Both the position numbers and the translations under genes were made by a program. This document shows positions 1 through 64,000 of a stretch of DNA of 64,000 nt, in pieces. This DNA comes from a virus, in IMG/VR virus record IMGVR_UViG_3300034283_002790, positions 96,001 through 160,000 of that record. One strand, 5' to 3'. Position 1 is the stretch's first letter, and the number at the start of each line of letters is the position of its first letter. The notes below the pieces were generated by a model that had not been told where the DNA came from, did not search any database, and saw nothing but the letters and a program-made list of their open reading frames with translations.

Positions 1-170
1 AATTCTGCAATACCAACAAGAGCCAAATAAGGAAGTAAATTAATGGATGTAAAATTACGAACCATTTCTTCGCTTCCGATTACTTTGTTGAAACCAGAAA
101 AAATTAGCATAAACGAAACAAGTGCGGTTACCAACCACCCTGTGTTTCTAAGTGTTAAATAATTACTCAT
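1..170 (-). CDS. DoxX-like membrane protein (partial, runs off the window start)
   Basis: Manual translation MSNYLTLRNTGWLVTALVSFMLIFSGFNKVIGSEEMVRNF...LVGIAE resembles the DoxX N-terminus; promoter directly upstream. Confidence 0.6.
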   Translation of the reverse strand, partial: MSNYLTLRNTGWLVTALVSFMLIFSGFNKVIGSEEMVRNFTSINLLPYLALVGIAE

Positions 171-174
171 ACAT

Positions 175-206
175 CAAATATAGGAAATTCAAATTAATAA
201 GTCAAA
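175..206 (-). promoter_or_regulatory. Bacteroidota sigma-A promoter
   Basis: Minus strand TTTG-N20-TATATTTG, matching the TTG / TAnnTTTG consensus. Confidence 0.7.
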
Positions 207-236
207 TATCGATCAATAAGAATAAATTTTAATTTT

Positions 237-1805
237 TTAAAATTGAACTGGTTTTCCTGGATTACCAGTTAAACCTTGATCATCAATAAATTTGTCTTTG
301 AGATATTGTCTGAAATCTGGAATACCATAATTTTCAAAACCCCCTCTTGATATGTATTTAAACTCTCCAGTGTCTAATGCTTGTTTTATTAATGAATTAT
401 AATCATTTGAGTTTTTTGCATTGGTAATTTTAGACCAGTCAATAAGACTATCATCACCAAGAACATTCGATATGAAATTCGTATTTTTTTGTGGTGGTGT
501 TTGAATTGAAACCGGTGGTAAATCAAAAATGTCAGGTACATCATTTGGTTTATAGGGACCTCCTTCGTTTTTAGAATACATGTTTGAGTAATCGGACGGA
601 AGTGGTTTTTTTGTTATTGGATCTATTCCTGGTGATACAGTTGAGATCCCAGTTTTATAATCAATGGGTCCCAATAATTCATATCTATAATGAATTGCGG
701 GGGTCAAGGCTTTATCCCCTGAAATGGTACCACCCTTTTTATATCCAGATATGGCAGTTTGTATATCTTCGAACATTTTTTTTTGTAAATTACTATTTAT
801 AACATCTACTGGAATATAAATTGTTACCCCCTGTTTTCCATATTGATATCCACCTGGTTTAAATGCGTCTAATGAGAGATGTCCAGTTCCCCCAACCTTA
901 CCATGTGCTCCATATTTTTCAATTACAGGTGTAAGTGCATCAGTCAAATAAACCAAATCTTTTATGTCTTCACCAAAGACATGAAATTTCCATCCACTAG
1001 AAACCCCAGATCCAGTACGGATCGTTTTCCAACCAAAAGAGTTGTGAATTTTTTCTAATTCTTCTTTTGTGTATTTGTTTAAATATGATTGTGGATCTGT
1101 TGAATCTATATTTGGTAGGTTTTGAGAAATAGGTGAAGATTGTCCTTGAAGTTTTAAAGTGTTTAACTGGAGTTGGGTGTTGTAACAACTTTCTTTAATG
1201 AAATCTTTAAGGTCCGGGGATATAAAACTTTCTTCAACTTTTTTCAAAATAATTGGTAGTTGTATTTCCAAAATGTCAACTGCTCCTTGTGTCATTCGAC
1301 CCTGACTCAAATCAAAATAAGCACTATTAAAAAATTTTTTTACACTATCATGTAATTGCTTATCTATCTTTTCAAGACCTACAATTTTTCTTTCTAATAT
1401 TTTAAAATTTTTATTACCAACTATATCCGCAACATCTTGTAATATCGAATCTGCCTGACTTTTTCCGACAATCGATAATAAATTACTTGCAATTTCACTT
1501 TTGGTACTTCCACCAGTTATTGTTTTAAGATCGTCAAAGGTAAGATTATCACCGACATTTTTTCCAAGTTTTTGAGTTATAAGTTTTGAATTTTTTGCGG
1601 TGTTTAAAATTGAAGTTTCAATCTGACTTGCAATTTCTGACCCTAAAGTTTTAACCATACCTGGAGTTGCACCATCCAAAATTGATAATGCGGTAGGTCC
1701 GGGACCTGGTGTCAACGATTCTTTTATAACTCCAAATCCCATTCCCATAACATTAAAAATCTGGGATATTTTTTCTAATTCTTCGTTAAGTGTTCTTTTT
1801 TTCAC
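237..1805 (-). CDS. Leader-bearing protein with an OspF/SpvC/LanKC-type phosphoSer/Thr lyase-like domain
   Basis: GWKFHV...GKVG...GKQGVTIY...GD...HYRY; N-terminal half paralogous to 1802..3256. Confidence 0.55.
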   Translation of the reverse strand: MKKRTLNEELEKISQIFNVMGMGFGVIKESLTPGPGPTALSILDGATPGMVKTLGSEIASQIETSILNTAKNSKLITQKLGKNVGDNLTFDDLKTITGGSTKSEIASNLLSIVGKSQADSILQDVADIVGNKNFKILERKIVGLEKIDKQLHDSVKKFFNSAYFDLSQGRMTQGAVDILEIQLPIILKKVEESFISPDLKDFIKESCYNTQLQLNTLKLQGQSSPISQNLPNIDSTDPQSYLNKYTKEELEKIHNSFGWKTIRTGSGVSSGWKFHVFGEDIKDLVYLTDALTPVIEKYGAHGKVGGTGHLSLDAFKPGGYQYGKQGVTIYIPVDVINSNLQKKMFEDIQTAISGYKKGGTISGDKALTPAIHYRYELLGPIDYKTGISTVSPGIDPITKKPLPSDYSNMYSKNEGGPYKPNDVPDIFDLPPVSIQTPPQKNTNFISNVLGDDSLIDWSKITNAKNSNDYNSLIKQALDTGEFKYISRGGFENYGIPDFRQYLKDKFIDDQGLTGNPGKPVQF

Positions 1806-3256
1806 AAAAGTTTTTTTATTTTATTTATTTCCCTGTTCAATGATTCATTCATACCAGGAAGTGTATTGATATTATAAAATCCTTTATTTTTCAAATCTTC
1901 CATATCTTTCTTTTGTTTGTCCATCCATGTTTTATAATTATAATCACCCTCTTTGGGCATATCGTACCACTTATCCCATTTGTCTAGTTGTTTTTGTATT
2001 TCTTGAGAATTTTGAAGTTGATTATAATTTAACTGATTTTTTGTGTTTGTTGTCGGTGGCTCTATAGAAAAATCCCAACTAAAGGGACTTGACCATCGTG
2101 GGTCAAAATTTGCCAAATCACTTGGAGGAAGTGACGTATTAATCCTTAAAGTATTATCTTTATATTTTTTAATAATGAAATCTCGAAAATTATCAGTACC
2201 AAACTTTTCGAATCCTGTTATTGGAAAAAGTTCGGCAGCATCTCTGATTGTCGCCTCCTTTTCAATCGGGGACATATCTAAACCTATGCTTTTTAAAAGT
2301 TGAAGTCCGGCACCAATCGATCTGATTATTGTTGTTTCCAACCAATTTTTCAACCCCCACTTTTCAATTGATTCCGCATCTTGAATAATAAGTCTTTGTA
2401 TCCATTCCATAGGGAATGCATCTTCCTTAAATTTAATGTTATTGAAATCAATTAATTCTGGATCGAAACTATTATTCGAAAATGTCGTAGAATAAGTTTT
2501 TAGATTTACTGGGGTATAACTTGGTTTTTCGTGAAAAGTCATGTTGGGCCAGTCGTCAATACTAGGCTCAACATTTTTTACTTGAGGTGTTGAAGAAGGT
2601 GAAAGTTCTTTTGAAAATTTATGAGTATTAATTTGTGTTTGAAAACTATCTAAGACTCTCTCTAAATCTACTTTTAGAGTTTGATCCATTTCGATGGTTT
2701 TTAACTGTTCTTTTAATTTTGGAATTGTAGCCTCCATTACCTCACAAGCAGTTTCAAAAGTCGCCTCATCATCTATACTTTTACTAAATTGTGTCTGTAA
2801 GTCTTGTAAACTTGTTTTCAATGCTTGTTGATTAGTTTTATCAAGTTGTTTAACATAACTTCCTAAAGCAGTTAAATTTTTTGGATTAATTTTATTTAAC
2901 AAAAGATCATCCAAAACTTTTGAACCTTCCGATCCTAGTTCTTTTAAAACCATTTCTGCGGCTGAAGATTTTGTTGTTTGACCATAAAGTGTTTTGATAT
3001 CATCAAAACTTACATTGTCACCAATTTTTTTTCCCATTTTATTCAAAATTAATTCTGAATTTTTTACGGAGGTTAAAATTGAATTTTCAATCTGAGTTGC
3101 AAGTTCTGTACCCAAAGTTTTTACAAGTCCTGTACTTGATGCATCTAACGCACCCAAAATTAATTTATCGCCTGGTCCCACACTTTCATTCAACAAATTT
3201 AATCCAAAACAATTTTTAATTTTTTGAATTTCTTTAATTAGTTTTTTATTATTCAT
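1802..3256 (-). CDS. Hypothetical protein, paralog of 237..1805
   Basis: Shared VKTLG.E.A.QIE.SIL...KNS.LI..K.GK..GDN..FDD.KT block; start moved to MNNKKLIKE after a TATTTAT motif. Confidence 0.7.
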   Translation of the reverse strand: MNNKKLIKEIQKIKNCFGLNLLNESVGPGDKLILGALDASSTGLVKTLGTELATQIENSILTSVKNSELILNKMGKKIGDNVSFDDIKTLYGQTTKSSAAEMVLKELGSEGSKVLDDLLLNKINPKNLTALGSYVKQLDKTNQQALKTSLQDLQTQFSKSIDDEATFETACEVMEATIPKLKEQLKTIEMDQTLKVDLERVLDSFQTQINTHKFSKELSPSSTPQVKNVEPSIDDWPNMTFHEKPSYTPVNLKTYSTTFSNNSFDPELIDFNNIKFKEDAFPMEWIQRLIIQDAESIEKWGLKNWLETTIIRSIGAGLQLLKSIGLDMSPIEKEATIRDAAELFPITGFEKFGTDNFRDFIIKKYKDNTLRINTSLPPSDLANFDPRWSSPFSWDFSIEPPTTNTKNQLNYNQLQNSQEIQKQLDKWDKWYDMPKEGDYNYKTWMDKQKKDMEDLKNKGFYNINTLPGMNESLNREINKIKKLL

Positions 3257-3298
3257 GATAATAAATATTCTGAAATTATTGTTTTTTTTCAATTCATA

Positions 3299-3305
3299 TA
3301 TTTAT
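3299..3305 (+). promoter_or_regulatory. TATTTAT putative phage (late) promoter motif, plus-strand example
   Basis: 15 nt upstream of the ATG at 3321; the motif follows the coding strand. Confidence 0.5.
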
Positions 3306-3320
3306 ATTAAAAAACTTAAT

Positions 3321-3662
3321 ATGAAAAAAATTGTAAGATTAACAGAAGCAGATCTAGTTCGTATTGTTAAACGAGTAATTAAAGAAAATCAAAACGATAT
3401 TCCAACAGAAATTATTGGTTGTGCAACTGAAGTATTATCATTAAATAATCTTGATCCAATTCCTACTTGTAAGGAATTAGGTATGGGGGTTATTACTTCT
3501 AAAAAAATCCCAACTGATTTAGTGAAATTAATGGCTTGTGGTACGGAATTATCTAAATTAAATAAAACACCACAAGATGGAATTAAATTCATGAATTGTG
3601 TTTTGCAAAAAATTAGTACATCACCTCCGGTTATGAATGAAAGACGATCTAGAAGATGGTAA
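3321..3662 (+). CDS. Small protein with MKKIVRLTEADL leader, Cys-containing
   Basis: Leader MKKIVRLTEADLVRIVKRVIKE; start corrected to 3321. Confidence 0.75.
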   Translation: MKKIVRLTEADLVRIVKRVIKENQNDIPTEIIGCATEVLSLNNLDPIPTCKELGMGVITSKKIPTDLVKLMACGTELSKLNKTPQDGIKFMNCVLQKISTSPPVMNERRSRRW

Positions 3663-3956
3663 TTATTGGAAAGACACAGGTAGGTTCTTGATGTCGTTCA
3701 ATGAAATATTTTTTAATTGAAGTGTTCCATGAGATAATTGTGAGAACATCCCAATCTGTTGAAGATACTGAAAGTAATAAAAAAGAAAATCAGGTAAAAC
3801 TCTGTCTAAATATTCTTCACGAACTTTTACCCCAATGTTTTCTTCATTGAAAGATCTAGTTGGGGTTCCCACTGTTTTCTCCGAACCTTTTCTAATTAAC
3901 CAAAAGTCGGCATTTTCAAAATTGAGTTTAAATTCACAAATTGTTCCTAGTGTCAT
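3663..3956 (-). CDS. Small protein resembling a fragment of a type I RM specificity (HsdS) domain
   Basis: LPDFLFYYF...G...NISLNDIKNLPV resembles the HsdS TRD C-terminal motif. Confidence 0.45.
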   Translation of the reverse strand: MTLGTICEFKLNFENADFWLIRKGSEKTVGTPTRSFNEENIGVKVREEYLDRVLPDFLFYYFQYLQQIGMFSQLSHGTLQLKNISLNDIKNLPVSFQ

Positions 3957-4636
3957 ATTTTTATATTTAATTCTAATTTATTCCAATCAACCCCAAAGGT
4001 TGTTAACTCCGAATAATATTCATCTTCTTTAAACTCAATCCAACCCGTTCCTCCAGGATCATCTGCCCATCTTGAACCAAACTCATAAAAAACAAATTTT
4101 GTTACAAGGTCTTCGATGTCATCTGTAAGTTTATTCCACCATCTTTGATTTCTCAAACTTGGGTCAGGAACTTCTAAATAATAACGGTCACAATAAATAT
4201 AACCCCCCTCACCATCAAAAAACACCACAAAGTTATCAATATATTCTTGATTTAAAAATTTTTTAACAATTTTATGATCATCACCTTTAATATTTGATTT
4301 ACCAACGTCATATTTTTCATACTCCGATTCATAAAGAACTTTTTCAAGTATGATTTGATTTAAAAATCTTAACGGTGATTCTGATTTATTAATTTTTAAT
4401 ATTATGTCAGTTCTATCATTTGATTTATTCTCTAGTTTTTTGAGTATATCTGGTAAATAGTCTATGACTATTTCATTTAAAAAATTTCTAACTATGTCTA
4501 TAACTGGAAAAGTTTTTTTTCTATTAAGGTCGAATAATTCCACATCTTCCAAATTATAACCAAAATACATCATGTCAACAATAATTACATCTTCACCAAA
4601 AGAAGATAAATAGGAAAAAAGTGCCTTTCTATTCAC
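3953..4636 (-). CDS. Hypothetical protein
   Basis: 227 aa; start/stop overlap coupling with neighbours. Confidence 0.7.
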   Translation of the reverse strand: MNRKALFSYLSSFGEDVIIVDMMYFGYNLEDVELFDLNRKKTFPVIDIVRNFLNEIVIDYLPDILKKLENKSNDRTDIILKINKSESPLRFLNQIILEKVLYESEYEKYDVGKSNIKGDDHKIVKKFLNQEYIDNFVVFFDGEGGYIYCDRYYLEVPDPSLRNQRWWNKLTDDIEDLVTKFVFYEFGSRWADDPGGTGWIEFKEDEYYSELTTFGVDWNKLELNIKI

Positions 4637-4642
4637 AACTTA

Positions 4643-5755
4643 TTATATTAATCGCCGAAGTTTATTTTGAATTAAAATATATCTTTCGAATAGTTCAGGT
4701 TCAAACAAACTTAAATTTAATTCCTCTATATTATTTGCACTTCGCACTTCTGTACTTCCTTGGCTGTATGGAGAATCAGACCCTTGAGGATTTGGTTTAT
4801 AAACATCAAACACAAGATATGGCCTTTCAAAATTTAACTTTTTAAAACGAACCTCTATTTTTTTGTTCGGGATAGAAATCCAATACCCAAAACCACCCAT
4901 TTCATTTACTTTATTGTAAAGTTCCAAATAATTTTCAAAATCTAAATTTTCATCTAATTTAGATTCTGCGTCCTCTAAGATTTTTTCTAAAGACCATTTA
5001 AATGTACTATTAATAGAAGATATATCTAAATCTTCTATTTGACAATTTACGTTATACTTAAGTTCATCCCAAAACCCAATATCTTTATCAGAATCTAGTT
5101 TTTCGACCCAATATGTCAAAACTTGATCAACATCTTCATTTTCTTTTTGACTCATTCGGTACCATAATAATAAGTTTGCTACTGTTGTACTATATAAATA
5201 ACCATAGTGTTCCTCTTCGATTCCAATCTTTTTGTAAGGATCTTTACACTCGCTAATCATTATATCTTTTACACGTTGTGTAATGCAATCATCCATTTCC
5301 GATCCAAAACTTAAATACATATCTTCAACTTTATCACCATATGTATTGTATAAAAACTCAGAAACTTCAGCATGATCACTAAGACGTAAAGTTGGGTTTG
5401 TTATTTTCAATATCTCAGATAACAAATTAAGATTTTCCGGATCAAAATAGTTTATAATATACCCATCTAACCATTCCTCTTTCCAGGTATATTCATCTGT
5501 TTGGTAATAGTTATAATATGGTGAAAATGCATCTTCATATTCTCGAATATCAGAATCATCCAAACCTAAGGTTTTCAAAAATTTTTCAGTTGAGTCAAAT
5601 CTAATATAAACCTTTGAAAATTTTGGATTTGTTTTATTAAACTCTAGTCTATAAATATAATCTGAGGGATAATTGTAATATGGATCATACCCATTACTCA
5701 CATTTAATAAAAAATTATAGGTATCTCCGTAGTTATTGTTCTCTTCTTCTACCAT
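4643..5755 (-). CDS. Acidic hypothetical protein
   Basis: 370 aa ORF in an operon-like run. Confidence 0.75.
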   Translation of the reverse strand: MVEEENNNYGDTYNFLLNVSNGYDPYYNYPSDYIYRLEFNKTNPKFSKVYIRFDSTEKFLKTLGLDDSDIREYEDAFSPYYNYYQTDEYTWKEEWLDGYIINYFDPENLNLLSEILKITNPTLRLSDHAEVSEFLYNTYGDKVEDMYLSFGSEMDDCITQRVKDIMISECKDPYKKIGIEEEHYGYLYSTTVANLLLWYRMSQKENEDVDQVLTYWVEKLDSDKDIGFWDELKYNVNCQIEDLDISSINSTFKWSLEKILEDAESKLDENLDFENYLELYNKVNEMGGFGYWISIPNKKIEVRFKKLNFERPYLVFDVYKPNPQGSDSPYSQGSTEVRSANNIEELNLSLFEPELFERYILIQNKLRRLI

Positions 5756-6234
5756 TGTATATTAATAAAATCTACTTTTATATTAAATTCATTACAAATT
5801 TTGAATAAAAAACTAGAAATTTCATATTCAACATATTCTTTAAATTCAAAATATGAACTAAAATCATCCAATGGTATATCTCCAGATGCAAAATGGAGTT
5901 CATATCTATCATTATCAGCAAAATATCTTCCTTCAAGTACGACGCAATCCATCATGAACCCAATACTATTATCAATGGTTACTTTATTTGAAGATAGTAC
6001 TTTGAATCTCATTTCGAGTTCATTAGAATCGTTTAAACTAAAAACTTTATCTGTTATAAAATTATTAAAATCCTCAAAATCGTCACCAGAAGACTCCCCT
6101 TTTGTTAAATTGTGTAATTTCTTAAATCCCCCAACAGCATTTGACGCATGAACAACACCATATCTTTGTATTAATTTTTCAATCTCTTGTTTAATACTTT
6201 CATTTTCTAATAATAGTCTAATTTTAGAAATCAT
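5749..6234 (-). CDS. Hypothetical protein with leader and G-x3-AS-x-AVGG module
   Basis: MISKIRLLLENESIK...YGVVHASNAVGGFKKL; TATTTAT at 6240-6246. Confidence 0.7.
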   Translation of the reverse strand: MISKIRLLLENESIKQEIEKLIQRYGVVHASNAVGGFKKLHNLTKGESSGDDFEDFNNFITDKVFSLNDSNELEMRFKVLSSNKVTIDNSIGFMMDCVVLEGRYFADNDRYELHFASGDIPLDDFSSYFEFKEYVEYEISSFLFKICNEFNIKVDFINIQW

Positions 6235-6256
6235 ATTTTATAAATATCATAAAAAT

Positions 6257-6285
6257 AAAAAACCCCATCGAAAAAGATGAGGTTT
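6257..6285 (-). terminator. Intrinsic terminator
   Basis: AAACCTCATC-loop-GATGGGGTT followed by a T tract on the minus strand. Confidence 0.65.
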
Positions 6286-6307
6286 AGTTCGTTGTATGTT
6301 TAATTTA

Positions 6308-6784
6308 TCAAACAGTTGGTCTTTTGGAACCTGTGATAGTACCTGATAAAACAACTTTATCGATTCTTGAATCTGTATATGAAATGGCATCCGATATTCT
6401 CCCTTCTAAAGTACGAATAATTTCATCTTCATGCATTTGGTGTTTTTTATCAATTTCATGAATTGTTTTTTCTATCTCATCTTCATGCCTATGAATCATA
6501 ACTACTTCATCATGAATATGTCGATTAGTTAAATCGATTTCTTTATCAATTCGTTGCATAATAGTTCTTTCCACCAACGTAATTTCTCTGTTAGTCTCGT
6601 CCATAATTCTTCGAACATCTCTTTCTCTTGAATCCATTTCTAATCTTATGTTAGAAATATAATCCTCAAGTGACTTTTGTTGTTTTACCAACCTACTAAT
6701 CTTGACTAAACCTATAACAACTAGAGCGGTCAATGTTACCCCATAAGTCATAAGCATACCCAAAACAAATGATTGTGTTTCCAT
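6308..6784 (-). CDS. Membrane-anchored coiled-coil protein
   Basis: N-terminal hydrophobic helix followed by heptad-rich E/I/H repeats. Confidence 0.65.
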   Translation of the reverse strand: METQSFVLGMLMTYGVTLTALVVIGLVKISRLVKQQKSLEDYISNIRLEMDSRERDVRRIMDETNREITLVERTIMQRIDKEIDLTNRHIHDEVVMIHRHEDEIEKTIHEIDKKHQMHEDEIIRTLEGRISDAISYTDSRIDKVVLSGTITGSKRPTV

Positions 6785-6851
6785 AAATTTTTGTTTTTTT
6801 TTAGTTTATTTTAATTGAAAAATAAAATAAATATGAGATTAGTAAATAGAT

Positions 6852-7253
6852 CTAATTAATATCTATTCTTAAGGTTAACTCTAAATTCATTATTCCATCA
6901 TTATCGAAGAACTCTAAAAAATCTAATTTTGTCCCAGCACCACACTCATTTCCAGTGTTTACTTTGAGTGTTCTTGAATCTATTGGAAAAATACTTGCAT
7001 TTCGTAAATCTCCCATAAATTGTCTCACCTCGGATCCAATACGTAAAGGTTCGAACCCGCAGTCATCACAGTCAAGAGAGACCTGTAAAGTAAACCAAAA
7101 CTCGTGTCCATCAAAATTTTCATAACCCATCCCTATATGGTCTTCCAAATTAAATTTTACTTGTTTATTCATATAGTCACTAAGCAAATTTAATTTAGAT
7201 AAAATTACATATTTTATAACTTTTATTTTTTCTTCAAATTCTTGTCTTTCCAT
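6852..7253 (-). CDS. Hypothetical protein
   Basis: 133 aa; TATTTAT motif upstream. Confidence 0.65.
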   Translation of the reverse strand: MERQEFEEKIKVIKYVILSKLNLLSDYMNKQVKFNLEDHIGMGYENFDGHEFWFTLQVSLDCDDCGFEPLRIGSEVRQFMGDLRNASIFPIDSRTLKVNTGNECGAGTKLDFLEFFDNDGIMNLELTLRIDIN

Positions 7254-7274
7254 TTTTAACTATAAATATCAACC

Positions 7275-7303
7275 AAAAAAAAATCCCCAAAAAATCTGGG
7301 GAT
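7275..7303 (-). terminator. Intrinsic terminator
   Basis: ATCCCCA...TGGGGAT stem with a T tract on the minus strand. Confidence 0.65.
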
Positions 7304-7319
7304 AACCGATTCAAAAATT

Positions 7320-7589
7320 CTATTGTTCAATGAAAACTTTTTCAATACTAGAATCATCAAAATAAATTATTAAAAATTTATTAAATTCCAAATTACACTC
7401 TTGTCCGGTAAGATCAGTAACTTTAATAATGTTCTTCACTGGAGTAGGGAGTGTGTTTGGTTTTTGAGTACACCCCGGTGACTTTATAATCTTGTCATTG
7501 GGTACTACTTCAAAACTTCTAGAACTGGTCTGAGAAAAGTAAAAAGAAGATATACAAATAAAGGATAAAAATAAAATTGGTTTTTTCAT
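7320..7589 (-). CDS. Small secreted protein with a T9SS C-terminal-domain-like tail
   Basis: Sec signal MKKPILFLSFICISSFYFSQ; C-terminus IKVTDLTGQECNLEFNKFLIIYFDDSSIEKVFIEQ; TATATTTG promoter at 7606-7613. Confidence 0.5.
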   Translation of the reverse strand: MKKPILFLSFICISSFYFSQTSSRSFEVVPNDKIIKSPGCTQKPNTLPTPVKNIIKVTDLTGQECNLEFNKFLIIYFDDSSIEKVFIEQ

Positions 7590-7643
7590 TATGTAAAAAT
7601 TTTTACAAATATATGAAAAAATAAATAATAAGTAAAATGTTTT

Positions 7644-8480
7644 TTATTGTGTGGTTCCAATTTTACAGTTTTCTGCACAATATTTCGAAAACTTTACTTT
7701 ATACTGTCGTAAAGGATCTATATTTGTTATGGGTTGTATATCTATATATCCAGTATTTTTATCCATTAAATATTGACAAACCTGACATCCAGACATGTTC
7801 GGAATTCCAGGAATTGTTGGAATATCTCCAGTACCAGGAATTGTTGGAATATCTCCAGTACCAGGAATTTGGATATCTGAACCCAATAAACAAGTAAAAA
7901 TTTGTGATGGGTTGTTTATATTGTCAATCAAACATTTTTTAATTTTTTCACAATCAAGATTTGGAATTTGATTAATTATTTCATTATTTCCTTCTTGGTC
8001 TGTGGGAATTTCATTTTGGTTTTGGTTATTTTCACACTTACATGTTGGACAAAAGGTTGCTTTTGGTAATGAATTTGTGAATTTCAAATTATCACACATC
8101 GCTTTATGAGTTTCGTAACCAACAACCCCATCGGGTGATAATCTATATTTTTGTTGAAATGAGGTCACAGCATCTTTGGTTCTAGTTTTGTAATCACCAT
8201 CACAACTTGGGTATTCAGTATCACATCCCTGTTTCATGCCCCCACCGTAAAAATCACCCCCAAATCCGTTATTTGAAAGTAGGTGTTGAATCATTTTTAC
8301 AATATCTCCTTTTGCACCTACCCCGGCATATTTGTTTTTACAAACAATATCACAAATTTTGTCACCCTGCATTACTAATCCACCTTCATATGCCTCTGAA
8401 ACCACAAATTTTTTGGATGCTAAACTATGTAAATTTAAAATTCTAGATTTTTCTTCTTCAGTTATAATAAATCTTTTCAT
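7644..8480 (-). CDS. Peptidoglycan-binding domain protein, Cys-rich, with leader
   Basis: PG_binding_1-like GDIVKMIQHLL...DGDY...TKDAVTSFQQKYRLSPDGVVGYET. Confidence 0.7.
   Translation of the reverse strand: MKRFIITEEEKSRILNLHSLASKKFVVSEAYEGGLVMQGDKICDIVCKNKYAGVGAKGDIVKMIQHLLSNNGFGGDFYGGGMKQGCDTEYPSCDGDYKTRTKDAVTSFQQKYRLSPDGVVGYETHKAMCDNLKFTNSLPKATFCPTCKCENNQNQNEIPTDQEGNNEIINQIPNLDCEKIKKCLIDNINNPSQIFTCLLGSDIQIPGTGDIPTIPGTGDIPTIPGIPNMSGCQVCQYLMDKNTGYIDIQPITNIDPLRQYKVKFSKYCAENCKIGTTQ
7807..7869. repeat. 27-bp tandem repeat (2 copies plus a partial) encoding GTGDIPTIP
   Basis: ccaggaattgttggaatatctccagta at 7807-7833 and 7834-7860. Confidence 0.9.
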
Positions 8481-8504
8481 AAGATGTTTTTATTTATAAA
8501 TATA

Positions 8505-9077
8505 TCAGAATGATAATAATTTAGGAATAACCTCATTTTCAAAAAAATTTTCAAACATTCCCCTTTTATCATAATTGTCATCCATTAGATTTGTGACGTT
8601 TCTTGTTGTAAAGTCTATATTTGCATCAATAAAATCATAATCAATTAAATTCTGTGATTTATTAGTTACAATAACTCCATGATATTCCATATCATCAAAA
8701 TATAAAGTCCCATATAAATGAATTTGATTATCTTCTTTTTCCTCGTAATCAAAAATAAAAGTAATTTTTGGAAAATTATCAAACGAAGATTCAAAGGACG
8801 TTCCCTCTCTGGGGTCTTCTTCTTTAAAAGAAATGGTTTCAGGTGATAAATCTAAATTTAAAATACTTTTTTCTTCATCATTTAAATTTTTTTCACCATG
8901 AGTTTTTTCTTTTTCTCTAATTCTTTCTTGTTTGGAAAAAAATTCTAAAAACTTTTTTTCATCTATACTTAATGATTCATATCCTTTGTCTGACATTTTA
9001 TCAAGTATAGAATCAATGTAATTTTGATTTTCAACTAACCTTGTAAATTGAGACTCCTTAATTATTATTTTCATCAT
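8505..9077 (-). CDS. Leader-bearing protein with a DUF6576-like motif
   Basis: MKIIIKESQF...LVE; IDSILDKMSDKGYESLSIDEKKFL. Confidence 0.65.
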   Translation of the reverse strand: MMKIIIKESQFTRLVENQNYIDSILDKMSDKGYESLSIDEKKFLEFFSKQERIREKEKTHGEKNLNDEEKSILNLDLSPETISFKEEDPREGTSFESSFDNFPKITFIFDYEEKEDNQIHLYGTLYFDDMEYHGVIVTNKSQNLIDYDFIDANIDFTTRNVTNLMDDNYDKRGMFENFFENEVIPKLLSF

Positions 9078-9934
9078 CCAAAAACTATTTCACCCATAAC
9101 ACACAATTGTAAAAAAACATCAGCATCTCCAGCATCTGCCTGCTCTAATAGTATGTTTTCCCAGATTTCAGGGTATTCTGTTTTTATTACTGATATTGAG
9201 TCCAAGATTTTATCCATGTCAACATATCCTAAATATGTTTCATCAATATCTTCATCAAATCTTTTTTGATCAATAATATCACCTTCTATTTTATATTCCC
9301 CTCTATTAAAATTACGAATTACCTCAGATCTTAATTCATCATCATAAAAATAAACTTTGTTTCCTTGTAAGATATATTCTCCAACGGCTTCAGATATAAA
9401 CTGCCCATAACTTTTTATATTATCAGGTAAGTCCATATAATACCAGTAGTTAGATCCACCCTCTAAAGCAGTAACAAATAGATCTATTATATCTTCTTTA
9501 GTAAGTTTTCTATTAAGTGCTTCTTCTCGATATCTGTTATATCTAAACGCAAACCCAACACCTCCAGCACTATATAAATGCCACTGCATTTTTTTTTGTT
9601 TCCAATCTTCAAAATTGAAATTCTCAAGCCCATTTTTTAGTTTCTCTAATTCTTTTTTCTTTGGTTTGATGAAGTCTTGTATAATAAAATCTTTTACACT
9701 GTCATGTAAATCGGAAATGTTAGAAAAATCAAAATTTGAATATAAATCTACCTGTTTTTGTAATTCCTGTATATTATTTTTTAGTCTTTCAAGATCATCC
9801 TTAACTTCTTCCTCAACGATTTTCTCAACTTCACGCATTTCGTCATCAGTAAGACCATATTCATTCAATTGATCATCTTCTTTCAATATTAACCTAATTT
9901 TTTTGAGTTGGGATTCTGTTATTATTATTTTCAT
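9074..9934 (-). CDS. Leader-bearing conserved phage protein
   Basis: MKIIITESQL...ILKE; ALEGGSNYW...DADVFLQLCVMGEIVFG. Confidence 0.7.
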   Translation of the reverse strand: MKIIITESQLKKIRLILKEDDQLNEYGLTDDEMREVEKIVEEEVKDDLERLKNNIQELQKQVDLYSNFDFSNISDLHDSVKDFIIQDFIKPKKKELEKLKNGLENFNFEDWKQKKMQWHLYSAGGVGFAFRYNRYREEALNRKLTKEDIIDLFVTALEGGSNYWYYMDLPDNIKSYGQFISEAVGEYILQGNKVYFYDDELRSEVIRNFNRGEYKIEGDIIDQKRFDEDIDETYLGYVDMDKILDSISVIKTEYPEIWENILLEQADAGDADVFLQLCVMGEIVFG

Positions 9935-9947
9935 AGTGAAAAAGTTT

Positions 9948-10520
9948 TTATAATTGTGGAATTACCACTTCTTCAATCCATGTAGTTAGTTCATCCCATA
10001 AAGATCCCATTTCTTCTTCCAAAGAAATATAATTCTCTGGTTCATACAATAAATAATCCGATTCTTCATCATTAGGTAACAATCCATAATGAGTACCTAC
10101 AAGATTCCCATCATAGTCAACTTCAATATAACCATCCCAGTTTTCATCATCCCATCGTATTGATGATTCGTATTCAATATATTTATCAAATGATTTTGGT
10201 ACATCATTTGTCACGAATTCAACAGGACCTAAATTTTGTAATTCACCATTTATGACTATTTGTTTGTGGTTATCTCTTAAGTCCAATGCGGCTTTTATTT
10301 TTTTACCAACCTCTTGGTCACCCACATCATCATCGTCTTCGTATTTGAATTCGTTTTTTTGTCCACTCTGTAACCATTGACTATAATCACTTAGTATTGT
10401 TTTTTCTTTGTCGTCAAGACCATCATACCCAACCTCTGACATTTTATCAATAATTTGATTAATTACTGGAATATTTTCTAGAAGAAATTTATATTGGGAT
10501 TCGGAAACTATTATTTTCAT
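9948..10520 (-). CDS. Leader-bearing protein, paralog of 8505..9077
   Basis: MKIIVSESQYKFLLE; INQIIDKMSEVGYDGLDDKEKTIL. Confidence 0.65.
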   Translation of the reverse strand: MKIIVSESQYKFLLENIPVINQIIDKMSEVGYDGLDDKEKTILSDYSQWLQSGQKNEFKYEDDDDVGDQEVGKKIKAALDLRDNHKQIVINGELQNLGPVEFVTNDVPKSFDKYIEYESSIRWDDENWDGYIEVDYDGNLVGTHYGLLPNDEESDYLLYEPENYISLEEEMGSLWDELTTWIEEVVIPQL

Positions 10521-10529
10521 ATACTTTTT

Positions 10530-10979
10530 TTATATATCTAATTTAACCCAATTACCTTCTTTGGATTTGATCATAACATCATTCTTATCGGTAGTTTTGA
10601 CCGCCTGAACACTTCCATCTTTAAAATATATAAATTCGCGATTTTTCAAATCCGGAAATTGTTTTATCCATAATTGTTCTTGTTGGCGTTTTTTATCATC
10701 TCTTCGGTTTAATGCCATTTTTACCCCCAAAACAATTCCGCCAATAGCAGGAATTATGATGCCCGCTAATGGACCCGGACAAAATTCACACTCCCCTTCA
10801 ATGACTGAACCACTTTCAACTTTTGGACATAAACCTTGAGACCAACATGGATTATTTTTGAGGGTAGTCCCTGCTTGAGACTTCAAAATGGATATTTTAT
10901 TTTCCGATTCGGTATTTTCTTTGATTATCTTTTTTATAAGATTGACAAGTTGAGATTCGGAAAGTCTTATTTGTTTCAT
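10530..10979 (-). CDS. Leader-bearing membrane protein
   Basis: MKQIRLSESQLVNLIKKIIKE; TM segment LAGIIIPAIGGIVLGV. Confidence 0.7.
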   Translation of the reverse strand: MKQIRLSESQLVNLIKKIIKENTESENKISILKSQAGTTLKNNPCWSQGLCPKVESGSVIEGECEFCPGPLAGIIIPAIGGIVLGVKMALNRRDDKKRQQEQLWIKQFPDLKNREFIYFKDGSVQAVKTTDKNDVMIKSKEGNWVKLDI

Positions 10980-11028
10980 TATTATTATTATTATTTACAA
11001 TAATAAATATCCCTAAATACAAAAAATA

Positions 11029-11181
11029 CTAATCAAGTTTATCTAATTGATTCGATAACCAAGAACCCACCCAGGAACCTATTTGGTAACACCCGATAAG
11101 ATAAATTAGAAAATTTGGTAAAATAAAAAATAATAGAATAATTGTGACGATTGCCGCAACATAAATAGACAGTTTATTCAT
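11029..11181 (-). CDS. Small membrane protein (50 aa, not in the ORF track)
   Basis: Manual translation MNKLSIYVAAIVTIILLFFILPNFLIYLIG... Confidence 0.5.
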   Translation of the reverse strand: MNKLSIYVAAIVTIILLFFILPNFLIYLIGCYQIGSWVGSWLSNQLDKLD

Positions 11182-11194
11182 TTAAGATTACTTT

Positions 11195-11374
11195 TTATAA
11201 TCTTGATGCCGACTCAGTTATATGTCTAAGTTTAGTCTCTAATTCTCTGACTTGTCGTAATTGAATCTCATTCAAGTTAATAGATTCCCCTTTGATTGAT
11301 GAAATTCTATTTTGAATTCTTGTGTATTCAAACATGAGTCTTTCATATTCTTTTGCTTTTTGTTCGTTATTCAT
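11195..11374 (-). CDS. Small helical protein (59 aa, not in the ORF track)
   Basis: Manual translation MNNEQKAKEYERLMFEYTRIQNRISSIKGE... Confidence 0.55.
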   Translation of the reverse strand: MNNEQKAKEYERLMFEYTRIQNRISSIKGESINLNEIQLRQVRELETKLRHITESASRL

Positions 11375-11385
11375 ATATGTATTAA

Positions 11386-11808
11386 TTAATTATCAAATAA
11401 ATTGCTGTCACAAATAATCGGGTCGTCAAAAACCTCATAACGACCAAATCTTTGAGTACTTTCTACAACATCCGAAAGTCTACCATCCCCTTTATCCATA
11501 ATGTCTTGTATTTTTTCTGATAAGGGTTCCAAGTACTTACAAACAAGATCATTAGCCCCTTGAAAGGTTCTTGATTTAAGTTCTGAAAATACAAACCTTA
11601 TGGAATCTTCACCTAAAAAATTGTCATTACAAATCAAAAGAGGGTTGTAATGTCTACCCTCAGTATCTTCTTGATAACCAATTTTAAGTTTACAGAAATT
11701 GTCACCCCTCTCAAAAGTTATATCTTGAGTTGAAAATTTGTTTTCTGTCAAAGGTTTTACATTCCCAACAGATGACTCTAAAAGTTGTTTGAACCTACTT
11801 TTATTCAT
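11386..11808 (-). CDS. Protein with RFKQLLES..G.VKPL leader
   Basis: Leader shared with 20030..21244 and 27727..28074. Confidence 0.7.
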   Translation of the reverse strand: MNKSRFKQLLESSVGNVKPLTENKFSTQDITFERGDNFCKLKIGYQEDTEGRHYNPLLICNDNFLGEDSIRFVFSELKSRTFQGANDLVCKYLEPLSEKIQDIMDKGDGRLSDVVESTQRFGRYEVFDDPIICDSNLFDN

Positions 11809-11909
11809 ATAATTAATTATAATAAAATAATGAAAATAGAAAATCTAATTCTGTTATAAATATTAAAAAAAACATTTACAAACAATAATGAATAAAATTT
11901 TTTAAAAAT

Positions 11910-12470
11910 TTATTCCTCACAATCGGCATTATGATAGGTATTGTAAGTTTTTTTTGAAAATAATGAGGACAGATAACTTTGAACTTCATTAAATTCTGAA
12001 CCATTGATTTTCAGATCCCCATAAGTGTATAAAAAATCAGATAGAATTTTATTAAACAATATTCTTTTATATTGTTCATATCTGGGATAAGTACATGGGT
12101 CGAAATCAGGATCTTTTGATGATTTTTCAAAAATGTCTATCAATATTGATTCTCTTCTTTTGATATGATTAAGAGAAATTATTTTTCTTGATGATTCGGT
12201 GACTATTTTTTGATCACAATCAACATCTTTCTTATATACGGCCATAGTAATTTTAAAAATGTCATGAACTTGTTCCCAACATTCGTTTAGACAATCATCT
12301 TTATGGGAAGAACCTAAATTTGAATTATCAAAATATACTATTAGATGAAGAGAGTTAAGTTCGAAGATATCATCTTTTATTTGTTCTACCTTAATAAAAC
12401 AAACTTTTGGATAACGAATTAAAACATTCTTCTCCAAAAAATTTTTTATAATCAGTGATATCGGCTCCAA
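11910..12470 (-). CDS. Hypothetical protein
   Basis: 186 aa ORF. Confidence 0.6.
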   Translation of the reverse strand: MEPISLIIKNFLEKNVLIRYPKVCFIKVEQIKDDIFELNSLHLIVYFDNSNLGSSHKDDCLNECWEQVHDIFKITMAVYKKDVDCDQKIVTESSRKIISLNHIKRRESILIDIFEKSSKDPDFDPCTYPRYEQYKRILFNKILSDFLYTYGDLKINGSEFNEVQSYLSSLFSKKTYNTYHNADCEE

Positions 12471-12475
12471 AACTA

Positions 12476-12913
12476 TTAATCGAATTTTTTGTGCATAAAT
12501 CTACCACCTTCTGGCATTCTTCCTTCTTCTTTTTTATTGGCAAACTTAAAAAAACTTAGAACCGAACGAATCCCAACCTCCAAATTATCCTCAAAAGTTC
12601 CGTTATGTTTTGGTACACTCACAAACAATACTTGATCGTCTTTTGATCTTGCTCTTCTTGGTTGAATGACATATCTACCATCTGAATTAACCGTGATTTG
12701 TAGGTCTTCTCCTGGTTTTCTTACCTCAATAAAATCATTCATCAAACCACTTATTTTAGCGTCTATACCATTATTAATTAATTCTTTTTCTAATTTACGT
12801 AGATTGTTTGGTGGTACATCCCTATATTTGACAACTTGATTTTCACTTTCTATAATCACTTGTTTTACAATTTTTTCTAAATCCCTTTCTGTTAACTTTA
12901 TAATTTTTTTCAT
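12476..12913 (-). CDS. Protein with MKKIIKLTE leader
   Basis: MKKIIKLTERDLEKIVKQVIIE. Confidence 0.75.
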   Translation of the reverse strand: MKKIIKLTERDLEKIVKQVIIESENQVVKYRDVPPNNLRKLEKELINNGIDAKISGLMNDFIEVRKPGEDLQITVNSDGRYVIQPRRARSKDDQVLFVSVPKHNGTFEDNLEVGIRSVLSFFKFANKKEEGRMPEGGRFMHKKFD

Positions 12914-12948
12914 TTTTTTTTATAATAAATATACGAATTTATTCAAAT

Positions 12949-12975
12949 AAAAAACCCCATTAATTAAATGGGGTT
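12949..12975 (-). terminator. Intrinsic terminator
   Basis: AACCCCAT-TTAATTA-ATGGGGTT followed by a T tract. Confidence 0.7.
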
Positions 12976-12997
12976 AAATAATTCTATAAAATATAAA

Positions 12998-13174
12998 TTA
13001 TTTTTCAAGGGATGATTTGTTGTCAGATGCATTTTGAGTTGAATCATCATTTCCAGTAGTATCTGTTGTAGTGGTGTTTTGAGTTGACTCAGTTTTTGAG
13101 TTTTCTGAACCACAAGAACTAACTAGAATTGTGAAAATCATGGTCAAAAGACCTGACAAAACTAACATTTTCAT
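12998..13174 (-). CDS. Small lipoprotein
   Basis: MKMLVLSGLLTMIFTILVSSC lipobox; low-complexity T/S/N tail. Confidence 0.6.
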   Translation of the reverse strand: MKMLVLSGLLTMIFTILVSSCGSENSKTESTQNTTTTDTTGNDDSTQNASDNKSSLEK

Positions 13175-13256
13175 AAATAAAAAATTAATTGGTTTATTTG
13201 TTAACAAATATTAACAAATATAAATATAATAATCAATAGTGTTTATGATTTTATTT

Positions 13257-13643
13257 TCAATAAAAGTCATCTTCCCAAAACAGATCAATAATTTTGGAAA
13301 ATTTTAACCCCAACGCAAAAAACTTTTCTAACTTGGGTATTTCATATAAATTATATATAAATCCATTTTCACTAATAATCCACTCCTGATCAAGTCTATT
13401 CTGATATAAAAATTTTTCACCCTCAATATCAATCAAAAACATTGGACCATAAAAATTTAACATACTTCTTGTATATTCTGGAGGTGAAACTCTGCTTAAT
13501 TCAAGTGGTATATCATAGGATGATTGAATTATTGAGATTTTATTTGTAAAATCTAAACCATTTTTTATTAAAAAGTTTTTGAGAAATTCGTCTTGGGACT
13601 CAACTAATAATTTTTTTTGTTTCGGATTAATAATTATTTTCAT
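13257..13643 (-). CDS. Leader-bearing hypothetical protein
   Basis: MKIIINPKQKKLLVE. Confidence 0.65.
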   Translation of the reverse strand: MKIIINPKQKKLLVESQDEFLKNFLIKNGLDFTNKISIIQSSYDIPLELSRVSPPEYTRSMLNFYGPMFLIDIEGEKFLYQNRLDQEWIISENGFIYNLYEIPKLEKFFALGLKFSKIIDLFWEDDFY

Positions 13644-13686
13644 AATGGTTATTCTTTATCAATAATCACGGTTTGGATTTTAGTTG

Positions 13687-14145
13687 TTATAGTTGAAAAT
13701 CTGAAGGGTCTATATCGCAATCATTTTCAACAAGAAGACCTTTCAATATATTTAAAGATTCGTCAAATAAATGACCCAATTCCAATAACTCAATTTCAAT
13801 CTCATACTCACCCATATATTCGTTGTAAAGTTGAATTATTTCATTTAAAAATTCATACCCTTGTTCGCATAAATCATCCTCACTTGAGGTTGACCTAAGC
13901 ATTTCTATATCTGAATTTATCAAAGATAATTCACTTGTGAGTTCGTCTTCCAATTTCAAAAAATCATCCCTGTATTTTTCTATACTCCTCATAGTGTTAA
14001 TATCCCCTTTTGTGGATAAAATATTAATCACATAGTTAAACATATCTTCTACACTATACACATCTTCTATATTCTGACTTTCTTTGATTGTTTTTTTTAC
14101 AACTCTAATTAAATCTGATTCTGTCAATCTTATTACTTTTTTCAT
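13687..14145 (-). CDS. Leader-bearing acidic protein
   Basis: MKKVIRLTESDLIRVVKKTIKE. Confidence 0.75.
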   Translation of the reverse strand: MKKVIRLTESDLIRVVKKTIKESQNIEDVYSVEDMFNYVINILSTKGDINTMRSIEKYRDDFLKLEDELTSELSLINSDIEMLRSTSSEDDLCEQGYEFLNEIIQLYNEYMGEYEIEIELLELGHLFDESLNILKGLLVENDCDIDPSDFQL

Positions 14146-14167
14146 GTCATTGTTTTTATTATAAATA

Positions 14168-14743
14168 CTAAAATTTTATATTAAAATTTGTGGCACCTAG
14201 TTTATTTAATTGATTCATATATTTTTTTTTATCTTCAGTGGATGGTACTTCGTAAGTGTTTAAAAGTTGCCTACCATATTTTTTGAGGAATTTCAAATCC
14301 CCACCCTTTTGATTTGTAAATTCTGAAGTAAATTGAATGTGATAATAGTCCCATCCCCATGAAAGCCCATACGATTCAAACCCCATTTTTTGGGCAATTT
14401 GTAACATCTCATCTGTTGGTCTATCCCATTTGGTTCCATTCCAATGATAAACATCAACTGCATGACCATAATTATGAATTCCTAAACCCCCAGGAACCTT
14501 GCTTGTTCCTCTATCGAAAAAAATTTCTTGTTTTTCGAAATCTCTATAACTTTCTGATATCTTAAAAATAATTCCCTTCGATTTCCAATAGTCAAAAAGT
14601 TCTTTAAATTGTTTTTGGACATATGGGTGAAGTTTTTTTAGATGTTCATTTATAGAAGAATCCATTTCCTGGCTGTAAGAACTTTCTGATGAAATTTCTT
14701 CAACAAGATATTTGAATTGTGATTTAGAAATAACAAATTTCAT
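14168..14743 (-). CDS. M15-family peptidoglycan endopeptidase (L-Ala-D-Glu/CwlK-like) with leader
   Basis: ESYR...Q, HNYGHAVD, WDYYHIQ zinc motifs. Confidence 0.8.
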   Translation of the reverse strand: MKFVISKSQFKYLVEEISSESSYSQEMDSSINEHLKKLHPYVQKQFKELFDYWKSKGIIFKISESYRDFEKQEIFFDRGTSKVPGGLGIHNYGHAVDVYHWNGTKWDRPTDEMLQIAQKMGFESYGLSWGWDYYHIQFTSEFTNQKGGDLKFLKKYGRQLLNTYEVPSTEDKKKYMNQLNKLGATNFNIKF

Positions 14744-14787
14744 ATATCATAAATACACCCTATGAATGATTTACTTACTATAGAAGG

Positions 14788-15681
14788 TTAACCTATATAA
14801 AATAAGTGCCAGGGTTCTGGACCCCTTACCTTTCCTCTTGTTGTTGATTCGGTGTAAGTAACTTCAAGATTATATTTTGACGCATTATTTCTTATGCAAG
14901 ATTTGACATTAGGTCTTGAATTCCACCACTCAGGGTCAGTTGAAAATATATCAAATGCCTTTCCTGTGTGGTGTTGGCTAAACCCAGGAAGGGCATTCCA
15001 TTTTTGAGTATCGTCAACACCCCTAGATTGTGCCTTTTTTCCAAAATTATCGATTTGGGAGGTATAACTTCTATAATGAGATACAATATTCTGTACCGAC
15101 CCAATTTCATTCGAATATTTACCTCTACAAAATTTAATTAACTTCAAAACTGAAGACTCCGCTTCTTTATTAATCCCACCACCATCTTCTCTTGTCGTAC
15201 CTTCTTGATCTAATTCTTTTTGTATGTGATCAGCGGTAATTTTCAGATTATATTTTTTAGACATTCGTGAAATTAAGTCGTCAACTTCTTTGTTTTTTGT
15301 GGATGAAGAACTAGATGGTTTTGAAGTTTTTGTTTCTGGAAAATCTTCCACTTCTTCTTCATCATCCTCTGGTTTGACTAATGGTTCTGGTTTCTCTTTA
15401 TGGGTATTTTTTTTACCTTCAGTCTTTGAATCTCCGGGTCTCCAACCCTCACAAAATTTATTTCTAAGTTCCGTGTTTTCAGAATGTGTTCCAGATGATC
15501 CATATTCTTGTCGAACCTTCTTCCAGGATAAACCGGCTTTAGTCACAACATTATATGGTATGTCTTTTTTACATGCAGACATACTACTATATCCTTCATG
15601 CTCCTCACCTGAGAAACCTTCGGTCAAGTAATACATGTTAAGAATTTCCCTTTTTTCAGACTCAGATATAGTAAATCTCAT
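14788..15681 (-). CDS. VanY-like M15B D,D-carboxypeptidase with leader
   Basis: YRSYTSQ, ALPGFSQHHTGKAFD, EPWHL. Confidence 0.8.
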   Translation of the reverse strand: MRFTISESEKREILNMYYLTEGFSGEEHEGYSSMSACKKDIPYNVVTKAGLSWKKVRQEYGSSGTHSENTELRNKFCEGWRPGDSKTEGKKNTHKEKPEPLVKPEDDEEEVEDFPETKTSKPSSSSSTKNKEVDDLISRMSKKYNLKITADHIQKELDQEGTTREDGGGINKEAESSVLKLIKFCRGKYSNEIGSVQNIVSHYRSYTSQIDNFGKKAQSRGVDDTQKWNALPGFSQHHTGKAFDIFSTDPEWWNSRPNVKSCIRNNASKYNLEVTYTESTTRGKVRGPEPWHLFYIG

Positions 15682-15778
15682 AATAGTTGGGTATTGGGTT
15701 TTTTTACTTATTTAACTCTAGGAACTATTTTTTTAATCAATGAAATCAATTGTGATTCACTTAGTCTAATTTGTTTTT

Positions 15779-16354
15779 TCATAGCGTTTTAGTCAAATTA
15801 AAATTGGGTATTATTGTCCCAACCGGAAAAGGGGAACCTTCAGGTGCTTGAGTAATTGAGGTTTGTCCTGGGTGAACCCTGACCGATTTACGTAAAGGGA
15901 CTGCCATTTCGTTAAGTGGACCAAAACATTCGGCTAAATCAACCCCATTTACATTTTTAAATATTCTACATGGCATACAAAACATATTACTCATTTGATT
16001 ACTTTCTCCTTCACCTATTACAAATGAACGATTAACCGTTGGTAATGTTTCCCAAGTGGGTGCTTGTGGAACTTCATCGTAATACCAAAAAAATGACCAA
16101 ACAGTATTTTCTGTTCCATCGGGAGTGATAGATGGATCAGAAACCAATTCGATATTTGCAATTGAGGTTCCATTCATGACTGGACAAACCGATCTTCCTT
16201 CTCTGAATTTGTTTCCTTGTACTTCGATTATTTTTCCAGTTGGTTTCGCACCTGACGCACCACAAAAAGCAAACTTACCGTTGTATATTCTCAATGCGTG
16301 GTCAATTGAATTTTTTTTAGTTGTTTTTTTAAAAAAAGAAAATAAATTTTTCAT
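15779..16354 (-). CDS. Cys-rich hypothetical protein
   Basis: 191 aa with several Cys residues; TATTTAT upstream. Confidence 0.65.
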   Translation of the reverse strand: MKNLFSFFKKTTKKNSIDHALRIYNGKFAFCGASGAKPTGKIIEVQGNKFREGRSVCPVMNGTSIANIELVSDPSITPDGTENTVWSFFWYYDEVPQAPTWETLPTVNRSFVIGEGESNQMSNMFCMPCRIFKNVNGVDLAECFGPLNEMAVPLRKSVRVHPGQTSITQAPEGSPFPVGTIIPNFNLTKTL

Positions 16355-16384
16355 ATGTAATTATAAATATTAACAAAAACCTAT

Positions 16385-16894
16385 TTAACCATTTGCCAGG
16401 TCAAATCCAGTTGTAAATTCTTCCTCCGTCACACCAAGAACTTTATTTTTTTCACCCCCGACAGGAATACCAGTTTCCATGTTTATTATTGATCTTGCAA
16501 TTTGTTTACCATATTTATCCCAAGTTAATAGATCGGTTGTTTTTACCCCAATTTGATTTGCAACAAATGACGCATAATTGTTTGGATCATTTGACCCATG
16601 ACCAGATGGTGCATATTTTTTAAATAACTTAATTAAACTCGTGGAAGTTAATCCTTTTCCAAAATAAGTATTTTTTAAATTTTTGACACCGGCCCTTACA
16701 CCATACTTCATTTCTTTGAACTTGAGTTTTCCATTTACGTCACCGTTCAAACCATCCCAATCGTCCGGGGGGTTTTGAATAAGTGCCATAGGATTTTTAT
16801 AAGTAATTGCCCAACCTCCGGTGGATCCGGCAATAGATGTTTGGTCCTCTTTTATGATTTCTAAGATTCTTTGTATATTTTCTTGTAGGTTCAT
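16385..16894 (-). CDS. Lysozyme-like virion protein with MNLQE leader
   Basis: NP..L...YGVRAG..L..Y...I..F.KYAP....NDPNNY...VA..IGV...I..METG pattern. Confidence 0.55.
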   Translation of the reverse strand: MNLQENIQRILEIIKEDQTSIAGSTGGWAITYKNPMALIQNPPDDWDGLNGDVNGKLKFKEMKYGVRAGVKNLKNTYFGKGLTSTSLIKLFKKYAPSGHGSNDPNNYASFVANQIGVKTTDLLTWDKYGKQIARSIINMETGIPVGGEKNKVLGVTEEEFTTGFDLANG

Positions 16895-16923
16895 ATTAAT
16901 AAATATTGTAGGATCAAAGAAAT

Positions 16924-17811
16924 TTAACTCGATTTACTATCAAGTTCTGATCCGATGGTTTTATAGATTGGTTTATTACCATGGGGTTCTATTTTTCCAA
17001 TTGGGGGATCAATTACCTCAACTCCCTGATCTTTAAATTTTTGGTAATATTTTTTGACTTTTTCTTCTTTAATATTTTTTAATCCACCCCAACCCCATGA
17101 TCCTTGGATTGCAAATAAATTCGCTCTAGGAAATTTATTTCTAAGTTCTGAAACTAAACCTGGGATATTATCTTTGGAACTAAAAGCACCATTTGTCCCA
17201 ATACAAATTGCAATATTTTTTACTTTTTTTGATCCGGGATGATTTTCTACCGCATCTAATAACCAATTCAATCCCATACCCCCCAACCACAATGAACGTT
17301 TGGATCCTTTGTCTGATATCAGACTAAACTTCGAACTACCGTTAGCAACATATGGTGTTTGTGAATCACCAATAACGATATTGCTTTTAATATTTTTATC
17401 ATCTAGGATTGTCTCCGTTTTGTCTTTTTTGATATTTAATAAATCTGTATTTTCAAAGTTTTTATTAACTAGTTCTTCTACTATTTTTTGAAGAACTTCT
17501 TTTGTAACAACACCTGTAACTTCCATGGAGTTTTCTTCCTGGAAGTTTTCAACCGAAATTTCAGTTTCCGGACCAAATTTTCCGTCTACACCCCATTTGG
17601 GTAGCGAAAACCCAAGAAATTGTAATGCGATTTGTATCATTTCAACTCTTTTATCATATGGTATTGGTGTTGATTTTCTTTCTAAGGTACTATTTTCATC
17701 AATTAATTTTTGTAAACCCGTTACAACAATACTATCTTTTTTAGAAATTCCCATAAGATCTTTAATCCTGTCGATCTCTTCACCGATAATTTTTAGATTG
17801 GGATTCCTCAT
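16924..17811 (-). CDS. Peptidoglycan-binding plus SGNH-hydrolase-like protein
   Basis: IQIALQFLG...VDGKFGPETE.SVENFQ; VIGDSQ, IGTNG, terminal H. Confidence 0.7.
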   Translation of the reverse strand: MRNPNLKIIGEEIDRIKDLMGISKKDSIVVTGLQKLIDENSTLERKSTPIPYDKRVEMIQIALQFLGFSLPKWGVDGKFGPETEISVENFQEENSMEVTGVVTKEVLQKIVEELVNKNFENTDLLNIKKDKTETILDDKNIKSNIVIGDSQTPYVANGSSKFSLISDKGSKRSLWLGGMGLNWLLDAVENHPGSKKVKNIAICIGTNGAFSSKDNIPGLVSELRNKFPRANLFAIQGSWGWGGLKNIKEEKVKKYYQKFKDQGVEVIDPPIGKIEPHGNKPIYKTIGSELDSKSS

Positions 17812-17819
17812 ATAATAAC

Positions 17820-18143
17820 TTAAAAGTCGTATAAATTATCGATGTCAACACAATTAAAATTACACATTTCACAGTATGATTCATAAATTTCTTGTTTTTT
17901 ATAGTTATCAATAAATTTATCAACCATGGAAATTTTATCACCACTTAAATCAGAATAGTTTTCCTCCAATTCTTTTATTACTTTGAATTTTACTCCTTCC
18001 AGTAAGTCGTCAAAATTAATTTTTTCACAATCTTTTGGGTCTAAATTGTGTTTAAAGTCATCAAGGTGCTTATTTATGACATCATTCATGTATGACATCC
18101 TTCTTAATAAATAATATTGTGATTCGGAAATTAAAATTTTCAT
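17820..18143 (-). CDS. Small leader-bearing protein (MKxxITESQ..RR family)
   Basis: MKILISESQYYLLRR. Confidence 0.7.
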   Translation of the reverse strand: MKILISESQYYLLRRMSYMNDVINKHLDDFKHNLDPKDCEKINFDDLLEGVKFKVIKELEENYSDLSGDKISMVDKFIDNYKKQEIYESYCEMCNFNCVDIDNLYDF

Positions 18144-18145
18144 TT

Positions 18146-18478
18146 TTACATTAGGGTTTCTTGGTGTCTTTTTTTTAGGTAATCGTAATAATTTGTTTGA
18201 ATAAACCTTTGTAACTGATTTCTGTAAGTTACAAAGTCATCGTTGTCGTCGTCATCTCTTGGATTCATTTCGCTTTTTGCGATTTGATGTGCAATTGTGT
18301 ACGATACAAATGGTATAAATTCATCTAATCCTACTTTATGTGTTCCAAAAGCACCTGGTCCAGTGTCAAAAACTCTATAAATAAATTCATCGTCGTCAAC
18401 ATATTTTTTAAAAAGGTCTTCTATGATACCAACTCTTCTAATAAAATTGTATTGGGACTCGTTGATTACAAATTTCAT
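18146..18478 (-). CDS. Small leader-bearing protein
   Basis: MKFVINESQYNFIRR. Confidence 0.7.
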   Translation of the reverse strand: MKFVINESQYNFIRRVGIIEDLFKKYVDDDEFIYRVFDTGPGAFGTHKVGLDEFIPFVSYTIAHQIAKSEMNPRDDDDNDDFVTYRNQLQRFIQTNYYDYLKKRHQETLM

Positions 18479-18494
18479 ATTCTATAAATATTAA

Positions 18495-18824
18495 TTAAAA
18501 ACGCGAATAACCACATTTACGAACAAAAAGATTTCGAATATAGTTTCCATATTCTTTATTAACAATGTCATACAATATTTGAGTGTCCATATTGGCTCCC
18601 CCAGTTTCACTATCGTCATGAAAAAAATCCCAATTCTGATCAACAAATATTTCAATAGATCTTCCTTTAAGATTATCAAAAAAAGACTCGGGGTTGTTGT
18701 GTTTACACCACCACGGATTATCTTCTTGTTTTTCATATCCTTTAATCTGTTTTTCAACAATATCAATAAACTCTTGGATTCGTCTAAAAATAAATAGTTG
18801 ATTTTCTGTGATAATGACTTTCAT
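18495..18824 (-). CDS. Small leader-bearing protein
   Basis: MKVIITENQLFIFRR. Confidence 0.7.
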   Translation of the reverse strand: MKVIITENQLFIFRRIQEFIDIVEKQIKGYEKQEDNPWWCKHNNPESFFDNLKGRSIEIFVDQNWDFFHDDSETGGANMDTQILYDIVNKEYGNYIRNLFVRKCGYSRF

Positions 18825-18825
18825 A

Positions 18826-19077
18826 TTAACTAATTAAATCTTCAAAATTTTTTTCAATGAATCGTCGTAACTTATCAAAATTTTTTTTATTGTTCTCAAT
18901 GTCAGTATCGGAATCATTTAAATATGTCCATGGGGAGTGATCTATTGTCATATCTTTTGCATCATATGGTGAGTGTCCTCTTTTCAATAAATAATTATAG
19001 TCATCACTAACCCAATCTTTAATTTCTTGGTATCTTCTAATAAATTGAAATTGAGATTCTGTTATAACAATCTTCAT
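18826..19077 (-). CDS. Small leader-bearing protein
   Basis: MKIVITESQFQFIRR. Confidence 0.7.
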   Translation of the reverse strand: MKIVITESQFQFIRRYQEIKDWVSDDYNYLLKRGHSPYDAKDMTIDHSPWTYLNDSDTDIENNKKNFDKLRRFIEKNFEDLIS

Positions 19078-19099
19078 ATATTATAAATATATGAAAAAC

Positions 19100-19133
19100 A
19101 AAAACCCCCACTTGATGAGGTGGGGGAGTTTTT
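19100..19133 (-). terminator. Intrinsic terminator
   Basis: CCCCCAC-CTCATCAA-GTGGGGG followed by a T tract; near-identical to 25359-25388. Confidence 0.7.
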
Positions 19134-19147
19134 AAACTTAGATACAA

Positions 19148-19579
19148 TTAAGATTTTCCGGATATATAGTCGTCAAAGTTCACTTTTAATTCATTAAAGT
19201 ATTTTTCATACAAGTATTCTTCCAATTCATCTCTAACTTCATATGCCGATTCTGGGGGTAAGTTATTTTCGTTTTTTTCTGTTTCTTCATCTTCATCCCA
19301 ACTATCACCCCAATCATCATCATCGTCATCAGTGTATCCTTCACCACCGAAATAAAAACCAACTGCAGTATAAATACAAAATTCGGCAAACTCATCCCCA
19401 TCATCAAAATTTTCTACTTCTTGAATTGACTCTTGAAAATAAATCATTTCTTCGAGTTTTTCTAGATCAACCCCTCGTCTTTTAAAAAAGTTTTCCTCAC
19501 TTTTTAAATTATTATTTTCAATGGATTCTTTGATGAGTCGGATCAATTGAGTTTCAGTTAATCTTATAACTTTTTTCAT
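19148..19579 (-). CDS. Leader-bearing acidic protein
   Basis: MKKVIRLTETQLIRLIKE. Confidence 0.75.
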   Translation of the reverse strand: MKKVIRLTETQLIRLIKESIENNNLKSEENFFKRRGVDLEKLEEMIYFQESIQEVENFDDGDEFAEFCIYTAVGFYFGGEGYTDDDDDDWGDSWDEDEETEKNENNLPPESAYEVRDELEEYLYEKYFNELKVNFDDYISGKS

Positions 19580-19582
19580 AAA

Positions 19583-19978
19583 TTATTCTGTTGCAAATCC
19601 AAATTTTATGACACCACCTTCATTATAAACATATGCCTCATATCTGAAACCTGTACTCGGTTTAAAATAAACCTCATCCCCAGAGTTAGGAACCTTAATA
19701 TAATCGGTCGGTTTTAAATATTTTCCTTTCAAGTTTTTTGAAACCCCACCAACTGACGGAGATCCCTTAACAGTCAGAATTTCAAAATTTGTATTATCAT
19801 TTTGAGTTAGTTCATACAAACCCACCCAATCTTTTTTTTCTGTGGGTGTCATATCTCGTTTTGCCAAACTTTTGACAGTACCTCCAACAGATCCGTTATT
19901 TTGATTCTCCATTTCTTGAATGGTTCTCTTAACCAACCGTACAAGTTCGGATTCAGTTAATCTTATAACTTTTTTCAT
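19583..19978 (-). CDS. Leader-bearing protein
   Basis: MKKVIRLTESELVRLVKRTIQE. Confidence 0.75.
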   Translation of the reverse strand: MKKVIRLTESELVRLVKRTIQEMENQNNGSVGGTVKSLAKRDMTPTEKKDWVGLYELTQNDNTNFEILTVKGSPSVGGVSKNLKGKYLKPTDYIKVPNSGDEVYFKPSTGFRYEAYVYNEGGVIKFGFATE

Positions 19979-20029
19979 AATTTATTTTATTTATAAATAC
20001 AAAGAAACTTTAAAAAACAATTCAATAAT

Positions 20030-21244
20030 TTAAACTGATTGATTGATTGGGGTAAATTTCAAATAAAGATAATTTGATTTTTTGTTTTCATCTTCCGGAC
20101 CTTTAGAAGTTTGATTTAATCTTCCCAACAAATAAAACGATACATAAATGTTTCCTTGTGATTGTATTCCATACTCGGAAAATAATTGTTGGGTATTATG
20201 AGAACTAAGACCGTTGACTAAAATCATTTTCCTCAAAGATTTCATAATTTCATTTGCTTGGTCAACAGACGCTTTTCTGGGTTTAGTGGAACTATACATT
20301 GCCGATAGATCAAATCCCTTAACCTGGATGGTTCCAGATCTAATTTTATTAAAAAATTTGTTTAACATTTGATTTCCATCGTCCATTGGGCCGGCTTCAA
20401 TAATTGTCCTAAAATTATTTAATCTACTATAAGTTTCCGAATCGTTGGTTATATATGTTTGTGAGTATTCTTGTTGGGAAGTTGGAGTATTTTGTGTTAA
20501 GATATAGGTTGGTTCTTTATAAATCCTTAAAAAATTATCAATCAAATGTCCCATCTCATGTTTTGTTACTTGATCGAGTGATGCAATATAATTTTTCCCA
20601 TTATGAATATTAAACACGTTTAAATTTATTGATTTGTATTTTAATTCATTTAGTTGGGAAGCACTTTTTGCATATTTAACCCACCCAAAAGTTTTCGGAT
20701 TGGGTGATTGATTTTTATTATAATATGATTTGTAAGAAGTAAGGGTATTAATATATTTTAAAAGTTGGGGAATAAGTTTTTGGTTTTTGAATTTTTTTCT
20801 TGTGTTTTCATCACTAAACCATTTTAAATATTCGTTTCTTGCCTTTGAAATAGATCTTTTAATATCTTCATTAATTGTGAAAGTTAATGGGAGATTTAAT
20901 TGGGAACCTCCTTTCAAATACTCATTTCCCACTCTATTCCATGCCGATTGGGTAAGTTTTCCAAATTTCCCATCAACCCCATCTTTTTTTATTCCGAAGG
21001 TTCCAAGGTTTATCGATGGATAATTTTTCTTAACCCATTTTTGAAACCTGACCGTAGAATTATAATCATAAGGTTTGACTAAAGTTGATTTTTTGAAATT
21101 GTCCCAGAAAGCATCTGCGGTCTCATCAGATTGAGCAATATTTACATTACACTCATCTGCCGACGTTTCAGATTCTTCCACCAATAGAGGTTTAACGGTC
21201 CCCAGTTTTGATTCAATTAATTGTTTAAATCTAAATTTTTCCAT
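20030..21244 (-). CDS. PG-binding-like plus HExxH zinc metallopeptidase-like protein with leader
   Basis: MEKFRFKQLIESKLGTVKPLLVE; VDGKFGKLTQSAW; KHEMGH. Confidence 0.6.
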   Translation of the reverse strand: MEKFRFKQLIESKLGTVKPLLVEESETSADECNVNIAQSDETADAFWDNFKKSTLVKPYDYNSTVRFQKWVKKNYPSINLGTFGIKKDGVDGKFGKLTQSAWNRVGNEYLKGGSQLNLPLTFTINEDIKRSISKARNEYLKWFSDENTRKKFKNQKLIPQLLKYINTLTSYKSYYNKNQSPNPKTFGWVKYAKSASQLNELKYKSINLNVFNIHNGKNYIASLDQVTKHEMGHLIDNFLRIYKEPTYILTQNTPTSQQEYSQTYITNDSETYSRLNNFRTIIEAGPMDDGNQMLNKFFNKIRSGTIQVKGFDLSAMYSSTKPRKASVDQANEIMKSLRKMILVNGLSSHNTQQLFSEYGIQSQGNIYVSFYLLGRLNQTSKGPEDENKKSNYLYLKFTPINQSV

Positions 21245-21245
21245 A

Positions 21246-21590
21246 TTAACGAAGAGTATCAGATACCGCAACGGTTCCAGATATCGGACAACTCCCGGTC
21301 GCGTGTTTCAATGTGTCACCATTCAATAGAATTGTTGCAGAAACAAATTGATTTTGACCTGAGGTGTTCATGGCATACACCAAAACCAAACTGTCTTTCA
21401 TTCCAACAAAGTTATGAGACCAGGTTGAGTTTTGATGAAATTCTGATTTTGGTTTTCCGTTTTCTTTATAATAAACATAACAATCCGAACACTGGATTTT
21501 ATATGTGACATTTCTTTGTGGCTCTACTTCCTTTTTTTTACATGAAAATAGTAATGAAATAAAAACCAAATATATAAGTACGTTTTTCAT
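21246..21590 (-). CDS. Bacteroidota-type lipoprotein
   Basis: MKNVLIYLVFISLLFSCKKKE lipobox. Confidence 0.75.
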   Translation of the reverse strand: MKNVLIYLVFISLLFSCKKKEVEPQRNVTYKIQCSDCYVYYKENGKPKSEFHQNSTWSHNFVGMKDSLVLVYAMNTSGQNQFVSATILLNGDTLKHATGSCPISGTVAVSDTLR

Positions 21591-21624
21591 AATTTAACTC
21601 TTTAAAATAAATATCACGATAAAT

Positions 21625-21655
21625 AAAAAACCCCACCTGTTAAAGATGGGGTTTT
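21625..21655 (-). terminator. Intrinsic terminator downstream of the CRISPR array
   Basis: AAAACCCCA-loop-TGGGGTTTTTT on the minus strand; near-identical to 27679-27707. Confidence 0.75.
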
Positions 21656-21666
21656 AATATAATAAA

Positions 21667-22084
21667 TTCAAATACAGATCATATACAACTTTCAGAAAAT
21701 TTAAATGTAGATAGATTTGTTGTGATTACCCTACAAATAAAGACCATACACAACTCAAAACAAACGATTGTGCGACCTTAATTTGTTGTGATTACCCTTC
21801 AAATAAAGATCATACACAACTTTAGGTTGTTATACAGCACTTTCCATCTCGTTGTGATTACCCTTCAAATAAAGATCATACACAACTGTTTTCTATTAAT
21901 CGGCAAACCGTTGAGCGTTGTGATTACCCTTCAAATAAAGATCATACACAACTTGAAAAAGGAAGCGCTAACCCAAATCCCCGTTGTGATTACCCTTCAA
22001 ATAAAGATCATACACAACGCGATAAGTTGTCTTCTACACTCTTCCTCCGTTGTGATTACCCTTCAAATAAAGATCACACACAAC
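21667..22084 (-). CRISPR. CRISPR array: 6 full 36-bp repeats plus one half repeat, 30-bp spacers
   Basis: Repeat GTTGTGATTACCCTTCAAATAAAGATCATACACAAC (+) at 21719 (2 mismatches), 21785, 21851, 21917, 21983 and 22049 (1 mismatch); five 30-bp spacers; half repeat 21667-21689 followed by a 29-bp spacer; strand inferred from tnpB, the terminator and the repeat family. Confidence 0.97.
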
Positions 22085-22120
22085 TGTGTATTTTGGAAAC
22101 ATAATAAATGAAAGGCTCTT

Positions 22121-22183
22121 GTTGTCATTATAAACCCACAAATTGAGTTTTGACCACAATTAAATTGGATGTCACACCACCCA
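22121..22183 (-). ncRNA. Candidate omegaRNA/tracr-like scaffold (two hairpins) between tnpB and the array
   Basis: Hairpin TGGGTG-GTGTGA-CATCCA (22166-22183) and a 40-nt hairpin ending TAATGACAAC (22121-22160), a 9/10 match to the repeat 3' end TAATCACAAC. Confidence 0.4.
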
Positions 22184-22194
22184 GTTTTTGTTTC

Positions 22195-23442
22195 CTAATT
22201 TTCTAAATTTTCAAAGAACATTTTCTTACCTAAGTCCCGAATGTTTAAAGCCGCATTGTAATCACGATCAATTTCGCTTTTGCAGTTTTTACATTCCCAA
22301 ACCCGTTGAGATAAAAGTAGATTTTCATTCACCGTACCGCAATTATTACATTTCTTGCTTGATGGAAAAAATCTATCCACTTTAATTGTGTGTTTCCCGC
22401 TGGAGACACTTTTATAAATAATCATTTCACGTAACATCCCAAGACCAGCGTCCAAAATATTTCGATTTAAGTTTGATTTTTGTTTAACGTTGGTACCAGG
22501 ATTTTCAACGGTACCTTTATTTGATTTCGTCATTTCAACAAGATCCAAATCTTCCATACAAATCAAATCATATTGATCGACCAGTCTTTTGGATACATTG
22601 TGATTATAATTTTTTCTACAGTTTGATATTTTTTCTTCTAAAACATGAACTTTTTTATTCAACTTTTTCCAGTTGTTAGAGTACTTTACACATTTGTCCC
22701 TATTACTTATCAATTTTGACAAATGATTTAAATGTTGGTTCAGGTATTTTGGATTTTTAATAACTTCATTTTCTGATGTAACAATCAAAGATTTTACACC
22801 CGCATCGATACCAACCACAGACTTGACTTCCTTTTTTGAAACATCGTTCTTATATTCTACCAAAATTGACACATAGTACTTTCCATGTTTTTTGGAAATC
22901 GTATATTTTTTTGGAATTCCAATAATTGGTCTATGATATTGGACTTTGATATTTCCAGTAATTTTTGGTAAAGTTAACTTACCATCTTCTTTTATTCCGT
23001 GTTTTTGTATATTAGTATTAATTAATCGTGTTGTAAAACTTTGTTTTTGGTCATTCTTTTTTGTAAAATCCGGTGGTGTGGGACGTTTCATATCGGTCTT
23101 CGGATTGTTTTTAATGACTTGTTTATAGATTTTTGTATTATCAAAAAAATCTGACCAAGCCTTACTTAAATGTTCCATTTCATACATATAAATCTGTGAA
23201 TCGTGATCATTTAAAAAGGGTGCCGATTTTCTATAATTTGTTATATGTTTATTTAATCCAAAATGTGATAAATTTGGTTTTCCACCCAGAGAATATATTT
23301 GTCGATCAAGATCGATGGTTAGGTTTCGAACATACCTTGCCGCTTGTATTGCACCCTCGATTTGTTTAATCTGGGTTTTATTGGGGTATATTCGATACTT
23401 AAACCCCTTATTTAATACTCCAACCTTTTTTTCTCTTTTCAT
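22195..23442 (-). CDS. tnpB: TnpB / Cas12f-like RNA-guided RuvC nuclease, CRISPR-adjacent
   Basis: FKYRIYP HTH_OrfB start; RuvC-I VGIDAG, RuvC-II ICMEDL, CNNC/CKNC zinc finger, RuvC-III DRDYNAALNI; D-E-D triad intact; no tnpA nearby. Confidence 0.92.
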   Translation of the reverse strand: MKREKKVGVLNKGFKYRIYPNKTQIKQIEGAIQAARYVRNLTIDLDRQIYSLGGKPNLSHFGLNKHITNYRKSAPFLNDHDSQIYMYEMEHLSKAWSDFFDNTKIYKQVIKNNPKTDMKRPTPPDFTKKNDQKQSFTTRLINTNIQKHGIKEDGKLTLPKITGNIKVQYHRPIIGIPKKYTISKKHGKYYVSILVEYKNDVSKKEVKSVVGIDAGVKSLIVTSENEVIKNPKYLNQHLNHLSKLISNRDKCVKYSNNWKKLNKKVHVLEEKISNCRKNYNHNVSKRLVDQYDLICMEDLDLVEMTKSNKGTVENPGTNVKQKSNLNRNILDAGLGMLREMIIYKSVSSGKHTIKVDRFFPSSKKCNNCGTVNENLLLSQRVWECKNCKSEIDRDYNAALNIRDLGKKMFFENLEN

Positions 23443-23446
23443 AGTA

Positions 23447-23478
23447 CAAATTTAGAATTAATTTTTTCAATAGTCAAA
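23447..23478 (-). promoter_or_regulatory. Bacteroidota sigma-A promoter of tnpB
   Basis: TTTG-N20-TAAATTTG ending 4 nt before the ATG. Confidence 0.75.
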
Positions 23479-23537
23479 TTTTTTTTCAAAATATTTTTAA
23501 AAAATATTCGGACGAAGTCCGGAACGGGTGTTCCAAC

Positions 23538-24167
23538 CTAGGATTTCCATGTTAAAGAATTTTTTTTGACGTTTCTATTAATGTGAGAACATAGGGGCTG
23601 AAAATTTGTATAATGGTTAAGTTTAAAAACATCTTCCTTTGTGACGGCTGATGACAAAGGTATAATATGATCCAGGTCCCAACCAAAATTCAATTTTCCA
23701 TTATAAAGACCATAATTATCCCAGGTCATCCAAAGTTCAAATTGGGATTCAATATGTGACTTAAACTCACCATGATCACACCCAAGAATTTCAATTGTCT
23801 TGAGTTGTTTCGATGACTTAAATTTGGACAATGATTTTCGAATTTTGGATCTAACTCTTTCCTTCAATTTAAAAATGGGATCAATCAATTTTCTTTGTTT
23901 GATGTAATCTTTGTGTTTTGCCGATAAAACCTTTCGATTATCTTTTCTATATTTTTTTCGTTGATTAGATATTGAATCTTTATTTAATACTTGATATTCT
24001 TTTATTTTTTCAAGTTCTCGAGTTTTATTTTTTGCGTAATATTTTTTTCTTTCTGCTGATCTACACAATTTACATTGTGGGGAAAAGTTATCAGATTGTC
24101 GTTTATTTTTATTAAACTCTGTGAGAACTTTTTCTTCACCACATTTTGTGCAAACCTTTTTTTCCAT
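23538..24167 (-). CDS. HNH-like endonuclease with an N-terminal C4 zinc motif
   Basis: CTKC...QCKLC; WDLDHIIPL...LNHYTNFQPL; TAGTTTTG promoter at 24174-24181. Confidence 0.75.
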   Translation of the reverse strand: MEKKVCTKCGEEKVLTEFNKNKRQSDNFSPQCKLCRSAERKKYYAKNKTRELEKIKEYQVLNKDSISNQRKKYRKDNRKVLSAKHKDYIKQRKLIDPIFKLKERVRSKIRKSLSKFKSSKQLKTIEILGCDHGEFKSHIESQFELWMTWDNYGLYNGKLNFGWDLDHIIPLSSAVTKEDVFKLNHYTNFQPLCSHINRNVKKNSLTWKS

Positions 24168-24222
24168 CTTTTTCAAAACTAAATGAAAATATCTATATTA
24201 TCAAATTTTTTTCAAAAAAACC

Positions 24223-24837
24223 CTAAAGTTGGTCTTTCATCAAGTTATAATAATACTCGCTAATATCATCCGGAGAATAAATATTATTGGACCTTAGTTC
24301 TGATCTAATTTTAGTAATAAAATGAGCAAGTTGAGATTCGGAAACATTTTTATACATTTCAATTGGAACAAAGTTTCTACTGATCAAACCCATTTTTTGA
24401 AGTTCTCTAATTTTTCGGGATGCAAAACTATCGGCAACCGTTTCAACTTCCTTCATAAATTTTGCGGTCTCAATAACCGATATTTCATCGTTATAAAATT
24501 CATACATTTTTTCAATACCATATTTCTTATATTGGTACTGATGAGCAATCTCATGAAATATTGAAAACAATGCAACTTCCAATGAACCACGTAAAACCAC
24601 ATCATTAATTAATACCCCATTATGAAGGGACGCCCCCAAGGCTGCGTACTTAAATTTTGCAAATTCTATTTTATTACAATTTGAATTTTCGATGAAGTCA
24701 CTAACAAAACCAACCAATTCATCTGACATATTAAAGTTTGATCTCAAGGTTTCAATAAAATCCCCATGACCGGATGTTTCTTCTTTAATAACTCGTCTGA
24801 CCAGTCTAATCAACTCTGATTCTGTAATTCTTCTCAT
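24223..24837 (-). CDS. Leader-bearing HExxH metallopeptidase-like protein
   Basis: MRRITESELIRLVRRVIKEE; IFHEIAHQYQ...E..AD. Confidence 0.65.
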   Translation of the reverse strand: MRRITESELIRLVRRVIKEETSGHGDFIETLRSNFNMSDELVGFVSDFIENSNCNKIEFAKFKYAALGASLHNGVLINDVVLRGSLEVALFSIFHEIAHQYQYKKYGIEKMYEFYNDEISVIETAKFMKEVETVADSFASRKIRELQKMGLISRNFVPIEMYKNVSESQLAHFITKIRSELRSNNIYSPDDISEYYYNLMKDQL

Positions 24838-24860
24838 ATAAGATAAATATGATATAAAAG

Positions 24861-24884
24861 AAAAAACCCCCAATTATGGGGGTT
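24861..24884 (-). terminator. Intrinsic terminator
   Basis: AACCCCC-ATAATT-GGGGGTTTTTT. Confidence 0.7.
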
Positions 24885-24888
24885 AATT

Positions 24889-25317
24889 TTAATATAATTG
24901 AAAAACATTTGTTCCGTCCGTTGAATCGACGGCAATGTATCCGACATTTTCCACAGTATAGATATAAAGTGGTGGATACTTAACCGAATACAACGGGGCT
25001 CTCAACAAAACAACTGACCAACGACCGGTATAACCAGCATCAATCAAATATTGTTCAGATTCCTCTTGTGTCATTTGAAGGGGTGGATGAATAACTAGAT
25101 CATCCAAGTATGGACTATCAACGGTTTGAATGCTGATCTTACCTTCACAAGTACAGTTAACCATAATTGTCGCATATTCATCGTTACCTCTGAAGATACA
25201 ATGGATAAAACTTAGATCATGAGGTGATGAACCCTGGTAAAGTTTTGCCATTTTTGTCATTCCAAGTGCAGTTTCCCAACACTTATTTAACATTTCATTA
25301 AAATTCAATTTTTCCAT
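24889..25317 (-). CDS. Hypothetical protein
   Basis: 142 aa; TATTTAT upstream. Confidence 0.65.
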   Translation of the reverse strand: MEKLNFNEMLNKCWETALGMTKMAKLYQGSSPHDLSFIHCIFRGNDEYATIMVNCTCEGKISIQTVDSPYLDDLVIHPPLQMTQEESEQYLIDAGYTGRWSVVLLRAPLYSVKYPPLYIYTVENVGYIAVDSTDGTNVFQLY

Positions 25318-25358
25318 AGTAATATTTTTATAATAAATACCACCACAAATTGTTAAAC

Positions 25359-25388
25359 AAAAAACCCCACTGATGAGGTGGGGGATTT
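25359..25388 (-). terminator. Intrinsic terminator
   Basis: CCCCAC-CTCATCA-GTGGGG followed by a T tract. Confidence 0.7.
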
Positions 25389-25393
25389 AAATA

Positions 25394-25636
25394 TTACTTA
25401 TGCAATTTATCGGCCAAGTTTTCCCATTCATCATGTACACTAAACCTTTTTTTGTTTTCTCGTCTAAGTGCTTTGGCCAATTCTTCTTTTGTATAATCTT
25501 TAAGTAGTGTCGGACTATATCCAAGTCTCATAAGTATTCTACGGGCATCTCCTTTAAGAGAGTCCACATCTTCATTGATCACAAGTTTAACAATTCTTGT
25601 TAAATCTGATTCTGTAAGTCTAACTATTTTTTTCAT
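25394..25636 (-). CDS. Leader-bearing small protein
   Basis: MKKIVRLTESDLTRIVKLVINE. Confidence 0.75.
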   Translation of the reverse strand: MKKIVRLTESDLTRIVKLVINEDVDSLKGDARRILMRLGYSPTLLKDYTKEELAKALRRENKKRFSVHDEWENLADKLHK

Positions 25637-25651
25637 AATTATATTCCTTTA

Positions 25652-25996
25652 TTAAAATAAACTATTAAGGGGGCCTAAAGTTACAACACCTGTAGTATCG
25701 TTATAATCAAATCTCCCAAACTCTTTATTGGAATTTATTGGTCTATTATTAATATCAAACTTACAATAATTTTTAAGATAGGTATTTTCTATTTTACCAA
25801 AATGTATTTGTTTTCCATCTTCACTCTTTAACCATCCGTACTCAGATCTAGTGTATGGTTTTTTGAAATACCCATTCATACAAGTCATTTCATCTTTAGT
25901 TAAGATGAAGTCTTTTTCAGGATCGGGAGATTCATTTAAAACTTTCATCACAATACGAGTTAAATCTCTTTCTGTAAGTCTAATTATTTTTTTCAT
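25652..25996 (-). CDS. Leader-bearing small protein
   Basis: MKKIIRLTERDLTRIVMKVLNE. Confidence 0.75.
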   Translation of the reverse strand: MKKIIRLTERDLTRIVMKVLNESPDPEKDFILTKDEMTCMNGYFKKPYTRSEYGWLKSEDGKQIHFGKIENTYLKNYCKFDINNRPINSNKEFGRFDYNDTTGVVTLGPLNSLF

Positions 25997-26056
25997 AATT
26001 TTTATTTATAAATATACTTTTAAAAAAACCCCACCGTTTATGTTAATTAACAAACT

Positions 26057-26392
26057 CTAATAATCAAACTCAACTATTTTTACGTTTTCAACCGTATCAT
26101 TTGTTATGTTATTCCAAATCTCTCTAAAATTATCTTCGTCCGTTTCATTAATTTTGTAAATTCCAGGATAAAAAAATTCTTTGCTTACCGCTAACAGTTT
26201 GCCAAATTTTTTGGCAACAAGATCAACGTTATCATTGTCAATATTATAATATTTATTTTCGGTTTTTTTCAAACTATCTATTTTTTCTTTAATAATAGAT
26301 TGATCATCATTTTCTTGATCATCATTTTCTTTAATGATTCTTTTAACAATACGAGTTAAATCTCTTTCTGTTAGTCTTATAATTTTTTTCAT
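26057..26392 (-). CDS. Leader-bearing small protein
   Basis: MKKIIRLTERDLTRIVKRIIKE. Confidence 0.75.
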   Translation of the reverse strand: MKKIIRLTERDLTRIVKRIIKENDDQENDDQSIIKEKIDSLKKTENKYYNIDNDNVDLVAKKFGKLLAVSKEFFYPGIYKINETDEDNFREIWNNITNDTVENVKIVEFDY

Positions 26393-26442
26393 AATAAATT
26401 ATTTCAATTATAAATATATCAATAAAACAAAAAGTAAATGAA

Positions 26443-26838
26443 CTATAAAGAGGTGTATCCCCTTAAATTGTAAACCTCAGACAACCACTCTTTTATAAGT
26501 TCTTTAATGTCAGGATTGAAAAGACCAACGTCAAGTAAAGGTTTCCATATTTCTTCGTAATTAATGAAAACATAATCATATTTTCTCTCGTAAATCATCA
26601 AATTACGTTTTGGTTCATATCTATATAAAGTCCAATCAGGTTCTTCTTCACTTTGAACTTGCTCCAAGTCATCAAACAAATGTAAAAACTCCATTGGTGA
26701 ATTTATATCCATGATTTCAAAAAAGTTATCCTTTCCACCCACACTACTAAAAGCAATTTGAATGCCTTTTGATCTTATAAGTTGTTTTAATAAAACCTTA
26801 AGATTATTTTTCTGACTTTCTGTAATGAGGTATTTCAT
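26443..26838 (-). CDS. Leader-bearing protein, paralog of the C-terminal module of 33125..34603
   Basis: MKYLITESQ; VGG...INSPMEFLHLFDDL...YEEIWK...IKELIKEWLSEVYNL. Confidence 0.7.
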   Translation of the reverse strand: MKYLITESQKNNLKVLLKQLIRSKGIQIAFSSVGGKDNFFEIMDINSPMEFLHLFDDLEQVQSEEEPDWTLYRYEPKRNLMIYERKYDYVFINYEEIWKPLLDVGLFNPDIKELIKEWLSEVYNLRGYTSL

Positions 26839-26863
26839 ATAAATGATAAATATACTGGAAAAC

Positions 26864-26893
26864 AAAAAACCCCCTAACTAAGAGGGGGGTTTT
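26864..26893 (-). terminator. Intrinsic terminator
   Basis: AAACCCCC...GGGGGTTTTTT. Confidence 0.7.
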
Positions 26894-26896
26894 CAA

Positions 26897-27157
26897 TTAA
26901 ACTTCTTCAACATAAAATTCTGTCGAATCGTCAGTGATATCGTCATAATCAATATCAGTTTCTGAAAGTTCTTCACCAAGTGAAGAATAAACACCATCAC
27001 TGGTTGGTTTCATATCCCAGACATTGTTATCAATATAATCACTAATTTCATTTTCATTCATACCTTCCAATTCCGGATAATCTTCAGTGTTAATCACAAT
27101 AGACGATCTTGTTACGGTTGTTGTGAATGTTTCTTGGGCGTAGATTTTAATTTTCAT
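26897..27157 (-). CDS. Small acidic hypothetical protein
   Basis: 86 aa ORF. Confidence 0.6.
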   Translation of the reverse strand: MKIKIYAQETFTTTVTRSSIVINTEDYPELEGMNENEISDYIDNNVWDMKPTSDGVYSSLGEELSETDIDYDDITDDSTEFYVEEV

Positions 27158-27169
27158 TTTTTAAATTAT

Positions 27170-27625
27170 TTAAGGTTTAGACATAAATTCAAGTGCTGAT
27201 GATGATTTGCTCATATTAAATTCGTAATACTCGGTGGTACAATAGGACTCGTTGATTCTAATTTTTAATTTGGAACATTTTTTAAACCAATCAACGGTTT
27301 CAAATTCTTCGTTTAATAAATTGGGGGTAAAAAATACAATATCACTCGATTCAGATTTAATACCGGTACCACTTACTTTATAAACTTGTTCTCCAAGTTG
27401 AAAAACAAAATCATACGTAGGATTCTCATCACAATAATACCCCCCTTTAATATAAAATACAAGATTACCATCAACGTTTTCCATTTTTAGAAATGCTCCA
27501 GTTGGATTGTCCGTATAAGCAATCTTATATGGATCATCAAATCCATCGGTAATAGTTTTATAAACCCACTGACCATGTAGGTTTGAAATAAAGAATAAAG
27601 ATAAAAGTAAAATAATTGTTTTCAT
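27170..27625 (-). CDS. Secreted/periplasmic protein
   Basis: Signal peptide MKTIILLLSLFFISNLHGQW (Bacteroidota-type Gln after cleavage). Confidence 0.7.
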   Translation of the reverse strand: MKTIILLLSLFFISNLHGQWVYKTITDGFDDPYKIAYTDNPTGAFLKMENVDGNLVFYIKGGYYCDENPTYDFVFQLGEQVYKVSGTGIKSESSDIVFFTPNLLNEEFETVDWFKKCSKLKIRINESYCTTEYYEFNMSKSSSALEFMSKP

Positions 27626-27678
27626 ATGTTTTTAATATTTTTATTAAAATATAAAACTAAATAAATTAATTGTCAAAT

Positions 27679-27707
27679 AAAAAACCCCACCTGTTGAAGA
27701 TGGGGTT
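27679..27707 (-). terminator. Intrinsic terminator
   Basis: Near-identical copy of 21625-21655. Confidence 0.7.
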
Positions 27708-27726
27708 ATAATTAATATGAGTTTTA

Positions 27727-28074
27727 TTAGAATAGTTTTTCTTTTGTTAAAAACCTACATTCAATTGTTCCATTATCCAAATTTTTAAAAACCATTAACC
27801 CGTCCACATTTCTATCAAATCCTTTTTCATCTGCATTCAAATATATTGTTTGTCTTAAATGTTCTTGACCCGATTGTTTTATTCTGGCCACGACACTTAA
27901 TTGACCATAAAACATATCATTCTTATTTGGGGGTATTGTTCCAGGACTATATTCATATCCTTCTTTTTCCCACTGTTTCCACTTTTTTGGAGTGTCGTCA
28001 TCACCTTCAGTTAATAATGGTTTTACATTACCAAGAGTTGATTCTAATAATTGTTTAAATCTAAATTTATACAT
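27727..28074 (-). CDS. Protein with RFKQLLES leader
   Basis: MYKFRFKQLLESTLGNVKPLLTE. Confidence 0.7.
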   Translation of the reverse strand: MYKFRFKQLLESTLGNVKPLLTEGDDDTPKKWKQWEKEGYEYSPGTIPPNKNDMFYGQLSVVARIKQSGQEHLRQTIYLNADEKGFDRNVDGLMVFKNLDNGTIECRFLTKEKLF

Positions 28075-28230
28075 AATATATTTCTTTAGTTATAAATACC
28101 TCCCATTTTCTAAAATTTTTCCCAAAATTTTTTTTTGAATATTGGGGTATATTAGAAATGGGGGGTCGTGTTTCCAGGGAAAATAAATTGATTTAATAAT
28201 TTTTAATTTCTACATTTGTCAATATATCTT

Positions 28231-28521
28231 ATGGGAAAAAAGAAAATAACAATTAAAGAAAAAAAGTGGATGGATAATACCCTTGTTAAATTAAAAGACA
28301 CAAAACACTTTAGGTTGAAAGACACGGTCGATCCAAACTCAAATTTTATAAATTTAAATGGGGGTTATTTTAATAAGGGGAAGTACAAAGGAATTGAAGT
28401 TAATAGATCCCCAGTTGAATATTTAAATTGGTTATTAAATAAAAGTATGATTGTTCTCAATAGGGGTGAGATTAAATTAATTAATAAATTAATCGAAAAT
28501 AAAAAACCCCTATCTTATTAG
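28231..28521 (+). CDS. Small protein with a DUF3820/QSregVF_b-like motif
   Basis: FNKGKYKG......PVEYLNWLL; TACATTTG promoter at 28211-28218. Confidence 0.5.
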   Translation: MGKKKITIKEKKWMDNTLVKLKDTKHFRLKDTVDPNSNFINLNGGYFNKGKYKGIEVNRSPVEYLNWLLNKSMIVLNRGEIKLINKLIENKKPLSY

Positions 28522-28546
28522 AAATGTGGGGTCGACGACCCCATTT
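28522..28546. terminator. Hairpin between convergent genes
   Basis: GGGGTC-GAC-GACCCC stem. Confidence 0.5.
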
Positions 28547-28567
28547 ATGAGTTGGGGGTTGTTATAG

Positions 28568-29047
28568 TTAAAAGATACGGGTTTTATTTAATTCACCCCT
28601 ACTTTTATTCTTATGATCTTCAATTAATAAAGGTTGGATATTTGTATAATGACATAATCTAATAAGGTCCTCAAAAGTTTGAATATTCTTCAGTGCAATT
28701 ACGTGGTCAACCTCCCACTTTTTTTGTTTTTTACTATAGTTTTCCCAAGTAATTCCACCATAAAACTTACTTTCCATGTATATTCTGAATCCATCTCGAT
28801 CAATTCCAAATATCTTGTCAAAGTTAATGGTTTTTTTTAATCCTTTTTTTTTACAGATCGAACGGATCCTTCTTTTTTGATATTCTATAATTCTTAGTAC
28901 TGGATCACGCATTCTTTTTTCTTCCTTTTTTCTATTTAAGCATTTTTTACACTTACTACCAGTTTTTGTTTTTTCTTTATTATCGAAATAAAATTCAGTT
29001 CGACATTTTATCTCATTACATACATTACATCTTTTTGTGTCACACAT
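28568..29047 (-). CDS. HNH-like endonuclease (same family as 23538..24167)
   Basis: CNVC...CKKC; WEVDHVIAL...LCHYTNIQPL. Confidence 0.7.
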   Translation of the reverse strand: MCDTKRCNVCNEIKCRTEFYFDNKEKTKTGSKCKKCLNRKKEEKRMRDPVLRIIEYQKRRIRSICKKKGLKKTINFDKIFGIDRDGFRIYMESKFYGGITWENYSKKQKKWEVDHVIALKNIQTFEDLIRLCHYTNIQPLLIEDHKNKSRGELNKTRIF

Positions 29048-29132
29048 GTTACTTAATATAATATTTAATATTTCGAATGTCAATTTTTTCCCAAAAATTT
29101 TTCCAGAAATTTTTTTGACCATATGTTACATT

Positions 29133-29346
29133 GGGGATTGAGGGGGGTTTTGACCCCCAATTTTGGTCTATATGGGGGGGATACGGGAGGGGACTCCCCC
29201 CAGGTAGGTAGATATAGGGGGATCCCCCCGGGGTAAAAGGGGGGTATATAAGAAAAAAACTTATAGGGTCCCCCCCGGTCACTATAAAACTTACTAACAC
29301 CCCCCTGGTATAAATTGTTAATAACTTTATATTAAAAAGGGGGGGG
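29133..29346. other. Non-coding G/C homopolymer tract cluster
   Basis: Many G4-G8 and C5-C7 runs, several self-complementary, in an AT-rich genome. Confidence 0.8.
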
Positions 29347-29352
29347 AAAATA

Positions 29353-29384
29353 TTTGTGGATGTCAAATATAGTTTGTACCTTTG
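29353..29384 (+). promoter_or_regulatory. Bacteroidota sigma-A promoter with no downstream ORF
   Basis: TTTG-N20-TACCTTTG. Confidence 0.65.
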
Positions 29385-29388
29385 TATT

Positions 29389-29486
29389 GTCGGTGATTAG
29401 ATTCGAGACGGGTTCGACCAACAGTGGGGGTCGCAGAGGGTAGACTCCCACGTGCGTGGTCGGGTGAGACCACTCCAACCTACTTT
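29389..29486 (+). ncRNA. Candidate GC-rich small structured RNA
   Basis: 9-bp stem 29424-29451 and GTGGTC-GGGTGA-GACCAC (29456-29473) directly after the promoter. Confidence 0.4.
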
Positions 29487-29522
29487 ATAAAAATATAAAT
29501 CAATGTCCCCCCAGGTTTAAAG

Positions 29523-30008
29523 TTATATTTCTGTTACTTTAACAATATGGTAATCATTATACTCAGTTTCTAAAATGTTTTCACGAAATAGATTAGAACT
29601 ATCAAATAGATCTAGTTCACCATTAGAAATGTACTCATATACTGATTGTCTAAGAACACTCTCAGTTAAAAAAGATTCAACTTCAGTTCGATAAATAACT
29701 TCTTGATTAACAACTTGATCTTCACTCATGAAAACATAATATGATTTCTTTTCAGGAATAACAATTTCACCTGTGTTCATAAATGACTGTAATAATTCAA
29801 ATAAAAACTCTCTATCTTCTCTACTCATTTTTTGTCCGGTCATGGATTCAACCATAGAGGTTATTTGTTGATCCTTATCGGACCCATATAAAAAATAGTA
29901 ATCGAAATTATCTTCTAAATCAGAAAACTCTATATTATTTACTAATTGATTTAAAATTACTTTTAAACCACTTTGTGACATATTTTGTAGATTTGTATCC
30001 CCCATCAT
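29523..30008 (-). CDS. Hypothetical protein
   Basis: 161 aa; TATTTAT upstream. Confidence 0.65.
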   Translation of the reverse strand: MMGDTNLQNMSQSGLKVILNQLVNNIEFSDLEDNFDYYFLYGSDKDQQITSMVESMTGQKMSREDREFLFELLQSFMNTGEIVIPEKKSYYVFMSEDQVVNQEVIYRTEVESFLTESVLRQSVYEYISNGELDLFDSSNLFRENILETEYNDYHIVKVTEI

Positions 30009-30079
30009 TAATTTTTAATTTATAAATATTTGTTTATTATATTTAAATTTACTATTTTTAAAATTAAAGAAAAGTTGTT

Positions 30080-30241
30080 ATGTTAATATTTAAGTTGTTA
30101 CTGATCTTTATGTTCATCTATTTTCTATATAACTCTTACACCAGAGATGGGGAGGTTGAATGTAGAGAGATTAATTTTGAAAAGGATTTATTATCCATTA
30201 TTATAATGATCATATTGTTTTACCTCGCTGGATGTATTTAA
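30080..30241 (+). CDS. Small two-TM protein (53 aa, not in the track)
   Basis: Manual translation MLIFKLLLIFMFIYFLYNSY...IIIMIILFYLAGCI. Confidence 0.45.
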   Translation: MLIFKLLLIFMFIYFLYNSYTRDGEVECREINFEKDLLSIIIMIILFYLAGCI

Positions 30242-30244
30242 GTT

Positions 30245-30421
30245 ATGATTGAGAAACTATCTGATATATTTGAAATAATTGTTTTTTGTGTGATCTCTTT
30301 TACTCTATTTTTAATTGGGGCTATGATGTGGTGTGTGTCCTATATAAGAAAAGATCCTGAGTCTAGATTATCTAAGTTTATTAAAAAACACATTCTTACA
30401 GATCAAGATCTTGAGTTATAA
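30245..30421 (+). CDS. Small membrane protein (58 aa, not in the track)
   Basis: Manual translation MIEKLSDIFEIIVFCVISFTLFLIGAMMWCV... Confidence 0.5.
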   Translation: MIEKLSDIFEIIVFCVISFTLFLIGAMMWCVSYIRKDPESRLSKFIKKHILTDQDLEL

Positions 30422-30710
30422 CTTTTAAGTTATGATCTCGAAGTGTCATCTCCACTTTTGTCATATCATCTTTTGAGATCCCCCCATTTAAATTAAGGTA
30501 TTCTATTATATCCCCCATCTCACTTTGGGTTAGAATTAAAACTTCTTGTCTTAACCGGTTAGAAACTCTTACCTGGTTGTACTCACACCACCCACTTAAT
30601 GGTCCGTTTGTATAAGTAAGTGTTATGGTACTCCCACTTTTTGTTACAGAAGTTGTGAATTTGTCTATTAAATCAATCATTTTTTTATTATAAAGATATG
30701 ATTTTTTCAT
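30396..30710 (-). CDS. Hypothetical protein (start uncertain)
   Basis: ORF track 30396..30758; internal Met chosen as start. Confidence 0.4.
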   Translation of the reverse strand: MKKSYLYNKKMIDLIDKFTTSVTKSGSTITLTYTNGPLSGWCEYNQVRVSNRLRQEVLILTQSEMGDIIEYLNLNGGISKDDMTKVEMTLRDHNLKVITQDLDL

Positions 30711-30771
30711 TTTTTCTGTAGAGTTGGGGGACACGTTAAACACGACACAATCCCCCACCTAAAATTAGATC

Positions 30772-31201
30772 CCACTTTAATGATCCCACTTTTTACCACT
30801 TTTGACGTTTATAATAGTGTAAGAGTTAATTTTTCCCCCCTGGTGATAGTAATATGACCACTTTTTTACTACATACGTTTTCCAGCGAAAACTATACAGT
30901 TATGGTACAAACTCGGGGGACAGTCCTTTAGGACGTTAGAATCCCCATTTTAGATCCATTTAGTAGACAACTTAATGACTTACTTAGTAACTTCTTCAAC
31001 TCATTTTTGACTAAAAAATGACATTTCATGAACACTTTTTTTAATGGTGGTAAAAAGTGGGGATTATGTTTTATATCATTCTAGTCAGGTTAAACCTGAC
31101 AATACGGATATACTTTAATTCCCCCACCACTAACCACCCCAAAATATAATACCATATTGTTTATGGTTTACCAGTCTTTTGACTTTGTAATAAACCACTT
31201 T
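30772..31201. repeat. Dispersed CCACTTT motif cluster in non-coding DNA
   Basis: Copies at 30772, 30786, 30796, 30858, 31195 and an inverted copy at 31054. Confidence 0.6.
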
Positions 31202-31335
31202 TACCATTATACCATAACTGTGTTCTTAATTTGTCATCTACTAACCGGGGGGAATTGTTTTTTAAAGGGGGGGATTACATTTCTTTAAAGTATATGTGGT
31301 AAATTGGGGGACATATTCTGAATAGATATGTAAAC

Positions 31336-31360
31336 AAAAAAAGACCCCAGTGGAGTCTTT
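31336..31360 (-). terminator. Intrinsic terminator
   Basis: AAAGACTCCA-C-TGGGGTCTTTTTTT. Confidence 0.65.
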
Positions 31361-31382
31361 CTATTTAGATAAATTACTTTAA

Positions 31383-32015
31383 TTATTTTCTAATAAAAAA
31401 GAGTTCATCATCTCTTCTAACCTTCTTAAGATTTGTTAAATAATCATTTTCACTATCTCTGTAACCCAAAGGTAAAACAACCGCTGATCTTAAACCATTA
31501 TCCTGTAAATTTAAAATTCTATCTACTTCACTGGAATTAAAACCTTCCATAGGTGTACAGTCAATTCCTTCATATGCTGCCATTGACAGAGCAAAACCTA
31601 AACCGATGTATGCTTGTTTTTGAGCCCAGGTAATCTTTTGTTCATTGTTCATAGAAGATATTGTACCTTTAATCATGTTTGAAAACTCATTTAATGATTC
31701 TACCGGTATTTCTCTTTGACTTGCAACCTCATTCATGTAAGTATCCACAGAACTATCTGTAATGTCATCCCAGGTAGCAAATACAAGAACACAAGAAGAA
31801 TCTACCAACTGAGTTTGACCATAACATGCTCCTTGTAGTTGTTCTTTAAGTGATTGATCTTCGACAACAATAACATGGTAAGGTGTAAGTCCATAAGAAC
31901 TTGGTGCCAGTTTGGTTGCTTTTAGAATTGTATCTAATTTATCCTGAGGGATTTTTTCCCCATTCATTTTCTTTGTGGCGTATCTCCACTCTAACGCATT
32001 TAATAAGTGATCCAT
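31383..32015 (-). CDS. NAD(P)H-dependent nitroreductase family protein
   Basis: LEWRYATKKM, LAPSSYGLTP, IDCTPMEGF, LPLGYR. Confidence 0.9.
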   Translation of the reverse strand: MDHLLNALEWRYATKKMNGEKIPQDKLDTILKATKLAPSSYGLTPYHVIVVEDQSLKEQLQGACYGQTQLVDSSCVLVFATWDDITDSSVDTYMNEVASQREIPVESLNEFSNMIKGTISSMNNEQKITWAQKQAYIGLGFALSMAAYEGIDCTPMEGFNSSEVDRILNLQDNGLRSAVVLPLGYRDSENDYLTNLKKVRRDDELFFIRK

Positions 32016-32146
32016 ATATATATTTTTTAAAAGTATAAACAAAATTTAATTAATAGACAAGAGTATAAGATTAAATTGTGAGGTGAATTCCTTAACGAAG
32101 TGAAACGAGTGAAGGACCATGAACCGAATGATTTGATCTTATACTC

Positions 32147-32626
32147 TTAAAAAGTATTATATCTATTTTCTAAATCTATTTCTCTAACAAGAAGACCTGA
32201 GTTATCCTCAAACCATGTTTTAAATATTGGGATCCATTTATCACCAAATAATGTTGTCAGTTCATTTATAACCCCCCTACTTATTGATAAGGTATGCAAA
32301 TATTCATACCCATCCCATTCTCCAAGATATGAGTATGCTGGTGAATCATCAATTAGAAAATCATATATACCATATTGTTCTAATTCTACTTTATAAAAAT
32401 CGTAAATGTCGCTCCAACCATAATCCGGATAAAACTGTTCTGTAAGGTATTGATAAATAAAATAATTAATTTCTTCATCATTTAGATCTATTAAACTAAT
32501 TAATCTACTGACCCCATTAACAGCAAGTGATGCTTTTTTAATACCTACAGTACCAATCAATTCCCTCAAATTATTCTTAAGTGAATTTTCCCTTAATATT
32601 CTTTTGATGGATTCTTGTAGGTTCAT
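32147..32626 (-). CDS. MNLQE-leader protein
   Basis: MNLQESIKRILRE; VGIKKASLAVNG module. Confidence 0.75.
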   Translation of the reverse strand: MNLQESIKRILRENSLKNNLRELIGTVGIKKASLAVNGVSRLISLIDLNDEEINYFIYQYLTEQFYPDYGWSDIYDFYKVELEQYGIYDFLIDDSPAYSYLGEWDGYEYLHTLSISRGVINELTTLFGDKWIPIFKTWFEDNSGLLVREIDLENRYNTF

Positions 32627-33108
32627 ATAAGTTCAATGCGTTCTATCTTTTCTTTTATTGGTTTAAATAATAATAAGTTTCTTACCCCACCTTCATATAT
32701 CCAAACACCATCATAATTACCTTCTAACCATTCCATTACATCGTCATTCGCTTCAATTGCCGACCAACTATCAGAGTTGTAATACAATTGTTCAGGTTCT
32801 GTTATATAATAATCATCTTCATCTTCATCGTAATATGGGTCAATCAAAGTTCCAAACTCGTCAATTATTAATTCACAATCTTTCAATAGATTGGTATCAA
32901 TTAAGTTCAAATTTCTTCTTAAAAAAACTCTATAAATGTATTCCCCATATGATTTTGCTTCATTTTCACTAATTGAAAAAAATGTCCCATTAAACATTAA
33001 ACCTTCTTTGTTAAATTCGTGTTTTTCTGATGTCCCGTGATAAACGATTAAATCATTTTCATTTAGTTCCTCCCTTAATATTCTTCTTATGGATTCTTGT
33101 AGGTTCAT
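32623..33108 (-). CDS. MNLQE-leader ADP-ribosyltransferase-fold protein
   Basis: VYHGTS...GTFFS...AKSYG.YIY.V.L...YDG. Confidence 0.55.
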   Translation of the reverse strand: MNLQESIRRILREELNENDLIVYHGTSEKHEFNKEGLMFNGTFFSISENEAKSYGEYIYRVFLRRNLNLIDTNLLKDCELIIDEFGTLIDPYYDEDEDDYYITEPEQLYYNSDSWSAIEANDDVMEWLEGNYDGVWIYEGGVRNLLLFKPIKEKIERIELI

Positions 33109-33124
33109 TTCTTATAAATATCTA

Positions 33125-34603
33125 TTATAAATCACTGTCATTATCTGTATTGGTCACCTGTAAATCATACACGGAATTTAACCATTCCTTTGTAAGTTCT
33201 TTTATTTCTTTGAGAGTAAGTTCGAATTCTTGTGCTAGGATTTTCCATATTTCCTCATAACTAATTCTACATTCACTTTTTATATCGATCAAATAGTTAT
33301 AATTTATTGTAAAATGTATGAATATAATGTTATCGGGATTATACCCATAACAAATCACATCAGGATCATCATCAAACTCCCAACTTAATTCCGTTTCTGA
33401 AAGTGGAATAATTTTTAGATCGTCAAATAAGTGTAGGTAATCCATTGGTGAATTTATGTTTAATATTTTACATAAGTTTTTAAATCCACCTACCGCTTTT
33501 GTAGTTAATTCAACCCCTATGGATTTGATCGAGCGTAATATCGTATCTCTAAGACTGGTGTCTTCAGTTTCTTCCCTCAATACTCTTTTTATGGATTCTT
33601 GAAGATCGTCCGTTGTGTATTTTCTATTCATTAACCAGTCATACCCACCGCAAGAATTAACATATGATCTTACAATTTCAGTATTAAATGGTACAAACAA
33701 TTTAATGGTTTTGAGCAAGTTATTCATTAAATCTAATTCTTTATAGAGTATTCTTTGAGTTCTTGGCCATACTTCTGAGTTTGGTCCACCAACAAAATAA
33801 ACTTTAACCAAATATGGAATTTTATCTTTATTCGAATAATAATATTGGTCATCTCTTTCTTCAGGAGTTATTATATCAACCCCACAAAAATGTTTGCAAT
33901 CAGAAACGTCATAAGAATTAATTATACCTTTAATTAAATTTTTTTGTAAATTTGTATTTCCGGACAATTTTGACTCATTTATATATTTAATTTCTTCTCC
34001 ACACTTCTTAACATAATAAGGGGCAAACACATAAACATTTAAACCCCAGGAACTAATTGTATTATCTATTAATGCTAATACATCACTTAGACCAGAATCA
34101 TGAAGTTGGTAGTATCTAATTGGTGAAGAAGATCTAATTTCGTAGTCACCATCTTCAGAATTATATTCAACCCACATGTCACAAATGTTATTGTTAGTGG
34201 ATTTGACTCTTTGAATTAAATCATTGATTAATTTGAGAAAGTAATCTTCTTTTTTTCCTTTTGATTCATTTAATGGACTCCATTCACAATTTGGTTTTGT
34301 GTAATAACCAACAAAAATATTTCGTATAGGTAGAAATACCTCTAATTGCATTTTAACCTCATCCCGCATTTCTTGAATATAACTTCTAATTCGGTATAAA
34401 TTTAAAAACTTATCATGTAGTTCTTCTTGACTAAAAACTAAATAAATGTTGTAATCAGGATCTTCAACATCAAAAGAAACTCTTATATCGCATATACAAT
34501 CTTTTTTTTTGAAGTGTTCCAACATCCTTTCGATGACCTCAATAAAAATACCTGGTTCCATTTCCTCTTTTAATATTCTTCTTATGGATTCTTGTAGGTT
34601 CAT
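33125..34603 (-). CDS. Multi-module MNLQE-leader protein
   Basis: N-terminal leader plus an internal second leader DLQESIKRVLREE. Confidence 0.75.
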   Translation of the reverse strand: MNLQESIRRILKEEMEPGIFIEVIERMLEHFKKKDCICDIRVSFDVEDPDYNIYLVFSQEELHDKFLNLYRIRSYIQEMRDEVKMQLEVFLPIRNIFVGYYTKPNCEWSPLNESKGKKEDYFLKLINDLIQRVKSTNNNICDMWVEYNSEDGDYEIRSSSPIRYYQLHDSGLSDVLALIDNTISSWGLNVYVFAPYYVKKCGEEIKYINESKLSGNTNLQKNLIKGIINSYDVSDCKHFCGVDIITPEERDDQYYYSNKDKIPYLVKVYFVGGPNSEVWPRTQRILYKELDLMNNLLKTIKLFVPFNTEIVRSYVNSCGGYDWLMNRKYTTDDLQESIKRVLREETEDTSLRDTILRSIKSIGVELTTKAVGGFKNLCKILNINSPMDYLHLFDDLKIIPLSETELSWEFDDDPDVICYGYNPDNIIFIHFTINYNYLIDIKSECRISYEEIWKILAQEFELTLKEIKELTKEWLNSVYDLQVTNTDNDSDL

Positions 34604-34926
34604 TTTTTCATATTTTTATAATACATTTCAAGAACGGGATTATAAACTGATATCATATGTTTTACATACAAATCAATATCTTCTTTTGGAAGTTCTTCAC
34701 TTATCTCAATATTATATTTATAATAAATATAGTTCTGTAAAGTTAATTCGATTAATTTATATTTGAATTCTTCCAGGGTGTTCGTGTCATAAAAAATGTA
34801 TGGAATTCCTTTTATCATCATTGTTTCAAATTTATAATGATCAATTCTTCTGTTGAAAAAGGAAGGTAATTTCTTATTTTTGTTTTCTTCCATCAGAATT
34901 CTTCTTATGTTTTCTTGTAGGTTCAT
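34600..34926 (-). CDS. MNLQE-leader protein
   Basis: MNLQENIRRILMEE. Confidence 0.75.
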   Translation of the reverse strand: MNLQENIRRILMEENKNKKLPSFFNRRIDHYKFETMMIKGIPYIFYDTNTLEEFKYKLIELTLQNYIYYKYNIEISEELPKEDIDLYVKHMISVYNPVLEMYYKNMKK

Positions 34927-34931
34927 TATTT

Positions 34932-35276
34932 TTAAACTGAATAAATGTAATGTATATCCCCATCAAAAATTACAACATAACCATCTTCCTCGGACTTATC
35001 GTAGAATTCCAACCATTCCTCACTTTCAGGATTGTTTATAATTTTATTTATTGATTTTGTTAAAGTAAATTTATCTTTGAATTCTTCTTCAGAGATTTCA
35101 TAATTTTCCATATCATCAATAAATTGTGCAAACTCTGATGAGTCAATCTCACCAAAACAAGTATCGTAAAATATTCCATCTTCATCAGCATCAGTACACT
35201 TAAATTCGTAATATAGATCTTGTTTAGGGTTTGACTCTTCCCTTAATATTTTTTTTATGTTTTCTTGTAGGTTCAT
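34932..35276 (-). CDS. MNLQE-leader acidic protein
   Basis: MNLQENIKKILREE. Confidence 0.75.
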   Translation of the reverse strand: MNLQENIKKILREESNPKQDLYYEFKCTDADEDGIFYDTCFGEIDSSEFAQFIDDMENYEISEEEFKDKFTLTKSINKIINNPESEEWLEFYDKSEEDGYVVIFDGDIHYIYSV

Positions 35277-35608
35277 TATTTCTTTAATACATTATACATT
35301 GATGATATCCTATCTTTATATTGTTCCATTAAACCATTAAGTATCTCACCATACCACTCAACATCATTAGGTAAATAACGTTTGAGTTCAATACCGTCCA
35401 TAAAATCAATTATTACCATTCTTGTAAACTCATATTCCGATAACTTACGTGAGTTTGCTTTATAGTTTCTTAAAAACATTTTTGATATAAAATCTAATGA
35501 GTCCTTAAACTCACTTTCTAATCTTTCTGGTGATACTCTACGTAATACCAATCTCATAAAATTAGTTTCTTCCTTTAATACTCTTCTTATGTTTTCTTGT
35601 AGGTTCAT
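35276..35608 (-). CDS. MNLQE-leader protein
   Basis: MNLQENIRRVLKEE. Confidence 0.75.
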   Translation of the reverse strand: MNLQENIRRVLKEETNFMRLVLRRVSPERLESEFKDSLDFISKMFLRNYKANSRKLSEYEFTRMVIIDFMDGIELKRYLPNDVEWYGEILNGLMEQYKDRISSMYNVLKK

Positions 35609-35609
35609 A

Positions 35610-36440
35610 TTACCAACTTTTACCTGTTCCTTTATGTATTAATTTCAAACAATCAGGTGATATGTCTTCAAATGTTACAATATGATGACTATAATCATCA
35701 CTTTCAAAATGTGCGTCTATATACCAAGTAACCCCCGCACATTCCGTATCAATTAACCATGTATCATCATTGTAAGTTGAGTCAAACATATCTTCCTCAT
35801 TTAATGAATCTGTGGCAAAAATCGCTGGTTGACATTCCGTATACCATTCACCATATAAACCCATTACGTGATTCTCATAACATTCCCCAACTGATACTTG
35901 TAATCCTGTTAGTCCAATATTCTTTCTCCATTGTGGGGGGGATTTATGAGCAACATATCTACCAGGTGTGTACTCATCACCTGCAGGTGAATAAGTTTCT
36001 TCCCTTAATATTCTTCTTATTGATTCTTGTAGGTTACGTAATTTAAGTTGGAATAATGTGGTATCTTCTTCCTTATAGTATTTTACCGACTTTCCTATAT
36101 TTGAAGGTAAATTACTTAATATGTATCTCCATGCTTTTTCAGCCTCAGGACTTCTAAATACTGAATTAATAATAATGTTTGGTCTTTCTTTGAATAAGTT
36201 TATAATCGTTTTTGGATATATTCTATTTCCTTTGTATTCATTATCAATTGTTGCATCCACAATTGTATATAGATTCGGTATGCTTTCCTTAACAAAAGAT
36301 ATTTCCCCAATCTTTTTATCACCATTCATAATGAATACATCAAACCCATCCTCATAATCTTTTATAACGGTATTCAAATCTTCCAGCGGAATAAAATCTT
36401 CTTCCCTTAATACTTTCTTTATGTGTTCTTGTAGGTTCAT
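35610..36440 (-). CDS. Two-module MNLQE protein: GNAT-like plus ART-like
   Basis: IGEISF...IDNEYKGNRIY; internal RNLQESIRRILREE; VAHKS...NIGLTGL...AIFAT. Confidence 0.55.
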   Translation of the reverse strand: MNLQEHIKKVLREEDFIPLEDLNTVIKDYEDGFDVFIMNGDKKIGEISFVKESIPNLYTIVDATIDNEYKGNRIYPKTIINLFKERPNIIINSVFRSPEAEKAWRYILSNLPSNIGKSVKYYKEEDTTLFQLKLRNLQESIRRILREETYSPAGDEYTPGRYVAHKSPPQWRKNIGLTGLQVSVGECYENHVMGLYGEWYTECQPAIFATDSLNEEDMFDSTYNDDTWLIDTECAGVTWYIDAHFESDDYSHHIVTFEDISPDCLKLIHKGTGKSW

Positions 36441-36445
36441 ATTAT

Positions 36446-37543
36446 TTAATATCCATCATTGAATGGTTCGGGATTATTTTCTCTATCCTCTTGATTAACT
36501 CTTTCTTTTTCTTTTGAGTGAAGGTATGATAAATACATGTTTTCAATCCAACCTGGTTCTTCTTCTTCGTGTTCTTCCATGTCTTTATAAGAAAACAAGG
36601 AATTTTTTTTAATGTAATCCATCATTTCTTCCATTGTTATATCTTCAGGTTTTGAAATTGGTGGAACACATATATCACCTTTTTTTCTATGTTCAAACAC
36701 GGAAACATAATCCAAAGACAAGTCATTTCTGTGGAATTCTTGTTGGATTTCATTTAATTTTGTATCTTCAAACCATTCTTCAATAAGATACAATAAATAG
36801 TTTTTTCTAATTGGAAAAACATTCATCATTAGATCGACCATAATAGGATAAATGTATAACATTACTTCTTTAACACTTCTTTCACTTGTTGGTCTTTTAT
36901 CACTTGGCCCCCAATCAGGACTTTTGTCATCAAGTTCAACCCGTAGGTCTGCAATTTCTCTACCATTTTTACAAAATTTGAAGGAGAACCCGTGATATTT
37001 CCAATATTCTTCTTTGTAAATTTGTGAACCTTGGAAATAATAATTCAACCATGAATAAACGGAATTGTTAAAACTTTCATTTGGTTTTGGGAATTTTTTA
37101 GTTATTTCCTCTCTTAATATTTTTTTAATTGATTCTTTAAGGGTGTCTTCATTTGATTGATCATCTTCTTCAAAAACTGAAACATATAATGTGTTGAAAC
37201 TGATTATGTTTGCAACTCTTTGAGTGACTCCTCCATAAACTAATCTAATTTTATTTCGTATTTCATCTGCAAGGAGTTTTCCTATAATATCACCAATAAA
37301 AACTTTTTCTAAATTTGGATCTGGGACATTTGAGAAGTAATGATATTCTTTATACTGATTGTAAAACCAGTTTCCATCTACTAGAATGTCCCCCTCTATA
37401 CGTAAATTAGAATATGAGTTATACTCAAGTTTATTAATTGAAATATCATGGAACCAATCGTAACTCCGAGACAAAACAGAATTCAAATGTGATTCAAATT
37501 CTTCTAGTTTGTAACCCTCATCTTCGGTTGTGTTCGATTTCAT
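36446..37543 (-). CDS. Multi-module protein with an internal leader
   Basis: Internal TLKESIKKILREE. Confidence 0.7.
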   Translation of the reverse strand: MKSNTTEDEGYKLEEFESHLNSVLSRSYDWFHDISINKLEYNSYSNLRIEGDILVDGNWFYNQYKEYHYFSNVPDPNLEKVFIGDIIGKLLADEIRNKIRLVYGGVTQRVANIISFNTLYVSVFEEDDQSNEDTLKESIKKILREEITKKFPKPNESFNNSVYSWLNYYFQGSQIYKEEYWKYHGFSFKFCKNGREIADLRVELDDKSPDWGPSDKRPTSERSVKEVMLYIYPIMVDLMMNVFPIRKNYLLYLIEEWFEDTKLNEIQQEFHRNDLSLDYVSVFEHRKKGDICVPPISKPEDITMEEMMDYIKKNSLFSYKDMEEHEEEEPGWIENMYLSYLHSKEKERVNQEDRENNPEPFNDGY

Positions 37544-37566
37544 ATTACCATAAATATCAATAAAAT

Positions 37567-37600
37567 AAAAAAAGGGTAACTCAGTAACGAACTACCCTTT
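37567..37600 (-). terminator. Intrinsic terminator
   Basis: AAAGGGTAG...TTACCCTTTTTTT. Confidence 0.65.
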
Positions 37601-37620
37601 GACAAAATCATTTTGAAAAA

Positions 37621-38085
37621 TTAATACTTTGGATTCAACTCAAAATTAATTATAAACTCCGGATTAAAAACTGATCTTGAACAAACACCACATGAAAATG
37701 TTCCAGATGTTAATCTATTTCTTTTGTGAATTGTGCCACAAGTTTTACAAGATGCAATATATTTTGGTTCAGGAGTTTTTACTAGTTTAGAATTATAACA
37801 CCTATCACCAGTGCATCCAATTTCTTTTGCCTTTGCTTTCCAAACACGATCATGATGATGTCCTTTAGTTAAAGCATGTGCAATTTCATGTAGAATAGTA
37901 TTCCTAACCTCACTCTCTGAATTCAGTAACGTCAAGGGTCTGGATAAAGAAATTTGTTTTTTTCTATATGAACAACAACCAAATCTCCTTCTCGCATTGT
38001 CGAATGAAAATTTCCATCCTTTTTGTGAAATTCCATGTTGGTTCATAAGTTGATTTGCCAAAAAGTGTGCTCTTTCTAATTCCAT
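37621..38085 (-). CDS. SprT-like zinc metalloprotease
   Basis: ARRRFGCC, TILHEIAHAL...HHDRVWK, CxxC pairs; TACCTTTG promoter upstream. Confidence 0.85.
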   Translation of the reverse strand: MELERAHFLANQLMNQHGISQKGWKFSFDNARRRFGCCSYRKKQISLSRPLTLLNSESEVRNTILHEIAHALTKGHHHDRVWKAKAKEIGCTGDRCYNSKLVKTPEPKYIASCKTCGTIHKRNRLTSGTFSCGVCSRSVFNPEFIINFELNPKY

Positions 38086-38144
38086 AGGTAATAAATTAAT
38101 TTAAACAAAGGTAAGCAAAGTTTTTTAAATTGCCAAAAGTCAAC

Positions 38145-39059
38145 CTATTTTTTTTTCTTTACACAATTCGGATATCTTTTCCCAAACATGGTTTTCATAC
38201 CTTTTTGTGTATATCCTTTCCAACATTTTTCTGTAAGTTCTGACTCATTCATTTCCTCATCACATTTAGTAGAATCAAATGTAACAAAGACTTGGTTGAA
38301 CATCGGAAATTGGAGTATTTGATCTTTGAGGTCTTGTTTTTTCAAAAAATCATTAGTCTCAAGTTCTTCAAACTTATCATTAGGTATATGTAAGACAATT
38401 CTAGCGGCACCTAAGTTTTTATCGGGCCAATAAACTTTGGAGTTAACAACATAATTAATTGGGTCCCAATGAAACCCGCAAATTAAATCACCAAAATTTT
38501 TTTCAATGAATATTTTAATAAAATTTGTTTTAACTTTGTAATCCTTTTTTGTACGATCGTCAAACTCGATTTCATTAATGTACTCTCTACTATATTTTCT
38601 GAATCTGGATGGGTTTGATTTGACTACCGACTTTGGAAACCTCAGTCCGGAACCTTGTCTTCTTGCATTTTTTAATGTTCTTGCATACTCATCAAGTTCT
38701 TGTTCAACACCATTTATTATGTCTAATGTTTTAATGTTTGTTGAACTTTTTATCATTTTGGGAGCAACTCCTGCTTTTTTTGCTTCTTCCCACCTTTTTG
38801 CACATAAACACCACTTAACACCAGGTTCCAATATATCAAGATTGTTCCCCATTGAATTGGTGAACTCTAAAAACTTTTTTGTAACTCTTGCACACACCGT
38901 GTGACTTCCTGTATCGTCGTCTCCGGTTCTACAATATCCATCTCTATAAAAACCTGTCATTGGGTCCCTGGAACACATTTCTAACTTACCCCCATCTATA
39001 TTGAGGTCAGATTCAGTTTCTTCTTTTAATATTTTTTTTATAAAACTTTGTAGATTCAT
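38145..39059 (-). CDS. Leader plus DUF2237-like domain plus C-terminal KCWKGY..PNCV motif
   Basis: CSRDPMTGFYRDGYC.TG.DD.GSHTVCA...KWCLCAKRW. Confidence 0.75.
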   Translation of the reverse strand: MNLQSFIKKILKEETESDLNIDGGKLEMCSRDPMTGFYRDGYCRTGDDDTGSHTVCARVTKKFLEFTNSMGNNLDILEPGVKWCLCAKRWEEAKKAGVAPKMIKSSTNIKTLDIINGVEQELDEYARTLKNARRQGSGLRFPKSVVKSNPSRFRKYSREYINEIEFDDRTKKDYKVKTNFIKIFIEKNFGDLICGFHWDPINYVVNSKVYWPDKNLGAARIVLHIPNDKFEELETNDFLKKQDLKDQILQFPMFNQVFVTFDSTKCDEEMNESELTEKCWKGYTQKGMKTMFGKRYPNCVKKKK

Positions 39060-39082
39060 TCTAGTAATAAATAGTAATTTTG

Positions 39083-40057
39083 TTAAATTGTATAATCAAT
39101 CAACACGTCGTCAAAACCAGTTAATTTGAGATTTCTCATAAGATTATAAGTAAATTCGTTAAGTAGATCATTAATTTCTTGGTGTATTTCCCAAGCAAAC
39201 TCAAAGTCCTTTAATTTTTTTGATTTAAGATCTAAAGTTTCGTCTGTCATCATGAGGGTTACTGTTCCTTCTACTATCTCATAGAAAAATAAAAGATAAT
39301 TGTCGTTATTTTGAACGTATAAAAGTTTAAAAATAAATTCATATCCTCCAGTATTAATATTAAAATCACGAATATCCAACTTTCTTTCTTGGAAATATTC
39401 CGTAATCATCTCTGTGGATATGATATTAAAAATATTCGAAAGATTTTCAATGCCATCAACATATTTACTTGCCGCAATCAATCCCTGGGTTTCTATTATG
39501 TTTAATAAATAAGTTTTTAACCTAGATTTATTATTTTCATTTACTACATCTTTATTGTTTTTTGGATGAATCTTATGTAAAATTCCTTGTAGTTCTGATT
39601 CATAGAATTTGTATCCACGAATTATAATTTCCTGATTATCAAAATTTTCACCATTTATTTTTATAACATCAACTAATGGAGTTCTAGGAAAAAAAGAAGA
39701 AATTTCCGTATTTAATTTGAAAGAAAATTCAACTTCATCATTTTGTATTACAATGAACGTTTTTAACTTTTCATTTTGGATTGGACTTAATTTTTTGTGG
39801 TCATAAATTACATTTATCAATGCGGTTCCTTGAGTTTCCCATCTATTTAATTTGTAACCAATTATCTCGAAATCAAACTCATAATTATTTCCCAAAAATG
39901 AATAATATACTTTTCCATTCAAATTATTGAGTATGTCACTTAATTCCGGATCATTTAATGAAAAGTTTTTTAGATGTTCTAATCCACCAAATAATTCTAA
40001 AGTCTTAGCCATTCCACCCCTTTGAATTAATTTTTTTATTTTATGGGATAAATTCAT
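39083..40057 (-). CDS. Two-module hypothetical protein
   Basis: Two G-x3-[TA]-x4-G[G/I] modules. Confidence 0.7.
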   Translation of the reverse strand: MNLSHKIKKLIQRGGMAKTLELFGGLEHLKNFSLNDPELSDILNNLNGKVYYSFLGNNYEFDFEIIGYKLNRWETQGTALINVIYDHKKLSPIQNEKLKTFIVIQNDEVEFSFKLNTEISSFFPRTPLVDVIKINGENFDNQEIIIRGYKFYESELQGILHKIHPKNNKDVVNENNKSRLKTYLLNIIETQGLIAASKYVDGIENLSNIFNIISTEMITEYFQERKLDIRDFNINTGGYEFIFKLLYVQNNDNYLLFFYEIVEGTVTLMMTDETLDLKSKKLKDFEFAWEIHQEINDLLNEFTYNLMRNLKLTGFDDVLIDYTI

Positions 40058-40064
40058 ATTTCTT

Positions 40065-40481
40065 CTAACTAATAACTTTTATATAATAATCATTTCTTCT
40101 GAAAACAGGGTGTCCTATAGGTTGTGTTTTGAATGGAAAAAATTCATTTATGAGTTGCGAGATTCCCCCAGCGTAGGGACCAAAATACCGAGAATGTGGA
40201 TCTCCTATTTCAACAGTCAAAATTTTTCGTCCAAGGTGATTAATATCTAGATTTACAGAAATAACATTTAAACCCTCAATGTGTTCAATAAAATTAATTA
40301 CAAGCATATCCCTGGTACTTTCATCATTCAAATCCAAATCTAAAACCGAAACCAATTGATCCAGTCCACCTAATACATTCGAAGTTTTATACACTCCTTG
40401 AGTATCAAGTAAATTTTCAATTTTATTTTGAAAAGAAGTTTCTTCTTTTATGATTTTTAATATTTTACTTTTTAAACTCAT
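40065..40481 (-). CDS. Leader-bearing protein
   Basis: MSLKSKILKIIKEE; QGVYKTSNVLGGL. Confidence 0.7.
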   Translation of the reverse strand: MSLKSKILKIIKEETSFQNKIENLLDTQGVYKTSNVLGGLDQLVSVLDLDLNDESTRDMLVINFIEHIEGLNVISVNLDINHLGRKILTVEIGDPHSRYFGPYAGGISQLINEFFPFKTQPIGHPVFRRNDYYIKVIS

Positions 40482-40484
40482 ATT

Positions 40485-41909
40485 TTAATCAATTTCAAAA
40501 ACAGTGTATACGGTATCATTTATAGTGATTTCTTCGTAATCTGAACTGTGATAATTTAATTCACTAGCATCATATTCGTCTCTTAAATCATCTTTTAATG
40601 CCTCAAAATTAATAAAATCTGAAAAATCTTCGTAACCATAGTCTCTTAATTTATCAACTGGGTAGTTTGTTATTTCATAAAGCAAATCTTCTAGAACTTC
40701 TTCCACCGAATCCTCATCAAGTTCACCGTCGGGATTTTCTTTAATATCATCAATTTCATATTCTATGTCTGAAATTCTACTTTCTCTCTCCGATTCAATT
40801 TCTTCCGTATCTTGGTCATCATATAATTGAAATGGTTGGACTAATTTTTTATTCTTGTATAAGATCCAATTATTTCCGTCATATTTGTATTCAAACCTAT
40901 TGTCATCAATATCAGTAAAATCAAAGACATTGAAACTATTTTCTTGTGTTGGTTCGTAAATCGGGGGTCGCCCACCGAATCTTTCATAAAAATCTTTTTC
41001 CATTTCTAATAACCAAATTTCTTCCTCTTGATCTGAACTTAAAGACCTTTCTATGTTGTAATTTTCCGGATTTTCCCAAATATTTTCTCTCTCACTTTCT
41101 TCAAAATAATTTGCAACCTCATCACCATCAACATATTGTTCAAGATAAGAATTATCAAAGTAGTTTTTAACATCATCGAGTATAGAATCAATATAATCTT
41201 CTAATGATCTTTGGACCATATCTTCATCTCCAACTGCATATAACTTTTCGGTACTCAATGATCGAAAAGTTTCAAGACTCCAATGTGTTCCTTCTTTTAC
41301 AAAATCATATACATCTGTTTTACCTTCTTCTATTTCAGTGATTTCATCATCTAGTTCAGTAATCAAATCAAATAATTCAGTATCTTTTTCATTTTCAAAT
41401 TCGTTATTTAAATCTAAATTTTCTCTTTCATTTTCTAACGCTTCTATTCTAGATTGAAGTTCGGCCAATCTTTCTAAATCCTCTTGGTCAAATTTACCAA
41501 TATCCCCTTGTATGTATGCATACTCAAAACAAGCATTTGCCATTTCACCTTCTTTATCCGTATCGTTGATATCCCAAACATTTTCTTGTCTTCTTTCATT
41601 AGCAAGTTCTAATTCTCTAAGTTTTTTTAATTTTTTTAAATGTCTATCATAGGGTGTATCGTAATATACTAATCTAGTACTTGTGACATCTTCAATCCAT
41701 GTTATTTCAGTATTTGAAAAATTCAAAGGTCCTTCAACAGTAATGTCATATAATTTTCCTTTAATAGGTAAACCTCTTAAATCTAACCCCCCGGTTATAA
41801 TTAAATGCTTACCTTTAAACATTTTTATATTTCTGAGTCCTTCGTAATTATAGTTTGTTGATTGTAAGTACAACAAAAATTCTTCTGGTGTTAATTTAAT
41901 ATTTTCCAT
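40485..41909 (-). CDS. Large acidic protein with an N-terminal LRR-like stretch
   Basis: GGLDLRGLPI...GPLNFSNTEIT; D/E-rich. Confidence 0.7.
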   Translation of the reverse strand: MENIKLTPEEFLLYLQSTNYNYEGLRNIKMFKGKHLIITGGLDLRGLPIKGKLYDITVEGPLNFSNTEITWIEDVTSTRLVYYDTPYDRHLKKLKKLRELELANERRQENVWDINDTDKEGEMANACFEYAYIQGDIGKFDQEDLERLAELQSRIEALENERENLDLNNEFENEKDTELFDLITELDDEITEIEEGKTDVYDFVKEGTHWSLETFRSLSTEKLYAVGDEDMVQRSLEDYIDSILDDVKNYFDNSYLEQYVDGDEVANYFEESERENIWENPENYNIERSLSSDQEEEIWLLEMEKDFYERFGGRPPIYEPTQENSFNVFDFTDIDDNRFEYKYDGNNWILYKNKKLVQPFQLYDDQDTEEIESERESRISDIEYEIDDIKENPDGELDEDSVEEVLEDLLYEITNYPVDKLRDYGYEDFSDFINFEALKDDLRDEYDASELNYHSSDYEEITINDTVYTVFEID

Positions 41910-41912
41910 AAT

Positions 41913-42359
41913 TTAGTTAGAATATTCATCCTCACAGTTTATTTGATTGGACACGTAATTTTTCAATATTATCTTTGCCCAGTCTTGCAATTCCTCACTT
42001 TCAAATCCAAAATAATAATTTAACGAAAAATTACTATGAAATGGAACTAAATCAAAAAGTTTTATTTTGGAATTATCACAAAACCAAGTGCTGTAAAACA
42101 TTGTGTGGTTCATAAATCCTTGGTCAACATTCCCTTTCAATTTTACTTGTAAATCTACTTTGTAATGTCTTTTACCCTTATAATAAACTGGCGTTACTTG
42201 TGTTTTAGGGTAACCAGTTATTATTAATTCACAGAATTTTTCAATTATTTTAGATATTTCATCAAATCTTTTTAAGTCCATTTCAATAATTATATAATCT
42301 ATTATGTTTTGTTTTAAACTCAAAGTAATCTTTTTGAATTTTCTCATAATAATGATCAA
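41913..42359 (-). CDS. Hypothetical protein (start uncertain)
   Basis: ORF track; may start at MDLKRF. Confidence 0.55.
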   Translation of the reverse strand: MIIIMRKFKKITLSLKQNIIDYIIIEMDLKRFDEISKIIEKFCELIITGYPKTQVTPVYYKGKRHYKVDLQVKLKGNVDQGFMNHTMFYSTWFCDNSKIKLFDLVPFHSNFSLNYYFGFESEELQDWAKIILKNYVSNQINCEDEYSN

Positions 42360-42642
42360 TAAGAATCAATCTTAGATTTTCTTTTTCTAAATCAATATCA
42401 TTCTTAAATTTAATGGAATAAAGTTCCCTTATGAAAAATTTGATTATTAATTTTTTATAACTATTAAACTTGATTAACTCGGGATTCTCTAACTGAATTT
42501 TATTCAATTTATTAACACCTTCATAATAAATTCGGTTCAGGTCATCGATCGAACAAATTTCAAGAAAACTTTTTTTAGTAGAATAACTAACTTTTTTTTT
42601 AAAAGATAAAAAAATTAAAAGTTTCTGAATAAATTTTTTCAT
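42283..42642 (-). CDS. Hypothetical protein
   Basis: 119 aa ORF. Confidence 0.55.
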   Translation of the reverse strand: MKKFIQKLLIFLSFKKKVSYSTKKSFLEICSIDDLNRIYYEGVNKLNKIQLENPELIKFNSYKKLIIKFFIRELYSIKFKNDIDLEKENLRLILIDHYYEKIQKDYFEFKTKHNRLYNY

Positions 42643-42719
42643 TTTTGACTCAAAGTTAGTTATTTTTTATATTTTTGTACTCTAATCTTATAATAAATAT
42701 AAATTTTTAAATTAAAGTT

Positions 42720-43067
42720 ATGGATAATTTTCAAGTTTTAGTGTTCAGGTTGTTTGAATTTTTTGTGACAGTGATTTCAAATTTGTTTTCCATCATAGTT
42801 TATATTGTTATAAGACTCGAAACCAAGTCTCCGGAAAAAACTAAAAAGATTTATTCTCTAATTTATGATAACAATTCAAAGAGTTCCAAAAAACCAGTGA
42901 TCAAAAAAGTCGCAAAATTTGACAATACAAATACGGAGGAGGATTGTGATCCTAAAAAACAAAGTATAATTGATTCCTTAAATTATCTTAAAAGTAAACC
43001 CAATAAAACTAAACAGGACAAAGAATCAATTTACAGTTTAGAGATGATTCTTAAAAATTTGAAATAA
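42720..43067 (+). CDS. Membrane-anchored hypothetical protein
   Basis: N-terminal hydrophobic segment. Confidence 0.55.
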   Translation: MDNFQVLVFRLFEFFVTVISNLFSIIVYIVIRLETKSPEKTKKIYSLIYDNNSKSSKKPVIKKVAKFDNTNTEEDCDPKKQSIIDSLNYLKSKPNKTKQDKESIYSLEMILKNLK

Positions 43068-43278
43068 ATCGTCCTAAATTATTATCAAAATTGCGGGAGT
43101 AAAAATCAAACTTTTTTGGTTTCTTTGTTTCTCCGTGAAAAACTCCCGTTTCATAAATTCTATTTATATGATTTTTTTCATCATTTTGAAATTTTTGTGC
43201 TAATTCTAACACATTCTGATCTGTTGATTCATCTTTTTGTAAGTGATCTATAAACTTTTGAAAAGGGGTTTTATCCAT
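43051..43278 (-). CDS. Small hypothetical protein
   Basis: Start corrected to MDKTPFQKF. Confidence 0.55.
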   Translation of the reverse strand: MDKTPFQKFIDHLQKDESTDQNVLELAQKFQNDEKNHINRIYETGVFHGETKKPKKFDFYSRNFDNNLGRFISNF

Positions 43279-43297
43279 AATAAAATAAATATAAAGT

Positions 43298-43780
43298 TTA
43301 TTCAAAATAATCAAAACACCAAATCGGTGTCTGATCACCCACATACGATCCATGAACATTATAATAAAAATGTTCCAAAGCATCTTCTTCAGTCATATCT
43401 TGTCTGAGAATATCCAAACACTTTGACATTGAATAAATCAGTTTCCCTGTGTTTTCCTCAACTCCAATTATTGCTTCATCAAACCCATCTGCCTTGAGAA
43501 AAGTGTCGTCAGGGAATCTTTCAATAATTGAATCAATTAGTTTTTCTTGATTGAATTCTATAATAGAAGCAACATCTTTTTCAGTAATATCAAATTCATT
43601 TTCACCAAAAGCAATAGTTTGAACCATAAAATACACTTCCGAACCATCCGACAAACCTTGGTCGTCCGGAGAATTTGGATTAAGGTCAAAATCTATGATC
43701 TTCCAGGGTTCTTGGTGTGTAGATATGTGTCTAACAACAAATTTATTGTCATTAGTTTTTTTTAGATAACCTTTCAACAT
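43298..43780 (-). CDS. Conserved phage hypothetical protein
   Basis: LKADGFDEAIIGV...YSMSKC...EEDALEHFYYNV.GSYVG..TP. Confidence 0.7.
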   Translation of the reverse strand: MLKGYLKKTNDNKFVVRHISTHQEPWKIIDFDLNPNSPDDQGLSDGSEVYFMVQTIAFGENEFDITEKDVASIIEFNQEKLIDSIIERFPDDTFLKADGFDEAIIGVEENTGKLIYSMSKCLDILRQDMTEEDALEHFYYNVHGSYVGDQTPIWCFDYFE

Positions 43781-43816
43781 TTTTTTATTTAATTATAGTA
43801 AAAAAAATATTAAAAA

Positions 43817-44620
43817 TCAAATAGAAATATCATCAAGTGAATTTGCTATTTTTTGGTAAATAGGTAAATAATCTTTGGGATCTTGAGTAAAACCAACTGG
43901 GGGTTCAACTAATGAAACTTCGTAATCAGTAAATTCTTGGTAATAATCCGAAACTTGGTTTTTATAATCGGTAATGCCTTGTAAAAATCCCCAACCATAA
44001 GATCCTTGAATCACATATAGTCTGGCGTTAGGGAAGACTCTTTCAAGTTCTTCAACTAAAAGATAAATTGGGTCGTTTAAATTAAACTCAAAATAAGATC
44101 CAACAGAAATAGCAACTTTTTTGACATTTTCATAAGATCCATCTATTTTTTTTAATGACTTCATCAACCATCTAACATCGGCATCTGACTTCCAGAGATT
44201 CTTTTCTGAAGGATCAGAACCAATCAATCTGAAAAAATCTGACTCAATCGATATATAATAAACATGAAAATCACCAATTAAAATATTGTCCGGGGGTTTG
44301 ACATCCTGAGTCGGTTTTTTTATTACCTTCGGCTCTTGTATTGGTTTTTGTTTAACTTTGACTGGTCTTGGTACAATTTGATCAATCTTTGGTTTTTTTT
44401 CTGGTTCATCTTTTTTTTCTTTTACCTTTTTTAGTTCAGATTTGAGTTCATCAGATGTCAACGATCCACCATTAAATAAATCAATCAGAGATTTGACCAT
44501 TCCTAGTTGTGGGGATAAAGAAAATATAGAAAATCCACCCAGATTAAATTCTTTAAGTTGATCTTTTTTAATGGATTCAACAATAATCTTAAATTGATTT
44601 TTAGTTAATTTGAGTTTCAT
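43817..44620 (-). CDS. SGNH-like protein lacking the catalytic Ser, paralog of 16924..17811
   Basis: LIGDFH in place of VIGDSQ; shared IQGS.GWG.L. Confidence 0.6.
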   Translation of the reverse strand: MKLKLTKNQFKIIVESIKKDQLKEFNLGGFSIFSLSPQLGMVKSLIDLFNGGSLTSDELKSELKKVKEKKDEPEKKPKIDQIVPRPVKVKQKPIQEPKVIKKPTQDVKPPDNILIGDFHVYYISIESDFFRLIGSDPSEKNLWKSDADVRWLMKSLKKIDGSYENVKKVAISVGSYFEFNLNDPIYLLVEELERVFPNARLYVIQGSYGWGFLQGITDYKNQVSDYYQEFTDYEVSLVEPPVGFTQDPKDYLPIYQKIANSLDDISI

Positions 44621-44633
44621 TCAAATATAAATA

Positions 44634-44861
44634 TCACTTAAATGGAGATTTTGATTTAGTAAGTTGACCTCTTTGTCTTTTTTTTCGTGCCTGGCAATGT
44701 GCTTTTTGAGAGAATCCTTTAGGGTTATTACAATTTATTGACTTTTTGTATTTTTTTGACCAGGTTTCTTCAATATCATTTTCAAATAATAGATCATCGA
44801 AGATATGTATGTCTAATTCTAAAAGTTTGTGTTTTTGTAATTCACTAATAATCACTTTCAT
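44634..44861 (-). CDS. Small basic leader-bearing protein
   Basis: MKVIISELQ; WSKKYKKSINCNNPKGFSQKAHC. Confidence 0.7.
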   Translation of the reverse strand: MKVIISELQKHKLLELDIHIFDDLLFENDIEETWSKKYKKSINCNNPKGFSQKAHCQARKKRQRGQLTKSKSPFK

Positions 44862-45667
44862 TTAAATTCAAGTTCAGATACTTTAAGAGGACTAGAAAAT
44901 AGTTCTACTGTACAATAATTATTTCCTTTTTGAGAAATTAAATTACTTTCCACAGTAATTTCTCCGTCATTTGGAAAATAAAGTATTTGATTTTGATTAT
45001 TTACAAATGCTAGGTAATTTACTAAAGATGTTGAATACCCATTTTCTGGAAATGACTTCAAGGATATTTTATAGGAATCGTTTTGAGTTTTGTGACCGAA
45101 TATTTTTTTAACCTGAAGAGTTAACTTACCATTTGGATTTTTGAATATTAAATCAGTACCGTCTAACATATCTTTTTTTCCTCCGGGATAGAAGTTGAAT
45201 TCTGTGTCTAATTTAAAAAAACTTTTTATATCGTGAAAAACACAAAATTCTTTCTCTGTACCTAATTCAATCATAGAGAAATTAATATTGACTAGTTCTT
45301 TTAATTTATCACCTTTCTTATTTTCGATGATGAACTTTCTGATAAAGTCCAGAAAATTATGAGTCGTTTTAACTGGAAAATTAATATCTTTATTAAAATG
45401 TTCTAATAACTTTTCTAAAACAGCATTGTTGGTTGAAAAAAAATTCAAAACGGACCAGTCTGACTTAGGAATTTTATATTTATTGGAGTATTCAGTAAAA
45501 GAGTGAAATAATAAAACACCTTCTTTTGTTGTGTAATTTAGTTCTTTATTTGTTATCGATCCCCAATATTTAGAATTACCAAAAAGATCTTTCAGCATTC
45601 GATGAAAATTCAAGCAGAAGTTTTCATCTTGTTTAATTTTTTTTAGATTTAACATTTTTTTCTTCAA
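44858..45667 (-). CDS. Hypothetical protein
   Basis: 269 aa ORF. Confidence 0.65.
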   Translation of the reverse strand: MKKKMLNLKKIKQDENFCLNFHRMLKDLFGNSKYWGSITNKELNYTTKEGVLLFHSFTEYSNKYKIPKSDWSVLNFFSTNNAVLEKLLEHFNKDINFPVKTTHNFLDFIRKFIIENKKGDKLKELVNINFSMIELGTEKEFCVFHDIKSFFKLDTEFNFYPGGKKDMLDGTDLIFKNPNGKLTLQVKKIFGHKTQNDSYKISLKSFPENGYSTSLVNYLAFVNNQNQILYFPNDGEITVESNLISQKGNNYCTVELFSSPLKVSELEFK

Positions 45668-45685
45668 ATGATACGAAAAAAAAAG

Positions 45686-46396
45686 TTATAGGTCAATATA
45701 CTTTAAAAATTCTTCGGTCACGTCCAGGTCACGAATAGAATAATCATTAGTTGGGTTATACCAAGTGTGTGTAATTGTAACATCAATTTTGGATTTTTCA
45801 TCCGCCTGTTCAACACTGATTTCACCCCGACTACCATCATCAATTTCCCAACCTGGATAAAGATTATTTAAAAAATGATAAAATTCTTCTTCGATATAAT
45901 CAAAACTTTTACTATTAATTCCAGAAAAGTCCGGTTCAAAATTTTCAATATATCCACTATCACCGTAACCATTATAAGTTGCAGAAATTCCATTAATATC
46001 TAGATCATGAAGTGCATGGTAAAACTCTAAGTTGTCAATTTCTTTGTTAAATTCCTGTTCTTCTTCTGTCAAATAATCTTCATTGAAAGAAAATAATATT
46101 TTTCCATCTGGAAATATTTCTAATGAAACCGATCCTCTTGGGTACTCAAAATCTGAAATTGAGTTATTATAAATGATGTCTTTAACAAATGTGCTTTCTA
46201 AAAAACTATCAGAAATCTTTTCAACAAAGTTTTCAATATGGGGAATTGTTAAATCCACATGTTTTTCAGGGGTACTTATTGATATATTAAGGTCGTCTAT
46301 TTCCCATCCCAAATCCCAATAGGCTTGAGCCGAAACAGATTCGGCACCAGAGGCTTTTATAAAATTAATTAGTAAATTAAAATTATTCATAATCAT
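45686..46396 (-). CDS. DUF6878-like acidic protein
   Basis: YNGYGDSGYIE...GWEIDDGSRG. Confidence 0.55.
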   Translation of the reverse strand: MIMNNFNLLINFIKASGAESVSAQAYWDLGWEIDDLNISISTPEKHVDLTIPHIENFVEKISDSFLESTFVKDIIYNNSISDFEYPRGSVSLEIFPDGKILFSFNEDYLTEEEQEFNKEIDNLEFYHALHDLDINGISATYNGYGDSGYIENFEPDFSGINSKSFDYIEEEFYHFLNNLYPGWEIDDGSRGEISVEQADEKSKIDVTITHTWYNPTNDYSIRDLDVTEEFLKYIDL

Positions 46397-55124: not shown

Positions 55125-56395
55125 CTGAATAATTTTTTTAATTTTTTATTTCTATGGAATGATAGTACAAACCGGTGAACTTCGTTTTGAATTTCAGCAA
55201 GTAGATACCCAAATTCATTTCGTGGAATGTCAACTGATGATCCATTAGTCAGGTGAATTGTTTGAGACTGGTGTTTGTCGTTTTTAGAAATAGAAATCAA
55301 ATCAATACGAGATAACAAACCAAGAGATTCGAATACTTGTTTTGCAACACCCAACTGACCTTTACCACCATCAATGACAACAAGTGAAGGTAACTCTTGT
55401 TTTTCACTTAAAAGTCTTGTAAAACGACGATTCAAAACCTCATAGAAAGATGCGTAATCATCTGGACCTTCAACAGTTTTGATATTGAACTTACGATAGT
55501 TTGACTTATCAGTTTTACCATTCTTGTAACGAACAAGAGCAGATACCTGACAATCACCGGCAGTGTGGGAATTATCAAACGCCTCAATTAATGTAGGAAC
55601 ATTGATTAGACCCAAAGACTCTTTGAATTGACGGGCAACATCATTATACTTTCTAACACGAAAAGGATCAAGTTTCTTTTCAAGTGAATCAACCACAGCG
55701 ATTTTAGATTTGAAGTCATTTGCTTTTTCAAACTCCATAGATTCAGAAAAGTTTTTCATAGATTTTTTCAAACGACTACGAACCTTGTCAAACTCAAAAG
55801 AAAATAATTCTTTCATCTCACTTACAATCTTCTTGTAGGAGAACTTCATAATATTTGAAACACAAGGAGCATTACAACGACCAAGATGAAACTCCAAACA
55901 GGTTTTGAACTTTTCGTTTGAAATGTTTTCTTCAGTTAAGTTGTAAGAACAAGAACGAAGATCAAAAATATCATGAACCATTTCATAGATCTCATAACAA
56001 GAGTTGGAACTTGTGGACTCCAAAAGAACCTCACCTGAAAAGTTAGAAGGATTACAAACCAAAAGTCTTGGAAAGTCCTCATCGGTCAAAGTAATAAACC
56101 AACGACGAGATCTGTCGTCTTTTGCTTTGATATTGTATTTTGGTTTCAAAGACTTGATAAGTTCATCCTCCAACAAAAGTGCTTGAGACTCATCGTTAGT
56201 ACTCATGAACTCAACATCACGGATTTCATTCACAAGAAAAATAGTCTTTTGATCTTTGTGATTTTTTTGAAAGTAAGATTTTACTCGTTTAGGTAAAAAC
56301 TTTGACTTACCCACATAGATGATCTGACCTTTCTCGTTTTTGAAAAGGTAACAACCGCTTGACTGGGGAATGTTTGTGAGTTTCTCTTGAATCAT
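55121..56395 (-). CDS. uvrC: UvrC-like excinuclease lacking the C-terminal HhH domain
   Basis: GIY-YIG (GCYLF..IIYVGKS), C-x-C cluster, UVR (EFEKA), RNase H-like AFDNSH / IDGGKGQL. Confidence 0.9.
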   Translation of the reverse strand: MIQEKLTNIPQSSGCYLFKNEKGQIIYVGKSKFLPKRVKSYFQKNHKDQKTIFLVNEIRDVEFMSTNDESQALLLEDELIKSLKPKYNIKAKDDRSRRWFITLTDEDFPRLLVCNPSNFSGEVLLESTSSNSCYEIYEMVHDIFDLRSCSYNLTEENISNEKFKTCLEFHLGRCNAPCVSNIMKFSYKKIVSEMKELFSFEFDKVRSRLKKSMKNFSESMEFEKANDFKSKIAVVDSLEKKLDPFRVRKYNDVARQFKESLGLINVPTLIEAFDNSHTAGDCQVSALVRYKNGKTDKSNYRKFNIKTVEGPDDYASFYEVLNRRFTRLLSEKQELPSLVVIDGGKGQLGVAKQVFESLGLLSRIDLISISKNDKHQSQTIHLTNGSSVDIPRNEFGYLLAEIQNEVHRFVLSFHRNKKLKKLFS

Positions 56396-56434
56396 TTGAC
56401 AAAAATACCTATATTTAAACTATAAAACAAACAA

Positions 56435-57148
56435 ATGGAAATAAAAAATTTTTTAACAATTGTTATTCCATGTAAAAATGAAAAAAGTATAATTCAAAAA
56501 ACTTTGGACCTTTTGAATTATCAGTCAGATATTTGGGGAGTTAAAGTTGTAGTTTGCGACTCTTCAGATGATGGTATAACTAAATTTGATATAATCGAAA
56601 GGTTAGAAATTAACTCAGATAAGTTTGACCTTTATTTGATGGATGGTGGATTACCTGCGGTTGCAAGAAACAACGGATTCAAACTTGTTGAGACACCATA
56701 TGTTTTATTTGTTGACTCCGATGTGTTTTTATTGGACCCAAAAATAATTAAAAGAGCATTTTTAAGAATACATAGACAAAAATTAGATTTAGTAACCACA
56801 AAGTTTAGAAGTGATAACGGTAAATACAATTATATTTACCGTTTGTTCGATTTTCTACAATTGGTGTCCAAATGGTCCACACCTTTTTGTTTGGGTGGCT
56901 TTATGATGATTAGGTCTGAAACATTTAAATCTCTTGGTGGATTTGATTCCGACATAAAAGTTGCGGAAGATTATCATTTTTCAAAACAAATTAAACCAAA
57001 AAAGTTCGGTAGAATAAATAATATTGTATTTACTCCTCCTAGAAGATTTGAGAACAAAGGTGTATTCTATATGGTCAAATTATTTTTAGGTTCTTTTTTC
57101 AATCACAAAAACAAGTCTTATTTCACTGAAGATAAAAATTACTGGTAA
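56435..57148 (+). CDS. GT2 glycosyltransferase
   Basis: IVIPCKNE, ARNNG, LFVDSD, AED. Confidence 0.88.
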   Translation: MEIKNFLTIVIPCKNEKSIIQKTLDLLNYQSDIWGVKVVVCDSSDDGITKFDIIERLEINSDKFDLYLMDGGLPAVARNNGFKLVETPYVLFVDSDVFLLDPKIIKRAFLRIHRQKLDLVTTKFRSDNGKYNYIYRLFDFLQLVSKWSTPFCLGGFMMIRSETFKSLGGFDSDIKVAEDYHFSKQIKPKKFGRINNIVFTPPRRFENKGVFYMVKLFLGSFFNHKNKSYFTEDKNYW

Positions 57149-57498
57149 TGGAAATAACAAAAGTACCTTATAAAGAAGTTTATGAAAATTTTAAAGAAAT
57201 CAAACCTGATTTATTAGATGAATATGCAACATATTATGGATGTTTCATTAAAGAAAAATTAGTTGGTATTGTTTCTTATGTAGAACATGATTCTGTAATT
57301 TATTTATGTCACGCCTATGTTTTGGAAGATTATAGAAATAGAGGGATCTATAAATTACTCTGGAATTATAGGGATTCAAAAATTCATGAAACTAATAAAA
57401 CCATTTATGCCCATTGTAATGTTGATAGTTTGAAATATTTCATAAACAACGGATTTTCGATCGAAAAAGCCCTTTTTAAAGTAGTTAAAGATAAATGA
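57148..57498 (+). CDS. GNAT acetyltransferase
   Basis: AYVLEDYRNRGIYKLL...NGF. Confidence 0.8.
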   Translation: MEITKVPYKEVYENFKEIKPDLLDEYATYYGCFIKEKLVGIVSYVEHDSVIYLCHAYVLEDYRNRGIYKLLWNYRDSKIHETNKTIYAHCNVDSLKYFINNGFSIEKALFKVVKDK

Positions 57499-58211
57499 AA
57501 AAATGGAAAACCGTGATCATGAGTGATTTACATTTAGGATCCAGACAATCTCAAACAGATAAAATTTTGAAATTTTTTAATGAGAATGAAACTGAGAAGT
57601 TAATTTTAAACGGTGATATAATTGACGGATGGGCAATCAGAAGTGGTGGAAAATGGAATAACGATTGCACTAAAATAATTAGAAAAATTATCAAACTCTC
57701 AGAAAACAAAACACAAGTAATTTATATTCGGGGAAATCATGATGATTTTTTAAAAGATTTTATACCTTTTAAATTAAACAATATTGAAATTGTAAGAATG
57801 TATAATCACGTTGGGATTGATTGTAGAAATTATTATTGTTTTCATGGAGATGTTTTGGATTTTGTTATAATGAAAGCCCGATGGTTGGCAGTAATTGGTG
57901 GATGGTCTTATGATTTTGTCATTCGTTTGAATACTCTTTATAATAAGATTAGAAAGTTATTGAACTTGAACTATCATTCTCTAGCAAATGATATTAAACA
58001 ATCAGTTAAGGGTGCAATAAATTTTGTTTCTGATTTTGAGTCTGGTGCCAAAGGATTAACCAAGGAAAAAGGATTTGATGTCGCAGTTTGCGGACATATT
58101 CACCAACCGAAATTAGAAATTGATTACATGAATTCTGGTGATTTTTGTGAAAACTCAACTTGTTTAGTCGAGGATAAAAAAGGGAACTGGAAGATCCTCA
58201 ATATTGACTAG
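57495..58211 (+). CDS. LpxH-like (UDP-2,3-diacylglucosamine hydrolase family) metallophosphoesterase
   Basis: SDLHLG, LNGDIIDGW, RGNHD, FHGD, CGHIHQP, NSGD. Confidence 0.85.
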   Translation: MKKWKTVIMSDLHLGSRQSQTDKILKFFNENETEKLILNGDIIDGWAIRSGGKWNNDCTKIIRKIIKLSENKTQVIYIRGNHDDFLKDFIPFKLNNIEIVRMYNHVGIDCRNYYCFHGDVLDFVIMKARWLAVIGGWSYDFVIRLNTLYNKIRKLLNLNYHSLANDIKQSVKGAINFVSDFESGAKGLTKEKGFDVAVCGHIHQPKLEIDYMNSGDFCENSTCLVEDKKGNWKILNID

Positions 58212-58215
58212 ACTA

Positions 58216-59433
58216 TTAAGAAAAAACTTCAGGTAAATCGTCCCAGGATGTGGTATATTTTTGTGTAAGAAACTCTTGTCTCATGTGCCAATTTTTAACT
58301 GGATTGTTTGGTACTGATTGAGTTTCAAAAACTTCATCAAATAAAGACTTTTGTATGACATTGTCTGGAGTTAAATCATTAAAGATTATTCCACACTTTT
58401 TATATTGTTTGTTTTGTTCACACAACTCTTTAAATGATTTATATATTTGCGACCAGATTAATTGATTATCTCGAGTTGGTGTATTTAAAGAAATTGTTTT
58501 TGAATAATGGTACTTGTTTCCCTTATGGTAATTACCACTAACAAAAATTGTGACTTTTTTACTTAATACTTTATTTTGTTTTAATTTTTTAGTCCCCGTT
58601 TCTATATAACTAAACATAGCCTCAGACAACTGACTAAAATCATCAACATCTTTTCCAAATGATCTGGTGGATGCAATATTTTTTTTCAACTTAGTTTTTT
58701 CTTGGATCTGAAAACAATAAAATTCTTGTAATTCTAATTTAGTTCTCACACCATTAATATTCATCAACTTTTTTACTAAGTTTTCATTAGTGTCTATGAA
58801 TTGACCAATACTTTCAATACCAAGATTTTTCAATTTTTTTGTCCATTTTCTTCCAACACCCCAAACTTCGTTAATATCAATTTTGTATGAAATTGATTTA
58901 AAATTTTTCAAACTCCAGTAAGAACATATTCCATCATAGTTTGGTTGTTTTTTTGCCATGTATGAGGTCAATTTTGCCAATGTTTTATTTGGTCCAACAC
59001 CAATAGACACTGGTATTCCAACCCGTCTTAGAACCTCATCCTTGATTTTTATTAAGGTTTGATTCAATTTTTTAGAAGGTATATGAGATAGGTCTATGAA
59101 TGCTTCATCAATTGAATACACTTCAATATTGGTAACAAACTCAGAAATAACTTTCATTACCCGGTCAGAAAGATCCCCATAAAGGTTATAGTTTGAAGAA
59201 TAAACACAGAATTTGTGTTCTTCCATGAATTCTTTAGATTTAAAAAATGGTTCCCCCATTTTAATTCCTAAATCTTTTGCTTCTTGTGATCGGGCAATTA
59301 TTGCCCCATCATTATTTGATAAAACAACTGTTGGTTTACCGACCGATTCTGGATTAAACAATCTTTCACATGAGCAATAAAAATTATTGCAATCCACAAT
59401 ACCAATTACTTTTACACTTTTTTTAAGATCCAT
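58216..59433 (-). CDS. umuC: Y-family DNA polymerase V catalytic subunit
   Basis: DCNNFYCSCER, VLSNNDG, YSSNY.LY, YSIDEAF, IASTRSFG. Confidence 0.92.
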   Translation of the reverse strand: MDLKKSVKVIGIVDCNNFYCSCERLFNPESVGKPTVVLSNNDGAIIARSQEAKDLGIKMGEPFFKSKEFMEEHKFCVYSSNYNLYGDLSDRVMKVISEFVTNIEVYSIDEAFIDLSHIPSKKLNQTLIKIKDEVLRRVGIPVSIGVGPNKTLAKLTSYMAKKQPNYDGICSYWSLKNFKSISYKIDINEVWGVGRKWTKKLKNLGIESIGQFIDTNENLVKKLMNINGVRTKLELQEFYCFQIQEKTKLKKNIASTRSFGKDVDDFSQLSEAMFSYIETGTKKLKQNKVLSKKVTIFVSGNYHKGNKYHYSKTISLNTPTRDNQLIWSQIYKSFKELCEQNKQYKKCGIIFNDLTPDNVIQKSLFDEVFETQSVPNNPVKNWHMRQEFLTQKYTTSWDDLPEVFS

Positions 59434-59732
59434 GTTATTTTCCCCCATATATTAATTTGATCCTCATAACGTTTTATTTTAAAAACCCCATCTTCAACAA
59501 TAATAATCAAGTCACCTGTTTTTAATTTTTTATTTCTATCGATAACTAAAGTATCACCGGGTTTGATATCTTCAATGTTTGGTCCAGAATATCTGAAATA
59601 GAATGTGGAATATGAATCATCCACTATCAATTCATTTAAGTCCAATCTTTTATCAACATATGTTTCTGCTGGGGAAGAAAATCCCGTAGTTTGTGATTTG
59701 ATCAATAAATAATCTTTATCAAAGATTCCCAT
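59412..59732 (-). CDS. umuD: UmuD-like S24 protein lacking the catalytic Ser
   Basis: TGFSSPAE...LDLNELIV; GPNI in place of GDSM; FKIKRY Lys kept. Confidence 0.75.
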   Translation of the reverse strand: MGIFDKDYLLIKSQTTGFSSPAETYVDKRLDLNELIVDDSYSTFYFRYSGPNIEDIKPGDTLVIDRNKKLKTGDLIIIVEDGVFKIKRYEDQINIWGKITWILKKV

Positions 59733-59736
59733 AAAA

Positions 59737-60165
59737 TTATTCTTCGGTTTTGTTTTCTAAATAATACTTTTCAAACACTGAGAGACTTTTAATTCCCTGG
59801 TCTATGATTTTATCCAAAACAGAATTAACGGTTAAATTCTCAGTAAGATGTTTGTTTAACTTACTTATCAAATTTTCCGTAATTTCATTATTATTCGATA
59901 GTAACTGGTCGGTTATGTCTTTAATAGTAAATTTAATATTATACTTATTTAATACACTTTCAATTTTTTCTTTTAGTTTATCTTCAAGAAAAAAAATATC
60001 CCAGGATCTATTATCATCTCCTCCGGTATCATTTATTCCAGTCATCGTTAATACTATGGCCCATTTTGATTCTTCTGGGGTCATTTTATCCCATAGAAGT
60101 TCCGACATTTCAGCAACTCCATGTGAATAATAATATTTTAATATTTTGTAATTTGTGTAATCCAT
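59737..60165 (-). CDS. Hypothetical protein with a DUF6576-like C-terminus
   Basis: VNSVLDKIIDQGIKSLSVFEKYYL. Confidence 0.65.
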   Translation of the reverse strand: MDYTNYKILKYYYSHGVAEMSELLWDKMTPEESKWAIVLTMTGINDTGGDDNRSWDIFFLEDKLKEKIESVLNKYNIKFTIKDITDQLLSNNNEITENLISKLNKHLTENLTVNSVLDKIIDQGIKSLSVFEKYYLENKTEE

Positions 60166-60569
60166 CAGAGTTTTATTTTTTTTGGTTTTCTATTTTTATT
60201 GATTAACTCTATAAATTTATTTTTACCCTCTTTGGTCACGTTTTTATGACCAAATGTTTCTGTCTGTGAATGACAATTCGGACACAAGACTTTTAAATTA
60301 TAAAAATTATTGTTTTTTCGATTTCCGTCAACATGGTCAACCTGAAATGTTAAAGGTTTTTTATTCCAATCACTTATTCCACAACTTTCGCAAGTGTTGC
60401 CTCTGATTCGTTTAACATACTTTGACATTGCATTATTCCAGGTGGTCCCTGTTTGAAATCTTTTATCGAGATGGTGGTCTCCTTGACATCGGTTTGAACA
60501 AAACTTACCATGGGATTGACTGGGTAAGTAGGAAAATTTATTATTACATTGTAAACAAATCCCGTACAT
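60165..60569 (-). CDS. HNH endonuclease
   Basis: FQVDHVDGNRKNN...NLKVLCPNCHSQT. Confidence 0.85.
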   Translation of the reverse strand: MYGICLQCNNKFSYLPSQSHGKFCSNRCQGDHHLDKRFQTGTTWNNAMSKYVKRIRGNTCESCGISDWNKKPLTFQVDHVDGNRKNNNFYNLKVLCPNCHSQTETFGHKNVTKEGKNKFIELINKNRKPKKIKL

Positions 60570-60580
60570 AAAATTTATTT

Positions 60581-60850
60581 TTAAAGTTCTTGAACTTTTT
60601 TCATGACATCAGTTACATCTTCTTCACTCAAGTAACCAATTACGTCACTTGTCACAGGAGTCTCATAAGTCAAAAGACCATCTTTATCTAAAACGGCCAC
60701 TTCATAAAGTCCATCACGACCTCCGTATGAATGAGTGTGTGATACAACAGATACACCAAAGCCGTTGTCAAATTGCATACGACCTTTTTTACCAACCATA
60801 AATGGTTCGTCATTTAATTGTTCAAATTCTAAATCTTCAAAAGTTTTCAT
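60581..60850 (-). CDS. Conserved phage hypothetical protein
   Basis: Start corrected to MKTFEDLEF (the longer ORF overlaps the tRNA); FDNGFGVSVV...SYGG..GLYEVAVL. Confidence 0.7.
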   Translation of the reverse strand: MKTFEDLEFEQLNDEPFMVGKKGRMQFDNGFGVSVVSHTHSYGGRDGLYEVAVLDKDGLLTYETPVTSDVIGYLSEEDVTDVMKKVQEL

Positions 60851-60874
60851 ATTTTTTAATTTTAATAAGTTTTG

Positions 60875-60947
60875 CGGTCCCGACGGGATTCGAACCCGTA
60901 TCTCGCACCGTGACAGGGTGGAATTGTAACCATTCAACCACGGGACC
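60875..60947 (-). tRNA. tRNA-Asp (GTC)
   Basis: GGTCCCG/CGGGACC acceptor stem, loop CTGTCAC, GGTTCGAATCC T arm. Confidence 0.92.
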
Positions 60948-60959
60948 AAGTTAATTTAG

Positions 60960-61026
60960 CAGTCAGGACAGGATTCGAACCTGTAATCCTCATTTACGAT
61001 GCGTACTCCAATAACGCCACCTGACT
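60960..61026 (-). ncRNA. tRNA-like RNA with a truncated anticodon arm (67 nt)
   Basis: AGTCAGG/CCTGACT acceptor, GCGT/ACGC D stem, ACAGG-TTCGAAT-CCTGT T arm; only 15 nt between position 26 and the T stem. Confidence 0.65.
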
Positions 61027-61102
61027 ATTTTCTCGTCTTTCCGAGATGTCAATACGGATATTTTGTGTACAATTCAGGACTCTCATATTGCTTCCTTAGT
61101 TG

Positions 61103-61185
61103 AAGTCAGGATAGGATTCGAACCTACAATGAGCAACCATCTATAACAGATGGATTCAACACCATGTCTCTTTACACTCCTGACT
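61103..61185 (-). ncRNA. tRNA-like RNA with a non-canonical core (83 nt)
   Basis: Same AGTCAGG/CCTGACT acceptor and GTAGG-TTCGAAT-CCTAT T arm; internal CCATCT-GTTAT-AGATGG hairpin. Confidence 0.6.
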
Positions 61186-61197
61186 AACTTTTTTTTA

Positions 61198-61229
61198 CAA
61201 ATGTAAAACATATATTTAGATTAATCAAA
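61198..61229 (-). promoter_or_regulatory. Sigma-A promoter for the tRNA cluster
   Basis: TTTG-N20-TACATTTG. Confidence 0.7.
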
Positions 61230-61245
61230 TTTTTTTCGTAAAAAA

Positions 61246-61482
61246 CTAATTTAAGTTTGAAAAATAAATTAGTTCTTCTTTTTTTTCCAATTTTAACAAT
61301 AAAGGTTGTGTAATACTAATCATTGAGTTATGATCATTGATTTTTTCCATAATTTGTTTTTGGAAATTGTAAATTAAATTTTTGGTAGTTTGGGTGTGTT
61401 CAAATGTTTGACATGACTCGATTACTTTTTCAATCCAGTCTTGGATATTACTGAAACTCTTAATTCTTTTTTCCATTTTCAA
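61246..61482 (-). CDS. Small hypothetical protein
   Basis: 78 aa ORF. Confidence 0.55.
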   Translation of the reverse strand: MKMEKRIKSFSNIQDWIEKVIESCQTFEHTQTTKNLIYNFQKQIMEKINDHNSMISITQPLLLKLEKKEELIYFSNLN

Positions 61483-61876
61483 TTTTTTTTCTAAGGTTTG
61501 AAGTTGAGAAATCGTGGGATCTTTTATTATAGTAGATCTCTATACCTCGTTCTAAACAAATTTGTCTTCCCGTGAAATCTTTGTTCTTATAATCTTCACC
61601 GATGATTCTCACGTCAAAATTAAATGATTTAAAAATATTTTCCAAATCTTTTTCATTTTCATATGGAATTATTTCATCCACAAACTTACATCCTTTAAGT
61701 TGTATGAACCTTTCTAAAACAGATTGTACCGGTTTATTTTTTTCTGGTCTATCAGATGTAGGGTCAGTTTGAAACGCAACGTATAAAAAATCACAAACCT
61801 CCTTACATTCCTGGAGCATTAAAATATGTCCAGCATGTAATAAATCAAAACAAGAGCAAGTAATTCCAATTCTCAT
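61460..61876 (-). CDS. TagD-like cytidylyltransferase
   Basis: CSCFDLLHAGHI, KNKPVQS..ER, IIGEDY, HDFSTS. Confidence 0.88.
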   Translation of the reverse strand: MRIGITCSCFDLLHAGHILMLQECKEVCDFLYVAFQTDPTSDRPEKNKPVQSVLERFIQLKGCKFVDEIIPYENEKDLENIFKSFNFDVRIIGEDYKNKDFTGRQICLERGIEIYYNKRSHDFSTSNLRKKIENGKKN

Positions 61877-61885
61877 AAAAATTAA

Positions 61886-62185
61886 TTAGTTTTGGTCCCC
61901 AAACATTAGTTTATATTTTCTATCAAAAACTTTTAAAATTTCAATCAATTCTTCAATATCATCAAAGTCCCATTTTTCTGTTTGAATCCAGAATTTTGGT
62001 CCTGTATGACATGTGTCGGTCGAGATTTTTAAAACATTCATTAAACTTTGTCTCTCACATAAATTTGTGGATTGTGAAAATGTTAATGAAAATCCTTCAG
62101 CAACTATTTCATAATTTTCATGGGGAGTTTCAATTACTTGTTTTTCAGGTTCTGGAACATCTATTTGTGATTGTTTTTTTTTCAT
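61886..62185 (-). CDS. Hypothetical protein
   Basis: 99 aa ORF. Confidence 0.55.
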   Translation of the reverse strand: MKKKQSQIDVPEPEKQVIETPHENYEIVAEGFSLTFSQSTNLCERQSLMNVLKISTDTCHTGPKFWIQTEKWDFDDIEELIEILKVFDRKYKLMFGDQN

Positions 62186-62188
62186 AGT

Positions 62189-62407
62189 TTAGAGTTTTAC
62201 TAATAAGATACCTGGATTGATAGAATCAACTTCATAATTCATATTATAATCGTGAAGTGTATTTTTTACTAGATTTTTCATTATTTGACTATGTCCTGTA
62301 ATAATATGAACTTCTTTTTTATTTTTTTTCATAGACTCCCACAAAAATTGATCAATTTTGTTTGAGACATCCAAGTGACGAGTACCATGCAGATCTAATG
62401 AATCCAT
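62189..62407 (-). CDS. Smr-domain-like small protein
   Basis: LDLHG...VHIITGHS...NPG. Confidence 0.75.
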   Translation of the reverse strand: MDSLDLHGTRHLDVSNKIDQFLWESMKKNKKEVHIITGHSQIMKNLVKNTLHDYNMNYEVDSINPGILLVKL

Positions 62408-62604
62408 TAATTTTTATTTTCCAATTTATTAATTTTTTTGGTAAGAATATTTTCATGAGTGTCAAACTTACCAAGATTATAAGTGATCGTAATTAGATCT
62501 TTGAACAAAAATTCAATAATTAACTCATTTTTATCATTGGTGTACATTTCTTGAATTTCTCCAATTCCGTTTGGGGTTAAAACTTTGACTTTAGATTTAT
62601 TCAT
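62407..62604 (-). CDS. Small hypothetical protein
   Basis: 65 aa, translationally coupled. Confidence 0.55.
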   Translation of the reverse strand: MNKSKVKVLTPNGIGEIQEMYTNDKNELIIEFLFKDLITITYNLGKFDTHENILTKKINKLENKN

Positions 62605-62614
62605 AGATGAAGAA

Positions 62615-62920
62615 TCAGATGTAATATTTTATCTGGTTATTTTCGATTTCTATTTCGAAAATACCATCGTTTTCTAAAATTTTTTCTAACTCTTCGTTGT
62701 TGAAGGTGACTTGTTCTGGATGTAGAAAAATTTTAAATGCCCTGTTTTGTTTCAATTGATTGTTTTTAATTAAATCCAGGACCGGTTGATTTTCACAAGA
62801 AACTTTAGATGGGTATTGTCCATTAACTGTAATAATGACTTCATCGCCAAGTTTAATTTCATCACCTGAAACCACATAAGGTTTTTCATCAAGGATTATT
62901 AATTTTACTCTTTCTTTCAT
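62615..62920 (-). CDS. Hypothetical protein
   Basis: 101 aa ORF. Confidence 0.6.
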   Translation of the reverse strand: MKERVKLIILDEKPYVVSGDEIKLGDEVIITVNGQYPSKVSCENQPVLDLIKNNQLKQNRAFKIFLHPEQVTFNNEELEKILENDGIFEIEIENNQIKYYI

Positions 62921-63122
62921 AAAGTATTTTATTTAAAAATATGATAAAATAATTAAAAAAGAAGGATTAATTCAACTTAAAATTATTTATAATTTCGAAA
63001 TTTGTAGTGTCTATTTTTGAATTTGGCAAAGATCCGTAAGCATCACAATTAGTTTTTTTTGTGGTTTTACATGAAGATAACACCAACACAAAAATTATTA
63101 AAATTAATTTTTTCATATTTTT

Positions 63123-63296
63123 TTATTTTAATTTATCCCAGTCATCTCTACTGGTAGCAACTGTAATATTGTCAATTGTAAAAAAAACCTCATCTTTAAA
63201 GATTCTAATATTTTTAACTTTTTTCAAATCCAGTTTAATCTTCGTATAATAAGTACTTTCATTTGCAAATCTTACGTAAAGTTCTTTTTTATCCAT
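63123..63296 (-). CDS. Small protein (57 aa, not in the track)
   Basis: Manual translation MDKKELYVRFANESTYYTKIKLDL... Confidence 0.45.
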   Translation of the reverse strand: MDKKELYVRFANESTYYTKIKLDLKKVKNIRIFKDEVFFTIDNITVATSRDDWDKLK

Positions 63297-63337
63297 CTGA
63301 ATTAACTTAAAAAATGATTTAGTTTTTGAATTCTGTT

Positions 63338-64000
63338 TTAGAATAAAGGTGTTGATCCTGGTTCTTCAAATTGAATATTTAAAGGAATTGTTACTGGTTG
63401 ATCAACAGAGGGTATACTAACATGCTTAGCCATTTGTTTTAACTCTACCTTTGAAAAAAATTTCCAATTTTCTGGACTATTTTGGATGTCAGTATAAATT
63501 AAGGACAAAATATTATGAGGAATATTTGTCTGAAATGTGTCGACTTGTCTATCTTCATTATCAAAAACTTTAAAAAGATATCGATGTTTATTTACATCAA
63601 AAACATCAAGAAGTCCCATGATCTCATAAAAAAACCCATATTTTTCATTTGTATTTTTATTTATAACATAGATTAAAACTCCTTTTGAAGAATGGTCATA
63701 AAAATAGTCTGGAGAATTAATCATAGATGTGCACCATTTAGTTTGATATCCGTAAGTACAAGATGCTAAATAAGTCAATGGTTTGAAAACCAAATAACAT
63801 GAATCTTCATAAATAATTTTTATTTCTTTCTTTGCTTTTTTTAAGTTGTCTTTGTTGAGTGCCAAATATACTTGATTTTCAACCATTTCCCAGGAGTCGT
63901 AAGTTGAGATGTCTTTGATTTCTACAAGCCCTCTTTCCATTAATTCACAGAAAGTCATATACAATTTAATTTTTTGATATCCAATAAAATTTTCAACGAC
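63338..64000 (-). CDS. Conserved jumbo-phage hypothetical protein (5' partial; frame open to the window end)
   Basis: KPLTYLASCTYGYQTKWCTS motif; no stop codon upstream of 63964 within the window. Confidence 0.7.
   Translation of the reverse strand, partial: VVENFIGYQKIKLYMTFCELMERGLVEIKDISTYDSWEMVENQVYLALNKDNLKKAKKEIKIIYEDSCYLVFKPLTYLASCTYGYQTKWCTSMINSPDYFYDHSSKGVLIYVINKNTNEKYGFFYEIMGLLDVFDVNKHRYLFKVFDNEDRQVDTFQTNIPHNILSLIYTDIQNSPENWKFFSKVELKQMAKHVSIPSVDQPVTIPLNIQFEEPGSTPLF

Follow-up and report, generated by a model that had tools for sequence, protein, structure and literature searches.

Nucleases related to TnpB that are encoded beside CRISPR arrays have been described in several forms. 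In the type V-U* branches (V-U6 to V-U45) an array lies downstream of the effector and further cas genes are lacking (Altae-Tran et al., 2023; PMC10691335), and the origin of such arrays, by duplication of the omegaRNA or by insertion beside an existing array, was left open in that work. In the TranC systems, as presented in PMC13565253 (after Jin et al., Cell 2025; doi 10.1016/j.cell.2025.09.004), the omegaRNA has been divided by RNA splitting, one piece being tracrRNA-like and the other a crRNA, and the published systems are described in the same text as using both RNAs. One TranC, CauTranC9, has been found in a phage (bioRxiv 10.64898/2026.03.27.714800), and the nuclease of PDB entry 9J09 is named Cas12n in the same preprint. 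For type VI-B arrays, which accompany Cas13b, the repeat features have been defined (Smargon et al.; bioRxiv 10.1101/092577), and in Flavobacterium a type II-C Cas1 inserts spacers into VI-B arrays in trans (Hoikkala et al.; PMC8092290).

The locus described here, likened to these systems by its described features, is probably a TnpB-derived, CRISPR-guided DNA nuclease of the TranC or type V-U* kind. It lies in IMGVR_UViG_3300034283_002790, a 187-kb record of a lake jumbo phage with a CheckV completeness estimate of 64%, and the window that was analyzed is a 64,000-nucleotide stretch of that record. The parts of the locus are as follows:

23447..23478, minus strand: Bacteroidota-type promoter, read from the sequence (TTTG at 23475-23478, a 20-nt spacer and TAAATTTG at 23447-23454)
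22195..23442, minus strand: TnpB-type RNA-guided nuclease of 415 aa, assigned from profile matches and invariant residues
22085..22194, minus strand: putative scaffold (tracrRNA-like, or omegaRNA body) of 110 nt, assigned from clade-wide conservation
22167..22182, minus strand: hairpin H1, GGGUG[GUGUGA]CAUCC, assigned from stem covariation
22109..22115, minus strand: anti-repeat core CCUUUCA, complementary to UGAAGGG/UGAAAGG in the 3' half of the repeat
21719..22084, minus strand: six full 36-nt repeats, consensus GTTGTGTATGATCTTTATTTGAAGGGTAATCACAAC, with five 30-nt spacers
22049-22084, minus strand: first repeat, R1
21719-21754, minus strand: last full repeat, R6
21690-21718, minus strand: sixth spacer, 29 nt
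21654-21689, minus strand: decayed terminal repeat (seventh copy), which overlaps the terminator
21617..21655, minus strand: intrinsic terminator, with a 12-bp stem, a 5-nt loop and a T run

All of the parts named in a first-pass annotation are present, on the minus strand and at the coordinates it gave. The 415-aa TnpB with its RuvC D-E-D residues and zinc finger is borne out by profile scores and by conservation in relatives, the 110-bp structured linker coincides with the scaffold and shows conserved complementarity to the repeat, and the intrinsic terminator was located, with its stem and T run at 21627-21655; an equivalent hairpin follows the array in the relatives L009, L086 and L165. 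The array stands as to its six full repeats, which recur with a 66-nt period, and five 30-nt spacers, but the claim of uniform spacers did not extend to the shorter sixth spacer and the decayed seventh repeat behind it. The promoter, called host-type, was upheld in one respect and not in another: a generic sigma-70 scan was at chance level (13 sites vs 11.9 in shuffles), whereas the Bacteroidota motif recurs at a fixed distance in relatives, with the -7 box placed exactly 12 nt ahead of the start codon in all six loci with called starts in which the distance was measured (the window locus, L086, L165, L011, L082 and L079). The TTTG-N20-TAAATTTG motif is also found upstream in L087 and L089.

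There is a single tnpB and a single array in the 187-kb record. The annotated lack of tnpA, cas1 and cas2 holds for the whole of this record (64% complete), in which neither Cas1, Cas2 nor Y1 TnpA was found, and extends to Cas13b, whose profile NF038190 had no match there and detects cas13b in the control genomes G001 and G002. When the locus was searched against Rfam, no family scored above threshold.

The assignment of the protein is straightforward. It scores 275.3 bits against the NCBIfam family guided_TnpB (NF040570; cut-off 100), and three Pfam domains are above their cut-offs: OrfB_IS605 (PF01385, 76.9 bits), the zinc ribbon Cas12f1-like_TNB (PF07282, 73.2 bits) and HTH_OrfB_IS605 (PF12323, 28.4 bits). 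Matches to IS200_TnpB (NF038281; 245.8 bits, cut-off 425), to the type V-U2 family C2c8 (NF038192; 131.7 bits, cut-off 350) and to Cas12f2 (NF049972; 55 bits, cut-off 450) all fell below threshold. No change is seen among 12 clade relatives at the RuvC residues D213, E297 and D394 or at the zinc ribbon cysteines C365, C368, C384 and C387, and in alignments these positions correspond to the catalytic regions of ISDra2 TnpB and 9J09.

The association of this nuclease with its array is a property of the clade. Each TnpB relative examined, with identities that range from 94% to 40%, has the same linker and a 36/30 array directly downstream, and these relatives sit in several different phage gene contexts; by comparison, an array is absent beside 74 of 74 phage TnpBs at 30-36% identity. 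In the tree, the proteins with an array, 12 in number, all group in a single clade (aLRT 100), and this clade sits within a set of 57 proteins that lack one. An apparent loss of the array in L010 was rejected, as a scaffold gap of 100 Ns falls at that place. Close homologs thus keep their arrays and are not array-less IS200/605 passengers, a check that the first-pass annotation had set, and this retention supports its reading of the locus as a stage on the way from TnpB to Cas12.

Within the clade, conservation is stronger in the scaffold than in the coding DNA, and in L173 and L174 a stand-alone unit of promoter, scaffold and array lies upstream of tnpB. The H1 stem is paired in 100% of cases, with two pairs changed on both sides. 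Its loop bases UGUGA are complementary to the 3' end of the repeat, UCACA, and here too all positions are paired, with one compensatory change (L089); cognate loop-tail pairs outperform shuffled ones when the clade is taken together with sister omegaRNAs (p=0.003). We propose that pairing of the H1 loop with the repeat end forms a pseudoknot. The scaffold of the ISDra2 omegaRNA also contains a pseudoknot. The anti-repeat core CCUUUCA is paired in 86% of cells across 12 sequences; in register, 8-10 of 12 anti-repeat positions pair in nine of nine lineages, and in L173 and L174 the anti-repeat is joined to a half repeat via an 8-nt loop.

Taken over 22 proposed pairs, 94% are paired vs 39-55% when the partner is slid, for a structure built from the very sequences in which the pairs were then counted. 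Four pairs are changed on both sides, a number reached by none of 500 shuffles. Co-evolution of anti-repeat and repeat, assessed in register for cognate vs non-cognate combinations, gave p=0.09, the free duplex energies of linker and repeat revealed no cognate preference (p=0.40), and single-sequence MFE folding of the window scaffold was no better than that of shuffles (z=-0.13). Two further elements were dropped from the core model: a closing stem, GGAAAC/GUUUCC, which is absent in the L173/L174 stand-alone scaffold, and a pairing between the end of the ORF and the linker, which is not universal and is likewise absent there.

The linker also matches the body of sister omegaRNAs, in which the order is AGGAAUCC, stem, UUUA loop, stem, 8-10 nt tail and guide. 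The anti-repeat stands where they have the 5' strand of their last stem, and the 3' half of the repeat stands where they have the final stem strand plus the tail. By this pattern of complementarity, the linker has the character of a tracrRNA-like scaffold and would pair with the repeat. RNA contigs from three lake metatranscriptomes cover the 3' part of the ORF, the linker and R1-S1-R2-S2-R3 with no mismatch; these are assembled contigs, which give no information on ends or strand and some of which may derive from carried-over DNA, and their cover excludes spacers 4-6 and the 5' third of the ORF.

Our model for the locus is that a single transcript, made by host RNA polymerase from promoter to terminator, would span tnpB, the 110-nt scaffold and the array. 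The scaffold would be the body of an ancestral omegaRNA whose last stem has been split, such that its 5' strand, CCUUUCA, was kept in the scaffold and the 3' half of each CRISPR repeat now provides its 3' strand, UGAAGGG, together with the tail UAAUCACAAC. The first repeat-spacer unit could then be read in cis, like an omegaRNA with its guide, and later units would be cut out and would pair with the scaffold in trans through the anti-repeat and the loop-tail pseudoknot (UGUGA/UCACA). The predicted scaffold RNA is ~100-110 nt long and would start near ACUGGGUGG. The resulting complex would cut TAM-adjacent, spacer-matched DNA via the intact RuvC site, and its likely use would be in conflict with other phages or mobile elements.

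In L173, L174, L011 and L089 the first unit has only the 3' half of a repeat, and in L173 and L174 this half repeat is joined to the scaffold in the manner of a natural single guide; L079-L081 have arrays of only one repeat, one spacer and one partial repeat. Such loci would suit an omegaRNA that works only in cis, with the first unit alone in use and the others held, unprocessed, as spare guides that are moved up by repeat recombination. We regard this as unlikely, since four to seven near-identical full repeats are retained in nearly all lineages, the complementarity to anti-repeat and loop applies equally to the inner repeats, and the published TranC systems are described as crRNA plus tracrRNA systems (PMC13565253).

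Judged by its sequence, the repeat clearly belongs to a foreign family, that of type VI-B, a point absent from the first-pass annotation. Like the repeats of type VI-B arrays it is 36 nt long, begins with GUUG and ends with CAAC (GTTG...CAAC in the DNA), has a U-rich middle and separates 30-nt spacers, and as in those arrays no cas1 or cas2 is adjacent. Among Bacteroidota, 63 loci were found to carry the motif; their repeats are 36 nt long without exception, with identity of up to 30/36, and the ORF adjoining the array was Cas13b in seven of eight cases tested (700-876 bits). There are also clear differences from type VI-B: the phage record has no cas13b and the neighbor of its array is a RuvC nuclease, the fused first units imply a guide register of repeat and then spacer, opposite to that of a Cas13b crRNA, and the 5' GUUG that is present in type VI-B is missing in about half of the phage lineages, where it has become AUUG, GGUG or GAUG. 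The half of the repeat that pairs with the scaffold, the 3' half, is invariant where the 5' GUUG has changed. We also note that the phage repeat is transcribed in a sense that Cas13b could read as well. A second TnpB-like nuclease of 501 aa, nearly unrelated to the first and encoded by another jumbo phage, has repeats of the same family.

The decayed repeat copy marks the trailer of the array, and the leader end therefore adjoins tnpB. Phages with 96-98% identical flanks have no spacers in common, and L168 and L169 share one inner spacer, with the remainder different. The leader-end spacers S1-S2 are unchanged in metatranscriptome runs dated 2017, 2018 and 2020, which indicates that spacer gain is infrequent in this strain. 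We infer that the phage array is a capture or a mimic of the host VI-B format, one that would enable spacer addition by host Cas1-Cas2; the array would have been captured from that format or moulded onto it, likely because host Cas1-Cas2 can then insert spacers. The occurrence of an omegaRNA-derived scaffold together with a foreign VI-B repeat, and of a second nuclease with the same repeats, points to array capture or mimicry, and to the need to borrow the host's spacer-insertion enzymes as its driver. The description of the unit as self-contained consequently holds as to the lack of other cas genes, but not as to its repeats, which are of host type VI-B format, nor as to spacer insertion, which would come from elsewhere.

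Given this resemblance, crRNAs of an orphan VI-B array might instead load the host's Cas13b, for example against the transcripts of rival phages, with TnpB separate or serving to keep the locus in place. The length, ends and spacer size of the repeat (bioRxiv 10.1101/092577), transcription in the Cas13b sense and an effector-then-array order like that of cas13b loci would all fit. We nevertheless find such a hijack quite improbable: the array has been seen only together with this TnpB clade and the clade only together with the array, the GUUG that closes the Cas13b hairpin is altered in about half of the lineages although the scaffold-pairing half is not, half-repeat first units cannot yield a Cas13b crRNA, and a second TnpB-like lineage has the same arrangement. 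It is similarly a long shot that one transcript is read in two registers, with TnpB using the 3' half of a repeat plus the next spacer against DNA, host Cas13b using the preceding spacer plus a full repeat against RNA, and host Cas1-Cas2 refilling the array. If this were true, one array would be common to type V-like and type VI effectors across the virus-host boundary, and the same spacers would arm a phage nuclease and a host RNase.

Very improbable, in our estimate, is an RNA anti-CRISPR decoy, in which the repeats would mimic those of host VI-B arrays so as to soak up or mis-assemble Cas13b. The resemblance of the repeats and the lack of a cas13b in the phage record agree with it, but a decoy has no need of exact-length spacers, and it explains neither the full replacement of spacers between phages with nearly identical flanks nor why the array is strictly linked to a nuclease and to a scaffold that would pair with it. 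That an ordinary IS200/605 TnpB simply landed beside an unrelated array is hardly credible, for although the protein scores as a TnpB and insertion near pre-existing arrays is recognized as possible (PMC10691335), it is present in single copy with no TnpA in the record, its linkage to the array is clade-wide down to 40% identity in different gene contexts, and the scaffold is complementary to the repeat.

Searches for targets of the DNA nuclease that we favor gave no usable match, including comparisons of spacers with IMG/VR and with Bacteroidia genomes; the first-pass annotation had suggested IMG/VR and Bacteroidota genomes. With 73 spacers searched against their own phages and all of the collected loci, only self matches were found. 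The window array and three others, compared with GenBank phages, produced either nothing or a weak 79% match at E=0.4, and 22-mers of spacers 1-4 had no match in IMG/VR. Against 401 Bacteroidia genomes the window array had two short matches, neither of which was counted: one spans a spacer-repeat junction, and the other lies in a Fib_succ_major lipoprotein gene and agrees with spacer 6 at 25 of 26 nt (corrected E ~0.04).

The clade offers a concrete test case for how transposon nucleases gain arrays, the question left open in PMC10691335, and suggests a way in which phages without cas1 and cas2 could keep an adaptive guide set. With a nuclease of 415 aa, a scaffold of roughly 100 nt and a defined repeat handle, it is also a natural candidate for a compact editor.

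To place the locus among known systems, we compared it with each of its closest relatives. As in TranC, a TnpB-sized effector is followed by an array of a few 32-38-nt repeats with no other cas genes, the omegaRNA would be split on our model, and there are phage members. However, LaTranC (9JFO) matches the C-terminal 150 residues only (52.5 bits), repeats of the type VI-B family are not reported in the literature that we examined, and one lineage here has its scaffold as a separate, promoter-driven gene upstream of tnpB. The type V-U* systems are likewise Cas12 candidates that resemble TnpB, conserve an array downstream and have no Cas1, Cas2 or Cas4; many of them are known from metagenomes only. 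The best solved relative is Cas12n, or type V-N (9J09, 9UDI), with 146.6 bits for 9J09 over residues 72-413. Cas12n and the phage TnpB have in common a RuvC insert, TKSxKGTVENPGxNVxQKSxLNR, that ISDra2 TnpB lacks, but the phage protein is 125 residues shorter. Array-less TnpBs score 152-197 bits with the phage TnpB, above Cas12n, and surround its clade in the tree, so that the phage nuclease is not a Cas12n but a separate lineage. Finally, ISDra2 TnpB (8H1J, 8EXA; 116.7 bits) has the same domain order and catalytic residues, and its guide RNA is also encoded at and beyond the 3' end of the gene and carries the guide at its own 3' end. The phage locus differs in its single copy and its lack of transposon ends and TnpA, and in having several exchangeable array guides where ISDra2 has one fixed guide derived from its flank. 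An early CRISPR-Cas12 stage with a split guide RNA has already been described; in the present locus the array takes the repeat format of the RNA-cutting Cas13b systems of the Bacteroidota hosts.

The TnpB gene and its array lie in a source record of 187 kb and ~30% G+C that is rated only 64% complete by CheckV and is therefore taken to be a jumbo phage; all sequencing runs containing the window stretch are lake-water metagenomes. The locus consists of the following features.

23538-24176, minus strand: endonuclease VII/HNH-like gene directly upstream of tnpB (phrog_1035, 79.7 bits)
22195-23442, minus strand: ORF for a TnpB-family nuclease of 415 aa (NCBIfam guided_TnpB, 275 bits)
22085-22194, minus strand: linker of 110 nt between ORF and array
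21627-21655, minus strand: terminator, a strong hairpin with a T run, from terminator analysis of the sequence

The ORF carries the Pfam domains HTH_OrfB_IS605, OrfB_IS605 and Cas12f1-like_TNB. The array has six full 36-nt repeats with a 66-nt period, a decayed seventh copy, and spacers of 30 nt (five) and 29 nt (one). The linker and intrinsic terminator lie where the first-pass annotation had put them, and its six full repeats are confirmed, but its uniform 30-bp spacers are not. TnpB and array each occur once in the 187-kb record, in which, at 64% completeness, no Cas1, Cas2, Cas13b or Y1 TnpA was found (two bacterial genomes served as positive controls for the Cas13b search); the reported absence of tnpA, cas1 and cas2 holds across the whole record. 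In several contigs of the DNA sequencing run X3, the terminator hairpin (window 21620-21655) is joined to other flanks, with loose contig ends at 21620-21653, and its sequence therefore recurs elsewhere in the community or genome.

The adjacency of TnpB and array is more than chance. Relatives from IMG/VR and from metagenomes of lakes and the sea, collected by searching with the protein and fetching the loci, are 94, 79, 76, 56, 54, 47-49, 46, 43 and 40% identical to the window TnpB, and every one with downstream DNA present, from 94 down to 40%, has the conserved linker and an array on the same strand as tnpB, with 36-nt repeats, 29-31-nt spacers and 108-153 nt between stop codon and first guide. 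The L079-L081 lineage is minimal (one repeat, one spacer, partial repeat). One candidate array-less relative (L010) was rejected, its sequence being interrupted there by a 100-N scaffold gap; ordinary passengers lacking arrays were looked for among the close homologs, and all examined relatives keep linker and array. Arrays were found at 0 of 74 phage TnpBs of 30-36% identity and at none of the metagenomic TnpBs of ≤35% identity examined. A maximum-likelihood tree (quick search) groups the 12 proteins with arrays in a single clade (aLRT 100), nested among 57 array-less TnpBs. RuvC residues D213, E297 and D394 and four zinc-ribbon cysteines are invariant in the clade, which, with the guided_TnpB score, bears out the intact RuvC and zinc finger annotated earlier. 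Gene neighbourhoods vary from lineage to lineage, and TnpB, linker and array are therefore kept as a module. Homologs (34% identity) of the endonuclease VII/HNH-like protein lie directly 3' of the array in one lineage:

L082 6754-7239: endonuclease VII/HNH-like homolog
L168 3776-4261: endonuclease VII/HNH-like homolog

Since it can lie on either side, this gene has a loose association with the module, and its product is possibly a homing endonuclease by which the module moves.

Covariation among the relatives suggests that the linker serves as an RNA scaffold pairing with the repeat. Conservation exceeds that of the coding DNA in the first 40 nt 3' of the stop codon and in a later block (...ACAAGARCCUUUCA...). 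When four helices were counted in a 12-sequence alignment, the structure having been derived from these same sequences, 94% of cells were paired versus 39-55% with slid partners, and four pairs had changed on both sides, a number reached by 0 of 500 shuffles. Hairpin H1 near the scaffold start, GGGUG[GUGUGA]CAUCC, is 100% paired with two pairs compensated; its loop (UGUGA) is 100% paired with the repeat 3' end (UCACA), the L089 relative having UGUAA with UUACA instead; the anti-repeat CCUUUCA is 86% paired with the repeat's UGAAAGG, and the helix between ORF end and linker 93%. The hairpin between H1 and anti-repeat varies freely in sequence around a conserved GUUA/AUUA loop. Loop-tail complementarity was greater in cognate than in shuffled pairs across the clade and its array-less sister TnpBs (p=0.003, with loops and tails read by eye and kinship ignored); anti-repeat pairing in register gave p=0.09 for cognate versus non-cognate lineages, free duplex energies showed no cognate preference (p=0.40), and the window scaffold folded no better than shuffles.

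In the marine lineage (L173/L174), the first unit is reduced to the repeat's 3' 17 nt and linked through an 8-nt loop to the anti-repeat, which we read as a naturally occurring single guide; the first repeats of L011 and L089 have decayed in their 5' half only. The marine loci also hold a second scaffold copy upstream of tnpB, with its own TATATTTG promoter box, half repeat and array:

L173 1975-2290: upstream scaffold-array unit, TTG...TATATTTG promoter, half repeat first
L174 2590-2970: upstream scaffold-array unit, TTG...TATATTTG promoter, half repeat first

Two scaffold-array units flank tnpB there, a duplication absent from the other lineages examined. Since this copy stands alone, the scaffold is taken to be an RNA gene starting near ACUGGGUGG, with the ORF end dispensable. 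Sister TnpBs have an omegaRNA that runs ...AGGAAUCC, stem strand, UUUA loop, stem strand and an 8-10-nt tail ending ...GUCAAY directly before the guide. The clade's anti-repeat takes the position of the first stem strand, and the repeat's UGAAAGG and UAAUCACAAC those of the second strand and tail, an arrangement that appears to be the "functional RNA splitting" described for TranC (Jin et al. 2025, via PMC13565253).

The window array, judged by its repeat, is in the host's type VI-B format. Published VI-B repeats are 36 nt long with 5' GUUG, 3' CAAC and a U-rich loop, and have 30-nt spacers and no accompanying cas1/cas2 (bioRxiv 10.1101/092577); the window repeat agrees in length, ends, U-rich loop and spacer size. 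With a motif based on the repeats of the phages (TTTGAARGGTANNCACAAC, followed after 29-31 nt by GTTG), 63 stretches were matched in prokaryote genomes taken at one per species, where fewer than 2 were expected by chance as estimated from collection size. Nearly all are in Bacteroidota, and all have 36-nt repeats at most 30/36 identical to the window repeat. An ORF of 1100-1200 aa adjoins the array in most of these loci, seven of eight tested neighbouring ORFs were Cas13b (700-876 bits), and no window-type TnpB was found at the matched loci. A second, nearly unrelated nuclease lineage uses the same repeat family:

L077 11978-13483: 501-aa guided_TnpB/Cas12f2-like protein of a 362-kb jumbo phage (IMGVR_UViG_3300015615_000196)
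L077 from ~13735 and L078 1-804: long VI-B-like array, repeat GTTGTTGATCTATTGAATTTGAAAGGTAGTCACAAC

Its linker is ~250 nt, and its sole BLASTP match to the window TnpB covers 54 residues of the zinc ribbon. Use of one repeat family by nucleases so distant favours docking onto an array format of the host. GmrSD-like genes flank this nuclease-array pair on both sides.

Host Cas13b may also use the phage array, which is transcribed in the sense read by Cas13b and keeps GUUG...CAAC in some lineages, the window's included. However, the fused half-repeat first units imply a repeat-then-spacer order, as in TnpB/Cas12 and the reverse of the Cas13b crRNA (spacer then repeat; bioRxiv 10.1101/092577). 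Moreover, the scaffold-pairing 3' half of the repeat is almost invariant across lineages, whereas its 5' GUUG, by which the hairpin is closed in Cas13b crRNAs, has changed in about half of the lineages to AUUG, GGUG or GAUG; the constraint therefore stems from the TnpB scaffold.

To gain new spacers, the TnpB-array unit probably relies on adaptation enzymes of the host, the host being the natural source of insertion given a record without cas1/cas2. In F. columnare, the VI-B array receives spacers in trans through II-C Cas1 (PMC8092290), and host Cas1-type machinery would add spacers to the phage array in trans. Such borrowing would explain the full VI-B-format repeat and 30-nt spacers although the nuclease seems to need only the 3' half. 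The unit had been called self-contained; this stands for the lack of cas genes but not for independence. The window phage and L009, with flanks 96-98% identical over 8 kb, have no spacer in common; between L168 and L169, a single inner spacer is shared and the others differ, which, with the decayed repeat at the array end far from the scaffold, is consistent with insertion next to the scaffold combined with losses. The two spacers nearest tnpB (S1-S2) are identical in runs of 2017, 2018 and 2020, so a strain does not acquire spacers rapidly. Spacer S6 matches 25/26 nt of a Fib_succ_major lipoprotein gene in a Bacteroidia genome (L245 3012-3037; G242:C54:20611-20636), within a glycosyltransferase/O-antigen ligase cluster, the sequences diverging beyond 26 nt; the match is AT-rich and of marginal significance (~0.04 after correction), and if real, would make a host surface-polysaccharide locus the target.

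Although a generic sigma-70 scan of the locus found no sites above chance, the host-type promoter flagged earlier, TTTG-N20-TAAATTTG, has what we take to be the Bacteroidota promoter form and is borne out by its constant placement: the -7 box lies exactly 12 nt 5' of the start codon in the 6 relatives with called starts, and the motif recurs upstream of tnpB in two more. It points to a Bacteroidota host and to a 5' leader that is very short or lacking. Two sigma-70-like hexamer pairs (10/12 matches) inside the scaffold (22101-22156, minus strand), shortly before the first repeat, are not above chance in AT-rich DNA and could mark an internal array start. Contigs of three lake metatranscriptomes from three studies match the 3' ORF, linker and R1-S1-R2-S2-R3 (repeats and spacers numbered from the tnpB side) with zero mismatches, and word depth peaks over linker and first repeats; being assembled, they attest that the locus is present in RNA libraries but reveal neither ends nor strand, and carried-over DNA is possible.

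The clade-wide linkage and conserved scaffold-repeat complementarity support the earlier reading of a putative array-guided nuclease at a TnpB-to-Cas12 transition stage. Among solved structures, the window TnpB matches 9J09, named Cas12n (bioRxiv 10.64898/2026.03.27.714800), at 146.6 bits, ISDra2 TnpB at 116.7, LaTranC at 52.5 and Cas12f at ~43. Cas12n scores below array-less TnpBs, which also surround the clade in the tree, so the clade is a separate derivation inside a TnpB subfamily marked by a common TKSxKGTVENPG...QKSxLNR insert. TnpB-sized effectors with a downstream array have been published as V-U* (PMC10691335) and as TranC with a split omegaRNA (PMC13565253); the TranC kind sometimes occurs in phages (bioRxiv 10.64898/2026.03.27.714800), and landfill phages have TnpB next to arrays (PMC12607003). 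Our literature search found no paper tying TnpB-sized array effectors to VI-B-type repeats: the VI-B-format array is absent from the publications found, and the clade's kind is already published, as V-U* and TranC.

Follow-up and report, generated by a model that had tools for sequence, protein, structure and literature searches.

Which effector does a phage-borne CRISPR array serve when its repeats look like those of type VI-B (Cas13b) systems and the gene beside it encodes a TnpB? The question is raised by a locus on the minus strand of a 64,000-nucleotide stretch of DNA (the window), which spans positions 96001-160000 of the 187,384-bp IMG/VR virus record IMGVR_UViG_3300034283_002790. The initial annotation had offered two answers: either the TnpB has adopted a VI-B-type array and borrows host Cas1-Cas2, or the array reprograms or decoys the Cas13b of the host. 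As set out below, the locus is very probably a self-contained, phage-borne miniature type V-like CRISPR system, a TranC/V-U-like intermediate between transposon and CRISPR. The record that carries it has a G+C content of 30.7% and is about 64% complete by CheckV. Among its genes are those for a T4-type capsid protein (Gp23) and portal protein (Gp20), the former resembling its counterparts in Flavobacterium and Microcystis phages about equally, at some 41% identity.

Read along the minus strand, the locus consists of the terminator of the preceding gene, a promoter-like stretch, a 415-amino-acid open reading frame (ORF), a 110-nt non-coding linker, the array and a terminator. A sequence scan placed the terminator-like hairpin of the preceding gene at 23509-23521, and the promoter-like region lies just upstream of the nuclease gene at 23441-23489, where a consensus scan, the only evidence for it, found sigma-70-like hexamer matches at 23489-23461, 23477-23449 and 23470-23441. 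The nuclease gene itself (P0001) occupies 22195-23442. Comparative alignment and pairing counts, described below, delimit a candidate tracrRNA-like scaffold at 22085-22189 within the linker, and the unit ends in an intrinsic terminator, a 12-bp stem followed by a T run, at 21627-21655. An equivalent terminator hairpin lies downstream of the arrays of two related loci, L025 and L106. Gene, scaffold and array are each present once in the genome.

Repeat detection gave six 36-nt minus-strand repeats (R1-R6, 21719-22084), in agreement with the 36-nt repeats, 30-nt spacers and hairpin first annotated. R2 (21983-22018), R3 (21917-21952), R4 (21851-21886) and R5 (21785-21820) are identical, with the sequence GTTGTGTATGATCTTTATTTGAAGGGTAATCACAAC, while R1 (22049-22084) carries one mismatch and R6 (21719-21754) two. 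The repeat period is 66, so the five spacers between them are 30 nt long: S1 (22019-22048), S2 (21953-21982), S3 (21887-21916), S4 (21821-21850) and S5 (21755-21784). They are followed by a last spacer of 29 nt (S6, 21690-21718) and by a seventh, decayed repeat (21654-21689) whose 5' half is present and whose 3' half is gone, such that the array runs about 65 nt past the start originally given for it. The predicted fold of the window repeat (-8.8 kcal/mol, z -2.8) has GUUGUG/CACAAC as its outer stem and 6 bp in its inner one.

The neighbouring effector had been called a TnpB, and both profiles and fold bear this out. The NF040570 guided_TnpB model scored 275 bits across the full length of P0001, which contains the Pfam domains HTH_OrfB_IS605, OrfB_IS605 and Cas12f1-like_TNB. 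The RuvC residues D213, E297 and D394 and the zinc-ribbon cysteines are intact and invariant across 117 sequences. A structure model built on the 117-sequence alignment reached a pLDDT of 90.9, superseding a 21-sequence model with a pLDDT of 62.5, and its closest structures were the ISDra2 and ISFba1 TnpB proteins (TM 0.72-0.89). LaTranC (PDB 9jfq) matched less well than plain TnpB (TM 0.68/0.60), as did AsCas12f (TM about 0.6) and RdCas12n (TMq 0.28). By sequence, the best PDB match was RdCas12n (9J09, 146.6 bits), and PADLOC scored the protein at 248 bits for Cas12u4 and 244 bits for Cas12f. The subclade to which P0001 belongs carries an insertion of about 25 amino acids at residues 101-130.

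Two familiar assignments were considered and set aside. Like Cas12n (V-U4) and Cas12f (V-F), the system would be a tracrRNA-dependent miniature type V, but P0001 lacks the REC/WED expansions of those enzymes and TnpB is the better structural match; the NCBIfam cut-offs were also not reached (Cas12f2, 55 versus 450 bits; c2c8, 132 versus 350 bits). An IS200/IS605 mobile element would share the fold, size and RuvC/zinc-ribbon motifs of its TnpB (ISDra2, ISFba1; PDB 8H1J, 8EXA, 8IAZ), and the 3' region of its omega-RNA, terminal hairpin and tail included, is homologous to the scaffold. Unlike such an element, however, the locus has a spacer array in place of a single fixed guide, its nuclease gene and scaffold are single-copy, and no Y1 TnpA was found in the phage record.

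We sought relatives of the nuclease among 5.8 billion proteins, in IMG/VR and in JGI metagenomes. Those fetched, at 40-78% identity (L025/026, L106, L107, L108 (the same locus as L027/028/030), L029, L109-L113 and L114-L116), comprise 11 distinct contigs, 14 scaffold-array units and 8 repeat types. The same layout, a gene followed by a conserved scaffold of about 80-115 nt and then an array, was present in all fetched relatives of at least 40% identity. Each of them carries the linker motif ACTGGGTGGTGTGACATCCAATTTAATT...GACAAGAAyC.TTC, and their arrays have a period of 65-66 nt with repeats ending in ..GAAAGGTAATCACAAC. At or below 36% identity, none of about 150 loci had the linker motif or an array downstream of the gene. 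In a phylogeny, the 21 proteins of at least 47% identity grouped as a single clade (100% support) that sits on a long branch within ordinary TnpBs. Effector and downstream CRISPR array have stayed linked in evolution, as in type V and TranC-like systems.

This conservation bears directly on whether gene and array are accidental neighbours, an ordinary IS200/IS605 TnpB with a single-guide omega-RNA having inserted beside an unrelated phage array. The full-length TnpB score and the ISDra2-like fold are what that account would predict, and TnpB insertions are common in phages, with relatives in 416 phage records. Yet the arrangement is constant among proteins 40-78% identical that come from different phages and samples, conservation is higher in the linker than in the gene (about 95% identical between the window and L025, whose proteins are just 78% identical), and the scaffold pairs with the repeats. 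Together with the single-copy state, the missing TnpA and the discrete, well-supported clade, these observations make chance adjacency extremely improbable.

We next consider the linker. An alignment of the 14 scaffold-array units supports a four-element structure that was 87.5% paired, compared to 36-48% when the partners were slid, with 12 pairs changed on both sides; none of 500 shuffles scored as high. The first element, a P1 hairpin (22166-22183) with a UGGGUG/CAUCCA stem and the loop UGUGA (22172-22176), has two compensatory pairs in its stem. The second, P2 (about 22121-22160), is a variable hairpin in which 8 of 8 pairs changed on both sides, its sequence being lineage-specific and its position constant. 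The other two elements join the scaffold to the repeat. An anti-repeat, (G/A)CCUUUC in the family and GCCUUUC at 22110-22116 in the window, pairs with GAAGGG of the repeat in a helix that is 86% paired and is interrupted by one or two mismatches in the L109-L113, L112 and L114-L116 groups. In addition, the P1 loop UGUGA forms a predicted pseudoknot with UCACA in the repeat tail, which is paired in all 14 units and includes a double change in L029 (loop G to A, repeat C to U); the compensations in the pseudoknot and in the anti-repeat each come from a single lineage (L029). The GGGTGGTGTGACATCC scaffold matched no Rfam family, either at the gathering threshold or at E<=10, and the minimum free energy fold of the whole region had a z of -1.4. 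A 16-nt inverted repeat (22155-22170 and 22375-22390, the latter inside the ORF) was dropped as a part of the scaffold because a free-standing unit in L115 has no ORF upstream.

The descent of this RNA can be read from its relatives. In canonical TnpB relatives (33-37% identity), the omega-RNA ends in ..GAAGCAAGAATCCCCCG-loop-CGGGGGAGTGTCAA, followed by the guide, and the equivalent in the phage family is ..GAAGACAAGAAyCnTTC / GAAAGGTAATCACAAC. By alignment, the scaffold and the 3' half of the repeat are the two strands of the last omega-RNA hairpin, split in the loop. The clade contains split and unsplit forms alike. The first unit of L114-L116 and L029 is unsplit, running from the scaffold through a short loop and GAAAGGTAATCACAAC into a spacer, and upstream of the gene L115 has a second unsplit unit, which follows a TATATTTG promoter-like motif of its own and has no ORF ahead of it. 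These unsplit units place the 5' end of the scaffold near ACUGGG and indicate that the guiding spacer lies 3' of the repeat, a polarity shared with TnpB and type V and the reverse of that of Cas13b. The comparisons thus point to an omega-RNA that has been split into a tracr-like scaffold pairing with the repeat.

The initial annotation had likened the repeat to those of type VI-B, in part through a Bergeyella zoohelcum sequence, and we found the likeness to be real. A scan for the pattern GTTG-N18-AGGGTAATCACAAC in one genome per species (185,579 species) returned arrays that include those of Bergeyella zoohelcum, two Capnocytophaga species and one Bacteroidales metagenome-assembled genome (MAG). 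The NCBIfam Cas13b model gave 432-839 bits for the genes immediately upstream of the arrays in Bergeyella, C. stomatis and the Bacteroidales MAG. The Bergeyella zoohelcum repeat that we retrieved, GTTGGAACTGCTCTCATTTTGGAGGGTAATCACAAC, lies 59 nt past a 1224-aa Cas13b gene (NF038190, 839 bits) and is identical to the window repeat at 27 of 36 positions; the Bacteroidales repeat is identical at 29. Further Cas13b loci were taken by protein search, independently of the repeat pattern, and one of these (G130) has a repeat, GTTGTATATGGTCTTAATTTGAAAGGTAAATACAAC, that matches the window repeat at 30 of 36 positions over its whole length. The full range against repeats beside verified cas13b genes was 24-30 of 36. 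When 8 phage-family repeat types were compared with 5 VI-B repeats, three of which had come through a pattern fixing 18 positions, the mean identity out of 36 was 26.3 within the phage family, 27.1 within VI-B and 25.0 between the two, whereas shuffled controls averaged 9.7 with a maximum of 19. Because those three were selected by pattern, the unbiased pair is the two repeats found by protein search (30 and 24 of 36). The predicted folds of the two sets are also alike, and by these measures of identity and fold the phage-family and VI-B repeats form one repeat class. A repeat-pattern search of IMG/VR gave no matches with a pattern that demanded AGGG, where the relatives carry AAGG. The end of the window repeat also resembles what we take to be the end of the Cas12f1 repeat, ..GAAGGAAUGCAAC, a likeness that we did not use as evidence.

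Membership in this class raises the question of which way the repeat travelled. Most likely, a TnpB lineage took over a VI-B-class array or shares ancestry with one. The reverse, in which the last hairpin and tail of a TnpB omega-RNA gave rise to the repeat and Cas13b loci later took up such arrays, would fit the alignment of the 3' half of the repeat with the 3' strand and tail of the canonical terminal hairpin, the occurrence of unsplit forms inside the clade and published models that permit arrays to form by duplication of an omega-RNA segment (PMC10691335). We regard it as very unlikely: the base-level likeness to the omega-RNA tail is weak, VI-B arrays are established in several Bacteroidota orders, and the TnpB clade is rare, with the scaffold present on five IMG/VR contigs and no relatives of at least 40% identity in 401 sampled Bacteroidota genomes.

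A repeat of VI-B class could also mean that the array belongs to Cas13b. In that case it would be an orphan VI-B mini-array whose crRNAs are processed and used by host Cas13b against the transcripts of rival phages, or act as decoys, and the TnpB would be a mere neighbour. The repeat does sit inside the VI-B class, and the locus resembles VI-B arrays (Bergeyella, Capnocytophaga, Chryseobacterium, Bacteroidales) in its 36-nt GTTG...TTTGRAGGGTAWWHACAAC repeat, its 30-nt spacers and the same predicted hairpin, in the position of the array directly downstream of an effector gene and in a locus without cas1 or cas2. The initial annotation had called for a Cas13 search of the phage genome; the NF038190 (Cas13b) profile found none in the 187-kb record, which is about 64% complete so that the missing third could hold one, and none in five related viral records. 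Only two ORFs in the record exceed 900 aa, one for a protein with collagen repeats and one for a 1,790-aa product whose sole domain match, to von Willebrand factor A, is weak. The TnpB-like protein is the only effector present.

The family as a whole nevertheless departs from VI-B. Its effector is a predicted 415-aa RuvC DNA nuclease rather than a HEPN RNase of about 1,200 aa, it has a scaffold RNA, its guide polarity runs from repeat to spacer, and the 5' end of its repeat is not conserved: the 5' GTTG is invariant in the five VI-B repeats examined, whereas phage relatives have ATTG, GGTG or GATG, a drift that breaks the terminal stem. The phage family thus appears to have neither the VI-B polarity (spacer 5', repeat 3') nor the conserved GUUG:CAAC terminal stem. 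An orphan VI-B array also fits poorly with the co-inheritance of gene, scaffold and array in 8 repeat lineages, with the covariation between the conserved 3' half of the repeat and the phage's own scaffold, and with the rarity of Cas13b, which occurs in 3 of the 401 sampled Bacteroidota genomes; in addition, the scaffold was absent from the five Cas13b-bearing genomes examined. We therefore consider the orphan-array account unlikely, and decoying or reprogramming of host Cas13b, as first proposed, is disfavoured as a main function, though it may arise as a side effect. That the array serves the TnpB-like nuclease rather than Cas13b is strongly supported by the sequence comparisons. Of the proposal that the TnpB adopted a VI-B-type array, the adoption is upheld by co-inheritance down to 40% identity and by compensatory pairing between scaffold and repeat, and the borrowing of host Cas1-Cas2 is a more conditional matter.

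Spacer content speaks to that borrowing. Comparison of arrays among related phages, which the initial annotation had suggested, revealed wholly different spacer sets between near-identical loci and a single spacer common to L109 and L110, located distal to their lineage-specific spacers. Repeat decay, also seen in L025, L106, L107, L108 and L115, is always at the effector-distal end. The shared distal spacer and the distal decay imply polarised acquisition at the effector-proximal end, which largely settles a polarity previously described as ambiguous. Searches for targets gave no protospacer: 82 family spacers compared by local BLAST with the whole phage record and the fetched loci matched only the arrays themselves; an exact 22-24-nt search of IMG/VR with S1-S4 returned nothing; and blastn of the array against INPHARED (50,697 phage records) gave only chance 26-nt matches in Enterococcus phages. 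Conversely, spacers of Cas13b arrays had no match to the phage.

Neither cas1 nor cas2 was found in the 187-kb record (about 64% complete, so that the missing third could hold either), and cas1 was not found in five related, fragmentary viral records. In Flavobacterium columnare, VI-B arrays are filled in trans by a type II-C Cas1, as the initial annotation had noted, and II-C and VI-B repeats have common GTTGT ends on the leader-distal side (PMC8092290). Given the absence of cas1 and cas2, the turnover of spacers and this precedent of a II-C Cas1 acting on VI-B arrays, the phage array is probably filled by adaptation enzymes borrowed from the host. By this analogy, the VI-B-class format would open the array to spacer insertion in trans by host Cas1-Cas2, much as VI-B arrays are served by the II-C module.

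A stronger version of this idea is that the phage and host VI-B systems are interoperable, with II-C Cas1-Cas2 filling the phage array and crRNA precursors being read across both. The phage scaffold and TnpB could then take their guide from whichever spacer follows a host VI-B repeat on its 3' side, which is conceivable because repeats of the Bergeyella zoohelcum type carry both docking sites (GAAGGG/GGAGGG and UCACA), and host Cas13b could load phage spacers. We hold such full interoperability to be doubtful; if it were true, a DNA-cutting class 2 effector would parasitise, or share memory with, an RNA-targeting CRISPR type.

Under our favoured reading, of a self-contained type V-like system, promoter, nuclease gene, scaffold, array and terminator would form a single transcription unit that yields a 415-aa TnpB-fold RuvC nuclease, a scaffold of about 100 nt descended from omega-RNA, and a pre-crRNA. 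The 3' 16-20 nt or so of each repeat (GAAGGGUAAUCACAAC) would dock on the scaffold at two sites, with the anti-repeat CCUUUC pairing with GAAGGG and the P1 loop UGUGA with UCACA, and the two dockings together would rebuild the last hairpin and tail of the omega-RNA. As with TnpB and Cas12, the DNA guide would be the spacer that directly follows the repeat on its 3' side, and it would probably be aimed at rival mobile elements or phages, if conflict between phages is assumed. DNA cleavage, PAM use, crRNA processing, the targets and host-mediated adaptation are all steps that we infer from these parallels.

Systems of this kind have already been described; a VI-B repeat class in one of them is unusual. 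TnpB-derived, array-linked mini-effectors are established as V-U6 to V-U45 (PMC10691335). The TranC clades are likewise described as array-linked TnpB-derived nucleases in two preprints (10.1101/2025.09.28.678669, 10.64898/2026.03.27.714800). As far as those preprints portray TranC, the phage system shares with it a TnpB-sized, TnpB-fold nuclease, a short downstream array and an omega/reRNA split into tracr-like and crRNA parts. The closest comparison in them is clade 9, with a mean of 414 aa, a tested member (CauTranC9) from a Caudoviricetes genome and a 38-bp repeat: the nuclease is alike in size (415 versus about 414 aa) and viral origin, the window phage being a T4-like jumbo phage, whereas its repeat is 36 rather than 38 bp. 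The phage family may be TranC clade 9, a match drawn from the description only and discordant in repeat length. The primary TranC paper is that of Jin et al. (Cell 2025). In the literature that could be searched, with TranC represented by preprints, there was no mention of a type V-like effector with VI-B-class repeats. The locus is best filed as a TranC/V-U-like intermediate with VI-B-class repeats.

Cas12r-CRISPR of the Thermus Lalka phages provides a second parallel, as it too is encoded by a phage and combines a nuclease derived from TnpB with a small array but no genes for adaptation (10.64898/2026.04.20.719267). Its repeats resemble the I-E repeats of the host, and host-mediated spacer acquisition has been proposed (10.64898/2026.04.20.719267). 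Cas12r differs in being 564 aa long, in needing no tracrRNA, in its 29-bp repeats and in a repeat-derived tag 3' of the spacer, and it belongs to an unrelated TnpB branch (10.64898/2026.04.20.719267).

With unsplit, omega-RNA-like guides and split guides of tracr and array held in one clade, the locus would catch the transition from transposon to CRISPR in a natural phage family. Our findings suggest a route by which a TnpB lineage can come under CRISPR guidance, its scaffold being adapted to the repeat class of another type (VI-B); this, if true, would explain adaptivity without its own Cas1-Cas2, the array format of the host having been copied. With nucleases of 382-415 aa, a scaffold of about 100 nt and a natural single-guide design in L114-L116, the family is also a candidate compact editor. 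The nuclease family is rare, and a protein identical to P0001 is encoded by 106 public contigs, whose annotations of it go no further than 'putative transposase'.

P0001, the 415-aa TnpB-fold nuclease encoded beside the CRISPR array, carries an insertion of around 25 aa at residues ~101–130 (window ~23053–23142) that is shared with its closest relatives P0002, P0003 and P0005, and that the predicted structure shows as a long helix leading into a loop. A similar, slightly larger insertion is present in P0006, and family members of 382–392 aa do not have the P0001 insertion.

In two family loci from marine or estuarine contigs, the scaffold-plus-array unit is doubled, with one copy on either side of the nuclease gene (L114, 1975–2310 and 3477–3810; L115, 3616–3990 and 5158–5630). 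The upstream copy has its own promoter-like motif, TATATTTG, and in both copies the first element is an unsplit scaffold–repeat tag–spacer. Some distant TnpB relatives on viral contigs (33–34% identity) have a repeat array with a period of 55–80 nt directly upstream of the tnpB start (L044:3784–3971, L047:3686–3942 and L035:2336–2443), and these may represent independent associations of TnpB with arrays.

The region that holds the nuclease–array unit looks like a hypervariable cassette region. Small multi-copy genes with a conserved N-terminal leader of ~25 aa surround the unit (window 19583–19978, 25394–26392 and 26443–26865) and also occur in the flanks of L025, L106, L107 and L111, with homologues of the gene at 26443 lying on either side of the unit in L106.

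CheckV completeness was 8–25% for the 29–73-kb contigs of five related records (G404–G408, the IMG/VR records of L025 and L027–L030) and 64% for the window's own 187-kb record, which implies that all of these are jumbo phages with genomes of ~290 kb. Adjoining tRNA-Asp (window 60874–60947), Rfam matched a second tRNA at window 60960–61026 on the minus strand (39.6 bits), whereas ARAGORN called none there. Elsewhere on the 187-kb record (G000:C1), collagen triple-helix repeats make up nine stretches of a 1,352-aa ORF (2–4057; L007; 390 bits), and the sole domain match of its 1,790-aa neighbour (5467–10836), to von Willebrand factor A, is weak; both are presumably fibre or decoration proteins. 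The phage also encodes a 693-aa ClpB/ClpA-like double AAA+ ATPase (G000:C1:57798–59876; L010:798–2876), with an AAA_2 match of 232 bits and a ClpB D2-small domain.
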